64,000 nt of DNA. It comes from Ignavibacteria bacterium UBA2373 (GTDB lineage Bacteria; Bacteroidota; Ignavibacteria; Kapaibacteriales; UBA961). The notes beneath the pieces were generated by a model. It worked only from the letters and a program-made list of their open reading frames with translations, searched no databases and had not been told where the DNA came from. This document shows, one piece after another, positions 1-64,000 of this stretch (position 1 is its first letter; each line of letters begins with the position of its first letter). The position numbers were made by a program, and so were the translations under genes. The DNA lies in the NCBI GenBank assembly GCA_002344005.1, contig DDTD01000098.1, positions 18,432-82,431 on the forward strand. Direction: 5' to 3'.

Positions 1-594
1 TAATTTATTTATACCAAAAACACGCAAAAATTCATCCGTCGTAGAATACAATAATGGTTTACCGATTGTTTCTGCCCTACCTGAAATTGTGACAAGATTT
101 TTTTCCAATAATGCATTCACAACCTCACCGGAATTTACGCCGCGAATGGCATCAATTTCCGAACGTGTGGTGGGTTGTTTATAGGCAATAATCGCCAATG
201 TTTCCAAAGCTGCTTGCGATAAACGACGGCGTGATTTCGATTTTAATAATCGTTGTACATACTCGCCGTATTGAGGGGTGGTTGCAAATTGGAAACCGCC
301 GCCAACATTAACAATGCGGAAAGGTCGGGAAGAAAAATCCAAATCCAGATTTATCTCGCCAATCAACTCGTCAAAATATTCGGGCGTGAATGTCCCCCAC
401 AAATCTTCTTGCGGAGCCGGCTCTTCACCATTGTCCGCAACGGTTGTTTGTTGATTAAAATCTTCAAGAATAAGAAAACGGAATAAATCACGTACAGTTA
501 ATGGATCATCAGAAGCAAAAATAAGAGCTTCCAATGCTTTGCACTGTTTATTACGTTCAAGTGTTAGAAAATATGGGGTTTTTGTTGCTGCCAT
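1..594 (-). CDS. scpB: Segregation and condensation protein B (ScpB). Partial: the C-terminus runs off the window start.
   Basis: Reverse-strand ORF starting at ATG 594 translates to MAATKTPYFLTLERNKQCKALEALIFASDDPLTVRDL...LAIIAYKQPTTRSEIDAIRGVNSGEVVNALLEKNLV. This is the typical ScpB winged-helix pattern. No stop is reached before coordinate 1. Confidence 0.8.
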   Translation of the reverse strand, partial: MAATKTPYFLTLERNKQCKALEALIFASDDPLTVRDLFRFLILEDFNQQTTVADNGEEPAPQEDLWGTFTPEYFDELIGEINLDLDFSSRPFRIVNVGGGFQFATTPQYGEYVQRLLKSKSRRRLSQAALETLAIIAYKQPTTRSEIDAIRGVNSGEVVNALLEKNLVTISGRAETIGKPLLYSTTDEFLRVFGINKL

Positions 595-627
595 TGATAG
601 TGTTAATAGTTGAATAAATACAAAATA

Positions 628-1707
628 TTAATTTTTCTTGGAATAGGCAATACGAGGATCAACAATAGAATACAGTAAATCCGAAATTAAAATTCCAACA
701 AGAGTAAGAATTGCCGAAATGGTAAATACTGCCATAATCATAGGATAATCACGCGCTACTAATGCCTTAAAAGAAAGTTCACCCATTCCCGGGATACTAA
801 AAATAGTTTCAATAATAACCGAACCGCCAATTAAACCGGGTAAAATTCCCGCAAGCAATGTAATAATCGGGATAAGAGAATTGCGTAAAGCATGAACAAA
901 TATCACTTTTTTTTCACTTAGACCTTTTGCACGTGCTGTACGAATATAATCTTGTCTTACTGTTTCCAACATAGCCGAGCGCATTTGACGTGATATATAG
1001 GCAAAGCTGCCATACGTATAAATAATCATCGGTAATACTAAATGTGCAGCATAATCATTCATCTGACGAAAAAATGACCAATTCACCGAAAAATTAGGCG
1101 AGCGCAGTCCCCCCGACGGAAATATACTGATAAATTCATAATTACATAAAAATGTGATGGCAAGCGTACCTACCCAAAATGTCGGTAATGAATGAAGAGC
1201 AAATAAAAGGAATGTGGACAATTTATCGAGAAAACTGCCTTGATTCGTTGCCGAATATATCCCCAATGGAATAGCTATCACATAAGCAAGAAAAACGGCT
1301 GCTATATTCATGAATAATGTCACAGGCACACGCTCAATTAATTTTTCGAGTACAGGACGATTATCTTGGAAAGAATCACCAAAGTATGGAACTGATCGTG
1401 TTTTCAATGCCGACAGATTCACTTGACCATTGGCAAATGCCTCACGGAAATCAAGCATCATCATATCACCCATCCATATCACATATTGCTGCCATACCGG
1501 TTTATCCAAATTCCATTGCTTACGTACAAGTTCGATAATTTTAGCATTTATTCCCGTCGAACCACTCATATTACCGTCCGCACCGGCACCCACCTTCAAT
1601 GCAGCCGGATCACCCGGAGCTAAACGGCTTATACTGAACGAGATAAGCGTAATAATAAACAATGTTGGGATAAATAACAGTATCCGCTTTATGATGTACT
1701 CTACCAT
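628..1707 (-). CDS. ABC transporter permease, DppB/OppB/NikB-type (binding-protein-dependent inner membrane component)
   Basis: 359 aa. N-terminus MVEYIIKRILLFIPTLFIITLISFSISRLAPGDPA, multiple TM segments and EAA-like loop (ARAKGLSEKKVIFVHALRNSLIPIIT), typical of oligo/dipeptide permeases. Confidence 0.8.
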   Translation of the reverse strand: MVEYIIKRILLFIPTLFIITLISFSISRLAPGDPAALKVGAGADGNMSGSTGINAKIIELVRKQWNLDKPVWQQYVIWMGDMMMLDFREAFANGQVNLSALKTRSVPYFGDSFQDNRPVLEKLIERVPVTLFMNIAAVFLAYVIAIPLGIYSATNQGSFLDKLSTFLLFALHSLPTFWVGTLAITFLCNYEFISIFPSGGLRSPNFSVNWSFFRQMNDYAAHLVLPMIIYTYGSFAYISRQMRSAMLETVRQDYIRTARAKGLSEKKVIFVHALRNSLIPIITLLAGILPGLIGGSVIIETIFSIPGMGELSFKALVARDYPMIMAVFTISAILTLVGILISDLLYSIVDPRIAYSKKN

Positions 1708-1777
1708 ATCTTTCTTTCAAAATGATGCGCAAAGATACGAAAGCAGTAACCGTCCGAAAAATTGCCACGTCTATTTC

Positions 1778-4030
1778 TTAGGCAACATCAAAAAAACCGT
1801 GCCCCGAACCATACGATGCCAGAAATGCTGCACGCAGTTTCTGATGTTCCGGCTTACGTAAATGTGGATCTGCTTCTATCACGGCAAATGCCTCACGTCG
1901 CGCCATCGTTATTATATCTCCGTCGGACACCAAGTCAGTATAACGAAACTCCGGCATGCCACTTTGTCGGGTGCCTAATATGTCGCCCGGACCGCGCAAT
2001 GTCATATCCACTTCTGCTATCTTGAACCCATCATTTGTGTCCTCCATCGTTTTTAAACGCAGCACCGTTGCCCGCGCAGCCGACAGCTCTTCCGGCTTTT
2101 TGCCTATGTGATAACGGAAATGATCTTTCGTTGCCAAAAAACAATATGATTGCTCCGCACCACGCCCTACTCGCCCACGCAGTTGATGTAATTGAGCCAA
2201 GCCAAAACGTTCCGCATTTTCAATCAACATCACGGTGGCATTTGGCACATCTATCCCCACTTCTATCACCGTTGTTGCCACCAATATGTCATATTCACGC
2301 CTATAAAATGCTTTCATCACATCATCTTTCTCATACCACAGCATCTGACCATGAAGCAAGCCCACTCTAAGGTCGCCAAAAATTTCCGTTTGCAAATGCT
2401 CATAATGTTCAACTGCCGATTTCAGCTCCATCTTCTCGCTTTGTTCCACCAAAGGATACACGATATATGCCTGACGACCTTTCGCAACCTCCGCACGGAT
2501 AAAGTCAAAATATGTGCGCAATTCATTCTCAAAGATAATCTTCGTCCGTATAGGCTTACGGTTCTTAGGCAATTCATTGATAATTGAGACATCCAAATCA
2601 CCATAAAGTGTCATACTCAAAGTGCGCGGAATGGGCGTGGCAGACATCACCAATATATGCGGCACCAAACGCTCTTCTCCATGAGAATCCATCGCCATTG
2701 AACGCAGCTTTGCCCTTTGCATCACACCAAAACGATGCTGCTCATCAATCACGATAAGTCCAATTTTATGATACACTAAGTTTGACTCATTTTTAGATGT
2801 CATTCCCCCGAATAGAGCATGAGTCCCCACCACAATATGCGCCCTCCCCGAAGCGATTTCTTCTTGCACCGAAGCACGGACTTTCTTTTTCTGACCGCCC
2901 ACAAGCTGCACCACATTTACTCCCAGCCCCTCGAATAATGCTGAAATTCCCCGATAATGCTGCTCCGCCAATATCTCCGTTGGTGCCATAATCAATGTCT
3001 GAAAACCCGATTCCACCGCCATCAACATAGCAAATACCGACACGATGGTTTTCCCCGAACCGACATCGCCTTGCAATAAACGGTTCATCGGTTTGCCCGA
3101 ACGAAAATCATCGGCAATCTCATTGAGCACACGCTTTTGCGCCGAAGTCAACTCAAAAGGCAAACGATCGAGCAAAGTACGTGCTTTTGTGCTGCGCGGC
3201 TCTATCGTCACACCTTGCTCTTGCACACGATTACCCCGCCGACGCAATGCCAATATCATCTCGAAAAAAAACAGTTCCTCGAACTTCAACCGTCGTTTAG
3301 CCCAGCCGATTTCACGCAAATTTGTTGGTGCATGCAAAGCAGCAAATGCCCGCCCAAGCTCCGGCAAATCATATTGCCCCAGCATCGCCGCCGGAAAACA
3401 TTCCTCAATCTTGTCCCCATCATATTCCAAAGCCGTCAAAGCCAATCGCCGCAATAATGCCATCCAAATTCCCGCGCTCTTAAGCTCTTTAGTTATCGGA
3501 TATTGCGGCACTATTACTCCCTTAGCAAAAAGCTCCTCGTCCTCATCATTCACCCGCTCAATCGTCGGATGATGGAATTGCAATTTTCGAAATCGCTCCT
3601 CAAACTCGGGATTGCCCGACACTACATAGGTGCCATCTTGTTGCAACACTTTCTCATAATAGCCCACCTGCTGAAAAAACACAAGCTCAGCCGCCTGCGG
3701 CGAATCATCACGCACGGTGACTATGAGCATCTTACGACCGCCCGCAAATTCCTGACGACGAATGGCATGGACACGCACTATTACTGTGGCTTCTCGGCGA
3801 TATTGTACCTCCGACACTATATCATCAGACTTCAACTCCGAAAATAAAGTCTGCTTCCGGCAACGTTCCGCCAATGATGCAAGCGAAAAAATCGAACTTC
3901 TATCCAAATAGGCACGCGGCACATAACGCAGTAAATCCAATGTAGTGTGGATGCCGAGACCAATAAATGCCTCTGCCCGCTTCGGACCCACTCCCTTCAA
4001 AAACTGTATCGGCGTAAAAGTATTTTCCAC
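1778..4030 (-). CDS. recG: ATP-dependent DNA helicase RecG
   Basis: 750 aa. N-terminal wedge domain, helicase motifs (LLQGDVGSGKT Walker A, DEQHRFGV DEAH-box variant, C-terminal HQLRGRVGRG) and collinear RecG architecture. Confidence 0.9.
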   Translation of the reverse strand: MENTFTPIQFLKGVGPKRAEAFIGLGIHTTLDLLRYVPRAYLDRSSIFSLASLAERCRKQTLFSELKSDDIVSEVQYRREATVIVRVHAIRRQEFAGGRKMLIVTVRDDSPQAAELVFFQQVGYYEKVLQQDGTYVVSGNPEFEERFRKLQFHHPTIERVNDEDEELFAKGVIVPQYPITKELKSAGIWMALLRRLALTALEYDGDKIEECFPAAMLGQYDLPELGRAFAALHAPTNLREIGWAKRRLKFEELFFFEMILALRRRGNRVQEQGVTIEPRSTKARTLLDRLPFELTSAQKRVLNEIADDFRSGKPMNRLLQGDVGSGKTIVSVFAMLMAVESGFQTLIMAPTEILAEQHYRGISALFEGLGVNVVQLVGGQKKKVRASVQEEIASGRAHIVVGTHALFGGMTSKNESNLVYHKIGLIVIDEQHRFGVMQRAKLRSMAMDSHGEERLVPHILVMSATPIPRTLSMTLYGDLDVSIINELPKNRKPIRTKIIFENELRTYFDFIRAEVAKGRQAYIVYPLVEQSEKMELKSAVEHYEHLQTEIFGDLRVGLLHGQMLWYEKDDVMKAFYRREYDILVATTVIEVGIDVPNATVMLIENAERFGLAQLHQLRGRVGRGAEQSYCFLATKDHFRYHIGKKPEELSAARATVLRLKTMEDTNDGFKIAEVDMTLRGPGDILGTRQSGMPEFRYTDLVSDGDIITMARREAFAVIEADPHLRKPEHQKLRAAFLASYGSGHGFFDVA

Positions 4031-4232
4031 TGCATCTATCCTCTTGAAAAACCAATCCCTGCAAAATTACTGCAAATCTGTCGGCAAACTTACCAATCGC
4101 TCAATGAGAGCATAGCCATACATGGACCATAGCATATCAGCAATATATCACCAAGACCGCATATTGAGATAAAAGCATATCATCGCATTCTCCGCAAAGG
4201 CAGAATAGATAATGATAATCTACAATGTCAAA

Positions 4233-5144
4233 TCACACATAGATAAATTTATTTCTATCCAAGATATTTTCTTCATCAAGTCGGTATGCTGCAAGGTGTC
4301 CGCCTTTTGCTACGCTATAATCTAAGCAACAAATATTTTCTTTATATAATGATGGTTCGCCTTTGAGCCAATAATGTCCGAAGAAAACAAATTTGTCCTT
4401 GCTTTGATAATAATAATCTGATAATAATTCCGTACTCTCAATAGGATATTCCGGTAAATTTTCAAGTGGTTCAATACTTATTGATTTATATGTCATATCG
4501 GAAGGATTTTCCCACCATTTAATTCGTATTTCTGTTCTTCGTGTTCCGTCTTTATCCATAAAAAAAAGTCCCTCGGGCATTTTTATTTCTTTTCCTTTTA
4601 ATGTCAGTTCAACCGCTTCATGCAATGGAGTTTCTTTTTTTACTGATTGATAAATTAGTTCATCGGTTAATCGGTTATTTACCAATAATTGTCGCAAATA
4701 ATCAATACTTTTTTTGTCCCAACAGGCATGAACAGCTCTGAAAGTATCCGTTTCATAATAAAGCGGCAAAGTCTTGAACCAGTCCAGATAATCTTCATAC
4801 TCTTTTTGGAGGTTCTGAAATTGTTTTAAGGTTTCATAATGCTGAATAATATTTTTAATGAGATGCTTTCGTAAATGCCCTCCTTCGGTTTCTTGAAAAT
4901 GGAAACACAGCGCATTATATTCATGATTTCCCATTAAAGCAATGGCATTGTCACTGTCAACCATTGATTTCACTATTTCAAGGGTTTCCCTAATTTTCGG
5001 ACCCCTGTCAATATAATCCCCAACAAATAGAACTTTTCTGTCAGGATGGGCATATACTCCTTTATTTTTTGCATAACCCAACTTCAGCAATAATTGTTCA
5101 AGTTTGTCTGCATGTCCGTGAATATCTCCAATAAGATCTATCAT
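4233..5144 (-). CDS. Calcineurin-like metallophosphoesterase (PrpE/ApaH-like Ser/Thr phosphatase or diadenosine tetraphosphatase family)
   Basis: MIDLIGDIHGH...VLFVGDYIDRGP...GNHE metallophosphatase motifs. Start placed at internal ATG 5144 (MIDLIGDIHGH) because the motif GDxHG normally lies within ~10 aa of the N-terminus. The ORF track extends it to 5228. Confidence 0.7.
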   Translation of the reverse strand: MIDLIGDIHGHADKLEQLLLKLGYAKNKGVYAHPDRKVLFVGDYIDRGPKIRETLEIVKSMVDSDNAIALMGNHEYNALCFHFQETEGGHLRKHLIKNIIQHYETLKQFQNLQKEYEDYLDWFKTLPLYYETDTFRAVHACWDKKSIDYLRQLLVNNRLTDELIYQSVKKETPLHEAVELTLKGKEIKMPEGLFFMDKDGTRRTEIRIKWWENPSDMTYKSISIEPLENLPEYPIESTELLSDYYYQSKDKFVFFGHYWLKGEPSLYKENICCLDYSVAKGGHLAAYRLDEENILDRNKFIYV

Positions 5145-5327
5145 AGTGTATAAAGTATTATGTGAATTATAGCACAATCTGTACAGTAGGAAAGTAAACA
5201 ATGTATGCACATTGAACATTATATCCAACTATATCAGCAATGCCATGTATGTTCTCTAAACTACAAAATTTTTGGCTCTTGCAATATAATGAATGCAATG
5301 TCCATAATCATTCGTATTTTTTCCATA

Positions 5328-6323
5328 TTATTCATTATCATCAATATTAAAAGCGTTTAGAATTTCTGTCCATTTTTGTTGAAGAACAGTTTTATTGGGG
5401 AGTTTTGTTTCGTAATCGGCTATAAGTGTGGGCGAAAGGCTTCTGTTTAAGGCATATTCTACTACCGTGTCGTCTTTGCCTTTACAGAGCAAAATGCCTA
5501 TACTTGGGTTTTCGTATTCAGTTTTTACATCACGGTCGAGTGCTTCGAGGTAGAAATTGAGTTGCCCCAGATGTTCGGGCTTAAAGCGTTCTATTTTGAG
5601 TTCGATAGCCACCAAGCTGCGCAGTTTTCTGTGATAAAACACCAAATCAATGGCAAAATCTTGATTACCTACCTGCAAAGGATATTCTTCACCCATAAAT
5701 GCAAAATCGCGTCCAAATTCCAATAAAAAAGCCGTGATATTGTGGGAAATGGCTTTTTGTAAGTCTTTTTCAACATGTTGTTCGGGCAGATTCAAGAGTT
5801 CCAACACATACGTATCTTTAAAAACATTGGTAATGTCTTGCGGCAAAGTCTTATGCGCCTCGCTGAGTTGTGCATTCCCAAGCATTACTCGCTCATAATA
5901 TGAGGAATTGATTTGACGTTCAAGTTCTCTTTTGGATAGGCGTTCTTTGATGCTTAACCGCACATAAAACTCACGTTCTTGTGCTGTTTTACAAGAAGAA
6001 AAAATAATTGTGTGATGCGTCCAATCTAATTCTCTCACCAGTGGTGCGAGTTTTGGCTCATCTTTGTACGTTTCATAAAACTGCTTCATACGCCAGAGGT
6101 TTTGGGCAGAAAATCCCTTTATATTCGGTTCGGTTTTGGCAATAAATTCCGCCAGCTCTTTTACAACAGATTTTCCCCATGATTTTGCGCTTACTTGCAG
6201 ATGCAAATATTCACCAATATTCCAATAAAGCATTACCAATTCATGATTAACGGCTTGGTAAGCACGCTGTTTGGCTTCTGCAATCAGCTTTGTGATATAC
6301 GAAAATTGAGTTTGTAGTTCCAT
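5328..6323 (-). CDS. DUF1016 / YhcG-family PDDEXK nuclease-domain protein
   Basis: 331 aa. N-terminal YWNIGEYL-type helical region and C-terminal PD-(D/E)XK core (DLVFYHRKLRSLVAIELKIERFKPEHLGQLNFYL), characteristic of the YhcG/DUF1016 family. Confidence 0.7.
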   Translation of the reverse strand: MELQTQFSYITKLIAEAKQRAYQAVNHELVMLYWNIGEYLHLQVSAKSWGKSVVKELAEFIAKTEPNIKGFSAQNLWRMKQFYETYKDEPKLAPLVRELDWTHHTIIFSSCKTAQEREFYVRLSIKERLSKRELERQINSSYYERVMLGNAQLSEAHKTLPQDITNVFKDTYVLELLNLPEQHVEKDLQKAISHNITAFLLEFGRDFAFMGEEYPLQVGNQDFAIDLVFYHRKLRSLVAIELKIERFKPEHLGQLNFYLEALDRDVKTEYENPSIGILLCKGKDDTVVEYALNRSLSPTLIADYETKLPNKTVLQQKWTEILNAFNIDDNE

Positions 6324-6392
6324 GAGTCCTTTTTCATTTTAATTTTTTTTCGATACAATGTAATTATCGCTGCCGAGCTTGATTGTATGTTT

Positions 6393-6686
6393 TTATATCT
6401 GTGTGTCGGGAAGATTTTCGAGCTGTATGCCACAAGATAAAAAGCGTACATTGTGCGCAAGATTCATCAATTTCATGCTACCAACTCTATCATAATTTCT
6501 GACATCAGGAAAGTGATACTTGACTATTTCGGCTGGATAATGGCAAACATTTTTTTCTCTTTGGATAACTTTCTCAAAATTTTCACATTTTGCAGAACCT
6601 AACTTCAGCAATAATTGTTCAAGTTTGTCTGTATGTCCGTGAATGTCTCCAATAAGATCTATCATAGTGTATAAGTATATATCCAT
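6393..6686 (-). pseudogene. Truncated, decayed paralog of the upstream metallophosphoesterase (5' remnant only)
   Basis: Translation MDIYLYTMIDLIGDIHGHTDKLEQLLLKLGSAKCENFEKVIQREKNVCHYPAEIVKYHFPDVRNYDRVG matches the first ~30 codons of the 4233..5144 gene almost exactly. It then degenerates (GDYIDRGP becomes VRNYDRVG) and stops after 97 codons. DNA 6597..6745 duplicates 5083..5290. Confidence 0.55.
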
Positions 6687-6848
6687 CTGTATCAGCTATG
6701 TCATATATGTTCTCTAAACTACAAAAATTTAACTACATACTCTCACCCCTAATAATCGCTTTTGTCCGTGTTTCTATGGCTTGGAAAGCACAGAGAGCAA
6801 TGAAGATAGGGCGTTTCCTCGTAATTTGCACTTAGTTTTTCAACACAA

Positions 6849-9176
6849 ATGTTATCGAAGTTCATGGCTACAGCACAGCAAAAAGGAGGAAAGACCTCTT
6901 CGACGGGTCAGATATTGACATCCATACCAATGTGGGTGCTCGGTATAGTATTCATTGTGACAACATTGATTTTTTTCAGAGAGAATATCTTCGGGAAGGG
7001 TTATCTGTGGGATGATGTGGCGGAGTATATCTACCCGTTTACGACATATTCGGCACGACTTACCGCCGAAGGCCAGATACCGTTTTGGAATCCCTATACA
7101 TTTTCGGGTATGCCGTTCGCAGCGGATTTCCAGACACAGTATTGGTATCCGTTCCATACGATGGCATTTTTATTTTTGGATAATCAAGGTAATTTATCGC
7201 CAAAGTTCGTGGAAAGCATTGTGTTTTTGCATGTATTACTCGCGCAATGGACAATGTATATGCTGTGTCGTTATAAGGGCATCAGCGGCATGGGGTCGGT
7301 GTTGGCGGCAGTGGCATTCAGTTTTTCGGGATCGCTGGCAGTACGCACCATCCACCCTATGGTCGTCTATCACATGGCATGGTTCCCTTTGTTTTTGATG
7401 CTCATAGATAAAGCGGCTTTTCAAAAGAATATAAAGTCATTATTCGGTGCGGCTTTGGTGCTGGGGCTTATGCTCATCTCGGGTCACCCGCAAACGTCGG
7501 CTTTTTGTTTGATTTTTACGGTGATATATTTACTGTGGATGGGTATTGGCGCATTAAAAGCCAAGGAGTTGAGCGTTGCAGGATTTGGTACAGGGGCAGC
7601 AACAGCTATTGGGACTATAGTACTCGCGGCAATGATGGTCGCTATACAATTCCTTCCGGCAAAAGAACTTGCAGATTTGTCCGAACGGAGCGAAATCACC
7701 TATGAAAAAACAGCTGACGGCTCTTTGATGCCCTCACAGTTGTTAACAGCTATTGTTCCTAATCTCTATGGGAAATCGTTCCCCGGGAAATCCGATCCGC
7801 CGTATTATTTGCAAGATGCAGAAGGCAAACCGGCAGAAACCCATTACTATTGGGATACTTCTTTTTACTTCGGCAGCGTCACTCTCATTTTGGGTCTATT
7901 CGGTGTTTTGACTTTATGGAATACCCGTTTTGGTTCTTTTATTATAACGATGTGCGGCATTGCCTTTCTCTATGGCTTAGGTAAAAATGGCTTTTTGCAT
8001 CCCCTTTTGCAGGATATTCCCGTTCTTGGTTCCTTTCGTAATCCTGCCCGTATGATGTTTTATTGGAGTTTTGGTTTATCTATCATGGCGGGTTTTGGCT
8101 TTGATGCCTTGCGCAATGCGGATAAATCTGCTGTTATCAAACGTTTTTTGATACCTGCGGGTGTCATTTTAGCTATTGCCTTACTTGTGTCTATTGGGGC
8201 TTTGAATGGTATGCTTGGTACGCCGGAGAATGCAGTTGATGCGGTGAGCGGTTTCGGTATGCAGGCATTGGTGATGATTATTGCGGCATTTATTATTGGT
8301 CATATTGTTCATCGCGGATGGGTAAACCCCGTAGTGGGCGGAGCCATTGCGACGGTATTGATCTTTATTGATTTGACAATTTCATATTCGGGATTCAGTG
8401 CTTCGAAGGAAAATCCGGCACAGCAATTTGCGCTTGATGAGCAGACAAAACAATCGTTTGCAATTAAGCCACCGCAAGAAATTTTCCGGGTTTCGATGCG
8501 CAATAAATATGGCATGGCTATGAAAAGGAATCAGGGACCATTGGATAATATTATGTTATTCGAGGGCTATAACCCAATATTGCTCTCACGTCGCAGCCCC
8601 ATGGCACAAACATCAAAGGAAGCTGCCGATCTTTTGAATATTCGTTATGAACTCGTTATTGATTCGATGCGTGGTCAATTAGCATTTGCCGAAAGACCAA
8701 GTGTACTGCCCCGTGCACGTATGGTCTATGATGTGAAAATTGTTCCGACGGATAATGTGAAATCGGTAATGAAAGCCGGAGGCATAGACTATAAACATCA
8801 ATCGGTCATCGAAGAACAATTACCGGAAAAACTTTCGGGAAAATCTGCCGACAGCGTCAAACATAGCATTGTATGTACTTCTTATACGGACAATGAATTC
8901 AGCTATACCATTGAAACCGAGGAGCCGGGATTATTATCATTGAGTGAAATCTGGTATCCGGCATGGAAAGCAACCATAGATGGCAATGAAACTCCGATGT
9001 ATAGAACCAATTACAGCTTACGCGGAGTCTATGTGCCAAAGGGTAAACATACCATTACCATGAAATATGATTCGGCAAGCTTTGCCACAGGAAAAATGCT
9101 GACCATCATTGGACTTGTCCTTTGCGGCGGCGGTTTTGTCGTAACAATGGTAATGGATAAAAAAAAGAAATCATAA
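6849..9176 (+). CDS. YfhO-family polytopic membrane protein (putative glycosyl-transfer-associated membrane protein)
   Basis: 775 aa, more than 10 predicted TM helices. C-terminal region ...EIWYPAWKATIDGNETPMYRTNYSLRGVYVPKGKHTITMKY resembles the conserved YfhO C-terminus. The true start may be a downstream Met. Confidence 0.6.
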   Translation: MLSKFMATAQQKGGKTSSTGQILTSIPMWVLGIVFIVTTLIFFRENIFGKGYLWDDVAEYIYPFTTYSARLTAEGQIPFWNPYTFSGMPFAADFQTQYWYPFHTMAFLFLDNQGNLSPKFVESIVFLHVLLAQWTMYMLCRYKGISGMGSVLAAVAFSFSGSLAVRTIHPMVVYHMAWFPLFLMLIDKAAFQKNIKSLFGAALVLGLMLISGHPQTSAFCLIFTVIYLLWMGIGALKAKELSVAGFGTGAATAIGTIVLAAMMVAIQFLPAKELADLSERSEITYEKTADGSLMPSQLLTAIVPNLYGKSFPGKSDPPYYLQDAEGKPAETHYYWDTSFYFGSVTLILGLFGVLTLWNTRFGSFIITMCGIAFLYGLGKNGFLHPLLQDIPVLGSFRNPARMMFYWSFGLSIMAGFGFDALRNADKSAVIKRFLIPAGVILAIALLVSIGALNGMLGTPENAVDAVSGFGMQALVMIIAAFIIGHIVHRGWVNPVVGGAIATVLIFIDLTISYSGFSASKENPAQQFALDEQTKQSFAIKPPQEIFRVSMRNKYGMAMKRNQGPLDNIMLFEGYNPILLSRRSPMAQTSKEAADLLNIRYELVIDSMRGQLAFAERPSVLPRARMVYDVKIVPTDNVKSVMKAGGIDYKHQSVIEEQLPEKLSGKSADSVKHSIVCTSYTDNEFSYTIETEEPGLLSLSEIWYPAWKATIDGNETPMYRTNYSLRGVYVPKGKHTITMKYDSASFATGKMLTIIGLVLCGGGFVVTMVMDKKKKS

Positions 9177-9195
9177 ATGCAAAGGATAAAAATAG

Positions 9196-9951
9196 ATGAA
9201 AACACTCTACATAGCAGGTAATTGGAAAATGAATATGTCGCCCTCGCAGGCAGAAATATTTATGCAAGAATTAATCGCAACAATGCCCGCAGCTCATGAC
9301 CGATGTGAAGTTATTGTATGCCCTCCATATCTTGCATTAAGCACCGTTGCAAAACAAATCGAAAACACTCGCATCATGTTGGGTGCTCAAAATTGTCATG
9401 AACAAGAAAAAGGTGCTTATACGGGAGAAATTTCCGCTGCGATGTTGGCAGATATAGGAGTGAAATATTGTATAGTCGGACATTCGGAACGACGACGTGA
9501 TTTTCAGGAAACCGATACACACATTGCAAAAAAGATTATGGCACTGCTTGCAAAAAATATACGCCCTATTTGGTGTGTGGGAGAAACCCTTGAAGAAAGG
9601 CAAACGGGAATGACTTTTGAGCGCATCCGTTCCCAAGTAACGACAACATTGGATTGCTTAAAAGGACAGGATTGTTCTTCTCTGCTTATTGCCTATGAAC
9701 CAATTTGGGCAATAGGTACGGGACTTGCCGCCACGCCGGAGCAAGCCGAAGAAGTACATAGTCATATCCACCATACTATCGCATCATATTCCATAGATTT
9801 GCCTATACTTTATGGCGGCTCGGTCACGGCAGAAAATGCAGAATCACTTCTGAGTCGTGAAGCAATAAACGGCGCACTTATCGGTGGGGCTGCACTCTCA
9901 GCACAATCATTTAATACAATTATCAACACAGCCCATTCTCTCATCAATTAA
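9196..9951 (+). CDS. tpiA: Triosephosphate isomerase
   Basis: MKTLYIAGNWKMN..., IVGHSERR, AYEPIWAIGTG catalytic motifs. 251 aa. Confidence 0.95.
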   Translation: MKTLYIAGNWKMNMSPSQAEIFMQELIATMPAAHDRCEVIVCPPYLALSTVAKQIENTRIMLGAQNCHEQEKGAYTGEISAAMLADIGVKYCIVGHSERRRDFQETDTHIAKKIMALLAKNIRPIWCVGETLEERQTGMTFERIRSQVTTTLDCLKGQDCSSLLIAYEPIWAIGTGLAATPEQAEEVHSHIHHTIASYSIDLPILYGGSVTAENAESLLSREAINGALIGGAALSAQSFNTIINTAHSLIN

Positions 9952-9961
9952 TTGCCTTACC

Positions 9962-11035
9962 GTGTATTTATCTGTACCGAATATTATCTCTCTTACACGT
10001 GTTATTATGGCACCGGTTGTCTATATATTATTAACAGCCCAAGGAAGCCTAACCTCAAAAATAGCGGTAATCATATTTATTCTCGGTGCGCTGACCGATT
10101 ATTTTGACGGATGGATTGCACGTCGCTATAAACAACAAACAGAATTCGGGATATTTTTTGATCCTCTCGCAGATAAAATATTAACAGCATCGGCATTTTT
10201 TGCTTTTGTAACAATGGGAATATTACCGTTGTGGATGGTTCTTATTGTCATATTTCGTGATGTGTTTACCACATTTTTACGATTATTTGCCGATGAAATA
10301 CGATTATCCATAAAAACATCTCGTTCAGCAAAAGTAAAAACATTTATTCAAATGGTATTTATTATTTATTTGCTGATTTTATTATTTATTTCCACCACAG
10401 AAATATCAGCCCCCATTCGAGCCCAAGCAACACAATTGCTCTATGGCACTTATACCGATTGGGCAATGTCATTATTAACGGCATATACCGTATGGACTTC
10501 GATCGAATATATTTTTGCTAATCGGGAAGTCATTCGTCGTTTAATGACCAAAGAAGGTCATGATTATTCGGCAATACTATTGGGAAGTTTTTTTGGTATT
10601 GGTTTTTTGCCCAAAGCTCCGGGTACATTTGGTTCTTTAGCGGCTCTTTTATTAGTTTTATTTTCTCCACCGTGGTATGTCTATGCCATCAGTGCGTGTA
10701 TTGCAACTCTTATCGGTTTTTGGGCAATTCCATCAATGGAAAAGCGCATTGGCGATGATTCACCAAGTATTGTTATTGATGAAGTAGCGGGAATGTGGCT
10801 TACATTTGCTCTTCCTTCTGTCACGATAGGATGGGTATGGGCATTGGTGGGATTCGGACTATTTCGGCTTTTTGATATATGGAAACCCTACCCTATTCGT
10901 TTATTGAATGAACAAATGGGTGCAATATGGGTAATAGCAGATGATATTATTGCCGGATTATATGCAGGATTTTGTCTCTTTAGTCTCTATTGGACTTACA
11001 ATATTTTCTACCTTGTGTATCTTGGTATGAAATAA
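9962..11035 (+). CDS. Bifunctional CDP-alcohol phosphatidyltransferase (PgsA-like) / phosphatidylglycerophosphatase A (PgpA-like) fusion
   Basis: N-terminal half has PNIISLTRV...DYFDGWIARRYKQQTEFGIFFDPLADKIL (CDP-OH_P_transf motif D-G-x2-A-R-x8-G-x3-D-x3-D). C-terminal ~150 aa has LGSFFGIGFLPKAPGTFGSLAAL typical of PgpA. Start set at in-frame GTG 9962 to avoid overlap with tpiA. ATG 10007 is an alternative. Confidence 0.65.
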   Translation: MYLSVPNIISLTRVIMAPVVYILLTAQGSLTSKIAVIIFILGALTDYFDGWIARRYKQQTEFGIFFDPLADKILTASAFFAFVTMGILPLWMVLIVIFRDVFTTFLRLFADEIRLSIKTSRSAKVKTFIQMVFIIYLLILLFISTTEISAPIRAQATQLLYGTYTDWAMSLLTAYTVWTSIEYIFANREVIRRLMTKEGHDYSAILLGSFFGIGFLPKAPGTFGSLAALLLVLFSPPWYVYAISACIATLIGFWAIPSMEKRIGDDSPSIVIDEVAGMWLTFALPSVTIGWVWALVGFGLFRLFDIWKPYPIRLLNEQMGAIWVIADDIIAGLYAGFCLFSLYWTYNIFYLVYLGMK

Positions 11036-11074
11036 TCATTTTTTCTACTTTATGTCTCAACGGAAAATCCGATT

Positions 11075-13417
11075 ATGAAGACAGCACTATTTATCATAGT
11101 ATTGGTTATTGTTTCCTGCCAAGCACGGGGGCAAACTCAATGGCAAGCCAAAGTATTACCTCCGGATTACAAAGACTCCTATTGGTTAGATATATATTTT
11201 TTACCGAGCGACACTCTCTTGGGTTGGGCAGTTGGTGCAAAAAATTCTCCCCCTGTCGCTTCAAAAGATGGTGCTGTGGCTCGTACTACCGATGCCGGAA
11301 AAACATGGGAATGTGTGACAATTATCGGTTCACAGATGTTGGAAAGTGTTCACTTCCTTGATAAAGATGTGGGCTATGCTTCAGGCACCAAAGGGATATA
11401 TAAATCCATAAATGGTGGCATAAATTGGACGGAACTCACTTTACCGGACACACTTGGCGGCTGGGGTTGTCATTTTATTGACAGAGATAATGGTCTCTAT
11501 ATCGGTGGAGGTTGCGGTAATAATCGCAATAGCAATCCGCAGCGTTTTTACAGAACAAGCGATGGCGGCATTACATGGACACGAACAGTCTATAATGTAC
11601 CCGACAATGCATTAACTGACCCTTTACTTATTGAAAAAGACGGACTAGGTTATGCAAGCGGAAGTGGCTGGATATGGCGAACATTAGATGGCGGAAGAAC
11701 ATGGCGAGTGTGGATTTCCACCGGAAATATCAAAGGATGGCAAGAAGAAATTACGAATATTGGTGACAGTTTTTTAGTACCCACATCGGGACTTGATTGT
11801 AATAGCAATGAAAATTACGGCGATTTGCGTTTTACCACCGATGCCGGAAAATCATGGAATACTTTTGCGACAGGCTTTAATATGTTCGGCACATATTTAA
11901 CCTCTGCAATATCGGGATGGGGTGCAGGTACTGATTTTAAGGTCTATTACACGAATGATGCCGGAAATTCATGGATAAATTTAAACTGTGGCATACCGGA
12001 ATCAGATCAATTGGACGATATATTTTTTATTCATGATGATTGGGGCTGGGTTGTCGGAACAAATATCTATGAATACAGAACAGTACAACCGCGTCCAATA
12101 ACAATTTTGCTTAATCGGACAATGCCATTATGCCCGGGCGATACTATTGAGTTAACCGCAGACCAAGACTATGAGAATTATCGCTGGTCTAATGGCGCAA
12201 CAGGAAAAACACTACGAGTAACAAAAGCCGGGAAATATTCTGTGACAGGTAAGGATACTTGGTCTTGCCTTGATGTCACGGCAGATATAGAAGTACTGTT
12301 TTATCCCGTAAAAACTCCAACTATTCAATTATCGGGTTCGACAATTTTGTGTAATGAAGGTGATTCATTGGAATTATCTGCGCAACAATGGTCACAATAT
12401 CCAATCACATGGTCAAATGGCTCAAAAAATACTACCATCACAATTAGTGACAGCGGTGCATATTGGTTTAGCGGTATTGATGAAAATGGCTGCGCATTCA
12501 TAAGTGATACCATACAAATCACAAAAGCTGTCATTCAAAGACCTACTGTACGTTTGTCCGATAAACCACAATTTTGTATTGGCGACAGCATAACATTAAT
12601 GGGATCGGATGGTTTTACAGATTATATATGGAATAATGGATTACAATCGAAATCAATAATCGTCAAACAAAGTGGCATCTATTTTTTCAAAGCATTGGAT
12701 ATATATGGTTGCGAACGCATCAGTGACACCATCACTGTAACAGTATTACCTATAAAAAATAGTTTAGTATTTCTCAATACAGCATTACCCATACGTTTTG
12801 ACTCCATTAATGCACAAAAAATATATTGCAAAGAAATAATCATAAAAAACACAGGAATAGCGACAACAATTCTCTTCCCGTATTTTATCCGCAATACTGT
12901 TTTTTCTCTACCACCATCACAATTTCCATTACGGCTTGCCACAGGAGAAGAAAAATCGCTCACATTGTGTTTTGCGCCGGATACCATCGGATTTCATTGT
13001 GATACCTTAATTATTAATGATACATGCAAAAACCATAGATTACCCGTACAAAGTTCACTGCTTACTTTGGGTGATATAACCATAGACGGCGCATGTGATA
13101 TTCCACTTCGAGTACGCATGAAACGTTCCGGTTCGACATATTACATAGCACCACCCCATCCCAACCCTACCTCCGATGGTTTGCGGCTATTAGTTATCGG
13201 AAAAAGTGACTTTGAGTCTGTGCCATATATACGAATCATTGATAATCTGGGCAATGTCATAACCACAACTGATACCCCGAATCGGCTCCGGACAGCACAT
13301 AGCGAAACAGGTCAATATGAATGGCAAATCAGCACTCAAGGATGGATGCGAGGACATTACGCCGTAATTTTGCATATAGAAGACAGCGTTTTGTGTTATC
13401 CATTCACAGTATATTAG
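11075..13417 (+). CDS. Secreted BNR/Asp-box repeat protein with Ig-like Cys-repeats and probable T9SS C-terminal domain
   Basis: Signal peptide MKTALFIIVLVIVSCQA. Six S-x-D-x-G-x-T-W Asp-box repeats (TTDAGKTW, SINGGINW, TSDGGITW, TLDGGRTW, TTDAGKSW, TNDAGNSW). Three C..GDS..L...Y.W.NG Ig-like repeats. Ends in a beta-rich tail ...HYAVILHIEDSVLCYPFTVY. Confidence 0.6.
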   Translation: MKTALFIIVLVIVSCQARGQTQWQAKVLPPDYKDSYWLDIYFLPSDTLLGWAVGAKNSPPVASKDGAVARTTDAGKTWECVTIIGSQMLESVHFLDKDVGYASGTKGIYKSINGGINWTELTLPDTLGGWGCHFIDRDNGLYIGGGCGNNRNSNPQRFYRTSDGGITWTRTVYNVPDNALTDPLLIEKDGLGYASGSGWIWRTLDGGRTWRVWISTGNIKGWQEEITNIGDSFLVPTSGLDCNSNENYGDLRFTTDAGKSWNTFATGFNMFGTYLTSAISGWGAGTDFKVYYTNDAGNSWINLNCGIPESDQLDDIFFIHDDWGWVVGTNIYEYRTVQPRPITILLNRTMPLCPGDTIELTADQDYENYRWSNGATGKTLRVTKAGKYSVTGKDTWSCLDVTADIEVLFYPVKTPTIQLSGSTILCNEGDSLELSAQQWSQYPITWSNGSKNTTITISDSGAYWFSGIDENGCAFISDTIQITKAVIQRPTVRLSDKPQFCIGDSITLMGSDGFTDYIWNNGLQSKSIIVKQSGIYFFKALDIYGCERISDTITVTVLPIKNSLVFLNTALPIRFDSINAQKIYCKEIIIKNTGIATTILFPYFIRNTVFSLPPSQFPLRLATGEEKSLTLCFAPDTIGFHCDTLIINDTCKNHRLPVQSSLLTLGDITIDGACDIPLRVRMKRSGSTYYIAPPHPNPTSDGLRLLVIGKSDFESVPYIRIIDNLGNVITTTDTPNRLRTAHSETGQYEWQISTQGWMRGHYAVILHIEDSVLCYPFTVY

Positions 13418-13430
13418 ACGGTAAAAAACA

Positions 13431-13943
13431 ATGTGGACAATATCTAATGGTTTGAGTTTCATACGTTTACTTATGTCATTGCCATTAGCGTATTTTCTCT
13501 GGACCTATGACACAGCCGGAGTGATTGTGATGGGTGTTGCCGCATATATTTCCGATATTTTGGACGGTTGCCTTGCCCGAAGACTCAATCAGATTTCAGA
13601 ATGGGGTAAAATTATTGACCCTATAGCAGATAAAGTTTTTGTGGGAACAGCAGTGATCGTTATGATAATGCAGCAACGCATTCCTCTATGGTTTGTGGCA
13701 ATCGTACTCGGCAGAGATTTACTCATAGTCACAGCCGGAGCATGGTACTCAAAAAAGCATAACTTTGTCCTGCCATCCGTCTTCGCCGGCAAAGCGGCAG
13801 TCGTAGCCATTGCATTTGCATTACTCATACATGTCATAGGCGTGCCGACGATAGAGCCATACACACTGTGGTGGGCTTGTTTGCTGATGGCTTTTTCATT
13901 GTATGTCTATGGACATCGTTTATACAAACATATTTCTCAATAA
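13431..13943 (+). CDS. CDP-alcohol phosphatidyltransferase family protein
   Basis: 170 aa membrane protein with DILDGCLARRLNQISEWGKIIDPIADKV motif. Confidence 0.7.
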   Translation: MWTISNGLSFIRLLMSLPLAYFLWTYDTAGVIVMGVAAYISDILDGCLARRLNQISEWGKIIDPIADKVFVGTAVIVMIMQQRIPLWFVAIVLGRDLLIVTAGAWYSKKHNFVLPSVFAGKAAVVAIAFALLIHVIGVPTIEPYTLWWACLLMAFSLYVYGHRLYKHISQ

Positions 13944-13956
13944 CATTAGTATTTTC

Positions 13957-14955
13957 ATGGGTTTTTTTGACAAAATTAAGGCGAAAGTCACATCAGTTTT
14001 TGAAGCGGTCGGATTTGATAAATTAGTGTCGGGTTTAGAAAAAACGCGCGCAGCTTTTGTGAACCGTTTGCAAAAAGTATTAGGCGGCGGCAGAAAAATT
14101 GACGCACAATTATTAGATGAAGTCGAGGAAATACTCATTACATCAGATATAGGCGTAACCACATCTGCAAAAATTATTGAGAATGTCAAAGCCACTGTAA
14201 AAAAAGAGCGTTTTGAGAATGCAGAGCAAATCTATGATTTAATAAAACAGGAAATTCTCGCAATTTTTGCCAAAGCACAACAACAATGGACTCCTTTGGA
14301 TTATAATTTGACAGGAAAATCAAAGCCATATTCTATGCTTATTGTTGGCGTTAATGGTGTGGGTAAAACAACGACAATCGGTAAATTATCGAATAATTTC
14401 AAAAATCATGGAAAAAAGGTTATCATTGGTGCAGCCGATACCTTTCGTGCAGCCGCCAATGAACAATTGGAAGTTTGGGCAGAGCGAGCAGGCGTGGACA
14501 TAGTTTCCCAACATCAGGGAGCTGACCCTGCTGCGGTTGCTTTCGATACTATGAATGCCGCACTTGCACGAGATACCGATGTAGTGATTATTGATACAGC
14601 AGGCAGATTACACAATAAAACACATCTTATGACCGAACTGGAAAAGATAGGTCGTGTCATGAAAAAGAACAGAGCCGATGCGCCCAATGAAGTATTGCTT
14701 GTGTTGGACGCAACCACAGGACAAAATGCCTTGCAGCAAGCAAGGGAATTTACAAAAGTGGCACCGCTCACCGGCTTAATTCTTACGAAATTAGACGGCA
14801 CGGCAAAAGGTGGCATCGTCATAGCCATCACAGATGAATTGCAACTTCCGGTACGATTTATCGGCGTTGGTGAAAAAATTGATGATCTTCAGCTATTTGA
14901 TCCTGTCGCTTATGTCGAGGCATTATTTGAACAACCGGAAAAGGCAGACAGCTAA
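13957..14955 (+). CDS. ftsY: Signal recognition particle receptor FtsY
   Basis: NG domain with GVNGVGKTTTIGKL (G1), DTAGR (G3), TKLDGTAKGG (G4). Start placed at ATG 13957 (MGFFDKIKAKV), which removes the overlap with the upstream gene. Confidence 0.9.
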   Translation: MGFFDKIKAKVTSVFEAVGFDKLVSGLEKTRAAFVNRLQKVLGGGRKIDAQLLDEVEEILITSDIGVTTSAKIIENVKATVKKERFENAEQIYDLIKQEILAIFAKAQQQWTPLDYNLTGKSKPYSMLIVGVNGVGKTTTIGKLSNNFKNHGKKVIIGAADTFRAAANEQLEVWAERAGVDIVSQHQGADPAAVAFDTMNAALARDTDVVIIDTAGRLHNKTHLMTELEKIGRVMKKNRADAPNEVLLVLDATTGQNALQQAREFTKVAPLTGLILTKLDGTAKGGIVIAITDELQLPVRFIGVGEKIDDLQLFDPVAYVEALFEQPEKADS

Positions 14956-15053
14956 TTATGTCCGATAATATCATTTTATTATGATAATTATCATTTTTGC
15001 CATGAGTGCTGCACTCTATTTTTGCACAAAAATTCATTATTCATTACTTTATT

Positions 15054-15449
15054 ATGCCAATTATTACATCTCTCGATCCAAGAATTACACGACTTGGAAT
15101 ACCGGAACACTTTGACACACCTCCATCCGCAAAAGAAGAGTTGGATCAATTTCAAACATTTGAAGTATTTTGCAGGGAAAAAACCGGTGCTCATCATGTG
15201 CATGTGGGTTCTGTGCATGCTCCTTCACCGGAGATTGCTTTAAGTTTTGCAAAAGAACAATATGGCAGACGAGGCAAAGTACTCAATATGTGGGTTGTAA
15301 AAACTGCCGATGTCTATGTCATGGATGAACAAGATGCTGATATGTTCGAAACCGCAGGCGAAAAAGGATACCGCGACGTTGTGGACTATGCAAGAGTACG
15401 TGACCGCATTGATGCTTTTAAACAAAAACAACAAACTATACTTGAATAA
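15054..15449 (+). CDS. paaB: 1,2-phenylacetyl-CoA epoxidase subunit B-like protein (PaaB family)
   Basis: FEVFCREKTGAHHVHVGSVHAPSPEIALSFAKEQYGRRGKVLNMWVVKTADV closely parallels E. coli PaaB (YEVFVRGK...HRHVGSLHAPD...AL..AR..YTRR...IWVV). Confidence 0.7.
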   Translation: MPIITSLDPRITRLGIPEHFDTPPSAKEELDQFQTFEVFCREKTGAHHVHVGSVHAPSPEIALSFAKEQYGRRGKVLNMWVVKTADVYVMDEQDADMFETAGEKGYRDVVDYARVRDRIDAFKQKQQTILE

Positions 15450-15467
15450 TAACTTCTTCAAATACCT

Positions 15468-16217
15468 ATGGCAATCCAAAATTTACTTTTAAGAATGGCT
15501 GATGATGCCCTCATTATTGGTCACAGAAATTCAGAATGGACAGGTCTTGGTCCAATATTAGAGGAAGATATTGCATTTTCTTCAATAGCACAAGATAAAA
15601 TAGGACATTCACTTGCTTTATTCACCATGTTGCAAGAATTTACGGGACTTACTCCCGAGCAAGCGGCTTTTTCACGTAATGCACAAGATTATACAAATTG
15701 CCAATTAGTCGAATATCCTATTGGTGGTTATGATTTCAGTTTAATGCGTCATTTTCTTTTTGATACAGCAGAATTATTGCGCTATCAATTATTGCGTGAC
15801 AGTTCTTTTGAGCCATTAGCAAAATTGGCAAAAAAAGTTGTCGGCGAAATTAAATATCATGTCTTCCATGCCAATACTTGGGTTGTGCAATTAAGTGCAC
15901 AGGGAACAGAAGAAAGCCATAGCATAATGCAGCAAGCTCTCAACACTTGCTATCCATTAGCTTTAGGAATATTTGAACCATCAAAAGTCGAACAAGAACT
16001 TGTTGATACAAATATATTCCTCGGCGAAAAACATCTTCAAAATTTATGGCAGGACTCTATAAAAGAAACATTACAAAAAGCAGGGTTAATACTTCCATCT
16101 TTAACAGATGAAACTGTGGGTTATGGCGGTCGTTACGGCTATCATACAGAATATTTACAACCCTTATTGGATGAAATGACCGAAGTGTATCGTTTGGATC
16201 CAACAGCTGAATGGTAA
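15468..16217 (+). CDS. paaC: 1,2-phenylacetyl-CoA epoxidase subunit C-like protein (PaaC family)
   Basis: LLRMADDALIIGHRNSEWTGLGPILEEDIAFSSIAQDKIGH matches the PaaC signature (L.RIAD..L.LG.R.SEW.G..P.LE.D.A..NIA.D..G). 249 aa. Confidence 0.7.
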   Translation: MAIQNLLLRMADDALIIGHRNSEWTGLGPILEEDIAFSSIAQDKIGHSLALFTMLQEFTGLTPEQAAFSRNAQDYTNCQLVEYPIGGYDFSLMRHFLFDTAELLRYQLLRDSSFEPLAKLAKKVVGEIKYHVFHANTWVVQLSAQGTEESHSIMQQALNTCYPLALGIFEPSKVEQELVDTNIFLGEKHLQNLWQDSIKETLQKAGLILPSLTDETVGYGGRYGYHTEYLQPLLDEMTEVYRLDPTAEW

Positions 16218-16243
16218 TAAAGAATTAAAAAATGTCGCTATTC

Positions 16244-16275
16244 AAAAAAGGAGTCAAAATTGGCTCCTTTTTATC
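16244..16275. terminator. Putative bidirectional rho-independent terminator between paaC (+) and the histidine kinase (-)
   Basis: AAAAGGAG-tcaaaattgg-CTCCTTTT stem-loop, with an A-run on one side and a T-run on the other. Confidence 0.45.
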
Positions 16276-17365
16276 GTTTCAATGTAAAAGAAATTGTTGT
16301 GCCTTTGCCAATATCGCTTTCAGCGGAAAATTGTGATTGATGTGCTTCTAAAATATGCTTTACTATCGCTAATCCCAAACCAGTCCCGCCTACTGCTCGC
16401 GAACGGTCTTTATCAACACGATAGAACCGCTCGAAAATGCGAGGCAAATGTTCTTGCGGAATACCTATGCCGGTATCACTTACTTTAATGAGAACCTCTT
16501 TTTCACGGACAATGGTAGAAATTTTTACTTCTCCCCCATCAATATTATATTTAATTGCATTTTGCACCAAATTCGTAATAACTTGCATAATACGTTCTTT
16601 ATCACCAAATACTGTTATCATTGCGCTTGGCTCCACATCACACAGAATCGTTACTTGTCTTTGTTCTGCCTCAAATTCCAAAGCTTGTACCGTTTCTTTG
16701 ATGATTTCATTAAGATAAAAATAACGAAAACTAAGTCGCATTTCACCGGATTCAATCTTAGATATATTGATGAGGTCACCCAATAAAATATTTAAACGCT
16801 CCGCATTAGTATATGCCCTTTGTGTAAATTGACGTGCAACATTCGGATCATCCAGCGCCCCATCCAACAAAGTTTCCAAATAGCCCTGTATAGAAAAAAT
16901 GGGCGTGCGTAATTCATGGGAAACATTACCAAGAAATTCCGAACGAACTCTTTCTAAACGTTTGGTTTCCGCTACGTCTTTCAATGCTTTATCTGCAAGT
17001 ATTGCAACAGCTTCCGCAGCACGACGCACATCAATCGGAACAGAACTGTCCTCTCGAATTGGTGACACAAATGCGGCACCACCATTGACGGCACTTGCTA
17101 CAGAAGCAATTGATTTTAATGGAACAGAAATTTTTTTTCTGAACAACCATGCTGCAACAATCCCTAATAAAAATGAGATAAGCAAGAGTGTCATGATTAC
17201 GACACTGTTGATAATGAAACCCGATACTTCAAGAGTATCAAACATTCGCATTGTCACAAACGTCACTATGCCCGTCGCAGTGCAAGCGCCAAACACAAGT
17301 ATATGTGTCCACTGATAAGTTTTCATTTGTCTAATATAATGAACAAAATGGTTGCGAATATGCAC
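16271..17365 (-). CDS. Membrane-bound sensor histidine kinase (HisKA + HATPase_c)
   Basis: Two N-terminal TM helices, H-box EFLGNVSHELRTPIFSIQGY, N/G boxes (NLVQNAIKY, DTGIGI, GGTGLGLAIV). No cognate response regulator in the window. Confidence 0.8.
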   Translation of the reverse strand: MHIRNHFVHYIRQMKTYQWTHILVFGACTATGIVTFVTMRMFDTLEVSGFIINSVVIMTLLLISFLLGIVAAWLFRKKISVPLKSIASVASAVNGGAAFVSPIREDSSVPIDVRRAAEAVAILADKALKDVAETKRLERVRSEFLGNVSHELRTPIFSIQGYLETLLDGALDDPNVARQFTQRAYTNAERLNILLGDLINISKIESGEMRLSFRYFYLNEIIKETVQALEFEAEQRQVTILCDVEPSAMITVFGDKERIMQVITNLVQNAIKYNIDGGEVKISTIVREKEVLIKVSDTGIGIPQEHLPRIFERFYRVDKDRSRAVGGTGLGLAIVKHILEAHQSQFSAESDIGKGTTISFTLKR

Positions 17366-17550
17366 ATTTTTTTTGAAATACTACTATTGCCATTTCATTA
17401 CATCATACAATAGTCACATGGATTCTATTATGTGCAGCATGAAAGATAGACTATATGGTAATGATGGAAAAATGATATGTATTCGATAAACTGTGGAAAG
17501 TAACAACAATCAATATTTGTAACAGTTATTCAACTTTATAATAAAAGGCT

Positions 17551-18231
17551 ATGTCACTACGACAAACTATATACTTAGGAATAACTGCGCTCATGATTAT
17601 GATAAGTATTCGCATATTTATCATCGAAATTTTCGTTGTTCCAACTGATTCAATGTCACCAACAATACAACAAGGCGAAAAAGTGATTGTAAACAAAATG
17701 GGATTTTTTATTGGAATACCGGCGAGAATTCCGTTTATAGGCAGAATAATCTCTCCTGTCCGTTTTTCAATTTTTGCGCCACAAAAAAAAGATATTGTTG
17801 TATTTTTTCGTAATAGTCAAAATAATGATGTGCTTTATGTCAAAAGGATGTATGCCACACCTCACGACACATTACAATTCAATGATTCATTGCTATGGAT
17901 ACAATCATCAAGGGATTCTATCTCCTATACAAAAACACAACATTTTTGGATGAGTCAGCTACAATCATCTCTCATAATACCTGCCAAAGGTGATACACTT
18001 CGTATCAATAGTTCTACCATTGAACTATATAAATATGCCATTGAACAAGAAGGAACTAAAATCACCATTCTGAACAATATTGTCTATTTTAATGGTAAGC
18101 CTCAAAATTATTATATTGTTCGCAATAATTATTACTTTCTTATCGGTGACAATGCTGCTCACAGTTACGATTCGCGTTCTTATGGGCTTATACCCGAAAA
18201 CACCATTTATGGGAAGCCACTGTTCTATTAA
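17551..18231 (+). CDS. lepB: Signal peptidase I
   Basis: N-terminal TM anchor, catalytic Ser region VVPTDSMSPTIQQGEKVIV, C-terminal box GDNAAHSYDSRSYGLIPENTIYGKPLF. Confidence 0.8.
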   Translation: MSLRQTIYLGITALMIMISIRIFIIEIFVVPTDSMSPTIQQGEKVIVNKMGFFIGIPARIPFIGRIISPVRFSIFAPQKKDIVVFFRNSQNNDVLYVKRMYATPHDTLQFNDSLLWIQSSRDSISYTKTQHFWMSQLQSSLIIPAKGDTLRINSSTIELYKYAIEQEGTKITILNNIVYFNGKPQNYYIVRNNYYFLIGDNAAHSYDSRSYGLIPENTIYGKPLFY

Positions 18232-18241
18232 TTTTATTCTA

Positions 18242-20257
18242 TTATAAATTTGGTGAATAGAGTACTCTCAGCACAAATTCACGTGTTGGACCGGGCACGG
18301 CGGGAACCAACTGACTTAAATCATTCGCATCGGAGATATATGGTTGTGGATAGAATATCTTTTCATTTGTCAAATTATGACAAGAAAGTGACACGGATAA
18401 ATTGTTGACAGGTAAATCCCATTGTAATGCTAACGTGGAAAGAAAATAAGCAGGAAATTCTTGTACTGAATTTTGCAAAGTATTATCTTTAATACCGGAA
18501 AATCCATAATACGATGATGAATATTGTAATGATGGTGTAATTGTCAGTGTTTGCATTATTGAGTATGATAAAAGACACGCTATTTTATGAGAAGGGAAAG
18601 CAAGATGCTGTGATTGTGGAATAAATGATGGTTGATATTCAATTTCCCTATTTTGAAAAGAATGGTAATATGAATAATTCAACCAACCATTAATATGTGA
18701 GCGTTTAAAACGTATTTCCGTTTCAACCCCATATGTCCCGGAACGATTACCATTCACATATTCCCCAACAATGGACGTATTACGAAATACAATGGGATTA
18801 TCAAGCACATGCATAAAGCCATTGGCAGTCCACATAAGTGAATTTGACAAACGAACTCCGGTTTCTATTTCATAAGATGATGAATATTCAGGTTTTATAG
18901 ATGTATTGGCTGCCGTTATATTCATAATAGTCGGTGCACGGAAAGCTCTGCTTGCAAGTGCTTTCACGTGATAATCACCCCAAACTTTTGTCGCTGCAAA
19001 TCGCGGTACAAATGCTGAACCAAATGCACTATTATGCTCCAAACGAAATCCAAATGCCAAATTCACAAATTTTGTAGTCCACTCACCCATTGCATATCCG
19101 GCAATATTCACATAATCAACAGTGGGTGTGGCTTTTCTGTCTGCATCAAACCAGTAAGCACTATCATTGGATGTTGAAAGACCTCGATCAATCCAAGATT
19201 CTAAACCGGTGGAAACAAGAAAATTATCCACAACAGGAATTACGGCTGGTAAAGACACTGTAAATCGCTGCACTTCATACGAAAAATAACTGTCATTTTC
19301 CTTAGCTGTATTATCTATTGTTTCCCAAGGAAACTGTCTTTGAAAAATAATTCTCGGCGTGAATGTAAATGCATCGGTTTGTAGTGTAAAATCAGCATGA
19401 GCATTGAATAAAGAAAAATTGGTCATCATTGATACCCCGTTTATTGGGCTTGCGATACCAAATTTTTCAGACATTATTCCGAAAGAAAAATTGTTGTGTA
19501 CTGCCTGCATGTATAATGAATATGATGAGAATTTTTGTTGTTCCTTCGACGAATACAATTGTCGTTCTAAAAGAGTATCATTATATGCATGGGCATACAA
19601 TTCATAATCGGATTGTACACCATGCCTTAGATTTCCATTCATATACACATCAAAACCCAAAACATTAGTATTAAGATTGCCGGAAACAGTTCGACGAAAT
19701 CCTCCTTCGGACATAATACCGGTTTTTGCTGAAATAGAAGCAGATTCTTTTTTTCTACGTGTAATAATATTAATTACTCCCAAACCGGCAAAACCACCAT
19801 ATTGCACCGATCCCGGACCTCGAATAATTTCAATTCTTTCTATATTATCAACTTCTATACGATTACCAATTACGGGATTGCCATATAAAATATCATTGAT
19901 TGGATTACCATCAATTTGAACAAGTATTTTTCCTTCATGCGCCCAATTTCCTCTTAAGCCGATACCAAGCGCATTCTGTACATCAAGGCCTAAATGGAAA
20001 CCGGGAATTAAACGTAAAATGTCTGTGACATCTCTTGCACCCGACTGAAGTATTTCTTCCCTTGTAATAAGACTAACAATACTTGGAGATTCTTCGATAG
20101 ATGTAAATGTAAGACTGGCTATACGTATGTCTGTTTCTAATAATTCCTCCAAAGACATAGACTCAATAGAACGATCTTCTGTCTGCGAATAACACAAGAG
20201 AGGAAGGGCAAAAAACAAAAAACAATATGTCATGACAGATTTCGGTACTATGCTCAT
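18242..20257 (-). CDS. TonB-dependent outer-membrane receptor
   Basis: Signal peptide, plug domain (DTDIRIASLTFT... IEIIRGPGSVQYG), long beta-barrel region. 671 aa. Confidence 0.75.
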   Translation of the reverse strand: MSIVPKSVMTYCFLFFALPLLCYSQTEDRSIESMSLEELLETDIRIASLTFTSIEESPSIVSLITREEILQSGARDVTDILRLIPGFHLGLDVQNALGIGLRGNWAHEGKILVQIDGNPINDILYGNPVIGNRIEVDNIERIEIIRGPGSVQYGGFAGLGVINIITRRKKESASISAKTGIMSEGGFRRTVSGNLNTNVLGFDVYMNGNLRHGVQSDYELYAHAYNDTLLERQLYSSKEQQKFSSYSLYMQAVHNNFSFGIMSEKFGIASPINGVSMMTNFSLFNAHADFTLQTDAFTFTPRIIFQRQFPWETIDNTAKENDSYFSYEVQRFTVSLPAVIPVVDNFLVSTGLESWIDRGLSTSNDSAYWFDADRKATPTVDYVNIAGYAMGEWTTKFVNLAFGFRLEHNSAFGSAFVPRFAATKVWGDYHVKALASRAFRAPTIMNITAANTSIKPEYSSSYEIETGVRLSNSLMWTANGFMHVLDNPIVFRNTSIVGEYVNGNRSGTYGVETEIRFKRSHINGWLNYSYYHSFQNREIEYQPSFIPQSQHLAFPSHKIACLLSYSIMQTLTITPSLQYSSSYYGFSGIKDNTLQNSVQEFPAYFLSTLALQWDLPVNNLSVSLSCHNLTNEKIFYPQPYISDANDLSQLVPAVPGPTREFVLRVLYSPNL

Positions 20258-20261
20258 AGAT

Positions 20262-20789
20262 CTATTCTCCTACAATCGTTGCAAGTTTTAAAACTTCTGA
20301 AGATACTTCATGATTTTGTGATTTCAACACTGTCATATTTATAATAATCTTAGGTTTATTATTTTCAGAATAAATACTTATTGCAGCAAGATTTTCTTGA
20401 ACATCATCAGGTGTAGAAGAGACACACAGAACCCCTTTGGCATTACATTGTGATACTATAGATTTGGAAGATTTACCAACATACAAAACATTACACTTTG
20501 TTTGACTAAGTATCTTTTCACTTTTCAGTTCTATTGCACTGATACCTAGATTGCTAAAACCCCGTATTACCTCATCATTTTCAGAATTTGCTTCATCGGA
20601 AAGCACAGCTAAAATAACTCCATCTTTTACCAATACTTTACAATATGAAAATATTTTTTTGAATATAACAACTTGTATTTTAACAGGCGTAGGTTTTAAA
20701 TTTTCATAATGGAGAATAAAGCCGGAAGAAATTATCGCTACGGTAATAATAAAAATTAAAGAGCAATATGTGCGATGAAGAATATTCAT
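20262..20789 (-). CDS. DUF4154 / YfiR-like periplasmic protein
   Basis: 175 aa with N-terminal TM/signal segment. Composition and size match YfiR-like proteins that are typically encoded between a sensor kinase and an outer-membrane component. A 4-bp gap to the TBDR and a 4-bp gap to the hybrid HK imply one operon. Confidence 0.5.
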   Translation of the reverse strand: MNILHRTYCSLIFIITVAIISSGFILHYENLKPTPVKIQVVIFKKIFSYCKVLVKDGVILAVLSDEANSENDEVIRGFSNLGISAIELKSEKILSQTKCNVLYVGKSSKSIVSQCNAKGVLCVSSTPDDVQENLAAISIYSENNKPKIIINMTVLKSQNHEVSSEVLKLATIVGE

Positions 20790-20793
20790 ACGA

Positions 20794-23130
20794 TTACTTT
20801 GTTATGAAATATTCTTCTAACAATTTTGAAAAATACTTGTAATCATATAGTTCCGCTGCTTTTTCTAGTATATGTGTCACTTTAGTTAACCAAGGATTAT
20901 CAGTAGGTTGTGAATGTAATATATGTAGCATTTCTTCAAAGTCTTGTAATTCTATCGCTGCAAACAGTGCATTACTTTGTTCACTTGGTAAAGTTAAGAG
21001 TGCGGCGACTGTTGATTGAATTGTCAATTCTTTATCTTCGTCAAGAATTATATTCATTATGGTATGACTATTATCACCTTCCACTATACCATCTTCAGCA
21101 TCAACATGAACAAACTGAGAGATAGTAGCATGAATTTGTTCAATAGTAAAAGGTTTAGATACTACATCATTAAATCCTATTTCAAGTAACGATTCTTTAC
21201 TGCTTGTCATGACATCCGCTGTGACTGCTATAATAGGAAGTGTTTGGTTATTCATTGTATTTCGAATTATATCAACGGCTTCTTTACCATCCATAATAGG
21301 CATCATTAAATCCATAAACACAATAGTCGGATTGAGCGATTCAATCATCTCAATAGCTTGTTTACCATTTTCTGCTTCATGGCATTCGAAGTCAATGGAT
21401 TCCAAGATAACAGAAAGCAAGACTCGATTAGTCAATACATCATCAACGATTAATGCTACTAAATTTTGCCCTTTGGTTGCTTGAATCCTGTGACTATCAT
21501 CTTTATGAGGTATCACATCGTGCGAAAAGTCGGGTGAAACCAATGTCAGCTCAAAATAAAATTCAGTTCCTTTATCGAGTTCACTTTTTATCTGAATTTT
21601 TCCACCCATCTTTTCTATAATTTTAGAAGAAATAGCAAGACCAAGTCCAGTACCTTCGCTGTAACGACTTGATTGTTGCATAAACGGTTTGAATATCCTT
21701 TCAATTTGGGATGAGTCAATACCGCACCCGGTGTCAATCACACGAAACAGTAAAGTATATGTACCCTCTTCCGGTGATGTATCGGTGACTTCTACTAAAA
21801 GTTTTATGCTACCTTTTTCAGTAAATTTTATTGCGTTGCCAATAAGATTAATTAATACCTGACGAAGGCGACGAGCATCGGCAATAATACTGATCGGACA
21901 AAAAGGATCAACATTAATAATGAAAAGTAAATCCTTTTCGGCAGCTTTTACAGAAAATATGGAACGAACACTTTCTACAATATCAGCCAAAAGTGATTGT
22001 TCGGGGTATAAATCTAATTGCCCAGCTTCAATTTTGGAAATATCAAGAATATCATTAATCAGGTCAAGCAGATGCGACCCACTCCTATACATCATATCAA
22101 GATAATGCTTATTTCTTGCAGTGACATCCTCGTCTTCACGAAGTATTTGAGCAAAACCAATAATTGAGTTTAATGGGGTGCGTAATTCATGAGACATTGA
22201 TGCAAGAAATGCAGATTTTGTTCTATTGGATTCTTCGGCTTTATTGCGAGCAACTATTAAATTTTCCTCTGTTAATTTACGCACTTCAACTTCATTCATC
22301 AATGCCGCAGTGCGTTCTTCGACTATTTTCTCTAAATTACTGTTGGTATAGGAAATATCATTATATAAACGGACAACTGAATCCACCATCGTATTAAAAG
22401 CAATAGCTAAATGGCTGATTTCATCATTGCCTTTTGTCGGTGCTCTTTCCGTCAAAGCACCTTGGGTAATAGACTCTGCAGCAATAACCAATGATTTAAT
22501 CCTCTGCATAATCGGACGAAACAGGAGAATAACAGCAACTATACTAAATATAAATGACCCCAATACAAAAAGTGCTATTGTGGCGCGGAATTGTTCAATT
22601 TCTTTTTGTACACTGCGTAAGGATACTTCTATGAGTAAAAATCCTATATTCTCATTATTGTTGCGGATGGCTTTTTTAAGTATAACGCTTGAGTCAATAA
22701 TACTGTATTCATCTTTTAGATGCGGCATTGCAGTTAATCCCGCCGCATACCGCCCTTTTTGAGTTTCATACATAACTTTATTTGCTGCATCAAACACAGC
22801 GATATATCGAACTTCATCATATTCACGTATATCTTGTACAACTTTCTCTACAATCTCAATATCTTCAAAAAAAACGGCTGAAGACAAACTTGATGCGCTT
22901 ATACTGCCAATCCCCTTTGTATGCTTAATCATCTCATCGGTCATTTTTTGTTCAGCAACAAGAGGAACAACAATGTACACAAAAACGCTTATGACAAAAA
23001 TAACACCTGTAACGCCAATAAGAGGTTTAGCTTGAAGCGATTTTCGAAATGGAATAGTATTAGGCATCTGAGGCATATTGTTATTCAATGATAATGAATT
23101 GTGAGGATTTGGTTTGTTCTGTACTAGCAA
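20794..23130 (-). CDS. Hybrid sensor histidine kinase / response regulator (TM-HAMP-HisKA-HATPase-REC-HPt-like)
   Basis: H-box LASMSHELRTPLNSIIGFAQIL, ATPase G-boxes (DTGCGI, GTGLGLAISSKI), receiver domain LVALIVDDVLTNRVLL...VFMDLMMPIMDG, C-terminal helical HPt-like tail. 778 aa. Confidence 0.85.
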   Translation of the reverse strand: MLVQNKPNPHNSLSLNNNMPQMPNTIPFRKSLQAKPLIGVTGVIFVISVFVYIVVPLVAEQKMTDEMIKHTKGIGSISASSLSSAVFFEDIEIVEKVVQDIREYDEVRYIAVFDAANKVMYETQKGRYAAGLTAMPHLKDEYSIIDSSVILKKAIRNNNENIGFLLIEVSLRSVQKEIEQFRATIALFVLGSFIFSIVAVILLFRPIMQRIKSLVIAAESITQGALTERAPTKGNDEISHLAIAFNTMVDSVVRLYNDISYTNSNLEKIVEERTAALMNEVEVRKLTEENLIVARNKAEESNRTKSAFLASMSHELRTPLNSIIGFAQILREDEDVTARNKHYLDMMYRSGSHLLDLINDILDISKIEAGQLDLYPEQSLLADIVESVRSIFSVKAAEKDLLFIINVDPFCPISIIADARRLRQVLINLIGNAIKFTEKGSIKLLVEVTDTSPEEGTYTLLFRVIDTGCGIDSSQIERIFKPFMQQSSRYSEGTGLGLAISSKIIEKMGGKIQIKSELDKGTEFYFELTLVSPDFSHDVIPHKDDSHRIQATKGQNLVALIVDDVLTNRVLLSVILESIDFECHEAENGKQAIEMIESLNPTIVFMDLMMPIMDGKEAVDIIRNTMNNQTLPIIAVTADVMTSSKESLLEIGFNDVVSKPFTIEQIHATISQFVHVDAEDGIVEGDNSHTIMNIILDEDKELTIQSTVAALLTLPSEQSNALFAAIELQDFEEMLHILHSQPTDNPWLTKVTHILEKAAELYDYKYFSKLLEEYFITK

Positions 23131-23341
23131 ACATTGCCGATACTGATTGATGAAACCGATTCTGCCACCGCCTCAAAGTTGGTCAATCCTTGAAACGTAT
23201 TTGTATAAATCTAACTTCTCCCCTTGATTCATCATAGTTCCTGAAAATTTTCTTAGTTTGCATGAGAGTGAATATACAATACCGTACATTTACTTTTGCA
23301 AAAATGTAAAATTCTTTTCAAATATAGAATGAACAAACATC

Positions 23342-23713
23342 ATGAATGAGTTTCAACAACAAGTGTGGGATGCCGCACAAGGTCAATTGGATGCCTACAA
23401 TGCGCGCAGTATTGACGATTTTGTGAAATGGTACACCCAAGACATAGAGTTAATCACATTAGAAGACAATAATGTTTTTTGCCGTGGCATAGAAGAATTG
23501 CGACAGCGCTATGCGCCCATGTTTGAGAAAAACACTTCTCTGCATTGCTCATTACTCAACAGAGTAGTATGCGGAAAATTTTGTTTTGATGAAGAATCCG
23601 TAACAGGCATTGTACCCGACACGATTGTTCATGCTGTTGCAATATATGAAGTTAATGATGGTTTGATTCGTAAGGCTTGGTTTGTACGCAATACAATACC
23701 AACCTCCGTATGA
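23342..23713 (+). CDS. NTF2-like / SnoaL-like small protein
   Basis: 123 aa. Pattern DAYNARSIDDFVKWYTQDIELI...V.G...VHAVAIYEVNDGLIRKAWFV fits the NTF2-fold (SnoaL_2/DUF4440-like) topology. Weak assignment. Confidence 0.4.
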   Translation: MNEFQQQVWDAAQGQLDAYNARSIDDFVKWYTQDIELITLEDNNVFCRGIEELRQRYAPMFEKNTSLHCSLLNRVVCGKFCFDEESVTGIVPDTIVHAVAIYEVNDGLIRKAWFVRNTIPTSV

Positions 23714-23814
23714 CAAAACATCTTGCTGTATTTGAAAAAAATCAGTATTTTGGGTTAAATTTCTTTTCTAAAGCATTCATAAATCTTTTATTCTATTACT
23801 TTGTGAGGTTGAGT

Positions 23815-24948
23815 ATGAAAAAATTGCTGCTCTTTTTAGTGTGTTGTTATGCTACTTCTGCCGTGTATGCCCAAAAACTTGAATTAGGTGGGACAGTGTC
23901 TCTTTTAACAAAAGAAAACTTTGAGGCATATTCCAAACCGCTTTTCACGAGCATGGGGCAAAGTTTCAATTCCAATTTGTGGACTACCGCCATTCATGAA
24001 GACAGATTTAAAATCGGGCTGGACTTCTCCTTTATGGCTATGCTTATACCCGAAAGCCAGAAAAATTACACTGCTGCTTTACCAAGCCATTTTTCAAATC
24101 CGCAAATTGCACGAACCGCCTATAATAAGAACGGCGTGGAAACTGTTCAGCCATCAACCGTCGAACAGCCCACATTTTATGGCTCGACACCAACAACGGT
24201 CTATTCGATTCCGCAAGATCAAAATGGGAATTACACGTATCAATCTATCGGTGGCAATGCGGAGTTTCCAAGCGGTAATGGCTTGAATGCTGTTCTCGGT
24301 ATTCCCGCAGTGCAAATCATGATGGATCTTCCTTCTCGCACTCATGTTCGTTTGCGCGTCGTGCCTGTCCCCTCCATTGATGATGACATGAGTGTTTTTT
24401 ATGGCATGATTAGCGTGGGTCATCAATTCAATCAATACATTGACCCGCTTAAAGATTCAACTCTCGGTATTTCTTTTAATGCCGCATATTCACTCTTCTC
24501 CATCACCAATGTGATTGATGCTAATGCTTTGGCTATCGGAATTAATGCCAGCAAAAAATTAAATGAATATTTCACGGTCTTCGGAGGAATACAATATGAA
24601 GACTTCAGCGGTACATTTACTTATACCCGCAAAGATGTAACACCCAATGAAGCATCCTCTAATACACCGTATGATGAAGTACGAGAAAATATGTACACCA
24701 TTCCCGGCACTAATACAGTAAATGTTGATAGGGATGGGCGTTATATTCCATTTAATGCCGTTGGTACACCTGCTAATTTACTCAGTGCATTAACACGCAA
24801 ACCCGTAGTAGCCGACATCAGCACTTTTTCTAATGTCCGCATAGTTGCAGGCGGCGAAGTCAATTTAAAAGCTTTGCAGCTCCATGCACAAGTCGCTTAT
24901 TTGTCACAATTCATGTTCTCAGGCGGTTTTTCCGTTTGGTTTAATTAA
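23815..24948 (+). CDS. Hypothetical outer-membrane beta-barrel protein
   Basis: Signal peptide MKKLLLFLVCCYATSAVYAQ. Alternating hydrophobic beta-strand pattern throughout. C-terminal aromatic residue pattern ...GGFSVWFN. Start moved to ATG 23815. Confidence 0.35.
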   Translation: MKKLLLFLVCCYATSAVYAQKLELGGTVSLLTKENFEAYSKPLFTSMGQSFNSNLWTTAIHEDRFKIGLDFSFMAMLIPESQKNYTAALPSHFSNPQIARTAYNKNGVETVQPSTVEQPTFYGSTPTTVYSIPQDQNGNYTYQSIGGNAEFPSGNGLNAVLGIPAVQIMMDLPSRTHVRLRVVPVPSIDDDMSVFYGMISVGHQFNQYIDPLKDSTLGISFNAAYSLFSITNVIDANALAIGINASKKLNEYFTVFGGIQYEDFSGTFTYTRKDVTPNEASSNTPYDEVRENMYTIPGTNTVNVDRDGRYIPFNAVGTPANLLSALTRKPVVADISTFSNVRIVAGGEVNLKALQLHAQVAYLSQFMFSGGFSVWFN

Positions 24949-24986
24949 GATTTTAACTTTTTTCACTTTTTTTAGGAGAACTTATT

Positions 24987-25574
24987 ATGAAAGTTCGTCT
25001 TTTTTCCCTCCTCGCAGCATTGTGCTTTTTAGCATTTACATCAGGTTGCGATACTATCAGTAATATCACTGATATAAAATTACCTCTTACTTTCAGCGGT
25101 AATCCGAAAGTTACCAATGAAAGAGCCGACCAAGAAAGTTGGGACGGTATTGACTTAGATACCATTAGCGGTTACAAAGAAAACAAAGATAAAATTGATG
25201 AAAATGGATCCGAAATTCAAACCATGAGCGTTAGTATTACAAATTTTGATTCAGATGATGTTGCTATTCGCGATTGTGTCTTCGAAAATGTTACATTCTG
25301 GCTAAAATACGATTCTCAATATGGCGATCAGACCTTATATCCTTTAGGCACATATACGAATGTAAAAGCGGAGGATTATTTCAAAACTCCACGTACAGTT
25401 ACTGTGGACAAAGAAAAAGTTAATGCTGCACTCAAATTTATTAAAACAAGACCCAAATTTGGTATTTATCAGCAATATGGTAAAGTCAAAAACTTTCCGG
25501 ATAATAATCAACCCGTTTTCAGAGATTTAACGACAAATGTGCAAGTGACTATCTTAGTCAAAGGCGATTTATAA
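24987..25574 (+). CDS. Hypothetical lipoprotein
   Basis: Lipobox MKVRLFSLLAALCFLAFTSGC. 195 aa. No recognisable domain. Confidence 0.4.
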   Translation: MKVRLFSLLAALCFLAFTSGCDTISNITDIKLPLTFSGNPKVTNERADQESWDGIDLDTISGYKENKDKIDENGSEIQTMSVSITNFDSDDVAIRDCVFENVTFWLKYDSQYGDQTLYPLGTYTNVKAEDYFKTPRTVTVDKEKVNAALKFIKTRPKFGIYQQYGKVKNFPDNNQPVFRDLTTNVQVTILVKGDL

Positions 25575-25641
25575 TTCTTAATTATCACACTTATTGCAAA
25601 AGCGGAGAATACTTTTTATTCTTCGCTTTTTTTTTACTTCC

Positions 25642-26265
25642 ATGAATAATAATAATGCACTCGCGCTATTCCCTTTTTTAGCGCAAACTAATTTCGCAAT
25701 CCATACCATGAAAGCAGGCACCACCGTTTTTCGTGAAGGTGAACAATGCGGTTTATTAGGATTTATTATCGAAGGCACGGTCAGAGTCTATAAACATAAT
25801 GAATCCGGAAGAGAAATCACACTCTATCGCATTACCGCCGGCGAAAGCTGCATTTTATCAATTGCCTGCATCATGTCCTCACCACACCATAAAGCATCAG
25901 CAATAATCGAAGAACACACAACCTTAGCTATTGTCCAAGCCCATGACATACGCCATCTGCTCTCACAATCCGCTCAAGCAAGGGACTTTATCTTCGCACT
26001 CTTAGCACATCGCTTAGCAGATGTCGTCACCCTTATTGATGAAATCGTCTTCAGCAAAATGGACAAACGATTAGCCCACTTCTTGCTCAATAATACATCC
26101 GCACACAATACCATTCATGCAACCCATGAACATATTGCCATAGAATTAGGAACAGCAAGAGAAGTCATAAGCCGTTTGCTCAAAGATTTTGAATCAAAAG
26201 GATATATTGCTCTCAATCGAGGAAGTATCACCATCATCAAAGACACACAATTGCTTATGTATTGA
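25642..26265 (+). CDS. Crp/Fnr-family transcriptional regulator
   Basis: cNMP-binding beta-roll (TVFREGEQCGLLGFIIEGTVRVYK...GESC) followed by HTH (IAIELGTAREVISRLLKDFESKGYIALNRG). Confidence 0.8.
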   Translation: MNNNNALALFPFLAQTNFAIHTMKAGTTVFREGEQCGLLGFIIEGTVRVYKHNESGREITLYRITAGESCILSIACIMSSPHHKASAIIEEHTTLAIVQAHDIRHLLSQSAQARDFIFALLAHRLADVVTLIDEIVFSKMDKRLAHFLLNNTSAHNTIHATHEHIAIELGTAREVISRLLKDFESKGYIALNRGSITIIKDTQLLMY

Positions 26266-26266
26266 T

Positions 26267-26300
26267 GCAAAAAAAAAGGCGAAGTATCAGTCCTTCGCCC
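26267..26300. terminator. Putative terminator between the Crp-family gene (+) and the DUF2892 gene (-)
   Basis: A-run followed by GGCGAAG-tatcagtc-CTTCGCC hairpin. Reads as a canonical terminator on the minus strand. Confidence 0.5.
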
Positions 26301-26314
26301 CCATTTCTCTGCTC

Positions 26315-26506
26315 TTATTTCTCCGCTACCTTGCAGCTCGATAAACCAAAAGGCACATAAGCCGGACACCAGCCAATCGTTGCCGTCAATAATGGCACAA
26401 TACCTATTGCGCCCCACCATGACTCATACATATAACCCACGCCAATTACCCCAAGACCAGCAACAATGCGCAATGCACGGTCTAAACTGCCAACATTCCG
26501 TTTCAT
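26315..26506 (-). CDS. DUF2892 (YgaP-like) small membrane protein
   Basis: MKRNVGSLDRALRIVAGLGVIGVGYMYESWWGAIGIVPLLTATIGWCPAY matches the DUF2892 signature (DR.LR...G..L.....GW.G..P..TA..G.CP.Y). Convergent with the Crp regulator. Confidence 0.55.
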   Translation of the reverse strand: MKRNVGSLDRALRIVAGLGVIGVGYMYESWWGAIGIVPLLTATIGWCPAYVPFGLSSCKVAEK

Positions 26507-26729
26507 AACTCTTTCTCCTATGATTAACATTAAAGTAATAGTGACATCACAAAAATACTTATTCCTTTCACTCTAAAATGTGATTATGTCACATTACACC
26601 CATATCGCCGCATCAACCGTCATCATTACCATACTTTTCTCGGCATTTTACCGCACTTTATCTTACTTTTGCATTATCAATCGGGCACTTTCGCCCCTAT
26701 ACTTTATCAATCACACTCTACAAGATAGA

Positions 26730-27506
26730 ATGAATATCTTCGCATATATCGGCTCAAAAGTACTTAATTTTCTCGCAGAATTCGGGCAAATCGCCTCCGT
26801 ACTCTTCAGTGTCATTCGCTATATACCCCGCATAGCAAAAGATCGCCGATTAGTCACCGAACAAATGCGCATCGTCGGTGCAGAGTCGCTACCACTTGTC
26901 ATTCTTATCGGATCTTTCACGGGAGCAATTGCAGCCCTTCAAGCAACAGACCTCTTCACCAAATTCAACCTTATAGCCATTGCACGACCCTTCATCGGCG
27001 GATCAATAGCAACTGCTGTCTTCTCTGAACTTACGCCCGTACTCACTGCACTTGTCATAGCAGGTCGCGTAGGAGGTGCTATCGCCGCACAAATAGGAAC
27101 AATGGCAGTCTCAGAACAAATTGATGCCTTAGAAATGATGGCAATTGACAAACACAGATACCTTTCTATGCCCCGAGTGGTGGCTGCTCTTACCATGATG
27201 CCCATACTTGCCGTCTTCTCCAATATAGTAGCTCTCGCAGGAGCATTCTTCCTCACCAACTTACTCTTCGGATTCACCGCAGAAGTCTTTTTTGACTCCG
27301 TAGTTCGATTTTTCAGCATCGGAGAAATTGCTTTGAGCTTAACCAAAAGCATGATATTTGGTGGAGTCACAGCACTTATTGGATGTCATGTAGGCATCAG
27401 AACAACAGGCGGCGCAGAAGGCGTGGGCAATAGCACCGTCCGAGCATTCACACTCTCTGCCTCATCAATACTCATACTCGATGCACTCTTCGGATACGTA
27501 GCATAA
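26730..27506 (+). CDS. mlaE: MlaE-family ABC transporter permease (phospholipid/organic-solvent-resistance type)
   Basis: LVTEQMRIVGAESLPLVILIGSFTGAIAALQATDLF...GRVGGAIAAQIGTMAVSEQIDALEMMAI is the conserved MlaE/YrbE core. Start moved to ATG 26730. No MlaF or MlaD partner is adjacent. Confidence 0.7.
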   Translation: MNIFAYIGSKVLNFLAEFGQIASVLFSVIRYIPRIAKDRRLVTEQMRIVGAESLPLVILIGSFTGAIAALQATDLFTKFNLIAIARPFIGGSIATAVFSELTPVLTALVIAGRVGGAIAAQIGTMAVSEQIDALEMMAIDKHRYLSMPRVVAALTMMPILAVFSNIVALAGAFFLTNLLFGFTAEVFFDSVVRFFSIGEIALSLTKSMIFGGVTALIGCHVGIRTTGGAEGVGNSTVRAFTLSASSILILDALFGYVA

Positions 27507-27538
27507 TAATATTCAATCATTATCCACAACATAATACC

Positions 27539-28228
27539 ATGTGCGGCAGATTCACTTTCTACATAACAAACCAAGAATTACAGCAATGGTATCAACTGCT
27601 CAATAATCCGACCATTGACGAACGCTACAACATAGCACCGCTCCAAACAATACCCGTCATCACGCAACAACAAGCCATTCGCCAGCTCCAAATGATGCGA
27701 TGGGGACTCATTCCCGCATGGGCTAAAGATGAATCCATAGCCAATAACCTCATCAATGCACGCGCAGAAACCATCGCCGAAAAACCAAGCTTTCGACAAT
27801 CTCTCAAAAAACGCCGTTGCATCATCCCCATTTCCGGTTTCTATGAATGGAAAAAAAATGGAAAACTAAAACAACCAATGTATATAGCCAATCCTCAACA
27901 ACAACATCTGCCACTTGCCGGACTATGGGATCAATGGACTAATCACAATGGATTGCTCATCAAAACATGCACACTTATCACCGTGCCGCCCAATGAACAA
28001 ATGAATCCAATCCACAATCGTATGCCTGCCATTTTGTCCAAAGATCATATCAATGTATGGCTCGATGAAAATGCAGACATTCAGCATGTGCTCCAACTGC
28101 TCCAACCCTATCCCAACCCATTACACATCTATCCCGTCAGCACCCAAGTCAATTCAGCCGCATTCGATTCACCCGAACTTATCGAACCCGCCGATTCATC
28201 CAATGAACCATTAGAACTCTTCGACTAA
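27539..28228 (+). CDS. SOS-response-associated peptidase (SRAP/YedK, abasic-site DNA-protein crosslink factor)
   Basis: Invariant N-terminal MCGRF with Cys2 nucleophile, RYNIAP, MRWGLIP and PISGFYEW motifs. Confidence 0.85.
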   Translation: MCGRFTFYITNQELQQWYQLLNNPTIDERYNIAPLQTIPVITQQQAIRQLQMMRWGLIPAWAKDESIANNLINARAETIAEKPSFRQSLKKRRCIIPISGFYEWKKNGKLKQPMYIANPQQQHLPLAGLWDQWTNHNGLLIKTCTLITVPPNEQMNPIHNRMPAILSKDHINVWLDENADIQHVLQLLQPYPNPLHIYPVSTQVNSAAFDSPELIEPADSSNEPLELFD

Positions 28229-28330
28229 AATCACCCTCAAATATATCATAAGCCCAATCCAAAACCAATGACCATACCATCCACAATAGACAATAAATCA
28301 ATAGAACAAAAAAAATATAATGACAAAAAA

Positions 28331-28463
28331 ATCCCGCAGGGATGACACGTTTATAGAATTCATATTTCGTGAAAATTCATCCACCCCGTCCTGCGGACAA
28401 GCCTCAATGAGGGGAATTTGAAATACATTAGCGTGAATCTCGCAGCGATGACATGATATTAGA
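28331..28463. repeat. Intergenic hairpin-repeat cluster (copy A: X-Y-X' modules)
   Basis: Module X atcccgcagggatgacacgtttatagaa (28331..28358, palindrome ATCCC-gca-GGGAT). Module Y ttcatccaccccgtcctgcggacaagcctcaatgagggga (28372..28415, palindromes GTCC-tgc-GGAC and CCTC-aat-GAGG). Degenerate X' atctcgcagcgatgacatgatattagaa (28437..28463). Confidence 0.6.
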
Positions 28464-28516
28464 AGTAATGCCATATTTTTGAATCAACGTTTTTGTACTT
28501 TGTGAATCGAATCTCC

Positions 28517-30106
28517 ATGAAAATCACACTCATCCTTTCCTTTGTGCTTTGCTGTGTCATTGCAACAGCGCAAGAACCCGTTCAACTTGAAGTTTGGACA
28601 ACCGTTAAAAGCTATGGCTTTGACCTTATTGAAAACCCTTTTGGTGTAGGTAGTCGTATGGCTTATGTACCTAATTTCAGAAACAAAGAAATTCCGCATG
28701 GCTTTGTTATTTCTTATAGAGAACCCAATACAGATATTCAAGGTTTTAATAAGACTTATACATGGGCATTCACAAAACCAAACGACACGATAAACAGATT
28801 TAGTTGGCCACGCAATTTTTTCCCTTATGCTACTCCCGATATGAACGGTGACAGCCAAAGAGATTTTATGAATGGTACAGGTGTTTTTTATCTTGGAACT
28901 GATAAAGATGAACCGGATACTTTACAAAAATTTCAAATTCAAGCAGGTGGTGTAGGATATGCAAAAATGAATAATGATAATTGTGACGATTTGTATTATT
29001 ATGGTACTTCGCCCGCGATTGTGAACTTTGTTTTTGGTAATAGCCAAGCTGGTACTTATCAAACTGCGAGTGTCATAAGTACATATCTACAAAAAGACTC
29101 TCAATTAGAAGAAGAAATGAAAGCCGTCTATAAAAACAAGCAAGGTCAATGGCGACTTTTGACACAAAGTAAGGGGTGGACTGATGGTCTTTATGAAAGA
29201 ATTTATCAATCAAAAAAATCAGCATTGCGATTATATGCTCTTGAATTTACTGTTATCAATACCGATAGCACTATTGTGACGGCAACACAAATAGATGAAT
29301 ATAAAGACCCAAAATGGTTAGAATTTGAAGAAGACTATAATAGTAAAGACCCAAGTATTTGGTCACCATTTAATTCGTCAAAATTATTATATCAGAGTGA
29401 GCATTATCCAAAAACACTCTATTATGCTTCGATGAATACCATGCCCGACAAAGATAAAAAATATGATTCGTATGCAACATTTTTTGATCTTACCAATGAT
29501 AAAATTGTTCCATCGAATGCTGTCGTTAATGTTGCTGCACCCGAATGTAAAATTCTTAAGCATAGCATTGATGGTGATAATCGTGAAGATATGTATGTAA
29601 AATCAGGTCCATTTATCTATTTTTATTCTGTAGATGCCACAGGTATTATAAAAAACACATTACGCTTTACTTTACCGGAAGATAGATACAAAAGTGGATT
29701 AAATACACTGCAATCTATTGCCGACATTAATAATGACGGATTAGATGATATCGCTCTCATGAGTTCAGACAATACTGTTGGAAATTATTTTGCGATTGTG
29801 CTTGGTAAAAACATACTAACGCATACTATAGAAGAATCTGATCAATATTTTTCAATTGGTTCCCCGTACCCTTTGCCCAATAGTTCACAATTAACAATAC
29901 CTTTACGTAGTGAAAAAAACGGATTGTATTCCTTAACCTTGTTTTCCGTTCAAGGTTCTGCATATCCATTATTTGTAAATAAAGAAATGAACGAGGGAAA
30001 AATGGATTTTATGATGGATATTTCTCTCTATAGTTCCGGTAATTATATTCTTCGATTCTCCGATGGCAAAACTTCGGTAGAAAATAATATTATCATTACG
30101 CATTAA
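28517..30106 (+). CDS. Hypothetical secreted protein with T9SS C-terminal sorting domain
   Basis: Signal peptide MKITLILSFVLCCVIATAQ. C-terminal ~80 aa beta-sandwich tail (SLTLFSVQGSAYPLF...GNYILRFSDGKTSVENNIIITH) typical of Por_Secre_tail. Flanked on both sides by the hairpin-repeat family (see findings). Confidence 0.5.
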   Translation: MKITLILSFVLCCVIATAQEPVQLEVWTTVKSYGFDLIENPFGVGSRMAYVPNFRNKEIPHGFVISYREPNTDIQGFNKTYTWAFTKPNDTINRFSWPRNFFPYATPDMNGDSQRDFMNGTGVFYLGTDKDEPDTLQKFQIQAGGVGYAKMNNDNCDDLYYYGTSPAIVNFVFGNSQAGTYQTASVISTYLQKDSQLEEEMKAVYKNKQGQWRLLTQSKGWTDGLYERIYQSKKSALRLYALEFTVINTDSTIVTATQIDEYKDPKWLEFEEDYNSKDPSIWSPFNSSKLLYQSEHYPKTLYYASMNTMPDKDKKYDSYATFFDLTNDKIVPSNAVVNVAAPECKILKHSIDGDNREDMYVKSGPFIYFYSVDATGIIKNTLRFTLPEDRYKSGLNTLQSIADINNDGLDDIALMSSDNTVGNYFAIVLGKNILTHTIEESDQYFSIGSPYPLPNSSQLTIPLRSEKNGLYSLTLFSVQGSAYPLFVNKEMNEGKMDFMMDISLYSSGNYILRFSDGKTSVENNIIITH

Positions 30107-30230
30107 GAGAGGAATATACAATGAAAAATCTACTTTTGAACAAAGCAATACATCTATTCTTCATTGTGGCTCCTTCTCTTTCGACAAGCTCAATAAACCG
30201 ATAATTCCAAAGGGATGATATAATAATAGA

Positions 30231-30368
30231 AAAAATTCATCCACCCCGTCCTGCGGACAAGCCTCAATGAGAGGAAGATTCGAAATTCAATCCCACAGGG
30301 ATTACATGTTTATAGAAAAACATCCAGCCCGTCGGACTGTGTCCGCCACCCATCAAGATGTGAAGATT
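30231..30368. repeat. Intergenic hairpin-repeat cluster (copy B: Y-X-Y' modules)
   Basis: Y (30231..30277) differs at 1 of 44 positions from the Y of copy A. X atcccacagggattacatgtttatagaaa (30290..30318). Diverged Y' catccagcccgtcggactgtgtccgccacccatcaagatg (30321..30360, palindrome CGGAC-tgt-GTCCG). Confidence 0.6.
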
Positions 30369-30436
30369 TGGGCGATGAAATGAACACAATTGTTGATAGT
30401 TGTCACTGCTGTGGTTGATGAACAGTACTTTGCCTA

Positions 30437-33400
30437 TCAATGCAGAAATGGTAACATTACCGAATATGTGCCGGCATTGAAATGCAGATAATAAAGTCCA
30501 TGCGGGAGTGTTTGTTGGGTGTAATTGAGTGTATGTTCGCCTTTGGGAACCATGTCTTGGAGCAAGGTTGCGACTTTTTCTCCCATTGCATTATAGAGTG
30601 TGATGGCGGTTGATGATGCGAAGCCGAGCGAGTAACGCACTATGATATTGCCTGCTGTTTGGTCAATGGTTGCGGAGTATTTGGTGTCGCTGGTGCTGAT
30701 GAGCCGCCCTTGAGCAAAGCACGATGTGACGCTGACTGTGGCTTGTGCGGGTTGGATAATAAAGCAATTGCCTGTGATGCCATTGATAAAGATATGGTAT
30801 TGGAGTGAATCGGCTAAGAATACGGTGAATGGTATATGGACTATGGTGCCATTGTTGCGAAGTTCTGTTCCATTGAGATCAAGGTGTATATATTGATTTT
30901 GTCCTTGGTTTTGTATTGTTTCTTGTATGTTCCAATCGGCATTTATTGCGCCTGTTGTGATTGGTTGAGAGCTTCGTGCCATCATTCTTGCGGGATAATG
31001 GATTGTAAGTCGTAGTGAATCGGCTTGGATATGATTCCAATCATCCGCGAGAGCATTGATGGTGAGTGTGATGGGTTTGCCGGGTTCAATGGCGGCTGTG
31101 TCATTGGCGGTTAATTGCATGGTTGTCGGTTGATGATTGCCAAAGATATGGTAATGGAGTTCTTCGCCTGTGCTGAAACGGAAGATATAGTCGGCAGAAT
31201 GGTTGCCGAATGTTGTGGGCGCGTATGTGATGGCGAATTGTTTGGCTTCATCGGCAGCGAATTGCACGGGAAAATTTGCCGGATTGATTGAGAATGCATC
31301 GCTATTGGTTGATGGCATTGTCACAGTAAGTGTGACGGGTTTGTTTTTGTGTGGGTTGGTGATGGTGATCATGCGTGCTATGCTTTTACACGCTGTTGTT
31401 GTTCCCATGTCAATAGTCATTGTTTGGGTGCATGATTTGACGGTAATGCTGAGTGAGTCTGTGGCTGTGCAACCATATTCATTTGTTGCTATGCAGTAAT
31501 ATGTTGTTGTTTGTGAAGGGCTTGCAAGTGGCGAAGGACAATCATAACAAGAAAGGGAGCCGTCTTTGGGAAACCAATCATAGCGTGGCGATGGCGAACA
31601 GTTGAGCATAATCTGTTGTCCTTGGCAGAGTATTGTGTCATTGCCGATTGCGATAGTATGGTCAGATAGCTGTATTGTGACGGAGTCCGTTTTTTTGCAA
31701 TAATCGTCGTTTATTTCTACATAATAGGTTGTTGTTTGTGTTGGTTTGACGAGAGTTTCGGAGCAATCACTGCATTGTATATCTGATGCTCCATACCAAC
31801 GATAGCGTTTTCCTCCACTTGCTGTGAGAGTGGAGCTTTGTCCTTGACAAATAGTGTGTGATGGCGTTATGGTGGTATTCATGGATGTGAGAGTGATTGT
31901 CACGGAATCTATGGCGAAGCATTGCGCGGATTGATTGCCTTGCACATAATATGTGGTTGTTGTTTTGGGTTTGGCTATGGGATTGGGGCATTGAGTGCAT
32001 GAGAGTCCTTCGGCAGGATACCAGAAATAGGATTGAGTGCCGACAGCGGAGAGTTGGACGGAATCTTGTGCGCAGAGAGTGACATCATCGGAGGCGGTGA
32101 TGGTGAAGTTTTTGACGGTGACAGTAACGGAATCTTCGGCGGAACAATCGGGCGTTTGATAAATTCTGACATAGTATGTTGTTGTTTCCGTTGGTTTGAC
32201 GATGGTAGTGCGGCAATCGTCGCAAATCAGTGTCGGATGTTTTCGCCATTGGTATCGTATTCCTTTGCTTGCCGTAAGAGCGATTGCCTCTCCTTTGCAT
32301 ACTGCTGTGTCTGCCCCTGCATCGGCTTTTACGCCATCTACTGAGATGGTGATGGAATCATAAGCGATGCACGTTTGATCATAAGCGGTGACATAATATG
32401 TTGTTTTTTGTGTTGGGGTGGCAAGTGGTGTGGGGCAATCCGAACAAGAGAGCGTGGGGTCGGGTCGCCATTGGAAGGTTTTTCCTCCTATGGGTTGCAA
32501 ACGAACGGACATACCTGAACATACGGTTGTGTCATTACCCAATTCAGTGACCAATGCCTTGGTGTCCACTATGACGGTGTCGTCACGGTAGCATCCTTCT
32601 TTTGTTTGGATGTGAACATAGTATATGGTCTTTTTGAGCGGTGAAGCAATGGGATTAGGACAATCGGTGCATGATAAAGTAGGGTCTTTTCGCCATGTAT
32701 AAATATCGCCTCCTGTGGCATTGAGTTCCACATTGGAACCCGGGCATATACTTCTGTCGGGTCCGGCAGTTGCTTGCAATAGAGTAATGTCCACCGTGAC
32801 GGAATCGAGTCTGAGGCAGCCATTGACATCATATATTTTGACATAGATTTTGGTCTTTTTGCGAGGCGCAACCGTTGGATTGGGACAATGGTTGCATGAC
32901 AGCGAGGGGTCTCCATACCATTCATATCTATGAGCATCGGAAGCATAGAGTTGGGCTTTTGCTCCAAGGCATACTGCTGTGTCATTGCATACTTTACCAC
33001 CTTGGAAAAAAGTCCTGTTCACCCAAACGGTATCGAAAATAGGGCAATCGAAGACATCTTTTGATTCGACGATATAGCGTGTTGATTTTCTGGGATTGGC
33101 ATTGACAGAAGCGCATGTTGGGCAATCGAGTGTGTTGCTCGGAGTCCATTTATATGTTCCATTGCCTCCGGTAACAGTAAGGGGAGCCGTTAAACCAAAA
33201 CAAAGTGTTGTATCGCCTTTTGCAGTGAGTGACGGAAAAGGAGGTTTAGTATCCGGTATGGGCTGAATGCCACCCCAAAACATATAGGAATCCAAATAAC
33301 CATAGCCGCTGACAAAACAGCCGAAGCTTTCGGAAGCAGTAAGGAGATTAGTTCCGTCATTTACTTTGATATGGGCATATATATATTCCAAACAGTTTTT

Positions 33401-34732
33401 ACCTGCGGCTGAAGAGGCGAAATTTTTGAATTGGGTTTCGGGCGGTATTCTTTTTCCATTCAATAAGAGAGAGTTTTTTGCTCTATTGGCAATAATGACG
33501 GTGAGAAAATTTGACAGATAGACTTTGCTGTTTGGATTGTCTTTTGTGCCTACAAAGAGCGGATTGGCAACAAGGTATTCTTTGCGGTATTGTCGGGATG
33601 GCGGCACAATCATAAAAGCCGGATCGCCATCTCTGGGCGGAGCAGCCGACACAGCCGTGCCTTTCATATATCCCACAAGTATCGGAGCCGAAGCAAATAT
33701 GCGCATAGGACCTACTGCTTTGATGGTATAGACCTCTGAACGCGACAGCACCTTAGTAAGCGCACCATTAATTATTATTTCGGTATTGTCAAATTGGCTG
33801 ATGATACGCACACGGTCATTGGGGACGGAGGTGATGGAAGAAATGTCAATCGGAGCAACAAAGAATTCATTGCCCCAAAGCTCGAGAGGCGGCATTTGCT
33901 CAAAAAGATGATCGCGTGATGTGGGTAATGTATCCGGCACGGGCGAACGTTGATGTCCGGCAAATACAGCAATGGGTTTATCTGCTTTGACAATAGTGTT
34001 TGTGATATCGGGCGATAAAGCAGAAAGGGTAATTAATGCTTGCAGTAAGCATGATTCGCCTTTTTGTAAGGTGACGGTAAACGATTGAGTATTGCGCCCG
34101 ACAAGCGACACCGAGGATTGGACATCCACTTTTGTATTATCTTCGGTAGCAAGGATAATTGCTTGCGAAGCCGTAGAGCGATCATCTAATAGTGATGGTT
34201 CCAAAATGTTTTTGAATCCATCGGAATTGTAAGCCATGATTTTATATTCTTTGCCTAATGCCTCAATAGGGTAGATAAGAGCGGCATCGCTGGTTAAATC
34301 GGCTTGGTTCAAAGCATTGACTGATATGGGTTCAGGAGAGGCAATAGAAAAATAAGGCAGACCTATTGTACCATTGTCACCATTCTTCATTCTCCCATTG
34401 GTAATTGACATACCCAATGGTTCATACTCTTGCCAACGGAAAGCAAGTGCTCCAAATCCATTCGCATCCAAAGTGACTGTTTTTGTGGCATTAGCCCCCA
34501 TGCGGCTTTGAGCATTCACAGTAACAACAAAATCTTTTTTTCCTGTGAAAAACAAACGCAATGAATCACGCGAAAAAATCGTGTCATGCACATTGGGCAT
34601 AAAAGCCACGAAAAATTGTGTTCCATGAGATATAGGGATAGCTTGCGCAGAAACCAATCCCCGAGAACAAAGTATGACTATCAGAATGAGAAGTGATGTG
34701 AAGCAATTCCCTTTTGAAACAATGGAAGACAT
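30437..34732 (-). CDS. Giant (1431 aa) T9SS-secreted adhesin-like protein with eight tandem ~75-aa Cys-containing Ig-like repeats
   Basis: Signal peptide. Central array of repeats of the form Y.W.PDPTLSC.DCP.P.A.P...TTYYV......C...DSVTV.V (8 copies, aa ~535-1130). C-terminal T9SS tail ...AITLYNAMGEKVATLLQDMVPKGEHTLNY...GLYYLHFNAGTYSVMLPFLH. Confidence 0.6.
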   Translation of the reverse strand: MSSIVSKGNCFTSLLILIVILCSRGLVSAQAIPISHGTQFFVAFMPNVHDTIFSRDSLRLFFTGKKDFVVTVNAQSRMGANATKTVTLDANGFGALAFRWQEYEPLGMSITNGRMKNGDNGTIGLPYFSIASPEPISVNALNQADLTSDAALIYPIEALGKEYKIMAYNSDGFKNILEPSLLDDRSTASQAIILATEDNTKVDVQSSVSLVGRNTQSFTVTLQKGESCLLQALITLSALSPDITNTIVKADKPIAVFAGHQRSPVPDTLPTSRDHLFEQMPPLELWGNEFFVAPIDISSITSVPNDRVRIISQFDNTEIIINGALTKVLSRSEVYTIKAVGPMRIFASAPILVGYMKGTAVSAAPPRDGDPAFMIVPPSRQYRKEYLVANPLFVGTKDNPNSKVYLSNFLTVIIANRAKNSLLLNGKRIPPETQFKNFASSAAGKNCLEYIYAHIKVNDGTNLLTASESFGCFVSGYGYLDSYMFWGGIQPIPDTKPPFPSLTAKGDTTLCFGLTAPLTVTGGNGTYKWTPSNTLDCPTCASVNANPRKSTRYIVESKDVFDCPIFDTVWVNRTFFQGGKVCNDTAVCLGAKAQLYASDAHRYEWYGDPSLSCNHCPNPTVAPRKKTKIYVKIYDVNGCLRLDSVTVDITLLQATAGPDRSICPGSNVELNATGGDIYTWRKDPTLSCTDCPNPIASPLKKTIYYVHIQTKEGCYRDDTVIVDTKALVTELGNDTTVCSGMSVRLQPIGGKTFQWRPDPTLSCSDCPTPLATPTQKTTYYVTAYDQTCIAYDSITISVDGVKADAGADTAVCKGEAIALTASKGIRYQWRKHPTLICDDCRTTIVKPTETTTYYVRIYQTPDCSAEDSVTVTVKNFTITASDDVTLCAQDSVQLSAVGTQSYFWYPAEGLSCTQCPNPIAKPKTTTTYYVQGNQSAQCFAIDSVTITLTSMNTTITPSHTICQGQSSTLTASGGKRYRWYGASDIQCSDCSETLVKPTQTTTYYVEINDDYCKKTDSVTIQLSDHTIAIGNDTILCQGQQIMLNCSPSPRYDWFPKDGSLSCYDCPSPLASPSQTTTYYCIATNEYGCTATDSLSITVKSCTQTMTIDMGTTTACKSIARMITITNPHKNKPVTLTVTMPSTNSDAFSINPANFPVQFAADEAKQFAITYAPTTFGNHSADYIFRFSTGEELHYHIFGNHQPTTMQLTANDTAAIEPGKPITLTINALADDWNHIQADSLRLTIHYPARMMARSSQPITTGAINADWNIQETIQNQGQNQYIHLDLNGTELRNNGTIVHIPFTVFLADSLQYHIFINGITGNCFIIQPAQATVSVTSCFAQGRLISTSDTKYSATIDQTAGNIIVRYSLGFASSTAITLYNAMGEKVATLLQDMVPKGEHTLNYTQQTLPHGLYYLHFNAGTYSVMLPFLH

Positions 34733-34832
34733 AGTGCCTCCGTATGTATGTGGTAATTCTTATCATTTCACGAATTTACGAAATAAACCGACAGCACGCG
34801 TCATCGCATTGGATTGAAATGAAAAAAACTAT

Positions 34833-36068
34833 TTATCTGACTATGGTCAAAGCCTGACACTGTGTCTGATGATTATATTGCATTACAGCGTAATATATCC
34901 CATTCGATAGAAATGATATATCCATTGACGGTTCAGATAATGGAGCGGATACTATAATTTCACCACATTGAGAATAAAGAGTTATTCGCTTGGGAAATTC
35001 CCCCGATTCCGACGCAGAAAGAAATAATGTTGTCGCATGAGAATTGATCAATAAACCAAAAGGAGCGGATATATTTTGTTCAGCAATGGCTGTTGTTTTC
35101 GATTCAGTAAACCATGACTTTGCACTTGGATTTGCCATAAATGAATTAAAGAGTAATGCTCCCATTTTTCTTTCGCCGGCAACCGTTAAATGCAAACCGT
35201 CGGGTCCAATATCGGTTTGGCAATCAAGAGAAAAACCGTCCTTTCTCGGTTGTTCGCCATTTGTCCATAAATAACTTCCCCATGTTGCAAGCGGAATAAC
35301 GGCATCCTTTCCTGCATAGGAATAATCGCCTTTATTGGTCATAACACTATCAAGTAAAAATCGAATAGCCCAGCCATTATAATAATCACGAGGGAACATT
35401 AATCCTTTGCCGACACTCTGATTATCGCCTACCCATCCGGCATAGCCGCGAGCGGAAAGATAACATAATTTTAATTGGGGAAATTCTTTATGCAATGTTG
35501 CCAATAATTGCTGATATTCTTTTGCTAATGACAGTGGTGCGCGAGGAAAAACTGTGTCGGCTTGTTGCGTATTATCTGTCTCAATCCATGCAATTTGTAC
35601 TTGATTAACCGAATAATTACTGTCTTCAATAATCTTTTTTGCTTGTTTCCAATAATTATCTGTTTGCTGATTCATTTTCTGAATTCCCTGACCACCGATA
35701 CATGTATTAATCAATGCCAATGAAGAATTTTTATCGGGGTATGATGCATAATTACGAATAAACTCATCAAATTCGGTACGGGGATTTGATGCACCAACAC
35801 CTATCATCACTATTTTTCCATTATTGTCCGGTAATCCATTTGCATTGAGTCGCTGAAGTGATTGCACAGCATTCTCCACTGCCTTTGTATGGTCAATCGG
35901 TGGAATATTACTTCCATTGCCATATAATCCGCCGGGAAAGCCCCGAAATATCAGCCCTTCCATATCACTAAGCGGTATATAATCAGGACGCGCGACAGAG
36001 CAATCTTTTTGTGCATAAAGTGAAGACATTACGCACATCCACACACAGAACATAATAATCACTTTCAT
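34833..36068 (-). CDS. Hypothetical secreted protein with T9SS C-terminal sorting domain
   Basis: Signal peptide MKVIIMFCVWMCVMSSLYAQ. C-terminal ...ITLYSQCGEIIVSAPLSEPSMDISFLSNGIYYAVMQYNHQTQCQALTIVR resembles a T9SS CTD. The catalytic or structural domain was not recognised. Start moved to ATG 36068. Confidence 0.45.
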   Translation of the reverse strand: MKVIIMFCVWMCVMSSLYAQKDCSVARPDYIPLSDMEGLIFRGFPGGLYGNGSNIPPIDHTKAVENAVQSLQRLNANGLPDNNGKIVMIGVGASNPRTEFDEFIRNYASYPDKNSSLALINTCIGGQGIQKMNQQTDNYWKQAKKIIEDSNYSVNQVQIAWIETDNTQQADTVFPRAPLSLAKEYQQLLATLHKEFPQLKLCYLSARGYAGWVGDNQSVGKGLMFPRDYYNGWAIRFLLDSVMTNKGDYSYAGKDAVIPLATWGSYLWTNGEQPRKDGFSLDCQTDIGPDGLHLTVAGERKMGALLFNSFMANPSAKSWFTESKTTAIAEQNISAPFGLLINSHATTLFLSASESGEFPKRITLYSQCGEIIVSAPLSEPSMDISFLSNGIYYAVMQYNHQTQCQALTIVR

Positions 36069-36321
36069 AGGACACCTCAAATATAAAAAAACACACTTGG
36101 AGAACTGCAAGAGTAAACCATCTATTTTTACATTTGTTACATACCCTTTGACTTCATCCCGGCAATAGAGCCAATACATTGTCTGCATAGTTATACTTGA
36201 TGCCTTCTATGATGTTCGTCATTTTTTCTTTGCTGCACTTTAGGCATTTTTGCACTATATTTGTTGCAATACAAAATCGGTCTTATACTTTGACACCATT
36301 AACTTTTGCGAAGGAAATACT

Positions 36322-36735
36322 ATGTTGGTACAGTACACCATAGACAAAAAAAGTCTTATCATGCTGTTAAAATCTCTCAACTTGCTTGAGCAAGAAGATG
36401 AATTACTCTATGTGAACAATGTTGAGTTACGCTCACCTAATGATACCAATGTCAGCATACTCGTGGATAGAGTAAAAAACAAAACCCATATTGGGCGGAA
36501 ACTTTCCGATATGACCGAAAAAGAACTCGAAACCGAGCTGATGAACCTCTTAGCTCTTGAGAAATTTCTCAACAATGAATTTAATCAGCTCAAACAGCAA
36601 TTAACCGAAATGATGCGGGAACTTCAATCAAGAGCTGTCAATACTTCGGTAACAGAAGACGGCATTCCTTTGGATGTGGAAAACCGTCTTAATCAAACAC
36701 TTGAGGATTTATTGGGCAATAAACCCAATCAATAA
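36322..36735 (+). CDS. Hypothetical coiled-coil protein
   Basis: 137 aa from ATG 36322. Heptad-rich C-terminal half (EKELETELMNLLALEKFLNNEFNQLKQQLTEMMRELQ). No recognisable domain. Confidence 0.3.
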   Translation: MLVQYTIDKKSLIMLLKSLNLLEQEDELLYVNNVELRSPNDTNVSILVDRVKNKTHIGRKLSDMTEKELETELMNLLALEKFLNNEFNQLKQQLTEMMRELQSRAVNTSVTEDGIPLDVENRLNQTLEDLLGNKPNQ

Positions 36736-38168
36736 GCAATGCACACATTCTTGGCTTCGGTGAAGAAGCGCAATGCCTCATTGCCACCTTCTCTGCCGAC
36801 GCCCGATTGTTTCACACCACCGAATGGAGTGCGCAAATCGCGGTTTAACCAACAATTCACCCACACTATACCGGATTCCATCTGCGCAGCCACTCGATGA
36901 GCTTTCCGAACATTCTCTGTCCAGATAACCGAAGCCAAACCATATTTCGTACTATTTGCCATTGCAATCACTTCTTCCTCACTGTCAAAAGGAATAAGCG
37001 TCACCACAGGACCAAATATTTCCTCTTGATTGGTGCGGCATGATGCGGACAAACCTTCTATCACCGTCGGCTCAATAAACCATCCTTGCTCACATCGCCC
37101 TTCCACTATCACGCCTTTGCCGCCGCATACTACATTGCCGCCTTCTTCTTTCGCCAATTCTATATACGAAAGTACCTTATCATAATGTACTTTGGCAACG
37201 ATTGCTCCTTGGCGGGTTTTCGGTTCTAAAGGATCGCCCACAGTAAATTTCTTCACTTCATCAAGAAAACGCTCTTTGAACCGGTCATAGATTGAACGCT
37301 CCACAAAAAGACGTGACCCACACAAACAAATCTCACCTTGATTAGTAAATGCAGCCCTTGCCGATTGCACCGCCGCCTCTTCAAGCGCACAATCTGCAAA
37401 CACAATATTGGGGTTTTTACCGCCAAGCTCCAACGATAATTTCTTGAATTGCGGGGCTGCTTCGCGGGCTATCGTTGCTCCCGTTGCCGTACCGCCCGTA
37501 AATGAAATTGCCTTCACCAATGGATGGGACACAATAGCTGCGCCCACTTTATTACCCAAACCATGAACTATATTCAACACACCCGCTGGTAAGCCGGCTT
37601 CATTGCATATATCACCCAACATAGATGCTGTCATCGGTGTTAACTCACTCGGTTTGGCAACAACACAATTTCCTGCTGCTATCGCCGGAGCTATTTTCCA
37701 ACTAAACAAATACAATGGTAAATTCCAAGGAGAAATACAACCCACAATGCCAATCGGGGAACGAAGAGTATAATTAATTGATGTGTTTTGGGAATGGGAT
37801 GCCCCCGAAAAATGAACTATCTCCGTAGCAAAAAAACGGAAATTATGCACCGCGCGGGCAATATCCATATTCTTCGACAACCACAGCGGTTTACCTTGGT
37901 CAATCGTTTCTGCCAAAGCAAACTCCTCTGCCTTTTTTTCAATGCCATCCGCTATACGCAACATAATAGCACAACGCTCCTCAACACTTGTTTGTGCCCA
38001 TTGAACGCTTACCTGCTTCGCCGACTCCACAGCCAATGCCACATCACGCTCATCGCTATCTGCCACCAAAGAATATACTTTACCCGTTGCCGGCTCATAA
38101 TTATCTAACCATGTCCCACCTTGCGCCGGAACATACTCACCGCCAATAAAATTCAATATCTGCTTCAT
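36729..38168 (-). CDS. NAD(P)-dependent aldehyde dehydrogenase (ALDH superfamily; candidate 2-aminomuconate-semialdehyde dehydrogenase)
   Basis: 479 aa with ALDH Glu and Cys active-site regions (LELGGKNP, FTNQGEICLCGSRLFV) and the GxxxxG NAD site. The specific substrate cannot be called from sequence. The AMSDH suggestion comes from the nearby ACMSD gene. Confidence 0.8.
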   Translation of the reverse strand: MKQILNFIGGEYVPAQGGTWLDNYEPATGKVYSLVADSDERDVALAVESAKQVSVQWAQTSVEERCAIMLRIADGIEKKAEEFALAETIDQGKPLWLSKNMDIARAVHNFRFFATEIVHFSGASHSQNTSINYTLRSPIGIVGCISPWNLPLYLFSWKIAPAIAAGNCVVAKPSELTPMTASMLGDICNEAGLPAGVLNIVHGLGNKVGAAIVSHPLVKAISFTGGTATGATIAREAAPQFKKLSLELGGKNPNIVFADCALEEAAVQSARAAFTNQGEICLCGSRLFVERSIYDRFKERFLDEVKKFTVGDPLEPKTRQGAIVAKVHYDKVLSYIELAKEEGGNVVCGGKGVIVEGRCEQGWFIEPTVIEGLSASCRTNQEEIFGPVVTLIPFDSEEEVIAMANSTKYGLASVIWTENVRKAHRVAAQMESGIVWVNCWLNRDLRTPFGGVKQSGVGREGGNEALRFFTEAKNVCIAY

Positions 38169-38319
38169 AAATCACTCCTTTTACATTCTCAATATCTACT
38201 TGTCGTCGGCAAAACTATGGCAATTCTCTCTAATATCTTTCACTCCATCGCTCATACCATACACTTTCTTACCGTAGTTTTGCACTTGTTTTTATTCACT
38301 CATCAAAGGCACATAACAC

Positions 38320-39519
38320 ATGTACGGAGCAATGCAACAATTCCTTGCACAAGAGCTGCAATCCATCACAGATAATGGTCTATACAAAAAAGAACGCATC
38401 ATCACTTCCCCACAAGGAGCCGAAATCACGGTGGAAGGAAGCCAACAAACCCTTCTCAATTTCTGCGCTAATAATTACTTAGGGCTTTCATCACATCCCA
38501 AAGTCATCGAAGCAGCAAAACAAACCCTCGATTCACATGGCTATGGGATGTCAAGCGTCCGATTTATTTGCGGCACACAAGACATTCACAAAAAGCTCGA
38601 ACACACCATAGCTAACTTCTGTGGAACTGACGACACCATACTCTATGCCGCATGCTTCGATGCAAATGGCGGAGTCTTTGAACCATTGCTCAATGAACTC
38701 GACGCCATCATCTCCGACGAGCTTAACCATGCATCCATCATTGACGGCATTCGATTATGCAAAGCAAAACGCTATCGTTACAAATCGTGCAATCTTGAAG
38801 ACCTCGAAACACAATTGCAACAAGCCGATGCCGACGGAGCAAGATTCAAACTCATAGCTACCGACGCAGTATTCTCTATGGACGGAACCATAGCACCGCT
38901 CGACAAAATTTGCGACCTTGCCGACAAATACCAAGCTCTGGTCATGGTGGACGAATGTCATTCCATGGGATTCATGGGCAAACACGGCAAAGGAGTCATC
39001 GAACATTGCAATGTCATTGGAAGAGTGGACATCATCACCGGAACTCTCGGCAAAGCACTTGGCGGTGGCATTGGCGGATTCACCACAGGAAGAAAAGAAA
39101 TCATCGAATTGCTGCGCCAACGCTCAAGACCCTATCTCTTCAGCAACTCACTCCCCCCCTCCGTTGTCGGTGCATCGCAAGCAATCTTTGAAATACTCGA
39201 AGAAACAACAGAACTACGCGACACACTCGAAGAAAACACGCTCTATTTCCGCCAACAAATGACAAAACTCGGCTTCGACATCAAACCCGGCGTCCATCCC
39301 ATAACACCCATCATGCTCTACGATGCCGTCTTAGCACAACAATTCGCCGAACAATTGCTCCACGAAGGCATCTATGTCATCGGATTCTTTTATCCCGTCG
39401 TCGCAAAAGGACAAGCACGCATCAGAGTGCAAATCTCAGCAGCACACACCAAAGACCATATAGACAAAGCTCTCGCAGCTTTTGAAAAAATTGGCAAAAA
39501 ACTCGGTGTCATTCAATAA
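38320..39519 (+). CDS. kbl: Glycine C-acetyltransferase (2-amino-3-ketobutyrate CoA ligase)
   Basis: PLP-dependent alpha-oxoamine synthase fold with Kbl-specific stretch MSSVRFICGTQDIHKKLE and lysine region FSMDGT...TLGKALGG. Confidence 0.85.
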   Translation: MYGAMQQFLAQELQSITDNGLYKKERIITSPQGAEITVEGSQQTLLNFCANNYLGLSSHPKVIEAAKQTLDSHGYGMSSVRFICGTQDIHKKLEHTIANFCGTDDTILYAACFDANGGVFEPLLNELDAIISDELNHASIIDGIRLCKAKRYRYKSCNLEDLETQLQQADADGARFKLIATDAVFSMDGTIAPLDKICDLADKYQALVMVDECHSMGFMGKHGKGVIEHCNVIGRVDIITGTLGKALGGGIGGFTTGRKEIIELLRQRSRPYLFSNSLPPSVVGASQAIFEILEETTELRDTLEENTLYFRQQMTKLGFDIKPGVHPITPIMLYDAVLAQQFAEQLLHEGIYVIGFFYPVVAKGQARIRVQISAAHTKDHIDKALAAFEKIGKKLGVIQ

Positions 39520-39529
39520 AAACAAAAAA

Positions 39530-39560
39530 GGGCAGCTCTTGCGAACTGCCCTAAATTTTA
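39530..39560. terminator. Rho-independent terminator after kbl, shared with the convergent TPR gene
   Basis: GGGCAG-ctcttgcgaa-CTGCCC hairpin followed by taaatttta. Preceded by an A-rich run for the opposite strand. Confidence 0.6.
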
Positions 39561-39581
39561 TCCTTAACATTATGAAAATTA

Positions 39582-40601
39582 TTATCTGCACGCTTCCTTA
39601 ATTAACGCCGCTGCTTCTTTATGACCTAACTCCTTTGCTTTTTGTAAATCTGCACAAGCTAATGTTTCTTTCCCATCTTGTCCATATAGCAGTGCTCGAT
39701 TAAAGTATGCCTTGGAATCTTGCGGATTAAGTTCGATTGCTTTGCTATAATCCGCAATGGCACCATTGCTATCTCTTAAATCTTTTTTTACTATACCACG
39801 ATTATAATATGCCTTGGCATATTGAGGATTAAATTCTATCGCTTTTGTCCAATCTGCAATGGCTCCATTTTTATCACCTAAACTATATTTAGCAACACCA
39901 CGATTAAAATATGAGTCCGCAAACTGAGGATTAAATTCTATGGCTTTCGTATAATCGGCTATCGCGGCATTTTTGTCGCCCAAATCATCTTTAGCTACAC
40001 CACGATTATAATATGCAATGGCATCTCGAGGATTAAGTTCTATTGCTTTAGTATAATCGAAAATTGCGCCTTCTTTATCGCCTAAATCATCTTTAGCTAC
40101 ACCACGATTATAATATGCCTTAGTATCTTGAGGATTAAGTTCTATCGCCTTCGTATAATCTGCAATTGCACCCTTCTTATTTCCTAAAGCTGATTTAGCA
40201 TTGCCACGATTATAATATGCCTCAGCATATTGAGGATTAAGTTCTATCGCCTTTGTCCAATCTGCAATAGCTCCATATTTATCACCTAAAGCGGATTTAG
40301 CAAGACCACGATTAGAATATGCCTCAGCAAGTTGTGGATTAAGCTCAATCGCCTTCGTATAATCAGTTATGGCGCCATTTTTATCATCTAAATCTGATTT
40401 AGCAGTCCCACGATTATTATATGCAGCAGCATATTGAGGATTAAGTTCTATCGCTTTGCTAAAATCGTCAAGGGCTTCTTTAAGCAAACCTTTCTGGACT
40501 TTTGCAAGACCTGCTGTAAAATAACTTTCGGCGGTTTGGGCTGTGGCGCTCATCACCGCGGCAATACACACGACAAAAAAAACGATTACTCTCTTTTTCA
40601 T
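39582..40601 (-). CDS. Secreted tetratricopeptide-repeat protein (9 consecutive TPRs)
   Basis: Signal peptide MKKRVIVFFVVCIAAVMSATAQ then repeated AxxYxNRGxAKxxLGDxxGAIxDYTKAIELNPQ units. Confidence 0.8.
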   Translation of the reverse strand: MKKRVIVFFVVCIAAVMSATAQTAESYFTAGLAKVQKGLLKEALDDFSKAIELNPQYAAAYNNRGTAKSDLDDKNGAITDYTKAIELNPQLAEAYSNRGLAKSALGDKYGAIADWTKAIELNPQYAEAYYNRGNAKSALGNKKGAIADYTKAIELNPQDTKAYYNRGVAKDDLGDKEGAIFDYTKAIELNPRDAIAYYNRGVAKDDLGDKNAAIADYTKAIEFNPQFADSYFNRGVAKYSLGDKNGAIADWTKAIEFNPQYAKAYYNRGIVKKDLRDSNGAIADYSKAIELNPQDSKAYFNRALLYGQDGKETLACADLQKAKELGHKEAAALIKEACR

Positions 40602-40665
40602 GAGGGCTTTTTGATTAATGGGTATTTAATATTTCTTCAAAAATATGAAATCTGTGATTCAATCA

Positions 40666-41589
40666 CTATTTCTTGCAGTTTTCTTCTATCATTACTTCCG
40701 CTTCTTTATGACCTAATTCACTTGCTTTTTGCAAATCAGCACAAGCTAATGTTTCCTTCCCTTCTTGTCCATATACGATAGCTCGATTATAATATGCCTC
40801 CGCGAATTGAGGATTAAATTCTATTGCCTTTGTAAAATCGAAAATGGCTCCTTTAGTATCACCTAATCTCGATTTAGCATATCCACGATTTAAATATGAC
40901 GATGCATCTTGGGGATTAAGTTCTATCGCTTTTGTGTAATCTGCAATGGCACCTTCTTTATCGCCTAAATTATTTTTAGCATATCCACGATTAGTATATG
41001 CCTCGGCAAATTGAGGATTAAGTTCTATCGCTTTAGTATAATCAGCAATAGCAGCATAGTTATCTCCTAAAGAGAACTTAGCAACACCACGATGAGTATA
41101 TACATCGGCAAGTTGAGGATTAAGTTCTATTGCTTTTGTATAATCAGCAATGGCTCCTTTAGTATCACCTAATTCTGATTTAACAATTCCACGAACAGCA
41201 TATACATCGGCACTTTGAGGATTAAGTTCTATTACTTTCGTAAAATCGTCTATTGCACTGTATTTATCTCCTAAAGAGAACTTAGCAAGACCACGATTAG
41301 TATATGCCTCGGCTAGTTGAGGATTAAGTTCTATTGCTTTGTTACAATCGGTAATAGCTCCATAGTTATCACCTAAAACATTCTTAGCATTGCCACGATT
41401 AGTATATGATGCCACGGCAGATTTAGGGTTAAGTTCTATTACTTTGGTAAAATCGGCAAGGGCTTCTTTATATAATCCTTTCTCGGCTTTTTCAAGACCT
41501 GCTGCAAAATAACTTTCGGCGGTTTGGGCTGTGGAGGTCATCACCGCGGCAATGAACACGACAAAAAAAACGATTACTATCTTCTTCAT
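40666..41589 (-). CDS. Secreted tetratricopeptide-repeat protein, tandem paralog of 39582..40601
   Basis: Same signal peptide (MKKIVIVFFVVFIAAVMTSTAQ) and TPR unit. Upstream region is also duplicated (40602..40680 resembles 41590..41660). Start moved to ATG 41589. Confidence 0.8.
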   Translation of the reverse strand: MKKIVIVFFVVFIAAVMTSTAQTAESYFAAGLEKAEKGLYKEALADFTKVIELNPKSAVASYTNRGNAKNVLGDNYGAITDCNKAIELNPQLAEAYTNRGLAKFSLGDKYSAIDDFTKVIELNPQSADVYAVRGIVKSELGDTKGAIADYTKAIELNPQLADVYTHRGVAKFSLGDNYAAIADYTKAIELNPQFAEAYTNRGYAKNNLGDKEGAIADYTKAIELNPQDASSYLNRGYAKSRLGDTKGAIFDFTKAIEFNPQFAEAYYNRAIVYGQEGKETLACADLQKASELGHKEAEVMIEENCKK

Positions 41590-41694
41590 AAAGACTTTTT
41601 GATTAATGGATACATAATATTTCTTCAAAAATAAGGAATCTGCCGTATTGCTGTTGGGATTTACCATCACGGCAGAGCTGTCAATGATTATGCG

Positions 41695-41745
41695 AAAAGG
41701 CGTCCACCCCGTCAGAATGCGTCTGCCACCACTCAAGAGCTGACA
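41695..41745. repeat. Third, diverged copy of the Y module
   Basis: cgtccaccccgtcagaatgcgtctgccaccactcaagagctgacat aligns with Y' at 30321..30360 (ccaNcccgtc...gtcNgccacc...tcaaga). Contains palindrome CAGA-atgcg-TCTG. Lies 45 bp upstream of the type ISP fragment. Confidence 0.45.
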
Positions 41746-41788
41746 TTACCCGAAGAATTTTGAGGATACCTTTGCACCGATAGATATA

Positions 41789-42235
41789 TTGGACTATATT
41801 TATGCAGTGTTACATTGTCTTACATACAGAGAGTTCTTGAAAATTGATTTTCCGAGAGTGCCATATCCGAAAGACAAAGCCACATTTGCGAAATTGGTAA
41901 AACTTGGCGGTCAAATCAGAGAAATCCATTTATTGGAAAGTGCTGTAGTAGAAAATTATATAACGCAATATCCGATAGACGGTAATAATATGGTGGGGAA
42001 AGTGAAATATCACGATGGCAAAGTATATATAAATGAAAGCCAATATTTTGACAATGTTCCGCTTATTGCTTGGGAATTTTATATAGGCGGCTATCAACCT
42101 GCGCAAAAATGGCTAAAAGACCGGAAAGACCGCACACTTGATTTTGACGATATTCTCCATTATCAAAAAATTATAGTTGCTTTGTCAGAAACCGACCGTT
42201 TGATGAAAGAAATAGACCGTATAGAGATAGAGTGA
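41789..42235 (+). pseudogene. Orphan C-terminal fragment of a type ISP restriction-modification enzyme / N6-adenine methyltransferase (C-terminal specificity-domain remnant)
   Basis: YIYAVLHCLTYREFLKIDFPRVPYPKDKATFAKLVKLGGQIREIHLLE resembles the conserved C-terminal domain of LlaGI/LlaBIII-type type ISP enzymes (YIYAVLHSP.YR.KY...LK.DFPRIP). Only ~148 codons are present, with no upstream helicase or methylase portion. Confidence 0.45.
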
Positions 42236-42338
42236 TGCACAGCCACCCTTCCCCATCGCTGACGGCGAAAAAAGCGTGGCTATCCCCTCACTTTGGCATG
42301 AAGTGTTTAATTTTGCAAAGATATTCAAGGAGACGACA

Positions 42339-43421
42339 ATGCTGAAAATAGATGTTCATGCGCATATCTTACCCCAAACATGGGATTCGCTCAAAGATAA
42401 ATATGGCTATGGCGGTTTTATCCAATTGCATCATCATCAGAAAGGGCGTGCGAAGATGATGCGCGATGATGGGACTTTTTTCCGTGAAATCGAGGAAAAT
42501 TGCTGGAATCCGACGGCAATATTGCATGATATGGATGCCCATAATGTGGATGTGATGGTGCTTTGTACCGTGCCCGTTTTGTTCAAATATTGGGCAAAGC
42601 CGGAACATACACTCGATTGGCATATCTTTTTGAATAATCATTTGGCGGAGGTGCAAAACTCCCATCCGCAACGCTTGGTGGGTTTGGGCACTATCCCCAT
42701 GCAAGACACAGATTTGGCAATCAAGGAATTGGAACGCTGCGTGAAGGATTGCGGTTTCCCCGGCATTCAAATCGGCTCTAATATCAATGGCAAAAATCTT
42801 GACCATCCCGACTTTTCCCCCATTTATCAGGCAGCGCAAGACCTCGGCGCATGTATTATGGTGCATCCTTGGGAAATGGCGGGAGCCAATCGTATGAAAC
42901 CCTATTTTATGGAATGGCTTGTGGGTATGCCCGCAGAGACCACTTTGTCCATTTGCTCGATGATATTTGGCGGCGTATTCGATCGCTTTCCTCGTTTGCG
43001 TGTATTATTTGCTCATGCGGGAGGTTCTTTTCCGTTTACTGTCGGACGCATCTCACATGGCTGGCATGCTCGCCCCGATTTGTGCGATATCCATCGCATC
43101 AATGATCCGCGCAGCTATGTGGACAAATTTTGGGTTGATGGCATCACCCATGATGATGATGCTTTGCGCTTTTTGTTGCAAGTAATGCCCTCACATAAAA
43201 TTGCCTATGGCACGGATTATCCTTTCCCTCTCGGCGATTTGGAGCATGGTAAGTTCATCGAACAAATGAGCGATTTGGATATTCTCACCAAAGAAGACCT
43301 TTTCCATCGCAGCGCACTGGGTTTTTTGGGATTGCCGGAACAACGCTTTCAACGTCGAAAAGCACAATCAGAGCAAGAAATTATTGCTGCACAGATTATG
43401 AGAACCTCGTCATTGAATTAA
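42339..43421 (+). CDS. 2-amino-3-carboxymuconate-6-semialdehyde decarboxylase (ACMSD; amidohydrolase_2 family)
   Basis: MLKIDVHAHILPQTWDSLKDKYGYGGFIQLHHHQKGRAKMMRDDGTFFREIEENCWNPTAILHDMDAHNVDVMVLCTVPVLFKYWAKPEHTLDW is nearly collinear with animal and bacterial ACMSD (MKIDIHSHILPKEWPDLKKRFGYGGWVQL...CWDP...VPVMFSYWAKPEDTL). Metal ligands His-x-His, His and Asp are conserved. Confidence 0.8.
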   Translation: MLKIDVHAHILPQTWDSLKDKYGYGGFIQLHHHQKGRAKMMRDDGTFFREIEENCWNPTAILHDMDAHNVDVMVLCTVPVLFKYWAKPEHTLDWHIFLNNHLAEVQNSHPQRLVGLGTIPMQDTDLAIKELERCVKDCGFPGIQIGSNINGKNLDHPDFSPIYQAAQDLGACIMVHPWEMAGANRMKPYFMEWLVGMPAETTLSICSMIFGGVFDRFPRLRVLFAHAGGSFPFTVGRISHGWHARPDLCDIHRINDPRSYVDKFWVDGITHDDDALRFLLQVMPSHKIAYGTDYPFPLGDLEHGKFIEQMSDLDILTKEDLFHRSALGFLGLPEQRFQRRKAQSEQEIIAAQIMRTSSLN

Positions 43422-43479
43422 TCGAATAATTCTTAATACGCTTTTTTACTATTTACCCATTCCTTCGAGATGGTAGTGC

Positions 43480-44151
43480 ATGAATGATTTTGCCGATAAT
43501 GAAAAAGAACTGATACTCTATTTGCAAAAAGGCGAATCAGCAGCATTGGAATATATTTATGACCATTATAGTGCTGCCCTTTATGGCATCATTGTAAAAA
43601 TTCTCAAAGGAAATAAAATTATTTCCGAAGATGTACTGCAAGAAACATTCATAAAAATTTGGACAAATAGAATCAAATACGATAGCTCAAAAGCTACGCT
43701 GTTTACGTGGATGCTGAATATTGCAAGAAATACTGCCATAGATACATTACGAAGTTCGGATTTTAATAGTCATTCAGTGAACCGTGTTTCCATAGATTCC
43801 GTACATATTGATGAGGAATTACATTCACCATCACCACAGTATGCTGAGGATATTATTCTAAAAGAGATATTGAATCAATTACCGCCGGAGCAAATACAAA
43901 TCATAGAACTTATGTATTATCAAGGATATACACAGACAGAAATAGCGACGCAGTATTCTATTCCGCTTGGCACGGTAAAATCACGTGCTCGATTGGCAAT
44001 TGAAACTCTAAGGAAAATACTTATCCATGACAGTAACATACTTTCCGGAACGTCTCCGCAATCATTTGCAGCGAAACAAACTCTCACTGCAATTATTGCA
44101 GTATTAACATCAGAAATAGTTGATATACCCACCTTGCAATCCACTCTTTAA
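43480..44151 (+). CDS. ECF-subfamily RNA polymerase sigma-70 factor
   Basis: Region 2 (YDHYSAALYGIIVKIL...ETFIKIW) and region 4 HTH (YYQGYTQTEIATQYSIPLGTVKSRARLAIETLRK). Confidence 0.8.
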   Translation: MNDFADNEKELILYLQKGESAALEYIYDHYSAALYGIIVKILKGNKIISEDVLQETFIKIWTNRIKYDSSKATLFTWMLNIARNTAIDTLRSSDFNSHSVNRVSIDSVHIDEELHSPSPQYAEDIILKEILNQLPPEQIQIIELMYYQGYTQTEIATQYSIPLGTVKSRARLAIETLRKILIHDSNILSGTSPQSFAAKQTLTAIIAVLTSEIVDIPTLQSTL

Positions 44152-44205
44152 ACAATAGTGGTATGCAAAGGTGTTCTCTTTCATAGAAAACATAATGACA
44201 TAACT

Positions 44206-45012
44206 ATGAATAGTACAATACATCCGGAAAATGAAGAACATAATCTCGAAGATGCTGCTGTCTATGCGCTTGGCGGAGCAGACATTGGCACGGAACAAGA
44301 GCAAATAAAAAAACATATCTCAGATGCCGAAGCTGTACTCGAAGCATTAGCGTCTGCACATGCTGTCAATCCTTCTCCATCATTAAGACCCCGATTACTT
44401 AATAAAATAATCGGCGGGAAACATTCATTTTCACAGATAATAACATTACAATCAAAAATAAAAAAATATCAACGTTACTCTATTGCCGCAAGTGTCATGT
44501 TCGCAATAACCGCTTCCGCAACACTCTATTACAAACAGTTGCATGATAATTCTAATGCAGCATTACACCTTGTCAAAGAAGAATTAGAAAAAACGAAAGA
44601 ATCGAGCTATGTGCTTGCAACAAAAGCCGATGTTTTAGACCAACGCATCCAATTAGTCACAAATCCTGATATTGTGGAAATATCTATGAAATCACCGAAG
44701 ACAGTGATAAGCCAACCATTACTTCGTACGTCAGTCTATTGGGATACAAAAGAAAATGCAGTGTTTTTGGAAGTCCAATCATTACCGGAAAACAATGATT
44801 CTACGGATTATCAACTGTGGGCAATTTCAGAAGGCAAGCCAAAAGATTTGGGGGTATTTCATTTCAAAAAATCACCATTTATTTTCAAAATGAAAAATAC
44901 CGATTCGGCAGATGCTTTTGCAATTACACTTGAAGAAAAAGGCGGAAAACCTTCGCCAACATTAGAAAATTTAACGGTACTCGGTACAGTATCATCACAA
45001 AATGGTGAATAA
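44206..45012 (+). CDS. Anti-sigma factor (RskA-like; N-terminal anti-sigma domain, single TM, periplasmic domain)
   Basis: Immediately downstream of the ECF sigma gene. AAVYALGGADIGTEQEQIKKHIS anti-sigma N-domain, TM segment YSIAASVMFAITASATLYY, C-terminal RskA-like domain (WAISEGKPKDLGVFHF...FAITLEEKGG). Confidence 0.6.
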   Translation: MNSTIHPENEEHNLEDAAVYALGGADIGTEQEQIKKHISDAEAVLEALASAHAVNPSPSLRPRLLNKIIGGKHSFSQIITLQSKIKKYQRYSIAASVMFAITASATLYYKQLHDNSNAALHLVKEELEKTKESSYVLATKADVLDQRIQLVTNPDIVEISMKSPKTVISQPLLRTSVYWDTKENAVFLEVQSLPENNDSTDYQLWAISEGKPKDLGVFHFKKSPFIFKMKNTDSADAFAITLEEKGGKPSPTLENLTVLGTVSSQNGE

Positions 45013-45016
45013 TCAT

Positions 45017-45055
45017 AAAAAAAAAGCCCTTGTTACAATGTTCCAAGGGCTTCAC
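45017..45055. terminator. Terminator between the anti-sigma gene (+) and the trHb-like lipoprotein gene (-)
   Basis: A9 run then GCCCTTG-ttacaatgttc-CAAGGGC hairpin. On the minus strand the hairpin is followed by U9. Confidence 0.6.
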
Positions 45056-45078
45056 ATTTACCTATTGATCTATCAAAT

Positions 45079-45660
45079 TTATTGCTGAACAATATCCGCT
45101 TTAGTGGTATTGAGCAAGGCAACTAAATCATTAACTAACTGAGCATTATTAGCGGCAGTCACGCCATTTTTTGCCAATCCTACTCCGATATTACCAACAA
45201 AGGCATCAAAATCCGCTGCTGTAATTTTCATTGGAATACGTGAATTTTTAGCAGGATCATGTGCTGCTTTCATATCCAAACCTGAATATGTGTATGTTTT
45301 TGACCCTGTAGCCAAACACATAAAATCAGTAAAATTTTTACTTAATCTACTTAAACCGGTAGTATTTCCCGCGCCTAATTCAGCAAAAAGAACAGGAAAA
45401 TATTTTGCCATTTTGGGATCTGCTGCAATAACAAGAATAGAGCTATCCACAACGCTTCGAAGCGTTAATCGCCCTTTTTCAATCATTGTTGCCGGATTTG
45501 ACGGATCGGACACCATAGTAATTCCCCCCACTCTGTCATAGAGTGATGGTGTGGGTGTCGGTGCAGGGGTTGAAGTCTCTTCAGAACACGAAGCAAAAAG
45601 GACTAACCCGATTATACAAGATGCAGCACTCAAGTGTGCACGTTTTAACGAAAATTGCAT
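45079..45660 (-). CDS. Exported lipoprotein with truncated-haemoglobin (group 1 trHb)-like globin domain
   Basis: Lipobox MQFSLKRAHLSAASCIIGLVLFASC. Then SLYDRVGG...F...A.G.KTYTYSGLDMKAAH...ITAADFDAFVGNIGVGLAKNGV, matching trHbN landmarks (LY[DE][RK][IL]GG; F..A.GGP..Y.G..M...H; F......L.GV). A ~25-aa insertion follows the GG motif. Start moved to ATG 45660. Confidence 0.45.
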   Translation of the reverse strand: MQFSLKRAHLSAASCIIGLVLFASCSEETSTPAPTPTPSLYDRVGGITMVSDPSNPATMIEKGRLTLRSVVDSSILVIAADPKMAKYFPVLFAELGAGNTTGLSRLSKNFTDFMCLATGSKTYTYSGLDMKAAHDPAKNSRIPMKITAADFDAFVGNIGVGLAKNGVTAANNAQLVNDLVALLNTTKADIVQQ

Positions 45661-45724
45661 CGCAATACTCCTAAAAAATTGAAAATAAACTATTAGTACA
45701 GATACTGAACTTTGATATTTGTCG

Positions 45725-46240
45725 CTATTGAAATACTCCATGAATGGTAGCCGATACCTTCCGATAAAAAGAAAGCTGGTCGGCATTTACCGGACAACTG
45801 CCTGCTGTTGTGGGTTGAACTATATATCTTTGAGCATACGTACTTTGAGAATAAAGCCCTGAGTTTTTAACCAAACGATAAACACATTCACTTACCCCCT
45901 CATCACTGCTCATATATTGATGCAATAAGTTTTCTCTCTTTCGATCATAGACATACACCAAAATATTATCGCGTGTGTTCATATATACTGCAATAATGCC
46001 GGGTAAATTTTTTACAAAGGACTGAATGGCTTGTTGTTCTTGTGCTGTAAGATTTCCGTTGAAATCAATCCTTGCTAACTGATGTGTTGTATTGACCGAT
46101 GTCTCATCAGGCAAAGTCACAAAGTAAATATGAACGCACAGTGTGATACATAATCCCAAGACAATGGTCGAAAGTGCAATAATGTAATGTTTCGCCTTAA
46201 TCTTGGGTGCCGCTTTTGGGTGTTGTTGCAAAGATTCCAT
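45725..46240 (-). CDS. Hypothetical membrane-anchored protein
   Basis: 171 aa with a single N-terminal TM helix (YIIALSTIVLGLCITLCVHIYFV). No recognisable domain. Confidence 0.3.
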   Translation of the reverse strand: MESLQQHPKAAPKIKAKHYIIALSTIVLGLCITLCVHIYFVTLPDETSVNTTHQLARIDFNGNLTAQEQQAIQSFVKNLPGIIAVYMNTRDNILVYVYDRKRENLLHQYMSSDEGVSECVYRLVKNSGLYSQSTYAQRYIVQPTTAGSCPVNADQLSFYRKVSATIHGVFQ

Positions 46241-46600
46241 AGTTCTTATAGACTTGTGAATGAAATGTGTTCAATGCCTATACATACGCATGATGCTCAT
46301 AATCAGATCAGTAAAGAATGTATGTTTCCATTCTTAGCATACAATTTTTACATTTTTGACTACCAAACATCAAGTGAGGGAACGAAGAAAAGGCGGATTT
46401 TTCTTATTCGAGAACAAGGTATATGGCCTACCGGAAAGACAGAACTCTTGTAGGACTAAACAAAACATGGCGACACATCCTGCAAAAAAAGTGCACTTTC
46501 CCCATGTATTATCAAAACATTATATTAGACACACACACTTAATATTGGCATAACGCTAAGGTAATAATAGCTCGGTAATTTTGCGACCAAGTTCAAACTA

Positions 46601-49507
46601 ATGAAAGCTGCAAAATTGAAAATCCTTCTTACTCTTTGTTTCGGCATTGCTTTATGTGTTACCACCTCAATAACAGCCCAAGAAAATTCCGCTACTGTAC
46701 AAGGTAAAGTAACCGACGGCTCTACGGGTGATATTATGCGTAGTGTCACCGTTGAATTATTAACCAAAGAAAAACAAAGTACCAAAAAAGGTGCCTATTC
46801 GGATGTAACCGGAAAATACACAATAAAGAAAGTACAGCAAGGCGTATATTCTTTACGCTTCCGTTATGTGGGCTTTGAAAGCAAACTTATAGAAAATGTT
46901 GAAGTAGCTGCGGGCAAAACTGTGACAGTAAATGTGACATTATCGCCCGAAACAAAAAAATCTACCGAAGTAGTTGTCACTGCACGTGCCAATAAAGAAT
47001 CAAAAGAAGCAATTTTAGCACAAAGAAAAAATTCTGCCCAAGTAAGCGATGGCGTGAGCAAAGAAGAAATATCGCGTCTTCCCGATGCCGATGCAGGTCA
47101 AGCACTTAAGCGAGTTTCCGGTGTGACATTAGTGGGCGATAAATTTATTTATGTGCGTGGTTCAAGCGACCGTTACAGCAATACGACATTAAATGGCTCA
47201 ACCCTGACTTCGACCGAACCGGACAAACGTTCTTTCGATTTTGGTATGTTCCCGTCGGAATTTTTACAACAAGCGAATATTACCAAGTCATTTACGCCCG
47301 ATTTACCCGGTAATTTTGCCGGCGGCTTAGTGCAATTACAAACTATAGATTTTCCCGATGGATTTTCCGTAAAAGCATCGCTTTCCACATCGGGAAATAA
47401 TAATACACAAATAGGCGATAATATATTCAGCTCCTATCAAGGCGGCTCAGATGATTGGTTAGCACGCGATGATGGCACGAGATCAATGTCCTCAGCCACT
47501 CCCGGCAGCCGTGAAGATATCAATCGTTTATTATTGAATGCTCGTCGGCAAGATGCGCAAGGAGATTCTGCGCGCACTACCTTACAAAATTTTGCACGCG
47601 GATTTAATCAGAATGTCTGGACAAATAATAATTTTTCGGCTAATCCCAATACATCATTTGCGCTTTCATTTAGTAATTTATATGATGTTTTCGACAATGA
47701 TTTAGGTGTGATTGCATCGGTTAATTATGGTAATTCTTATGCCATTAATTCAATTGTACGCAGCCCCATTCTTGCCGACAAAGAATATCGTCAAGAAAAT
47801 GCGGGTTCTGTGTCCACACGTTCCGTGAATTATGGCGGTATGGCAAATATTGCCTATAAATTAGGAGGTCACAGCTCACTCAGTTTTAAAAATGTGTTTA
47901 ATCGTTCCGCCGATGATGAAACCACACTTTTGCAGGGCAGAGATATTCCGCAAGGTATTGATATTCGCCCATCGAGCTGGCAATTTGTGCAAAAAGAATT
48001 ATTTTCCACACAAGTCAATGGCGAACATACTGTACCGTTTGATAGTACGGCAATTATCTCCTCATTGCTTTTTGATTGGCGATTAGGATATTCACAATCC
48101 CTGCGCGATGAGCCGGATTTCCGTCGTTTGCGTTATTCGCGCCAATCGGTTGATTCGACATTACCGTTTACTGCCGATATACAACCCACACCGCAAGGTG
48201 ATGGCACGCTCGCCGGACGTTTTTATTCTTCATTAAATGATTTTGCCAGAAATGCTGCATTTAATATCGCATTACCTGTGTATCGTGATATGAAATTTAA
48301 AACTGGTTTTCTCACAGAAAATAAAAATCGTTATTTTTCTGCACGCTCATTTACAATTAATCAACCGACAAGCGGTGCTGATGTTGATATAGATTTTTCT
48401 GATACACCGGACAGTTTATTCCGAGCAGAAAATTTCCGTCAGGGTGGTTTGGGAATGTCCGAAGACTCTAAGCGCAGCGATTCTTATATTGCAGGTGAAG
48501 AATTATATGCCGGATATTTTATGATTGATGCACCTTTTTCTGTTGCGGGCGAGCAATTTCGGATTATCGGCGGCGCAAGAGTAGAAGATGCCGTTCAATC
48601 ACTTAATTCATTCGACACAGAAGGAAACCCCATCAATATTACATATGCAACAACAGATTGGCTGCCATCTTTTAATCTTATTTACAAAGCAACGGATGCG
48701 ATGAATTTACGTATGTCGGCAACACGCACATTAACCCGCCCTAATTTACGAGAATTTGCACCTTTTGCATTTTATGATTTCCAATCATTATTCGTTGTAC
48801 GCGGCAATCCGAATTTAGAGCGCACCTTAATTTCCAATTATGATATACGCTATGAATATTTCCCTCAGCCGGGCGAAGTCTTTTCTGTCAGTGTATTTTA
48901 TAAAAACTTTATTAATCCCATCGAAGAAACTATTGATCAAGTATCAAGTGAATATATACGCACATTTTCCAATGGACAAAGTGTTGATTCAACAGGTAAA
49001 AAAATAGCTGATGGCAATGCTTTTAATTATGGAGTTGAATTTGAAGCACGCAAATCCCTTGCATTTTTAGGTGATTATTTTCGCAATTTCGGCATTAATG
49101 CCAATGTATCTCTAATTCAATCAGAAATTACGGTATTGCAAGGCAGAACCGAAGATAAACGCAGTATATGGGGACAATCTCCGTATTCATTAAATATCGG
49201 ATTATTTTTTACGGAACCCGACTTAGGCACATCCGTCAATATTGGCTATAATCGCTATGGTCGCCGTATTGTTCAAGTTGGCTTGCGCGGTGCATTTGCA
49301 TTCGACGATCCTCATGTGTATGAGCAACCGCGAGATGTTATTGATATTTCCATTATTCAGCCATTATTAGACAATGCCTTTGAAGTTAAATTAGTTGCGC
49401 GCGACATTCTTAATCAAGAATTATTATGGCAACAAGGCGGCAAAACCATTGCTTCTAATTTGCGCGGCACAACTTTCAGTATAGGCATGAGCTACCGTTT
49501 TCGTTAA
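46601..49507 (+). CDS. TonB-dependent receptor with N-terminal carboxypeptidase-regulatory-like domain
   Basis: Signal peptide. CarbopepD_reg-like beta-sandwich (ATVQGKVTDGSTGDIMRSVTVELL...GKYTIKKVQQGVYSLRFRYVGFES). Plug (DAGQALKRVSGVTLVGDKFIYVRGS). 22-strand barrel ending ...TTFSIGMSYRFR. 968 aa. Confidence 0.8.
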   Translation: MKAAKLKILLTLCFGIALCVTTSITAQENSATVQGKVTDGSTGDIMRSVTVELLTKEKQSTKKGAYSDVTGKYTIKKVQQGVYSLRFRYVGFESKLIENVEVAAGKTVTVNVTLSPETKKSTEVVVTARANKESKEAILAQRKNSAQVSDGVSKEEISRLPDADAGQALKRVSGVTLVGDKFIYVRGSSDRYSNTTLNGSTLTSTEPDKRSFDFGMFPSEFLQQANITKSFTPDLPGNFAGGLVQLQTIDFPDGFSVKASLSTSGNNNTQIGDNIFSSYQGGSDDWLARDDGTRSMSSATPGSREDINRLLLNARRQDAQGDSARTTLQNFARGFNQNVWTNNNFSANPNTSFALSFSNLYDVFDNDLGVIASVNYGNSYAINSIVRSPILADKEYRQENAGSVSTRSVNYGGMANIAYKLGGHSSLSFKNVFNRSADDETTLLQGRDIPQGIDIRPSSWQFVQKELFSTQVNGEHTVPFDSTAIISSLLFDWRLGYSQSLRDEPDFRRLRYSRQSVDSTLPFTADIQPTPQGDGTLAGRFYSSLNDFARNAAFNIALPVYRDMKFKTGFLTENKNRYFSARSFTINQPTSGADVDIDFSDTPDSLFRAENFRQGGLGMSEDSKRSDSYIAGEELYAGYFMIDAPFSVAGEQFRIIGGARVEDAVQSLNSFDTEGNPINITYATTDWLPSFNLIYKATDAMNLRMSATRTLTRPNLREFAPFAFYDFQSLFVVRGNPNLERTLISNYDIRYEYFPQPGEVFSVSVFYKNFINPIEETIDQVSSEYIRTFSNGQSVDSTGKKIADGNAFNYGVEFEARKSLAFLGDYFRNFGINANVSLIQSEITVLQGRTEDKRSIWGQSPYSLNIGLFFTEPDLGTSVNIGYNRYGRRIVQVGLRGAFAFDDPHVYEQPRDVIDISIIQPLLDNAFEVKLVARDILNQELLWQQGGKTIASNLRGTTFSIGMSYRFR

Positions 49508-49563
49508 GTAACTGTAAAAAAAACATATCTATTATTTATACACAATATCTCTAAGGAAATTGT

Positions 49564-52500
49564 ATGAAATTATTTACTGCCGTGACAACCGCATTGCTGT
49601 TCTGGGGAGCAATGTCGAGTGTTCAGTCACAAACTGTGCAGCTTTTATCACCGGGTGGTTCACCCAATGAGAGTTATCGTGCAGGTAATTCCGTTGATTT
49701 GGTGTATCAAACATCACCCTCCACAGTGACACCTCGCCCGCGCTATCGCTTTGAATTCAGCACATCTCCGAACGGACCTTGGACTTCAATCTCAGGTGCA
49801 ACCAATGTGGTGGACAGTAATGCAAGCGGCACTGTTCGCGCAGGTCGTTTTATTGGTGCTTTTCGCATTCCGGCAACGCCAACAAATACGGGTTATGTTC
49901 GCCAAGTATTATTAAGCGATCCGTCAAAAACAAGTATCAGTCCTTTTCCCTTTAAAATCGAACAACCGCAAACAACACGCATAGACGAATTTTTACAAGG
50001 TGCTGTCGGTGCGGGCGAAACACGTACATTGACACGCGATAAAGTCTATGGAATTAAAGGATATTTCCACGTTGATAATGGCGGTACTTTAGTTATTGAA
50101 CCGGGAACTATTGTCGTTGGCGATCAAGTGGGTGTTAATAGTGCACTTGTCATCAATCGTGGCGGTAAAATTATAGCCGATGGCAGAGCCGATGCACCTA
50201 TTGTTCTTACAAGCAGTGCGCCTCCGGGCTTACGTGCTCCGGGTGATTGGGGTGGATTACTCATTTTCGGTAAAGCAGTTATTAATAATCCGGGCGGTGA
50301 AGCAGCTATGGAAGGCGGTGTTGCCGATCCGAATAATAAATCACGTTGGTATTATGGCGGTAATGATGATAATGATAATAGCGGAATATTGCGCTATGTG
50401 CGTATTGAATTCGGCGGTATTGCTTTGCAACCGAATCAAGAATTAAACGGACTTACATTAGGTGCTGTGGGACGTGGTACTATTATGGAAAAAGTACAGG
50501 TCAGCTATGCTAATGATGATGCTTATGAATGGTTCGGCGGCACGGTTAATGGCAAATATCTTATCTCAACTTCCTGCCTTGATGATGATTTTGATGCGGA
50601 TAATGGTTGGAGCGGCAAAGTACAATATGCCGTAGCTCAACGTTCAACCAATCGCGCCGACCAATCCACAAGTCAAGCATTTGAAACCGATAATGATGCA
50701 AGCGGCTCATTCCGAATTCCACGCACATCGGGTATATTTTCTAATGTGACAGTTATCGGTCCATTACAAGATGTTTCCGCCACACCGAATCCTCGATTCG
50801 GTGCAGCGGCGCAAATCCGACGCGCTTCTCTCTTATCCATCTATAATTCAATATTTCTCGGCTGGCCCCGCGGTATCGAAATTGCGCAAACGCCAACGAT
50901 GAATGCTGCATATAATGATACAGTTCAAGTGCGTAATTGTGCATGGTATGGCATAAAAACATCATGGCTTAATCTTGCGGGCGGTACTCCCCCATCGGGA
51001 ATGACAACATCGTGGATAAGCACAGGACGCTTCAATAATGTGAATGATGCATCGAATAATCCGTCTGCGGCATTACTCGAAAATCCTTTTTCGGATATAG
51101 CATTCAGTGCCGTTCCATTAGCAGGTTCTCCTGTATTGTCAGGTGCTTCCTTTGTTCGTGACGGTGTTCCGGCAATTGATGATTCATTTTTTGATAAAGT
51201 TTCTTTCCGTGGTGCATTCGGTAGTGATATGCGCTGGGATTATGGATGGGCAAATTATGATCCTGTCAATGCTGCCTATATCGCAGGCGCACCAACAGTT
51301 GCCGGAGCTTCATTACGTTTGACGGCACCTTCAACTGGACGCGTTTATGTGGCAGGTACAACAGCAACTATCGAATGGGACACCACCGGTACACGTGGTT
51401 TACGCTATAAATTCCAAACCGCTACTTCTATAGACGGTCCTTGGACAGATATTCAAGGTGCGGAGAGTATCACCGATGAAGGCAGTACACGCGGTCGCAT
51501 CGTCAATGGATATAAAGTGCCGTCCACACCATCAACCAATGCATATATTCGCATGGTTGCATTACGCAATGATGGTAGTATCAATACAGATGCATCCAGT
51601 ATTCTTGGACCTTTAACTATTGTTTCTTATACACTTACCTCACCCAAAGGCGGCGAAGTTTATCGTGCGGGATCACGTCAATTATTAGCATGGAAACAAG
51701 AACCACAAGGCGAATTAATCGGCACAGTCAAATTACGCTTCGAGTATGCAACATCTAATTCGGGACCTTGGACACCAATTCCGGGTGCAGAAATGGTCGA
51801 AGACAATGATGATAAAGTATTACAAGGCGGCTTAGTATTACCTCTTACCCAAACTGAAACTGCTTTTGTCAGAATGACCGTGCTTAATGAAGATGGCAGC
51901 CCTACAAGTATAAGTTCTACGAATGCACAGCCCTTCAAAGTTATCGGTATTCGCTTACTTTCTCCGGCAAGTGCTGCATCGCTCAAAGGCGGCAGCAAAG
52001 TGGACATTATGTGGGATACCACAGCAACAGCAGGATCACGCTTCCGTTTCCAATATCGCTTGAATGATACCGAACAATGGAATGATATCCAAGGGGCAAC
52101 GAATGTCTTAGACGCAGGTGCAAATCGTGGTAAAATTGTAGGCGGTTTTACCGTGCCAAATGTAGCCACAACAAACGGTTATGTTCGCATGACAGCACTT
52201 GCTGAAAATGGCAATCCTATTGAGGCTCTTTCCTCACAAAATGAACAACCATTTACTATTACAGTTGATAAACCCGTTGATGGCATCGTACGCATTATCA
52301 CTCCGGGTGCAGCAGCGGGCGAACGCTATCGTCCGGGACGCTCTTTAGATATTACCTATGATACAGTAGGTGGTTACCGTCGTCGCTATCGTTTTGAGTA
52401 TGGCACATCCGCCAATGGTCCTTGGACTGTCATTAAAGGTCTTGAAAATATTATTGACAGTAATAGAAGCAGCACACTTCGTCGCGGACGTATTACCGGA

Positions 52501-54219
52501 GGTTTCCTCGTGCCTGACCAGCTAACAAAAACAGCATATTTACGCATGGTATTATTATCGGATGAATCCAAAGTTGATATTACCGATAATCCTATCGAAA
52601 TATTCCGCCCGACAGCAAGTAAAGTGGATTCCGTTTTAAGCGGTTCTATCAATAAACGTGTATTTCTCTCTAACACTAAAATATATGGTTTACGCGGTTA
52701 TGTACACGTTGACAATGGCGGTGTTTTAGTCATTCAACCGGGTACAATAATTCTTGGTGATTCAGTAGGAAAAAATTGCGCACTTGTTGTGAATCGCGGT
52801 GGTAAAATTATCGCAAAAGGTACAGCAAAATTACCGATAGTATTTTCAAGTCTTGCAGCTCCGGGACAACGAGAATCCGGTGATTGGGGTGGATTACTAA
52901 TTTTCGGTAAAGCAGTTATTAATAATCCGGGCGGCGAAGCAGCTATGGAAGGTGGCGTTGCCGATCCGAATAATAAATCACGCTGGTATTATGGCGGTAA
53001 TGATGACAATGACAGCAGCGGTATTCTTGAATATGTCCGTATTGAATTTGCAGGACTTGCATTACAACCCAATCAAGAATTAAATGGCTTAACGATGGGT
53101 GGTGTTGGTCGCAAAACAGTAATGAATAATATTCAAATCAGCTATGCCAATGATGATTCATTCGAATGGTTCGGCGGTACCGTTAATGCAAAAAATATTA
53201 TTTCTATCGGTGCATTAGATGATGATTTTGATGGTGATAATGGCTGGAGTGGAAAAGTACAATTCGCTATAGCACAACGTCACCCTAACAGAGCAGATCA
53301 ATCCACAAGTCAGGCAATGGAAATGGATAATGATGCGAGCGGCTCAACACGCAAACCACTCACCTCCCCTATTTTTTCCAATATGACTGTAATCGGTCCT
53401 ATCAATGATACTTCCAAAGTGCCGAATCCTCGTTATGGTGCTGCCATACAAATACGTCGCAATGCCAGAACATCTGTTTTCAATTCAGCAATTCTCGGCT
53501 GGGGACGCGGAATGGAAATTGCACAAACTACAACGATGAATGCCGCAAAAAATGATTCCTTACAATTCCGCAATAATGCAATGTTCGGTATTCGTTCTAC
53601 TCTCTTAAATTTGGCAGGTGGCACTCCGCCGACAGGCATGACAACAGAATGGATTAATACTCCTGCATTTAATAATACAATGGATAAATCATCACCTCAA
53701 AAAGCAGGTTTACAAAATCCTTTCGAGATTGTTGAATTTAATCCTGCTGCAATGGAAAGTTCACCATTACTTAGCGGAGCAAATTTCACAAATAGTGGTA
53801 TTATTGCAATTGATGATGCCTATTTTGAAAAAGTACAATTCCGCGGTGCAATGGGATTACAACGCTGGGATGCAGAATGGACAGAATATGATCCTATTAA
53901 TGCTGAATATAAAGCACAACAAGCTCCGGTTTCTGTGAATGAAAACAGCATAAATACTTCTGATATTGTGGCATCGGTTTATCCGAATCCCACTCATGAT
54001 AAATGTATTGTGAAATATCAAACACGCAAAGACGGAATGGTAAAAGCACAATTTGTCAATGCTATGGGCGACATTGTTTCTACATTCTTTGCCGAGCAAC
54101 AACAAGCGGGATTTTATCAATTCAATATTAATGTTCAGGATATGCCAACCGGATTATATTTTGTTCGTATTGAGTCTGATAATAACACAATGACTATACC
54201 TGTATCAGTGTATAAATAA
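49564..54219 (+). CDS. Giant (1551 aa) T9SS-secreted protein with an internal ~870-aa duplication (two beta-helix-like modules plus multiple Ig/Fn3-like modules)
   Basis: Signal peptide. Two copies of the segment beginning HVDNGGTLVIEPGTIVVGD...GDWGGLLIFGKAVINNPGGEAAMEGGVADPNNKSRWYYGGNDDND (aa ~170-540 and ~1045-1420). Repeated ~100-aa modules SP..G..YRAG...D..Y.T...NGPWT.I.GA.N..D. C-terminal T9SS tail ...GLYFVRIESDNNTMTIPVSVYK. Confidence 0.6.
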   Translation: MKLFTAVTTALLFWGAMSSVQSQTVQLLSPGGSPNESYRAGNSVDLVYQTSPSTVTPRPRYRFEFSTSPNGPWTSISGATNVVDSNASGTVRAGRFIGAFRIPATPTNTGYVRQVLLSDPSKTSISPFPFKIEQPQTTRIDEFLQGAVGAGETRTLTRDKVYGIKGYFHVDNGGTLVIEPGTIVVGDQVGVNSALVINRGGKIIADGRADAPIVLTSSAPPGLRAPGDWGGLLIFGKAVINNPGGEAAMEGGVADPNNKSRWYYGGNDDNDNSGILRYVRIEFGGIALQPNQELNGLTLGAVGRGTIMEKVQVSYANDDAYEWFGGTVNGKYLISTSCLDDDFDADNGWSGKVQYAVAQRSTNRADQSTSQAFETDNDASGSFRIPRTSGIFSNVTVIGPLQDVSATPNPRFGAAAQIRRASLLSIYNSIFLGWPRGIEIAQTPTMNAAYNDTVQVRNCAWYGIKTSWLNLAGGTPPSGMTTSWISTGRFNNVNDASNNPSAALLENPFSDIAFSAVPLAGSPVLSGASFVRDGVPAIDDSFFDKVSFRGAFGSDMRWDYGWANYDPVNAAYIAGAPTVAGASLRLTAPSTGRVYVAGTTATIEWDTTGTRGLRYKFQTATSIDGPWTDIQGAESITDEGSTRGRIVNGYKVPSTPSTNAYIRMVALRNDGSINTDASSILGPLTIVSYTLTSPKGGEVYRAGSRQLLAWKQEPQGELIGTVKLRFEYATSNSGPWTPIPGAEMVEDNDDKVLQGGLVLPLTQTETAFVRMTVLNEDGSPTSISSTNAQPFKVIGIRLLSPASAASLKGGSKVDIMWDTTATAGSRFRFQYRLNDTEQWNDIQGATNVLDAGANRGKIVGGFTVPNVATTNGYVRMTALAENGNPIEALSSQNEQPFTITVDKPVDGIVRIITPGAAAGERYRPGRSLDITYDTVGGYRRRYRFEYGTSANGPWTVIKGLENIIDSNRSSTLRRGRITGGFLVPDQLTKTAYLRMVLLSDESKVDITDNPIEIFRPTASKVDSVLSGSINKRVFLSNTKIYGLRGYVHVDNGGVLVIQPGTIILGDSVGKNCALVVNRGGKIIAKGTAKLPIVFSSLAAPGQRESGDWGGLLIFGKAVINNPGGEAAMEGGVADPNNKSRWYYGGNDDNDSSGILEYVRIEFAGLALQPNQELNGLTMGGVGRKTVMNNIQISYANDDSFEWFGGTVNAKNIISIGALDDDFDGDNGWSGKVQFAIAQRHPNRADQSTSQAMEMDNDASGSTRKPLTSPIFSNMTVIGPINDTSKVPNPRYGAAIQIRRNARTSVFNSAILGWGRGMEIAQTTTMNAAKNDSLQFRNNAMFGIRSTLLNLAGGTPPTGMTTEWINTPAFNNTMDKSSPQKAGLQNPFEIVEFNPAAMESSPLLSGANFTNSGIIAIDDAYFEKVQFRGAMGLQRWDAEWTEYDPINAEYKAQQAPVSVNENSINTSDIVASVYPNPTHDKCIVKYQTRKDGMVKAQFVNAMGDIVSTFFAEQQQAGFYQFNINVQDMPTGLYFVRIESDNNTMTIPVSVYK

Positions 54220-54248
54220 TTCCTTTTCCTCCTACCCCACACGGAAAA

Positions 54249-54287
54249 GCGGGCGTATTTCTTCGGAAATGCGCCCATTTTTTTTTT
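54249..54287 (+). terminator. Rho-independent terminator after the 1551-aa T9SS gene
   Basis: GCGGGCG-tatttcttcggaaat-GCGCCC hairpin followed by T10. Confidence 0.7.
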
Positions 54288-54420
54288 GCAAAACAGCGCT
54301 ATTTGGATTCATTCTGAATAGTTACAATTTAATAATGAATCAATAATATATCCATAAAATTCCGGTAATCTCCAAACGGTAATTTTGTGAATATTATTAA
54401 CATCTTTATTTAGAGGAAAA

Positions 54421-56283
54421 ATGAAAAAATCTCTACTCGTCGGATTATTATCCGTTTCGTTAATTTCGCAAGCAGCAGGCGCAGAATTTCCTACAAAAGT
54501 TCAGCCGAAATCAATGATTCCTTATATAACACATAGCGTTGTTGTGCCACCATCACCATTAAAATATCAAGTGTTGTTTATTGGTGGTGTGCATGATGTA
54601 CAAACTACACCCACATACGGTAAACCCGCAGGCGCAACCAAAGCCAAACAATGGCATGACTTTATCGGCTTTACAAAAGCTGATGCAACAAAAGGCGAAA
54701 CAGGACTTGGTTGGATTTCTGTGAATCATGAAATGGTTCAAGCCAATGATAATATCGGTGATGGCGGCGGAATGACCGTGTTCAAAGTTGCAAAAAGCGG
54801 TGACTCAATTATTGTTGTTGATCAAACACTTTCTGATGGTCGTACAGGAAAATATTTTAATGTTGATTTTGTGAATACAGTTGGCGAAACAGGTATGAAT
54901 TGCGGTGGTATTCAAAGCCCTGATGGTCGTATCTGGACAGCAGAAGAATGGTTCCGCAGTGCAAATAATGATGGCACAGGCGATGATATTTTCCAAAAAG
55001 GCACAGGTGTGCGTGATACGTCTGATTTTACGATTGGCACGACAACTCCCAATGGTTTCCCGGGATATAATGGCACAAAAATCAAAAAATACCAAAATTT
55101 TAACTGGATGGTAGAAATTGACCCTCGCACTGCCAAAGCAGTTCGCAAACAATATAATTGGGGTCGTCAAGGATTTGAAGGCGGCGCGGTATTGCCTGAT
55201 AATAAAACAGTTATTCTCGGTGAAGATGGTGATGCAGGAGCTTCATTATTAACAAAATTTGTTGCCGATACACCGGGTGATTTTACAAAAGGAAAAACAT
55301 ATATATTCAAACAAAAAGATAATTCATTCCAAGGCGATTGGATTGAAGTACCACAGGACATCAATACGATGCTCGATATTCATACATGGGCTAAACAAAA
55401 TAATGCTACCGGCTTTACACGTATAGAATGGGTTACATTTGACAAAAAAACTAATACTATTTATATGACCGAAACAGGTTCCGATGCACCGGGTTCGGCA
55501 ATCAAGAAAAATATGGCAGCAGGTTTCGGTATCCCAAAACATTACAAAGACATGGCAACAGCTTCAAAAACAACTGTTGACAGCAGCACATTCAATGATT
55601 ATTATGGCAGAGTATTGTCATTAGATTTAACAACAAATGAAGTTAAATCATACATTGAAGGCGGTCCAAAATTGGACGAAAAAAAGGCTTATACAGAATA
55701 TCCTGATAAACATTTAACTAACCCTGACGGATTAACTATTTTAGAAGTAAAAAACAAAAGATACCTAATTATCTGCGAAGATCTTAACGGTACATCATTT
55801 GGACGTGTTCCTTTCGGCATGAGCAATCGCAGTTGTGAAATTTATGCTCTTGATTTGGATGCTGAACCGAAAATCGAAAATCTTACTCGTTTAGCAATCG
55901 TACCCTATGGTGCAGAGGTTACCGGTGCATGCGCAATTGATAATGGCAATACATTATTATTCAATTCTCAGCACCCAAGTTCATACAATCAATACCCTTA
56001 TAACAATTCTTTGACTGTGGCAATCTCCGGTTTCGATAAATTAGTAACGGGTATTAAAGAATTAGATGGTACTTCTTCCATTAAAGGAATAAAAGTCTAT
56101 CCTAATCCGGCATCACGCGAATTACGTTTCGATAATACCATGGACGCTGCTTTGTATAATAATGAAGGCAGTAGAGTACGTGTTGTCCGTAATGCTAATA
56201 CTATGGACATTTCCGATCTTAATGCAGGTGTCTATTTCTTAATGAACAATGACGGCGATACACAAAAAGTAATTATTGAATAA
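54421..56283 (+). CDS. PhoX-like (DUF839) beta-propeller phosphatase-family protein with T9SS C-terminal domain
   Basis: Signal peptide. GWISVNHEM, LTNPDGLTIL and TLLFNSQHPS resemble conserved PhoX segments (NPDN..., LFVNIQHPGE). C-terminal ...GIKVYPNPASRELRF...GVYFLMNNDGDTQKVIIE is a T9SS CTD. Confidence 0.5.
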   Translation: MKKSLLVGLLSVSLISQAAGAEFPTKVQPKSMIPYITHSVVVPPSPLKYQVLFIGGVHDVQTTPTYGKPAGATKAKQWHDFIGFTKADATKGETGLGWISVNHEMVQANDNIGDGGGMTVFKVAKSGDSIIVVDQTLSDGRTGKYFNVDFVNTVGETGMNCGGIQSPDGRIWTAEEWFRSANNDGTGDDIFQKGTGVRDTSDFTIGTTTPNGFPGYNGTKIKKYQNFNWMVEIDPRTAKAVRKQYNWGRQGFEGGAVLPDNKTVILGEDGDAGASLLTKFVADTPGDFTKGKTYIFKQKDNSFQGDWIEVPQDINTMLDIHTWAKQNNATGFTRIEWVTFDKKTNTIYMTETGSDAPGSAIKKNMAAGFGIPKHYKDMATASKTTVDSSTFNDYYGRVLSLDLTTNEVKSYIEGGPKLDEKKAYTEYPDKHLTNPDGLTILEVKNKRYLIICEDLNGTSFGRVPFGMSNRSCEIYALDLDAEPKIENLTRLAIVPYGAEVTGACAIDNGNTLLFNSQHPSSYNQYPYNNSLTVAISGFDKLVTGIKELDGTSSIKGIKVYPNPASRELRFDNTMDAALYNNEGSRVRVVRNANTMDISDLNAGVYFLMNNDGDTQKVIIE

Positions 56284-56303
56284 ATAACACTAATATTCGT
56301 AAA

Positions 56304-56338
56304 AACCGGTGATGTACGTGCATCATCGGTTTTTTTTT
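56304..56338 (+). terminator. Rho-independent terminator after the PhoX-like gene
   Basis: AACCGGTGATG-tacgtg-CATCATCGGTT hairpin followed by T8. Confidence 0.7.
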
Positions 56339-56351
56339 ATATGAGAGACCT

Positions 56352-58265
56352 ATGAAAAAAATTAGTATAATCGGTATTTTTCTTCTTTTTGGATTTACCG
56401 TCATCACCCCTACGTCACAGTTTACCATGACTTCATCGCATGTCTTGAGAAATTCGCTATCTATTGTAGAATCTTCTCTACAAAGACTCAAAGATATTGT
56501 CAAGACTCAAAAAGAAGACAGCATAAAAGCGTTATATCATATCAGCAGAAACAATTACAAACAGTGTGAATTTATCATTGAATATTATGATGGGGGTTTA
56601 GTATCATCAATAATCAATGCCGCTCCCCTTCCAAAATTAAATCCATCATCGGCACAAACTGACATATTGGAACCTCATGGTTTTCAGGTATTGGATGAAA
56701 TAATATACGCAGACGATCAATCACTTGAACAACGTTCCGATGCCATCATCAAAGAAATTGATTATATACTCCATTCTCTTCATGATTTTTCGCTGCTTGC
56801 ACAAGGCATACATATAGAAAAACGCCATCTATTAGAGTCAATACAATTAGGACTATTAAGGGTTGTTTCATTAGGTATTACGGGTTTTGATACACCGGGA
56901 TCGGATAATGCCATTGGGGAAACATCATTTGTACTTCAGTCTATGGCACAGTATATATCTCTACTCCAACCACTTTCTACTCAAGAAAAAAAATCACTGC
57001 AACAGACCTTAACGCTCTGCAAACAAGCATCACAATATTGTAAAAAAAATAAGAATTTCGATACGTTCGACAGGGCATCTTTTATTCGTGAATACGCGGA
57101 ACCATTATTTAAAAAAATTCAAGCTCTCTACACTGATTTTTCTATTGAATATTATGATGAAACAACAACAAGACCATCGTCAATTAATTTTCGCAGCCCA
57201 TCACTTTTTTCCACGACACTTTTTTCTGCTTCATACTATACCCGACAAATGCCGCAAGATATAAATGATACACGAAAATACTTAGGTAAACTCTTATTTT
57301 TTGATCCCATACTTTCACGAAACAGTGAACGCTCATGTGCTTCATGTCATCAACCGGAAAAAGCATTTACGGATGGTTTACCAACAAGTATGGCATTCAA
57401 TAAACAAGGTAATATCTTACGCAATGCCCCTACGCTAATCAATGCAATCTATGCCGGTCGCTTATTTTATGACTTACGTGCCCATTCATTTGAAGATCAA
57501 GTGCAACATGTGGTGACTGATGACAATGAGTTTCATTCAGATTTTTCAACCATTATTTCTAAGATGGAATCTTCGACAGAATACCGAGAATTATTTTCAA
57601 AAGCATTTCCCGACATAAAACATAATAATATTTCGCCATACACAATAAGCGCAGCTTTGGGTGCATATCAAATGACTCTTGTGTCGTTCAACTCAGATTT
57701 TGACAAATATATCCGTTCTGAAAAAAAATCAGTCTCTCGGGAAGTAAAAAACGGCTTTAATCTTTTTATGGGAAAAGCAGCTTGTGGTACATGTCATTTT
57801 GCTCCAACATTTGCAGGCTTGGTACCGCCTCGGTTTACTGAGAGTGAGTCTGAAATATTAGGTATTCTTCAGCAATTTGACACTCTCTCACCTAAACTTG
57901 ACACAGATGCAGGCAGATATGCGGGTCATGCCAAAGACCAAGTTGCACTGTACAAAAGATCATTCAAAACAATGACTGTACGTAACAGTGGATTAACCGC
58001 ACCATATTTTCATAATGGGAAATTTAAGACTCTTGAGCAAGTTCTCGAATTTTATGACCACGGAGGTGGAGCAGGATTAGGGTTAGATGTCCCCTATCAA
58101 ACGCTGCCCTCCGACAAACTTCATTTAACGAAAAATGAAAAACGTGATATTATTGCATTTCTTCACTCATTAACGGATACAACAGGTTTGACAAATAAAC
58201 CGAGTAAACTTCCTGCCATAGAATCGCAGAAAGCATCAGGCAGAACTATTGGTGGTTTGTATTAA
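56352..58265 (+). CDS. Di-haem cytochrome-c peroxidase-family protein with ~300-aa N-terminal helical extension
   Basis: Two CxxCH haem sites (CASCHQPEKAFTDG and CGTCHFAPTFAG) and YFHNGKFKTLEQVLEFYDHGGG typical of bacterial CCP/MauG-family. N-terminal 300 aa are helical, contain an H-x-x-x-x-x-E stretch (EPHGFQVLDEI) and are not part of canonical CCPs. Confidence 0.7.
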   Translation: MKKISIIGIFLLFGFTVITPTSQFTMTSSHVLRNSLSIVESSLQRLKDIVKTQKEDSIKALYHISRNNYKQCEFIIEYYDGGLVSSIINAAPLPKLNPSSAQTDILEPHGFQVLDEIIYADDQSLEQRSDAIIKEIDYILHSLHDFSLLAQGIHIEKRHLLESIQLGLLRVVSLGITGFDTPGSDNAIGETSFVLQSMAQYISLLQPLSTQEKKSLQQTLTLCKQASQYCKKNKNFDTFDRASFIREYAEPLFKKIQALYTDFSIEYYDETTTRPSSINFRSPSLFSTTLFSASYYTRQMPQDINDTRKYLGKLLFFDPILSRNSERSCASCHQPEKAFTDGLPTSMAFNKQGNILRNAPTLINAIYAGRLFYDLRAHSFEDQVQHVVTDDNEFHSDFSTIISKMESSTEYRELFSKAFPDIKHNNISPYTISAALGAYQMTLVSFNSDFDKYIRSEKKSVSREVKNGFNLFMGKAACGTCHFAPTFAGLVPPRFTESESEILGILQQFDTLSPKLDTDAGRYAGHAKDQVALYKRSFKTMTVRNSGLTAPYFHNGKFKTLEQVLEFYDHGGGAGLGLDVPYQTLPSDKLHLTKNEKRDIIAFLHSLTDTTGLTNKPSKLPAIESQKASGRTIGGLY

Positions 58266-58629
58266 ATGATTGAACTATCCATTCTTTTTTGTATTCCACC
58301 ATTTTTTGAATAAGGTCATAAGGCATCGGTTTATTCAAGGGAAATTGCACCGAGCCCTTACCTTGTTTATAGAGTGATAATTCTTCTGCAAAATATTCAT
58401 GAGCTGAAGGTGTGGCATAAAGACCGATATGTGTTTTAAATGCAGCAAAATATAGTAATGGTTTACCCCGATACGTATAAGCCGGCATCGAATATGCAAT
58501 GCTTTCTTTCGCATCGGGTACAGCCATCAAAACAATACTTCGGATATTTAGTAAATATTGTTGGATTATTTCCGAATACTGTGATATATATTCAGCGACA
58601 TTCTCTGCTTTTTTATTTGTTTTTTTCAT
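58246..58629 (-). CDS. DUF1801 (YdhG-like) protein
   Basis: 127 aa. AENVAEYISQYSEIIQQYLLNIRSIVLMAVPDAKESIAYSMPAYTYRGKPLLYFAAFKTHIGLY matches the YdhG/DUF1801 pattern. Confidence 0.6.
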   Translation of the reverse strand: MKKTNKKAENVAEYISQYSEIIQQYLLNIRSIVLMAVPDAKESIAYSMPAYTYRGKPLLYFAAFKTHIGLYATPSAHEYFAEELSLYKQGKGSVQFPLNKPMPYDLIQKMVEYKKEWIVQSFNTNHQ

Positions 58630-58654
58630 AGAATTATTGCTTTATTCTCTATAA

Positions 58655-59536
58655 TTATTTTGCGCATAATTCACTATATGCTTTTCTCATACCTTCATAT
58701 AAAGGCAACATCATACGAACAAAAGATGACCTGTCCTGCGAAGCAGCAATAGAGCGTTCATGTGAACCCTCATGCGTGAAAATGTCTAAGGGTGCATTAT
58801 CATTTTCCATTGTCTCAACAATGCATTGTGCAATCTCATCAGCAGATTTCATTTTAGCCAAAGGTGCCAAAGCTATCCCCTTTTCTCGGGCAATTGTGCG
58901 TGAATATGCAATTCCTTTTGCAAACAGATTACCAATGGGCATAGTTTCTGTGACATCAGCCCATTCAGTAAGCACACCATCAGGGCATATAACATGCGTC
59001 CTAACATTTGTACCCGCCAATTCAGCTGCTAATCCGGCATGAAATCCAACAGCGGCATGCTTTGCAGCAACATAGGCACTATTGTAAGGAAATCCCATCG
59101 TTCCCGCAACACTCGACACCGTAATGATGACACCCGAATTTCTTGCTTTCATCGTAGGCAAAACTTCTCGAACGGCATACCACAAAGAATAGACATTCAA
59201 AGAAAACATAGAATGAAGATGCTCATCGGTTGTATCCTCTACCGCACCCGTATAGCCACGTCCGGCATTATTTATGAGGACATCAACTTCACCAAGTTCT
59301 GATTTTACTTGAGTTAATGCATCTATAACAGATTCCTTTTTCGTGACATCACACTCTATCGGTAATAATTGAGCACCTGTATTTTCAAGTGATGCCACAA
59401 TGGATTGCAAACGATCATATCGGCGGGCTAATAAAGCAATCTTTGATTTTTTTTCGGCACATAGTCGCACCAATGATTCACCAATCCCGGAAGATGCGCC
59501 GGTAATGACTATAACAGTATTTTCAGTAATCAGCAT
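58655..59536 (-). CDS. Short-chain dehydrogenase/reductase (classical SDR)
   Basis: TGASSGIG Rossmann motif, NNAG, catalytic YxxxK (YVAAKHAA). Start moved to ATG 59536 (MLITENTVIVITGASSGIG). The longer ORF-track N-terminus has no homology signal. Confidence 0.8.
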   Translation of the reverse strand: MLITENTVIVITGASSGIGESLVRLCAEKKSKIALLARRYDRLQSIVASLENTGAQLLPIECDVTKKESVIDALTQVKSELGEVDVLINNAGRGYTGAVEDTTDEHLHSMFSLNVYSLWYAVREVLPTMKARNSGVIITVSSVAGTMGFPYNSAYVAAKHAAVGFHAGLAAELAGTNVRTHVICPDGVLTEWADVTETMPIGNLFAKGIAYSRTIAREKGIALAPLAKMKSADEIAQCIVETMENDNAPLDIFTHEGSHERSIAASQDRSSFVRMMLPLYEGMRKAYSELCAK

Positions 59537-59653
59537 ACAATTCTCTTTTTTGAAACAAAATGATGAAGCAAACTTAGAAAACTTCTTGAACATACATACT
59601 AATCTTTTGTCGAATAATGACACAAACGTATCTTTGCACAATGTACGAAGGAG

Positions 59654-61195
59654 TTGATAATGACAACAGCACTTACTCAATCGGATTTTCTGGAAAAAAT
59701 GGTCGAATTTGGATTTTTCGACCGCATAGAAGGTACATTGCCGGATAACTTTACCTTGGTCTATGAGATTGCACGAATACTCGAAGATACCAATCACCGC
59801 ATTACCCGTACATTATCGCCAATTATATGGAACGACGGTGAGGGCACACCACCACCTCGAAGCCCCGAAAGTACTATTATACCCAATATCCCCGCTTCCG
59901 AAGAATATGAAGCCAACTTGATAGACTCCTATCGTGATATAGCCAGAATTTATCCTCATCAATTTCTTTTACCAGATACAGTTTTTTATCAAAAATTAGT
60001 GGAACGTTCTTTATGGATGCCCAAACCGCGAGTACCACGCAATTATCGTTATCAAAAAGATGCCAATACATTTGCGCCGGATAGCAGAAAACAAAAGATA
60101 TATATTTTGTTCGACACATCGCGTTCCATGCAAGAACATTTTCGCATTCATGTGGCTAAAGCATTAGTGTATTTTTTTCTCAAAAGAAATAAGCAAGAAC
60201 TTGGCACGATATTCTTCCGAACTTTCGATGCTGAAATTGGTGCATTACATAGTGCCAACAATGCAGCACAATTTGATGAATTAATGTCTTTTGCAATGCA
60301 TGTACGAGCTGTCGGTGCAGGAACGGCTCTTTCCAAAGCATTAGAAACTGCCATTATTGATATTCATCAAGTAGCAACATTGGCAGAAACAGAAATTCTC
60401 GTAATTACGGATGGTGCTGCGCATATTGATGCAGAAAAAATTGGCAATTTAATGGGAGAAAATATCATAGTAAATTGCGTTAAAATTGGTAACGCTACCA
60501 TTGAACCGGATCCACGCTTCATTGACACACTCATTAAAACAAGTTCCTCAGAACAAGCACAACAAATACGTAAAATTATCGAAAGAAAAAAAGATTTAGA
60601 AAAACAAGTATATACAGTAAGTGCCGAAAGTCGAAAAAATGCCATTCGTGGCGAAATTGCCCACTGCGATAAAATGATACAGCAACTGACAAGCCGTCTA
60701 AGTACAACGGTAACTGCAACGTATGGTAAAGAAATAGAACAACTTGCAAAAGTATTTATTCAAGTGCAAGATATTAACTCCGAAGAAATATTTGGTCATG
60801 ACGAAGAGCGTAAACAAACGCTGGAAGCTCTGGCTAAGGAAATGGTTGATACACTGCAAAATTCTCCCTCCGCCGAAGACTTAAAAAGAGCAGCCATAAT
60901 TTTCGATCACATAAAACTTTTTACAGAGCACAGTAATGATGCTGAAAATCAATCCCTTGATGCAATTAATAAAGAACTCAAATCTTATCTTGATCAATTA
61001 CTTGCCGAATCAACCCAAAGACAAATGGCAAATGTGGAATTTTCTGAAGATGATAAAATACAAATTTCCAAATTATTGCAATCACGACGCACTATTATGC
61101 AGAGAATATCTCTGATGAAATTGTTGCGTATTCTCTATAAAAAATTACGAAGAACATTTATTCGTTTCAGACAAAAACGACGTTATAAAGTCTAA
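59654..61195 (+). CDS. Cytoplasmic von Willebrand factor A (vWA) domain protein with C-terminal coiled coil
   Basis: MIDAS motif DTSRSM...GAGTALSKAL...ITDGAAH. No signal peptide. ~150-aa N-terminal region of unknown type. C-terminal 170 aa are Lys/Glu-rich coiled coil. Confidence 0.6.
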   Translation: MIMTTALTQSDFLEKMVEFGFFDRIEGTLPDNFTLVYEIARILEDTNHRITRTLSPIIWNDGEGTPPPRSPESTIIPNIPASEEYEANLIDSYRDIARIYPHQFLLPDTVFYQKLVERSLWMPKPRVPRNYRYQKDANTFAPDSRKQKIYILFDTSRSMQEHFRIHVAKALVYFFLKRNKQELGTIFFRTFDAEIGALHSANNAAQFDELMSFAMHVRAVGAGTALSKALETAIIDIHQVATLAETEILVITDGAAHIDAEKIGNLMGENIIVNCVKIGNATIEPDPRFIDTLIKTSSSEQAQQIRKIIERKKDLEKQVYTVSAESRKNAIRGEIAHCDKMIQQLTSRLSTTVTATYGKEIEQLAKVFIQVQDINSEEIFGHDEERKQTLEALAKEMVDTLQNSPSAEDLKRAAIIFDHIKLFTEHSNDAENQSLDAINKELKSYLDQLLAESTQRQMANVEFSEDDKIQISKLLQSRRTIMQRISLMKLLRILYKKLRRTFIRFRQKRRYKV

Positions 61196-61196
61196 A

Positions 61197-61228
61197 TAAA
61201 AAAATCACCCCATTTTCATGGGGTGATA
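61197..61228. terminator. Shared terminator between the convergent vWA (+) and VIT-vWA (-) genes
   Basis: A8 run, then TCACCCCA-ttttca-TGGGGTGA hairpin. Canonical on the minus strand. A-run and hairpin only on the plus strand. Confidence 0.6.
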
Positions 61229-61257
61229 CATACATGAATAAATAATGTGGTGATACT

Positions 61258-63309
61258 TTATCGGGCGGGTAAGAGAATAATTTTTCCTGTCAATGTTTCT
61301 GATTGGCATCGAATTCTGATGATATAGACACCGGCGGATAATCTAAGTCGCAAAGAATCCGGAAGTGCGATTGTCAAAATATTACCCTGCAATGAATACC
61401 ATCCGGATTCTAATGCAATACTTCTTCCATCAATGCTTTCCAAAATAACTTCCGTACATTCAGTGCCTTGCTCAATCTCATTGATTGTGATATATATATG
61501 CTCATTGCCTGACACAGGGTTGGGGAAAATACGCAATTTATCCGGCACAACTCGTTCCAATTCCGGAACCCAAGTAGTTGAATTGCCATCATCATCCTCT
61601 TCTTCTGGAGTAAGATCGGCAAATGATGTAAATTTTGTGACAATCCCATATCTGATTCCTAATGAAATTATTTCTTTTTTCCATTCATTCCATCGTGAAG
61701 ACCCCTGTGGTTCAGAATTCATCATGCGTAACAGTTCGTTTATTTTGTAAGTAGCCCATACTTTCGGTGTAAACTTATCAGTACTGCTGTCGGCAGATAA
61801 CACAAATGAATAAGTAAACTCAACAGGGTTATTTCTTCCTTCCGCTTTCAATGTTAATTGAATGGGACCCGGCTCAGAATAGATTCCTGTAATAATCATT
61901 TGTTCACCCATATATATATCTTGCATAATAAGCGGATAAACCTCTGTAATACCGGGTCTTGACCAGTGTAATGTCAGATTTTTATAAAGAGGATTTCTGA
62001 TTTTTGAATACAAACTGCCAATAGTACTTTCTGTTTCACTTGAATTTGTCACAAATTCAGCTAAGCCATTATTATTCATCGCAATGTCATTGAGTACTTT
62101 TTTATCAACATCAGAACCGACACCAAATACATATATGCGAGTATTTTTATTGTTCGCTGCTTTTACTGCATTTTGATTAACAGACGATTGGCCATCCGTA
62201 AGCAGTACGATGACATTTGCAGTTTCGTTACTCATATCTTGAATCAATCCCATGAGTACTGCATTTTGAATATCTGTTCCGCCTTCTGCATATAATTTGT
62301 CAATAAATGTTCGTGCATTATTTACATTATCCGGAGTTGCTTCCACTAAAGTACTGCTAAATTTTCTGGTACTGCTGTTAAACGCAATAATATTAAATAC
62401 ATCGTGATTGTTGAGTCTGTTTATGCAATAATGGACGGCCTTTTTTGCATTTTCCAATTTTTCACCCACCATACTTCCAGAAACATCAATAACAAAAGTG
62501 AACACTTTTTTAATCACATTGTTTTCATCTTCTTGAATTTTCGGCTCAATCATCAATGTCATATATCCCTGCTTTTCTTTCGAAGGCATATTACTATAAC
62601 ATACAACACCTAATTCATTTCGATCAAACCAACAATCCATGCGAATATTCTGATTCGGTATCAGCATCTTAGATGTAATTGTCACAACTGCACTGTTGCT
62701 ATCACGTATGATATCGGGTTGGTACTGCACACTTTGAATATCAAGTATTTTTCGAGAAGATGCAATTTCACATGTATAAGTACATTGAACTTCTTTTGGT
62801 TGAAACATCTGCAAAGAAAGTGGATATATTACTATGACCTTCCCTGCCGTATATTCAAGTAATTCTATATATGTTATTTCAACACGTATGCTATCTTTGA
62901 GGGAAACAGAGTCCTTAAAAGAAAACATAAATCCCGAATTAGCAAGATATTGCTTTAAAGGTGTCGGATAAGTTTGAGTGCCGCCGCTATTTGATACTCC
63001 GCCCTGCACAGTATCCATTGGGCTGCCTGTAATTGTTGCTTGGTAATTTTTACCCTTAATATTCCATTGCAGCTTTGTTACAACAGCTTTCGGATTGAGA
63101 GAAAAAGCATATTGAAACATACTTTTCTCATTCGTAGCAGCAAAAAATGTTTGAGTTGAAACAGTTTCTGCAACTTGATCTTTTATTGTTGTGTGGACAT
63201 TCACTTCTGTGGGTAATATGACCTCACTATTTTTTTTACTGATTAGGATACCCGTTGCTTGCATTGAGTACGAAAGCACAAACAAGGATATAAATATGAT
63301 AGTTTTCAT
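61258..63309 (-). CDS. Secreted VIT-like + vWA domain protein with T9SS C-terminal domain
   Basis: Signal peptide MKTIIFISLFVLSYSMQA. ~270-aa N-terminal beta-rich region in the position of a VIT domain. vWA MIDAS FTFVIDVSGSM...GGTDIQNA...LLTDGQ. C-terminal ...LRIFPNPVSGNEHIYITI...GVYIIRIRCQSETLTGKIILLPAR is a T9SS CTD. Confidence 0.6.
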   Translation of the reverse strand: MKTIIFISLFVLSYSMQATGILISKKNSEVILPTEVNVHTTIKDQVAETVSTQTFFAATNEKSMFQYAFSLNPKAVVTKLQWNIKGKNYQATITGSPMDTVQGGVSNSGGTQTYPTPLKQYLANSGFMFSFKDSVSLKDSIRVEITYIELLEYTAGKVIVIYPLSLQMFQPKEVQCTYTCEIASSRKILDIQSVQYQPDIIRDSNSAVVTITSKMLIPNQNIRMDCWFDRNELGVVCYSNMPSKEKQGYMTLMIEPKIQEDENNVIKKVFTFVIDVSGSMVGEKLENAKKAVHYCINRLNNHDVFNIIAFNSSTRKFSSTLVEATPDNVNNARTFIDKLYAEGGTDIQNAVLMGLIQDMSNETANVIVLLTDGQSSVNQNAVKAANNKNTRIYVFGVGSDVDKKVLNDIAMNNNGLAEFVTNSSETESTIGSLYSKIRNPLYKNLTLHWSRPGITEVYPLIMQDIYMGEQMIITGIYSEPGPIQLTLKAEGRNNPVEFTYSFVLSADSSTDKFTPKVWATYKINELLRMMNSEPQGSSRWNEWKKEIISLGIRYGIVTKFTSFADLTPEEEDDDGNSTTWVPELERVVPDKLRIFPNPVSGNEHIYITINEIEQGTECTEVILESIDGRSIALESGWYSLQGNILTIALPDSLRLRLSAGVYIIRIRCQSETLTGKIILLPAR

Positions 63310-63324
63310 GATGTTTATTGGATA

Positions 63325-64000
63325 TTAGTGAATAATATAAGGTACTGTAGAAAATTGTTGATTATTTACATTGATTCTTACAAAGTACATTCCGGCAGGG
63401 ATTTTATTGCCATTCATGTCAAATCCGTCCCATTGCAGTGTATGTTCTCCAAATGTATAATGATCTTGTGCAATAAGTGCGACTCTATTACCTAAAGCAT
63501 CAATGATTTCAACCAGAAGAGTAGCATTGTCTGTATGTATTGCAATTGAAAGTGACAGATTACCATCACCGGGATTTGGAGCAATAGTGTGCACCGTAAA
63601 CAATGAATTATTACGAATATTGTGATTTTCAGCAATATTGGTTGTATTATCATCGGGATCAGCATAAAGAGCTGTGTATTTCGTGAGTATATTAAACCTT
63701 GTACTCAAATCAATGATTGCATCAACGAGTTCTTTTTTCTCGCCAAATTTTTGTATTTGATTTAAGAGAAAATCAATTTTAGTTTTAGCCCAAATTCGTG
63801 ATACGGACTTATTACCTTGTTCGGTATGAAAAGATACTTTTTTCGAAAGTTGAAATTCCTCATTGCGTATTTTTCCTTTTAAAGTGACCGTATAATCACC
63901 GGGATCTTTAAATCTTCCAAGATGCGTGATTTGATTACCATAAAAGAGGTCAGGTAATTGTTGCGGATAGGTATCGTTAATTAATAAACCGCCATACTCA
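63325..64000 (-). CDS. C-terminal part of a larger T9SS cargo protein. Partial: the N-terminus lies beyond the window end.
   Basis: Reading frame is open from the window edge (no TTA/CTA/TCA triplets in frame over 63721..64000) down to the stop at 63325. The last ~90 aa (HTIAPNPGDGNLSLSIAIHTDNATLLVEIIDALGNRVALIA...GMYFVRINVNNQQFSTVPYIIH) form a T9SS CTD. The TTG at 63708 used by the ORF track is internal. Confidence 0.5.
   Translation of the reverse strand, partial: EYGGLLINDTYPQQLPDLFYGNQITHLGRFKDPGDYTVTLKGKIRNEEFQLSKKVSFHTEQGNKSVSRIWAKTKIDFLLNQIQKFGEKKELVDAIIDLSTRFNILTKYTALYADPDDNTTNIAENHNIRNNSLFTVHTIAPNPGDGNLSLSIAIHTDNATLLVEIIDALGNRVALIAQDHYTFGEHTLQWDGFDMNGNKIPAGMYFVRINVNNQQFSTVPYIIH

Follow-up and report, generated by a model that had tools for sequence, protein, structure and literature searches.

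Within a window of 64,000 nucleotides (the whole stretch analysed here, from contig DDTD01000098.1 of Ignavibacteria bacterium UBA2373), we identified a gene at 45079..45660 on the minus strand whose open reading frame and translation specify a 193-aa lipoprotein; its 2-on-2 domain is a diverged group-1 truncated haemoglobin. The product reads MQFSLKRAHLSAASCIIGLVLFASC and then SEETSTPAPTPTP-SLYDRVGG..., and the motifs LYDRVGG, YTYSGLDMKAAH and DFDAFVGNIGVGLAKNGV, which had been quoted in a preliminary description of this DNA, are all present in the 193-aa translation. This is a real gene, and the public gene call (HRI30913.1, MBK7987041.1) is an identical 193-aa product. Both records already carry the NCBI name 'group 1 truncated hemoglobin'. 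Immediately upstream lies a gene at 45725..46240 (minus strand) that codes for a 171-aa 'hypothetical protein' (HRI30912.1/MBK7987042.1), hereafter the partner. It was found directly upstream of the globin gene and on the same strand in all 56 loci that had upstream DNA, and the globin gene comes second in an operon of two genes that is strictly conserved. The preliminary description had overlooked this gene, which says more about the locus than any other feature.

The operon is bounded by an ECF-type promoter-like element and an intrinsic terminator. The former (46281..46310, minus strand; tGATCTG-N15-CGTATGTA) lies 68 nt ahead of the partner ATG and differs by one mismatch from the family consensus AAATCC[AG]-N15-CGTA(A/T)GT; its PWM score is low because of the mismatch in the -35 region. 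In 35 loci the strict motif ATCC[AG]-N15-CGTA was present 45–85 nt upstream of the partner start, compared with 66 matches overall in 1.3 Mb, and the distant locus L060 carries the same motif. The terminator hairpin predicted by RNA folding (45017..45053, minus strand; GAAGCCCUUG...CAAGGGCUU followed by U8; −18.9 kcal/mol, z = −3.2) closes the two-gene operon and sits between the convergent globin and anti-sigma genes. A pattern scan missed it because its loop is longer than 8 nt.

On the plus strand, a SigK-like ECF sigma factor is encoded at 43480..44151 (Pfam Sigma70_r2, Sigma70_r4 and Sigma70_ECF; best NCBIfam matches PRK12519 and SigK), followed at 44206..45012 by an RskA-type transmembrane anti-sigma factor, 268 aa long in the public gene calls (Pfam RskA_C, 7.9e-15; NCBIfam 'anti-sigma factor'). 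The globin gene had been described as divergent from this pair; the arrangement is instead convergent, tail to tail, with the anti-sigma gene ending at 45012 (plus strand) and the globin gene at 45079 (minus strand). The proposed link to the sigma/anti-sigma pair is nevertheless genuine, as it recurs in approximately 19 of 52 loci and in all orientations, and such adjacency in four different gene orders argues for a functional linkage between the operon and the pair. Sigma and anti-sigma genes were the only other recurrent neighbours (17 and 15 loci, respectively), and the pair adjoins the operon in about one third of species. The gene that is divergent from the operon, facing the partner gene, codes in the window for a TonB-dependent receptor. 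This receptor and a T9SS beta-helix protein were considered as haem-uptake partners and rejected because they are adjacent in near-identical contigs only; both are absent from other contexts and from the recurrent neighbour clusters.

The sigma/anti-sigma pair resembles the SigK/RskA (ECF18/19-type) systems in that its sigma factor contains regions 2 and 4 and its anti-sigma factor combines a TM segment with an RskA_C domain. A small adjacent target operon for envelope proteins or lipoproteins likewise recalls the mycobacterial mpt70/mpt83 arrangement, although the adjacent target here is, unlike in SigK/RskA systems, a globin lipoprotein operon. The conserved motif is promoter-like and suggests that the operon may be under ECF sigma-type regulation. 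No copy of the motif was seen ahead of the adjacent sigma genes, a weak negative given that the sigma start codons were crudely assigned.

Direct Pfam and NCBIfam scans of the window globin and its partner gave only noise, and identification of the globin therefore relies on profile and structure comparisons. Bac_globin (PF01152, gathering score 21 bits) had no match at E ≤ 1 for the window globin, for P0059 or for the tandem form P0125; the intermediate sequence P0218 scored 18.1 bits and canonical-like exported relatives 48–140 bits. A single-sequence phmmer search against PDB sequences was marginal (E = 0.46), and significance was reached only by the family profile (8uzu, E = 1.7e-4; 1dlw, E = 4.7e-3). 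In profile–profile comparison with HbN, Paramecium Hb and exported Bac_globins, hhalign gave a probability of 99.9% (E = 2.5e-32). The searches thus place the domain among the globins, with a similarity well beyond chance. The AlphaFold2 (AF2) model had a mean pLDDT of 82 (~90 across the mature domain), and its best 25 Foldseek matches in PDB were all group-1 truncated haemoglobins (target-normalised TM 0.75–0.91), led by trHbN structures (0.83–0.91), with group 2 and 3 globins ranking after group 1. The 2-on-2 group-1 fold originally suggested is therefore borne out, and the domain is a highly diverged group-1 truncated haemoglobin of an exported clade.

Compared with characterised members of the group (M. 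tuberculosis HbN, 1idr; Paramecium Hb, 1dlw; Shewanella benthica and Tetrahymena globins), the window globin has a common 2-on-2 fold, the A-B Gly-Gly, Phe CD1, Leu E7, Phe E14, Met F4, His F8 and Phe G5, and the motif Y-x-G-x-x-M-x-x-x-H. The AB-corner Gly-Gly (G45-G46) is invariant in the family, and at the EF corner G119 alone is invariant and is followed by Ser, Cys or Ala in place of Gly. Unlike these proteins, the window globin is predicted to be exported and lipid-anchored, falls below Pfam detection, and is encoded together with an obligatory partner gene, downstream of an ECF-like promoter motif. It also differs by an extra 17-residue beta-hairpin and by insertions in the CD-E region and past F8. 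The hairpin corresponds to a family-specific insertion (residues 47-63; 45472..45522, minus strand) between the A-B Gly-Gly motif and helix B, with strands at residues 49-52 and 55-61 in the AF2 model; in both the alignments and hhalign, these residues face a gap in all canonical and canonical-like group-1 sequences. An insertion past the GG motif had been noted before, and its presence stands, but its size is 17 residues and not ~25. The 'long pre-F region' mentioned in the same description proved wrong, as the extra length is located in the CD-E region and right after F8 ('DPAKNSR').

Alignments predicted His134 (codon 45259..45261, minus strand) as the proximal (F8) haem ligand, within the sequence Y-x-G-x-x-M-K-A-A-H. 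This residue was invariant in the family alignment (A1) and aligned with F8 His in the globins of Tetrahymena, S. benthica, M. tuberculosis and Paramecium, so that the proximal His, as first proposed, is conserved in every comparison. Met F4 is kept as well, as are three aromatic residues that contact haem (Phe CD1, Phe E14 and Phe G5). On the distal side, the corresponding residues are Ile75 at B10 (invariant), Ser74 at B9, Leu106 at E7, Phe110 at E11 and Phe154 at G8; relative to group-1 proteins, Tyr B10 is replaced by Ile, Phe B9 by Ser and Gln E11 by Phe, and G8 has become Phe. Of the pocket residues that the preliminary description had singled out for checking, F8 His is thus present and B10 Tyr is not, with Leu and Phe occupying E7 and E11. 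As read from the aligned sequences, the distal pocket is wholly apolar (Ile B10, Leu E7, Phe E11, Phe G8), and with these four residues the hydrogen-bonding site of characterised O2/NO-processing trHbN is missing. The same pattern extends to the wider exported group-1 clade: F8 His was present in 177/179 domains (99%), F4 Met in 171/178 (96%), CD1 Phe in 97/113 and G5 Phe in 152/174, whereas B10 was Ile, Val, Leu or Met in 115/119 and Tyr in none of the 119, and Gln occurred at E11 in just 3 of 170. From the fold, the conserved proximal His motif and the aromatic contact residues, we infer that the protein binds haem.

The N-terminus of the globin has, by pattern-based reading, a Lys/Arg n-region, a hydrophobic core and a lipobox F-A-S-C25 (signal peptide and lipobox, residues 1-24 plus Cys25; 45586..45660, minus strand; Cys codon 45586-45588), followed by S-E-E-T and a Thr/Pro linker, TPAPTPTP. 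The lipobox Cys was invariant in the 29 aligned homologues of A1, and [SA]-C was found in 120/120 globin homologues. The export and lipoprotein signal reported earlier is thus upheld, and on this pattern-based evidence the product is an exported, lipid-anchored protein. The assignment to the periplasm requires modification, since the residues after the lipid Cys fit the surface-export signal of Bacteroidota, and the globin may therefore sit on the cell surface. That signal is K-(D/E)2 at positions +3 to +5 (Lauber 2016; PMC5080379), and the family agrees with this consensus: Lys was found at +3 in 88/116 homologues (76%), and Asp or Glu at +4 in 89/116 (77%) and at +5 in 82/116 (71%). The window copy, C-S-E-E-T, is a loose fit, nearer to the S-D-D type of B. 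fragilis, and the consensus may not be that of Kapaibacteriaceae.

Exported relatives that pass the Pfam Bac_globin threshold connect the family to canonical globins. They include ~160-aa lipoproteins or secreted proteins (P0198, P0211, P0239, P0240 and P0242 among others) as well as tandem multi-globin proteins (P0168, P0175, P0178, P0196), and share with the window globin a signal peptide or lipobox, apolar B10, E7 and E11 residues and F8 His; unlike it, they lack the three insertions, keep Phe B9 and score 48–140 bits on Bac_globin. They often have a Cys pair at E16 and the EF corner, probably forming a disulfide. In those of Bacteroidota type, the TM-HMA-like-CP partner is again encoded upstream and the promoter motif recurs. 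At least 103 of the 113 full-length clade representatives bear an N-terminal signal-like segment. To our knowledge, no Pfam-positive exported Bac_globin has been characterised so far. All hosts found were uncultured FCB-group organisms represented by metagenome-assembled genomes (MAGs), from wastewater, freshwater and groundwater as judged by assembly names, which explains why the module has escaped experimental attention.

A lipid-anchored extracytoplasmic globin had been regarded as unusual; as predictions, exported truncated haemoglobins are not unprecedented, given the Pfam-positive lipoprotein and signal-peptide Bac_globins above and the proteins of cable bacteria, whose periplasmic truncated haemoglobins were postulated to be O2 reductases (Kjeldsen 2019 as cited in PMC11976967). 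By that secondary description, both the cable-bacteria proteins (lPHCtX fusions) and the window globin are predicted to be extracytoplasmic and to have a non-classical role. The cable-bacteria proteins are fused to or encoded beside pentahaem cytochromes c, and neither an HMA-like partner nor a lipobox link is reported for them. In the contexts we examined, no cytochrome c gene was fused or adjacent to the globin gene, and none occurred among the recurrent neighbours.

The partner is predicted to begin with an N-terminal TM helix containing His37 and to continue with an HMA/ferredoxin-like domain lacking CxxC, a flexible loop and a C-terminal helix. The loop contains an invariant Cys149-Pro150 (45791-45796), and this Cys is the sole conserved one. 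The domain has the predicted beta-alpha-beta-beta-alpha-beta topology that defines the ferredoxin-like fold of HMA domains, with no Pfam HMA match, no MxCxxC metal-binding loop and no Cys in the beta1-alpha1 loop. A single-sequence search retrieved only 4 partner homologues, and an alignment query was needed for more. The TM His, at the outer end of the helix, is invariant within the family and lost in distant homologues, in which the CP motif is retained. Compared with the HMA metallochaperones CopZ and Atox1, which have MxCxxC, the candidate ligand of the partner is a single Cys-Pro near the C-terminus. In architecture it parallels TM-anchored cofactor chaperones such as CcmE (haem) and Sco1, Cox11 and PCuAC (copper), a parallel by analogy only, as its sequence is unrelated to CcmE and its cofactor binding is putative. 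Two other roles were considered and set aside. A mixed disulfide between the partner Cys and Cys115 (E16) of the globin is disfavoured by the occurrence of an E16 Cys in Paramecium Hb and by its absence, or its pairing with another Cys, in many exported relatives in which the partner is retained. A cytochrome-b559-like bis-His haem held between two partner TM helices conflicts with the loss of the TM His in distant partner homologues.

Because an exported truncated-haemoglobin fold is combined with a constant membrane-anchored partner, we regard the gene pair as an unstudied haem module of the cell envelope and not as an ordinary globin of the cytoplasm. Our preferred reading, to which we assign a probability of roughly 0.55, is that the globin is a stress-regulated envelope haemoprotein and that the partner loads or handles its haem. 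The pre-protein would be exported unfolded by Sec and then lipidated on Cys25; in Bacteroidota such a lipoprotein would reach the outer membrane, with the cell surface as the destination suggested by the K-(D/E)2-type signal. A b-type haem would be carried on His134 and would have to be acquired outside the cytoplasm. The partner, tethered to the inner membrane, would expose its HMA-like domain on the outer side and carry its single invariant Cys-Pro on a floppy tail, and it would most likely hold haem transiently via the Cys thiolate and pass it to the apo-globin, a chaperone role suggested by its architecture and by analogy. If the globin is flipped to the surface, its contact with an inner-membrane partner could be transient only. 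The holo-protein might then act as an envelope stress effector whose role is to bind or buffer either haem itself or a small apolar ligand (NO, H2S, CO or O2), and would probably not be a hydrogen-bond-assisted O2/NO dioxygenase like M. tuberculosis HbN. HMA folds usually handle metals and not haem, a point against a haem-chaperone partner. A stronger version, in which the partner is a dedicated b-type haem chaperone and a surface 'Phe-cage' globin binds sulfide or NO under an ECF stress response, is speculative and in our view rather unlikely.

The association with the sigma/anti-sigma genes could also mean that the globin lipoprotein, possibly with its partner, provides the RskA-type anti-sigma factor with its ligand-sensing input, such that a gas, haem or a haem-redox change alters contact with the extracytoplasmic RskA_C domain and frees the ECF sigma factor. 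The globin fold is widely used in sensing, and the recurrence of the pair beside the operon in four gene orders fits this model, as does the fact that RskA_C domains have no known ligand (PMC7509140). Nevertheless, about two thirds of the loci lack an adjacent pair, the strictly conserved companion is the partner gene and not the anti-sigma factor, the ECF-like promoter motif is what would be expected of a regulated target, and the predicted surface location would part the globin from the anti-sigma domain; we therefore consider a sensory input unlikely. Even less probable is an extracytoplasmic O2-reducing or electron-transfer haemoprotein to which the partner relays membrane electrons through its TM His and Cys. 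The invariance of this His at the outer end of the helix within the family would suit such a relay, and the cable-bacteria proteins were, in the account cited above, proposed as alternative terminal oxidases; however, the His is lost in distant homologues that keep the CP motif, a single TM helix without a cofactor-binding motif would be a poor electron conduit, an apolar pocket without Tyr B10 and Gln E11 disfavours controlled O2 activation, and none of the loci has a fused or adjacent gene for cytochrome c or quinol oxidation.

A further alternative is a haemophore- or HmuY-like surface lipoprotein that captures or stores haem for TonB-dependent uptake or detoxification. The surface-export-type signal after the lipid Cys and the divergently adjacent TonB-dependent receptor gene in the window are in line with it, and Bacteroidota surface lipoproteins are described as capturing tetrapyrroles such as B12. 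Yet the receptor is no recurrent neighbour, being adjacent in near-identical contigs only, there are no haem-uptake genes nearby, the regulator is of RskA type instead of the FecR type usual in haem and iron uptake, and an inner-membrane partner is unexpected for a haemophore, all of which makes this role quite improbable. Equally doubtful is a non-haem derivative, in which the globin scaffold is kept as a helical lipoprotein domain with another hydrophobic ligand or a structural role. Non-haem globin-fold sensor domains exist, the Pfam and NCBIfam HMMs miss the window globin, Tyr B10 and Phe B9 are gone, and the distal cavity could be filled by the bulky Phe side chains at E11 and G8, but the near-universal retention of F8 His (99%) and F4 Met (96%), together with Phe CD1, E14 and G5, despite deep divergence is difficult to account for without haem.

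Work on truncated haemoglobins has dealt almost wholly with soluble cytoplasmic proteins, whose chemistry relies on the TyrB10/GlnE11 distal network. The locus described here belongs to a coherent, systematically exported clade in which this network is lost and the proximal His is kept, and in the Bacteroidota-type loci examined the globin gene is accompanied by an ECF-like promoter motif and by the gene for an uncharacterised Cys-Pro protein with a membrane anchor. If the envelope haemoprotein reading is correct, bacterial globin biology would reach the envelope or the cell surface, ECF/RskA-type systems would gain a physiological output, and the delivery of non-covalent haem to extracytoplasmic proteins, a long-standing gap, would become testable in a two-gene system. 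Should the partner be a b-type haem chaperone, the pair would be the first maturation system to be defined for any exported b-type haemoprotein, and a globin of the 'Phe-cage' kind at the surface would be the first surface-displayed bacterial globin.

The globin gene (45660..45079, minus strand) encodes a predicted lipoprotein of 193 aa that starts with MQFSLKRAHLSAASCIIGLVLFASC-SEETSTPAPTPTP and continues with SLYDRVGG; all protein motifs quoted in the preliminary description were found in this translation. The public gene call gives the same product, which is identical to NCBI HRI30913.1/MBK7987041.1 and is already named 'group 1 truncated hemoglobin' by NCBI, so that the fold assignment itself is not new. 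A longer ORF from 45786, which overlaps the upstream gene, finds no support in the homologues, all of which begin at the MKK/MQF position. The source of the window is a Kapaibacterium-like MAG with 99% identity to one of the compared loci, L010; Kapaibacterium is placed in the FCB group of Bacteroidota by NCBI taxonomy.

Pfam and NCBIfam HMM scans of the globin protein gave no match, and with the single sequence as query the match to Tetrahymena trHb1 was no more than marginal (E = 0.46). When a profile built from 29 homologues was used instead, group-1 trHbs with solved structures were retrieved (E = 1.7e-4 for S. benthica; also Paramecium and Tetrahymena), with alignments spanning the E helix and F8 His into the G helix. 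An AlphaFold2 model of the protein had pLDDT ~90 over the mature domain, and the best 25 Foldseek matches of this model in PDB were all group-1 trHbs (target-normalised TM 0.75–0.91, with 0.83–0.91 for the best ones), group-2 and group-3 trHbs ranking next. In addition, hhalign against M. tuberculosis HbN, Paramecium Hb (exact matches to the 1idr and 1dlw sequences) and Pfam-positive exported relatives gave 99.9% probability (E = 2.5e-32). At the level of sequence and predicted structure, these three lines settle the domain as a group-1 truncated haemoglobin, in line with the 2-on-2 globin pattern recognized initially. Family members carry three insertions, which is probably why Pfam misses them: a beta-hairpin of 17 residues (47–63) that follows the AB Gly-Gly (an insertion had been expected here, but with a length of ~25 residues), additional residues in the CD-E region, and 'DPAKNSR' immediately after F8.

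Residue mapping from the alignments placed the AB Gly-Gly at G45-G46, B9 at Ser74, B10 at Ile75, CD1 at Phe88, E7 at Leu106, E11 at Phe110, E14 at Phe113, E16 at Cys115, F4 at Met130, F8 at His134, G5 at Phe151 and G8 at Phe154. In this mapping, both the proximal side and the aromatic contacts to haem are canonical, and the distal hydrogen-bond network (TyrB10, GlnE11) is missing. Thus, among the haem-pocket residues listed for checking in the preliminary description, the proximal His was confirmed as F8, but B10 lacks Tyr and both E7 and E11 are apolar.

When 1.84 billion cluster representatives were searched exhaustively with a profile, only 244 clusters were obtained at E <= 1e-3. These include the 190-aa insertion-bearing family itself, an intermediate form (P0218), and canonical-like proteins of ~160 aa that carry a signal peptide or lipobox and exceed the Pfam Bac_globin threshold with 48–140 bits. 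Among 231 aligned domains, F8 was His in 177/179, F4 was Met in 171/178 and CD1 was Phe in 97/113; B10 was Ile, Val, Leu or Met in 115/119 and never Tyr, E7 was Leu in 148/167, and Gln occurred at E11 in only 3 of 170. At least 103 of the 113 full-length representatives had an N-terminal signal-like hydrophobic segment, and the apparent exceptions were mostly truncated at the N-terminus, lipobox-bearing or Tat-like. Together, these residue statistics and signal-like segments indicate that the target is a member of a distinct clade of trHb1 proteins that are systematically exported and have a predicted apolar distal pocket. Tandem versions of the insertion-bearing family, with two or three domains, were also observed (P0125, 515 aa; P0127, 358 aa; presumably also P0002, 337 aa); in P0125 and P0127, each repeat retains all the motifs, the hairpin among them. 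Other exported proteins with signal peptides contain multiple globins: 12 Bac_globin domains in P0196 (1882 aa) and 3–5 in P0168, P0175 and P0178.

The proposed lipobox was borne out by the homologues: Cys25 is invariant, and [SA]-C is present in 120/120 closest homologues. The lipid Cys is followed by K or S at +2, K at +3 (88/116), and D/E at +4 (89/116) and +5 (82/116), and then by a Thr/Pro/Ser-rich linker of 10–165 residues. A K-(D/E)2 lipoprotein export signal directs Capnocytophaga lipoproteins to the cell surface, with related signals of the S-D-D type present in Bacteroides and Flavobacterium (Lauber et al., PMC5080379). The family pattern corresponds to the K-(D/E)2 signal, so that surface display can reasonably be predicted for these proteins, least certainly for the Kapaibacterium copy, whose C-S-E-E-T is akin to the S-D-D type.

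Immediately upstream, on the same strand, lies a partner gene (45725..46240, minus strand; 171 aa) that the preliminary description does not mention and whose product had no Pfam match. The partner was present in 56/56 loci with upstream DNA, the three loci without it ending at a contig edge, and the intergenic gap was 15–65 bp in the five contexts measured. Its positively charged N-tail (net +4.2) precedes a single TM helix flanked on the other side by a net charge of +1.4, and an N-in orientation fits 42/49 sequences. The predicted fold is HMA-like, and CxxC motifs are absent. Each partner protein has exactly one Cys-Pro motif, whose Cys is usually its sole Cys; this invariant dipeptide lies on a low-confidence loop followed by a C-terminal amphipathic helix. 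The outer end of the TM helix carries His37, which does not vary among 34 aligned partner sequences; in a second alignment its conservation is 90% or higher. Partners also occur beside distant Pfam-positive exported globin lipoproteins (P0242, P0218 and P0211, in loci L060, L061 and L063, respectively), so that the pairing is older than the divergence of the family. Cys-Pro is retained in all three and is the constant element; the TM His is not retained in L060 and L063, where the contig includes the TM segment. Partial second matches to the partner profile just upstream of the full gene (L016 5292–5414; L045 791–1120) are possibly duplicated or decayed copies.

In 35 loci, the start codon of the partner is preceded at 45–85 nt by a motif, AAATCC[AG]-N15-CGTA(A/T)GT, which has only 66 strict matches overall in 1.3 Mb (both strands) and also precedes the distant L060 operon (L060 1690–1720). 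It is unlike the sigma-70 hexamers sought by the promoter scan; its -35/-10 layout is the one typical of ECF promoters, and it may be regarded as a putative promoter of this kind. The window copy (46281–46310, minus strand) departs from the motif at a single position of the -35 element (ATCTG) and lies 68 nt from the partner start, the same distance as in the closest relatives. A hairpin with a U8 run (45017–45053) ends the operon. Clustering of flanking ORFs revealed only two recurrent neighbor families, ECF sigma (17 loci) and RskA-type anti-sigma (15 loci), in convergent, divergent, upstream-co-directional and downstream-co-directional arrangements, which argues for functional linkage over inherited synteny. 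In the window, the pair (43480–44151 and 44206–45012) is convergent with the operon, not divergent as first described. The operon motif was not detected upstream of adjacent sigma genes, so that their products are no more than candidate readers of the promoter. AATCG/TATCG stretches upstream of several of them (window 43380–43479, plus strand; L011, L018, L049) loosely resemble the operon -35 (ATCC) and lack the CGTA -10 element; they may belong to another promoter or be due to chance. On the other side, a divergent TonB-dependent receptor gene (CarboxypepD_reg, Plug and barrel; 46601–49507, plus strand) is followed by 49564–54219 (plus strand), whose 1551-aa product in near-identical contigs has a beta-helix and a Por_Secre_tail (T9SS); both adjoin the operon only in such contigs. 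A short ORF (41789–42235, plus strand), whose counterpart in near-identical contigs has only a Type_ISP_C domain and which is missing from the related contig L001, is probably what is left of a Type ISP restriction-modification enzyme.

The globin pre-protein would exit the cytoplasm unfolded, become lipidated and have to acquire haem outside. The partner would expose a domain that faces outward and is tethered to the membrane, its single invariant thiol being placed on a flexible tail. Cofactor chaperones of the CcmE, Sco and Cox11 types share this general design, and Cys-Pro is the classical dipeptide for transient haem binding. By this analogy we favor a role of the partner in haem loading or haem handling. 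That the globin domain is a non-haem derivative seems quite improbable; continued haem binding is argued mainly from the near-universal retention of the proximal His despite divergence.

For the holo-globin, we favor buffering or scavenging of a ligand as part of an envelope response under ECF control; candidate ligands include NO, H2S, CO, O2 and haem. With neither TyrB10/GlnE11 nor an extracytoplasmic reductase, it is unlikely to work by an NO dioxygenase mechanism of the HbN type. The resemblance of its aromatic, apolar pocket to the Phe-rich site of Lucina HbI, which binds sulfide, is only a lead. With sigma/anti-sigma genes as recurrent neighbors, the globin might instead supply the anti-sigma factor with its sensory input, which we consider unlikely; we give little credence to a haem-capture lipoprotein. 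Extracytoplasmic O2 reduction was proposed for exported trHbs of cable bacteria, the only exported cases treated in the literature found (PMC11976967, citing Kjeldsen 2019), and a corresponding O2-reducing or electron-transfer role is very doubtful here.

Full-text literature searches found no description of an exported apolar-pocket trHb1 clade, of lipoprotein and surface-export signals on such trHbs, of a conserved HMA-like Cys-Pro partner of a trHb, or of an ECF-like promoter motif and sigma/anti-sigma link. The family is carried by 50 species-level genomes, all of them MAGs. Its interest lies in the two-gene module, which makes b-type haem delivery to extracytoplasmic proteins directly testable.

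Follow-up and report, generated by a model that had tools for sequence, protein, structure and literature searches.

The window, a 64,000-nucleotide stretch of contig DDTD01000098.1 from Ignavibacteria bacterium UBA2373, contains a gene on the + strand (49564..54219) that translation and domain searches show to be a single open reading frame encoding 1551 amino acids. The gene directly upstream (46601..49507, + strand) encodes a 968-residue TonB-dependent receptor, with Pfam and NCBIfam matches to the CarboxypepD_reg, Plug and barrel domains. The receptor stop codon is 56 nt from the 1551-residue gene, and a consensus scan found no terminator-like site between the two. In the same type of scan a strong intrinsic-terminator-like hairpin (54251..54285, + strand; an 11-bp stem with six G–C pairs, followed by a T run) begins 32 nt past the stop codon of the downstream gene and would close a two-gene transcription unit comprising the receptor and the beta-helix protein.

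The protein starts with a putative signal peptide (MKLFTAVTTALLFWGAMSSVQSQ; 49564..49632), read off the translation, followed by an Ig-like domain (Ig1, residues 25–132; 49636..49959) that is all-beta in the AF2 model, weakly matches the Kre9_KNH and V-set domains and has 50% identity to Ig5 and 38–43% identity to Ig2–4. Next come beta-helix module A (residues 135–575; 49966..51288), three spacer Ig-like domains (Ig2–Ig4, residues ∼579–898; 51298..52257) with a period of ∼309–345 nt, a fifth Ig-like domain (Ig5, residues 906–1013; 52279..52602) and beta-helix module B (residues 1014–1452; 52603..53919), all on the + strand. The C-terminal sorting domain (residues 1472–1551; 53977..54216, + strand) is of T9SS type A, scoring 44.1 bits against PF18962 (cut-off 27) and 32.7 bits against TIGR04183 (cut-off 23) over residues 1472–1544. 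With this domain and the signal peptide, the protein is predicted to be a type A cargo of the T9SS. Each module contains a stretch that we call the core: core A (residues 227–271; 50242..50376, + strand), which the first-pass annotation placed at 50246..50375, and core B (residues 1106–1150; 52879..53013, + strand), which has the same protein sequence. Core A consists of a GDWGG motif, one strand (LLIF) and a structured loop of ∼38 residues ending at the NDDND stretch.

Fold and family of the module

Precomputed matches to PF28492 (E ≤ 1e-5) and PF18962 are listed for the exact 1551-residue protein, and PF28492 is found in all of the close homologues. On these matches the module, which the first-pass annotation could not assign to a family, is placed in Pfam PF28492 (Beta_helix_4). 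The AF2 model predicts a right-handed parallel beta-helix with a pectate-lyase-like fold, as had been suggested. No characterised member of PF28492 was found, and there was no sequence-level match to solved structures or to the older Pfam beta-helix models. The structural matches (phage tailspikes, the epimerases AlgE and AlgG, lyases of PL6, PL9 and PL1, GH28 and NosD) are generic, with 6–14% (typically ∼10%) identity. Membership of PL1, PL3, PL6, PL9 or GH28 was rejected, as searches of Pfam, NCBIfam and PDB sequences brought up none of them even at E ≤ 10. The catalytic and metal-binding residues of the beta-helix enzymes could not be aligned to the module, and thus no enzymatic activity can be transferred to it.

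The family has more than 7,890 relatives, most of which are ∼670 residues in length and consist of an Ig-like domain, a beta-helix and a T9SS C-terminal domain; relatives with two, three and four units also exist, giving a range of one to four units per protein. PF28492 proteins of Ignavibacteriota, Kapaibacteria and Bacteroidota have the same domains and likewise have a receptor gene upstream. The combination of two units with three Ig-like spacers differs from the rest of the family: among the proteins retrieved, it is common only to this gene and three close orthologues.

The two repeat units and their age

Direct repeats within the reading frame have a constant offset of exactly 2637 nt (879 codons), which is in frame, and together with the protein alignment and the sorting-domain matches they bear out the earlier observation of two collinear paralogous segments in a T9SS cargo gene. 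The ∼2.6 kb then reported as the size of the duplication is the period of the repeat; the unit itself is ∼1.63 kb, and the ∼1 kb between the units is made up of the spacers Ig2–Ig4, which lie outside the A/B duplication. The alignment pairs residues ∼28–570 with ∼907–1450, so that the segments are larger than first described (residues ∼170–540 and ∼1045–1420) and each includes an N-terminal Ig-like domain (∼50% identity) in addition to the beta-helix module of ∼430 residues (66% protein identity). The figure of ∼75% nucleotide identity given for the flanks holds for the best ungapped blocks (73–77%) but falls to 68% over the whole module (398 differences in 1254 nt). Six contigs, assembled independently of one another and drawn from several samples, carry the gene with 100% identical DNA, and the repeat is therefore not an assembly artefact.

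The units are old paralogues and the duplication is not recent. Silent sites outside the core are saturated (pS of 0.65 between the modules), with identical codons used at a frequency of 0.53 versus 0.46 expected at random. Three orthologues with 78–89% identity (O89, O78 and O79) share the architecture at lengths of 1549–1551 residues, and their A and B copies are already distinct: across the four genes the flanks differ by 23–56 nt in A–A and B–B comparisons and by 55–88 nt in A–B comparisons, and in the non-core tree the four A copies (A4) and the four B copies (B4) each form a group with 100% bootstrap support. The non-core A–B distance (0.36) equals the distance from A to the outgroup (0.37). 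A duplication of this kind is routine, as repeated-module surface proteins are common and unit number within the family itself ranges from one to four; the layout is an unremarkable one for a repeat protein, neither recent nor unstable.

Origin of the near-identical core

The first-pass annotation had singled out 50246..50375 and 52883..53012 as near-identical, with ∼5 differences. The near-identity stands, with six differences in 130 nt, all silent and at third positions, and the longest perfect runs are 35, 26, 23 and 20 nt. Divergence along the repeat is clearly not uniform: 20,000 codon-column shuffles never brought a 130-nt window down to six differences (minimum 15, mean 27.8). The core thus has the significantly lower divergence than its flanks that is expected of a gene-conversion tract (6/130 nt versus 32% overall), although tests on it carry a selection bias because the region was picked for looking identical.

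The orthologue controls changed the answer as to why the cores are so alike. The core is 84–87% identical in amino acids between A and B in the three orthologues, versus 55–77% in the flanks; 12 of its 45 residues are invariant among 71 family members, and in other proteins with two to four units it tends to rank with the stretches best conserved from unit to unit. When units are compared within this clade, no part of the module evolves more slowly than the GDWGG strand and its long, well ordered loop. The core is also rich in biased two-fold codons, and this codon make-up lowers its silent divergence: silent mismatch in the core is 0.20–0.47 over all 28 pairs of copies, versus ∼0.5 elsewhere, and an independent four-unit gene sets a baseline of ∼0.61 identical codons in the core. 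Purifying selection on the loop and the two-fold codon make-up together account for most of the excess identity. The choice originally offered, gene conversion or strong purifying selection, thus comes down largely on the side of selection, with codon make-up as an added factor and conversion probably limited to one small patch. As such, the gene is a worked example of a near-identical core in an old repeat that reflects mostly constraint and codon make-up, with a small remainder from conversion.

The evidence for that remainder is specific to this lineage. The two cores have no differences in 45 amino acids only here; the three orthologues have six or seven. This gene's own copies, WA and WB, are 9 of 138 nt apart, the shortest of all 28 distances; the corresponding A–B values inside the orthologues are 20, 25 and 28. 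WB carries the WA codons GTT (Val239) and TCA (Ser260), whereas O89B, O78B and O79B have threonine at both positions (ACC/ACA and ACA, respectively), so that three nucleotide changes in WB converge on the codons of its paralogue and the phylogenetic signal at these two positions is incongruent. The silent mismatch of the W cores (6/30) is below the between-species A–B mean of 0.39 (binomial P = 0.022), 35 of their 42 codons are identical compared with the ∼0.61 baseline, a silent-site scan within the gene gave P = 0.008, and A or B compared with the single-module homologues P0004 and P0005 shows no comparable drop in core pN (0.12–0.28). For the W pair, a longest-run test of the GENECONV type, applied to silent polymorphic sites, gave P = 0.18, and the O89A–O89B mismatch (7/30) is nearly as low as that of W. 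Three silent differences (codons 245, 251 and 252) lie inside the proposed tract and WB retains the A/B-typical silent site 261.3, and so the tract would be old, patchy or short. A states in copy B turn up across the whole unit, at ∼5–10% of the diagnostic sites in all four species. We infer that a short A-to-B conversion patch of ∼100 bp, covering roughly codons 227–260, erased the last differences between the cores once this lineage had separated from that of the 89%-identical orthologue. One small conversion patch has thus probably contributed to the identity, with modest support from silent sites. Like concerted evolution or gene conversion between tandem domain repeats of bacterial surface proteins, it involves a low-divergence tract, transferred paralogue states and loss of the A/B signal inside the tract; it differs in that the tract is the most constrained region, so that selection and conversion are confounded, and in that the standard silent-site run test is non-significant.

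The most serious alternative is that selection and codon composition did everything, with Val239 and Ser260 arising by parallel substitution. In its favour are the unit-to-unit conservation of the core, seen both in the orthologues and in multi-unit proteins unrelated to them, the lowered silent divergence in every pair (orthologous pairs included), the non-significant run test and the homoplasies scattered throughout the unit. We nevertheless regard it as rather unlikely: going from Thr (ACx) to Val (GTT) takes two nucleotide changes and arrives at the exact codon of the paralogue; with ACA to TCA this makes three changes within 22 codons, all towards copy A; the WA–WB distance of 9 compares with 15–29 for the other pairs; and synonymous codons within codons 228–244 (GGT GGA TTA CT[C/A] ATT TTC) are common to the W copies but not to the O89 copies. 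Repeated homogenisation across the clade, an ongoing concerted evolution in which conversion rather than selection mainly removes the A/B distinction, would explain why the A4 and B4 groups fall from 100% bootstrap support each outside the core to 6 and 24% within it, and why the mean A–B distance in the core (0.14) is near that of A–A (0.12), with A to outgroup at 0.25, when the A–B and A-to-outgroup distances are equal elsewhere. Both copies also have clade-specific states, such as Asn258 (PNNK versus PNDK/ANDK in relatives), and the two units of the relative P0132 share protein-specific core residues (EAIMEGGFD). These shared states may however be ancestral, with faster divergence elsewhere; monophyly of A4 + B4 outside the core retains 32% bootstrap support; the core has just 45 residues and so gives weak trees; and the A–B core distances of O78 and O79 (25 and 28) exceed the orthologous distances (20–21), as expected without conversion. 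We consider clade-wide homogenisation improbable.

The repeats had been proposed as a substrate for expansion or contraction, and a recent duplication or an active recombination hot spot altering module number, with the perfect core runs of 20–35 nt as crossover site, deserves mention because the offset is a multiple of three: a crossover in the core would leave an in-frame single-module protein of 1551 − 879 = 672 residues, which fits the usual single-module family size of ∼670–680 residues, and unit number has changed during the evolution of the family. The saturated silent sites outside the core, the length retained by orthologues with as little as 78% identity and the identical two-module gene in all six assemblies make this very improbable, and the proposed instability was not borne out. 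Least probable of all, to the point of being negligible, is that the near-identity is an assembly artefact or reflects nucleotide-level conservation of an embedded signal, such as an internal promoter, an RNA structure or another non-coding element. Even orthologous cores show a somewhat reduced silent divergence, but Rfam yielded no match at E ≤ 1, shuffles give promoter-like matches at least as often as the region does, the same silent baseline in the unrelated four-unit gene is consistent with codon make-up, and in the six identical assemblies the two cores still differ at six sites.

Linkage to a TonB-dependent receptor

Linkage to the receptor is conserved: of 62 genome loci, 54 have a homologous TonB-dependent receptor gene as the immediate upstream neighbour in the same orientation, and a receptor gene adjoins upstream in all nine metagenome contexts examined. 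In the Bacteroidota homologues (Pedobacter, Parabacteroides), which are lipoproteins, the cysteine is followed by an acidic stretch, so that these proteins arrive at the cell surface along a different path. In Bacteroidota, SusD with SusC and BtuG with BtuB are surface partners of TonB-dependent transporters (PMC10404256). The present pair resembles these systems in having the partner gene immediately downstream of the transporter gene, in the surface location of the partner (via the T9SS here and as a lipoprotein in the Pedobacter and Parabacteroides homologues) and in the conservation of the pairing across many genomes. It differs in its beta-helix fold, and the likeness is confined to gene order and location. 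SusD has a TPR-like fold and BtuG is a beta-propeller. Homology to SusD-like or BtuG-like proteins was rejected: there is no match to Pfam PF07980, PF12771 or PF14322 and the fold differs.

The probable role of the protein is that of a surface partner to the adjacent transporter. The two genes would be co-transcribed, and the T9SS would export the protein to the cell surface with its two Ig-plus-beta-helix units spaced by three Ig-like domains, where it most likely captures or pre-processes the substrate of the transporter. Taken together, we favour, with some reserve, the reading of a T9SS surface protein with old paralogous units, a core held alike by selection and a short A-to-B conversion, and a partnership with the receptor. 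Within this reading the domain layout, the fold, the age of the repeat, the conservation of the core throughout the clade and the link to the receptor gene are shown by the data; the conversion and the function are inferred.

More tentatively, and with rather less than even expectation, Beta_helix_4 proteins may form a widespread, uncharacterised class of partners that work at the surface with one lineage of the TonB-dependent transporters of the FCB group; Bacteroidota would deliver them as lipoproteins, and Ignavibacteriota and Kapaibacteria via the T9SS. The GDWGG loop would then be the ligand-binding or transporter-docking site, and selection, together with conversion starting from the identical runs, would keep the tandem units alike in this loop because each serves the same transporter and substrate. 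In nearly all cases the genes of this very large family, which has neither a characterised member nor a solved relative, immediately follow a particular TonB-dependent receptor gene. The pairing spans Bacteroidota, Ignavibacteriota and Kapaibacteria and occurs in cultured Pedobacter, Hymenobacter, Chryseobacterium and Parabacteroides. It can be put to the test in tractable organisms and might bring to light a new accessory protein of nutrient uptake.

Architecture of the duplicated gene and its module family

A single open reading frame (49564..54219 on the + strand; 1551 aa) contains both repeat copies, A and B. The direct repeats keep a constant offset of 2637 nt (879 codons, in frame). The first-pass annotation had given ~2.6 kb as the length of the duplicated segment; this figure is the repeat period, and the duplicated segment measures ~1.63 kb. 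The collinear copies that it described do exist, but the repeated unit is larger than it proposed, matching aa ~28–570 with ~907–1450 in a global protein alignment. Each unit has an all-beta Ig-like domain of ~110 residues followed by a module of ~430 residues. Three more Ig-like domains (aa ~579–898, with a period of ~309–345 nt) separate the units and lie outside the A/B pair. Identity is 50% between Ig1 and Ig5 and 38–44% for the remaining Ig pairs. A signal peptide is read from the sequence at the N-terminal start, and the C-terminus is a type A T9SS sorting domain (PF18962, 44.1 bits; TIGR04183, 32.7 bits; each over the cut-off). The layout of the protein is therefore SP–Ig1–betaH-A–Ig2–Ig3–Ig4–Ig5–betaH-B–CTD. 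The DNA of the gene is 100% identical in six independently assembled contigs from several samples, and the gene is thus not an assembly artefact. JGI 3300006417 and ERZ761610 are among the source samples.

The precomputed annotation of the exact protein, and of its homologues, is PF28492 (Beta_helix_4), and the beta-helix fold guessed at in the first reading of the sequence was right. Our own Pfam and NCBIfam scans of the module gave no match even at E ≤ 10; the Pfam scan was empty because PF28492 is newer than the release scanned. Searching the solved structures by sequence, with module A alone and with a 71-sequence profile, returned no beta-helix relative, the only weak matches being V-set-like ones to the Ig-like domain and others to T9SS CTDs. 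The matches that Foldseek returned from the PDB were all weak and generic, to beta-helix and Ig folds. No specific enzyme family is assignable to the module, and literature searches on the Pfam name and on beta-helix/T9SS/TonB combinations found no paper on the Beta_helix_4 family. A family search with module A alone listed neither the protein itself nor its 78–89% orthologues, which were recovered with the full-length query.

In the structural model the near-identical core is made up of the GDWGG motif, a single strand (LLIF) and a loop of ~38 residues that is irregular but well ordered (block pLDDT 92–98). Among 71 relatives, 12 of the 45 core residues are invariant, and other invariant acidic residues lie on successive turns (NDDxxEWFGG, DDDFDxDNG and ExDND). 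The invariant positions include D228, N241, E250, D271, D318/D319, E322, D340–346, E374 and D376, in protein numbering, which runs 23 ahead of that of the model. An embedded RNA was rejected, as there is no Rfam match at E ≤ 1 across 46000..58500.

Age of the duplication and origin of the near-identical core

Modules A and B are 68% identical in DNA (398 differences over 1254 nt) and 66% identical in protein, whereas core A (50246..50375) and core B (52883..53012) differ at 6 of 130 positions, every one of them silent. The longest perfect runs in the core are 35, 26, 23 and 20 nt. None of 20 000 codon-column shuffles gave a 130 nt stretch so alike, the lowest shuffle count being 15 differences, and the collinear duplication with a near-identical core was borne out.

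Three two-module orthologues share the architecture of the protein: O89 (P0122, 89% identity, 1549 aa, locus L010), O78 (P0125, 78%, 1551 aa, L011) and O79 (P0126, 79%, 1550 aa, L012). In the flanks of the core the A copies cluster with A and the B copies with B (23–56 differences for A–A and B–B, 55–88 for A–B), and outside the core each group has 100% bootstrap support. The A–B distance there (p = 0.36) about equals that from A to units in the proteins of other organisms (0.37). The four lineages are therefore much younger than the duplication, and the architecture has stayed stable from then on. Silent sites outside the core are saturated, as follows from a pS of ~0.65 and from the use of identical codons at identical residues (0.53 against the 0.46 expected from codon usage alone). 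Within a large and uncharacterised beta-helix family, the gene is a two-unit member whose architecture is old and stable.

Taken alone, the gene would suggest a conversion tract at the core, where pS is 0.27 (0.65 elsewhere) and pN 0.009 (0.26 elsewhere); a scan limited to silent sites gives P = 0.008. We do not take this within-gene dip in dS as clear evidence of conversion, as the orthologue controls attribute much of it to composition and constraint. The pS dips at both cores in the orthologue comparisons too. Core A and core B have an amino-acid identity of 0.84–0.87 in all three orthologues, with flanks at 0.55–0.77, and in unrelated relatives with two to four units the core is usually among the stretches best kept between units. 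Across the eight copies of the four genes, all 28 pairwise core distances fall within 9–29 differences over 138 nt, and the core lacks the A/B partition visible in the flanks. Where the eight copies agree on the amino acid of a codon, the silent mismatch is 0.20–0.47 in the core for every pair, orthologous pairs included, and ~0.5 elsewhere. Codons for Asn, Asp, Glu, Lys, Tyr and Gly are abundant in the core, where the expected fraction of identical codons is 0.52, against 0.46 in the rest of the module; in an independent four-unit gene (P0123, L015) the fraction in the core is ~0.61 at saturation. Most of the excess identity is therefore due to purifying selection on a constrained loop together with codon make-up, and this gene is not peculiar in having it. 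The first-pass annotation had offered gene conversion or strong purifying selection and was partly right: the duplication is old and stable, selection, with codon make-up, stands as the main cause of the identity of the core, which is kept in the orthologues, and conversion probably accounts for a small patch.

That patch concerns the lineage of the window gene, whose A and B copies we denote WA and WB. Their core distance of 9 is the smallest of the 28 (A–B distances within the orthologues are 20, 25 and 28), and the two cores have no amino-acid differences over 45 residues, against 6–7 in the orthologues. WB holds the exact codons of WA at both residues where A and B copies consistently differ. 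At residue 239 the A copies have Val (GTT/GTA) and the three orthologous B copies Thr (ACC/ACA), with Val (GTT) in WB; at residue 260 the A copies have Ser (TCA; WA and O89) or Ala (GCA/GCC; O78 and O79) and the three orthologous B copies Thr (ACA), with Ser (TCA) in WB. These are three nucleotide changes inside 22 codons, each toward the paralogue. Synonymous codons in codons 228–244 are common to WA and WB and not to the two copies of O89, and the silent mismatch of 6/30 compares with 0.39 for A–B pairs between species (binomial P = 0.022). On the other side, when the longest run of silent polymorphic sites is tested by permutation, P is 0.18 for the WA–WB pair, and the O89 pair has a silent mismatch of 7/30. 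The proposed tract contains three silent differences, and WB retains the B-typical silent site 261.3. In each of the four species, homoplasies of the same kind, with a B copy in the A state, are scattered over 5–10% of the diagnostic sites. On this modest sequence evidence, it is probable that a short patch of ~100 bp was converted from A to B after the split from the 89% orthologue. The core may also have been homogenised earlier, in the ancestor of the clade, which would fit a core A–B distance of 0.14 against 0.25 from A to the outgroup; it is inseparable from simple constraint, however, because A and B may also be monophyletic outside the core (32% bootstrap support). The near-identical core is in the main a constrained loop, plus a probable small conversion patch in the window lineage.

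Copy number and recombination

Family members carry one to four units. A crossover in the core would, as read from the sequence, yield an in-frame single-module protein of 672 aa, the usual size in the family. The orthologues and the six assemblies give no sign of current instability: orthologue lengths stay at 1549–1551 aa and the assemblies agree on the gene. Scans of metagenome contigs for an A-left/B-right deletion junction and for a B-left/either-right pattern gave no match, though the second also missed its positive control, the parental gene, which this pattern matches in the window and in contigs L001–L006 with this gene. Negatives from these scans, and from the module A search above, call for caution.

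Elsewhere in the family, the units of P0183, P0128 and P0124 are 90–100% identical in protein over ~195 residues around the core and about 70–85% further on, a pattern that reads as recent unit duplication or strong concerted evolution. Four short contigs from different assemblies (L003–L006) start within the receptor gene, 690–1100 nt ahead of the beta-helix gene, and stop 47–270 nt past it; such recurrent breakpoints suggest strain-variable or repeated sequence there. On the contig of the 78% orthologue (L011, 1..10656) two receptor/beta-helix cassettes stand in tandem: one with a single-module protein of 695 aa, followed by one with the two-module protein of 1551 aa. The single-module protein is a possible donor or relative in module shuffling.

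The receptor cassette and its neighbours

The conserved pairing with a receptor gene is a more promising lead than the duplication as first described. A TonB-dependent receptor gene (968 aa; CarboxypepD_reg, Plug and barrel) stops 56 nt upstream of the beta-helix gene, the cassette spanning 46601..54219. A consensus scan found no terminator-like site in the gap between them; 3' of the beta-helix gene, at 54251, lies a strong hairpin with a T-run. The pairing was found in all metagenome contexts fetched. In a scan of representative genomes, relatives turned up in 594 species or more, which belong to Bacteroidota, Ignavibacteriota, Kapaibacteria and Balneolaceae. Of the 62 loci that have at least 3 kb of upstream sequence, 54 have a homologue of this receptor immediately upstream, on the strand of the beta-helix gene. 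The cassette (loci L016–L095) also occurs in cultured Pedobacter, Hymenobacter, Chryseobacterium, Mucilaginibacter and Parabacteroides; neighbours other than the receptor are not conserved among the loci. No paper on the receptor/Beta_helix_4 pairing was found in the literature searched.

The Bacteroidota homologue, as in Pedobacter and Parabacteroides, is a lipoprotein of 455–474 aa with a single module that has neither an Ig-like domain nor a T9SS CTD, with an acidic stretch after the lipidated Cys (CGDDDD and CSKSPVDDD; L070 5854..7278 and L037 5872..7239). The Beta_helix_4 module thus follows one of two export routes to the cell surface, as a lipoprotein or through T9SS, depending on the phylum. 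Our inference is that the protein works with the transporter as a partner at the cell surface, where it would capture or pre-process the substrate of the transporter. SusD/SusC and BtuG/BtuB (PMC10404256) resemble this pair in gene order and location, but the fold of the window protein is unrelated. Both its beta-helix fold and its wealth of invariant acidic residues point to a putative binding site, either glycan-active or metal-dependent. With two modules raised on Ig-like stalks, the protein might gain reach or avidity, or offer two related specificities with one conserved loop in common.

Downstream (54421..58265) lie genes for a PhoX-like phosphatase (620 aa), with its own T9SS sorting domain, and an MbnH/MauG-like di-heme peroxidase (637 aa), with an N-terminal extension of ~300 aa that has no family match. 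A phosphate-scavenging operon with these two genes was set aside: the pair is common to the 89% orthologue only, the terminator-like hairpin stands between it and the beta-helix gene, and the neighbours of distant relatives are unrelated. The 78–79% orthologues have instead a Metallophos/PhoD-like gene nearby, possibly a phosphorus link. Genes for an ECF sigma factor and an RskA-type anti-sigma factor lie at 43480..45012, preceding the receptor gene by ~1.6 kb. They occur in L010, the locus of the 89% orthologue, as well, and are possible regulators of the cassette.
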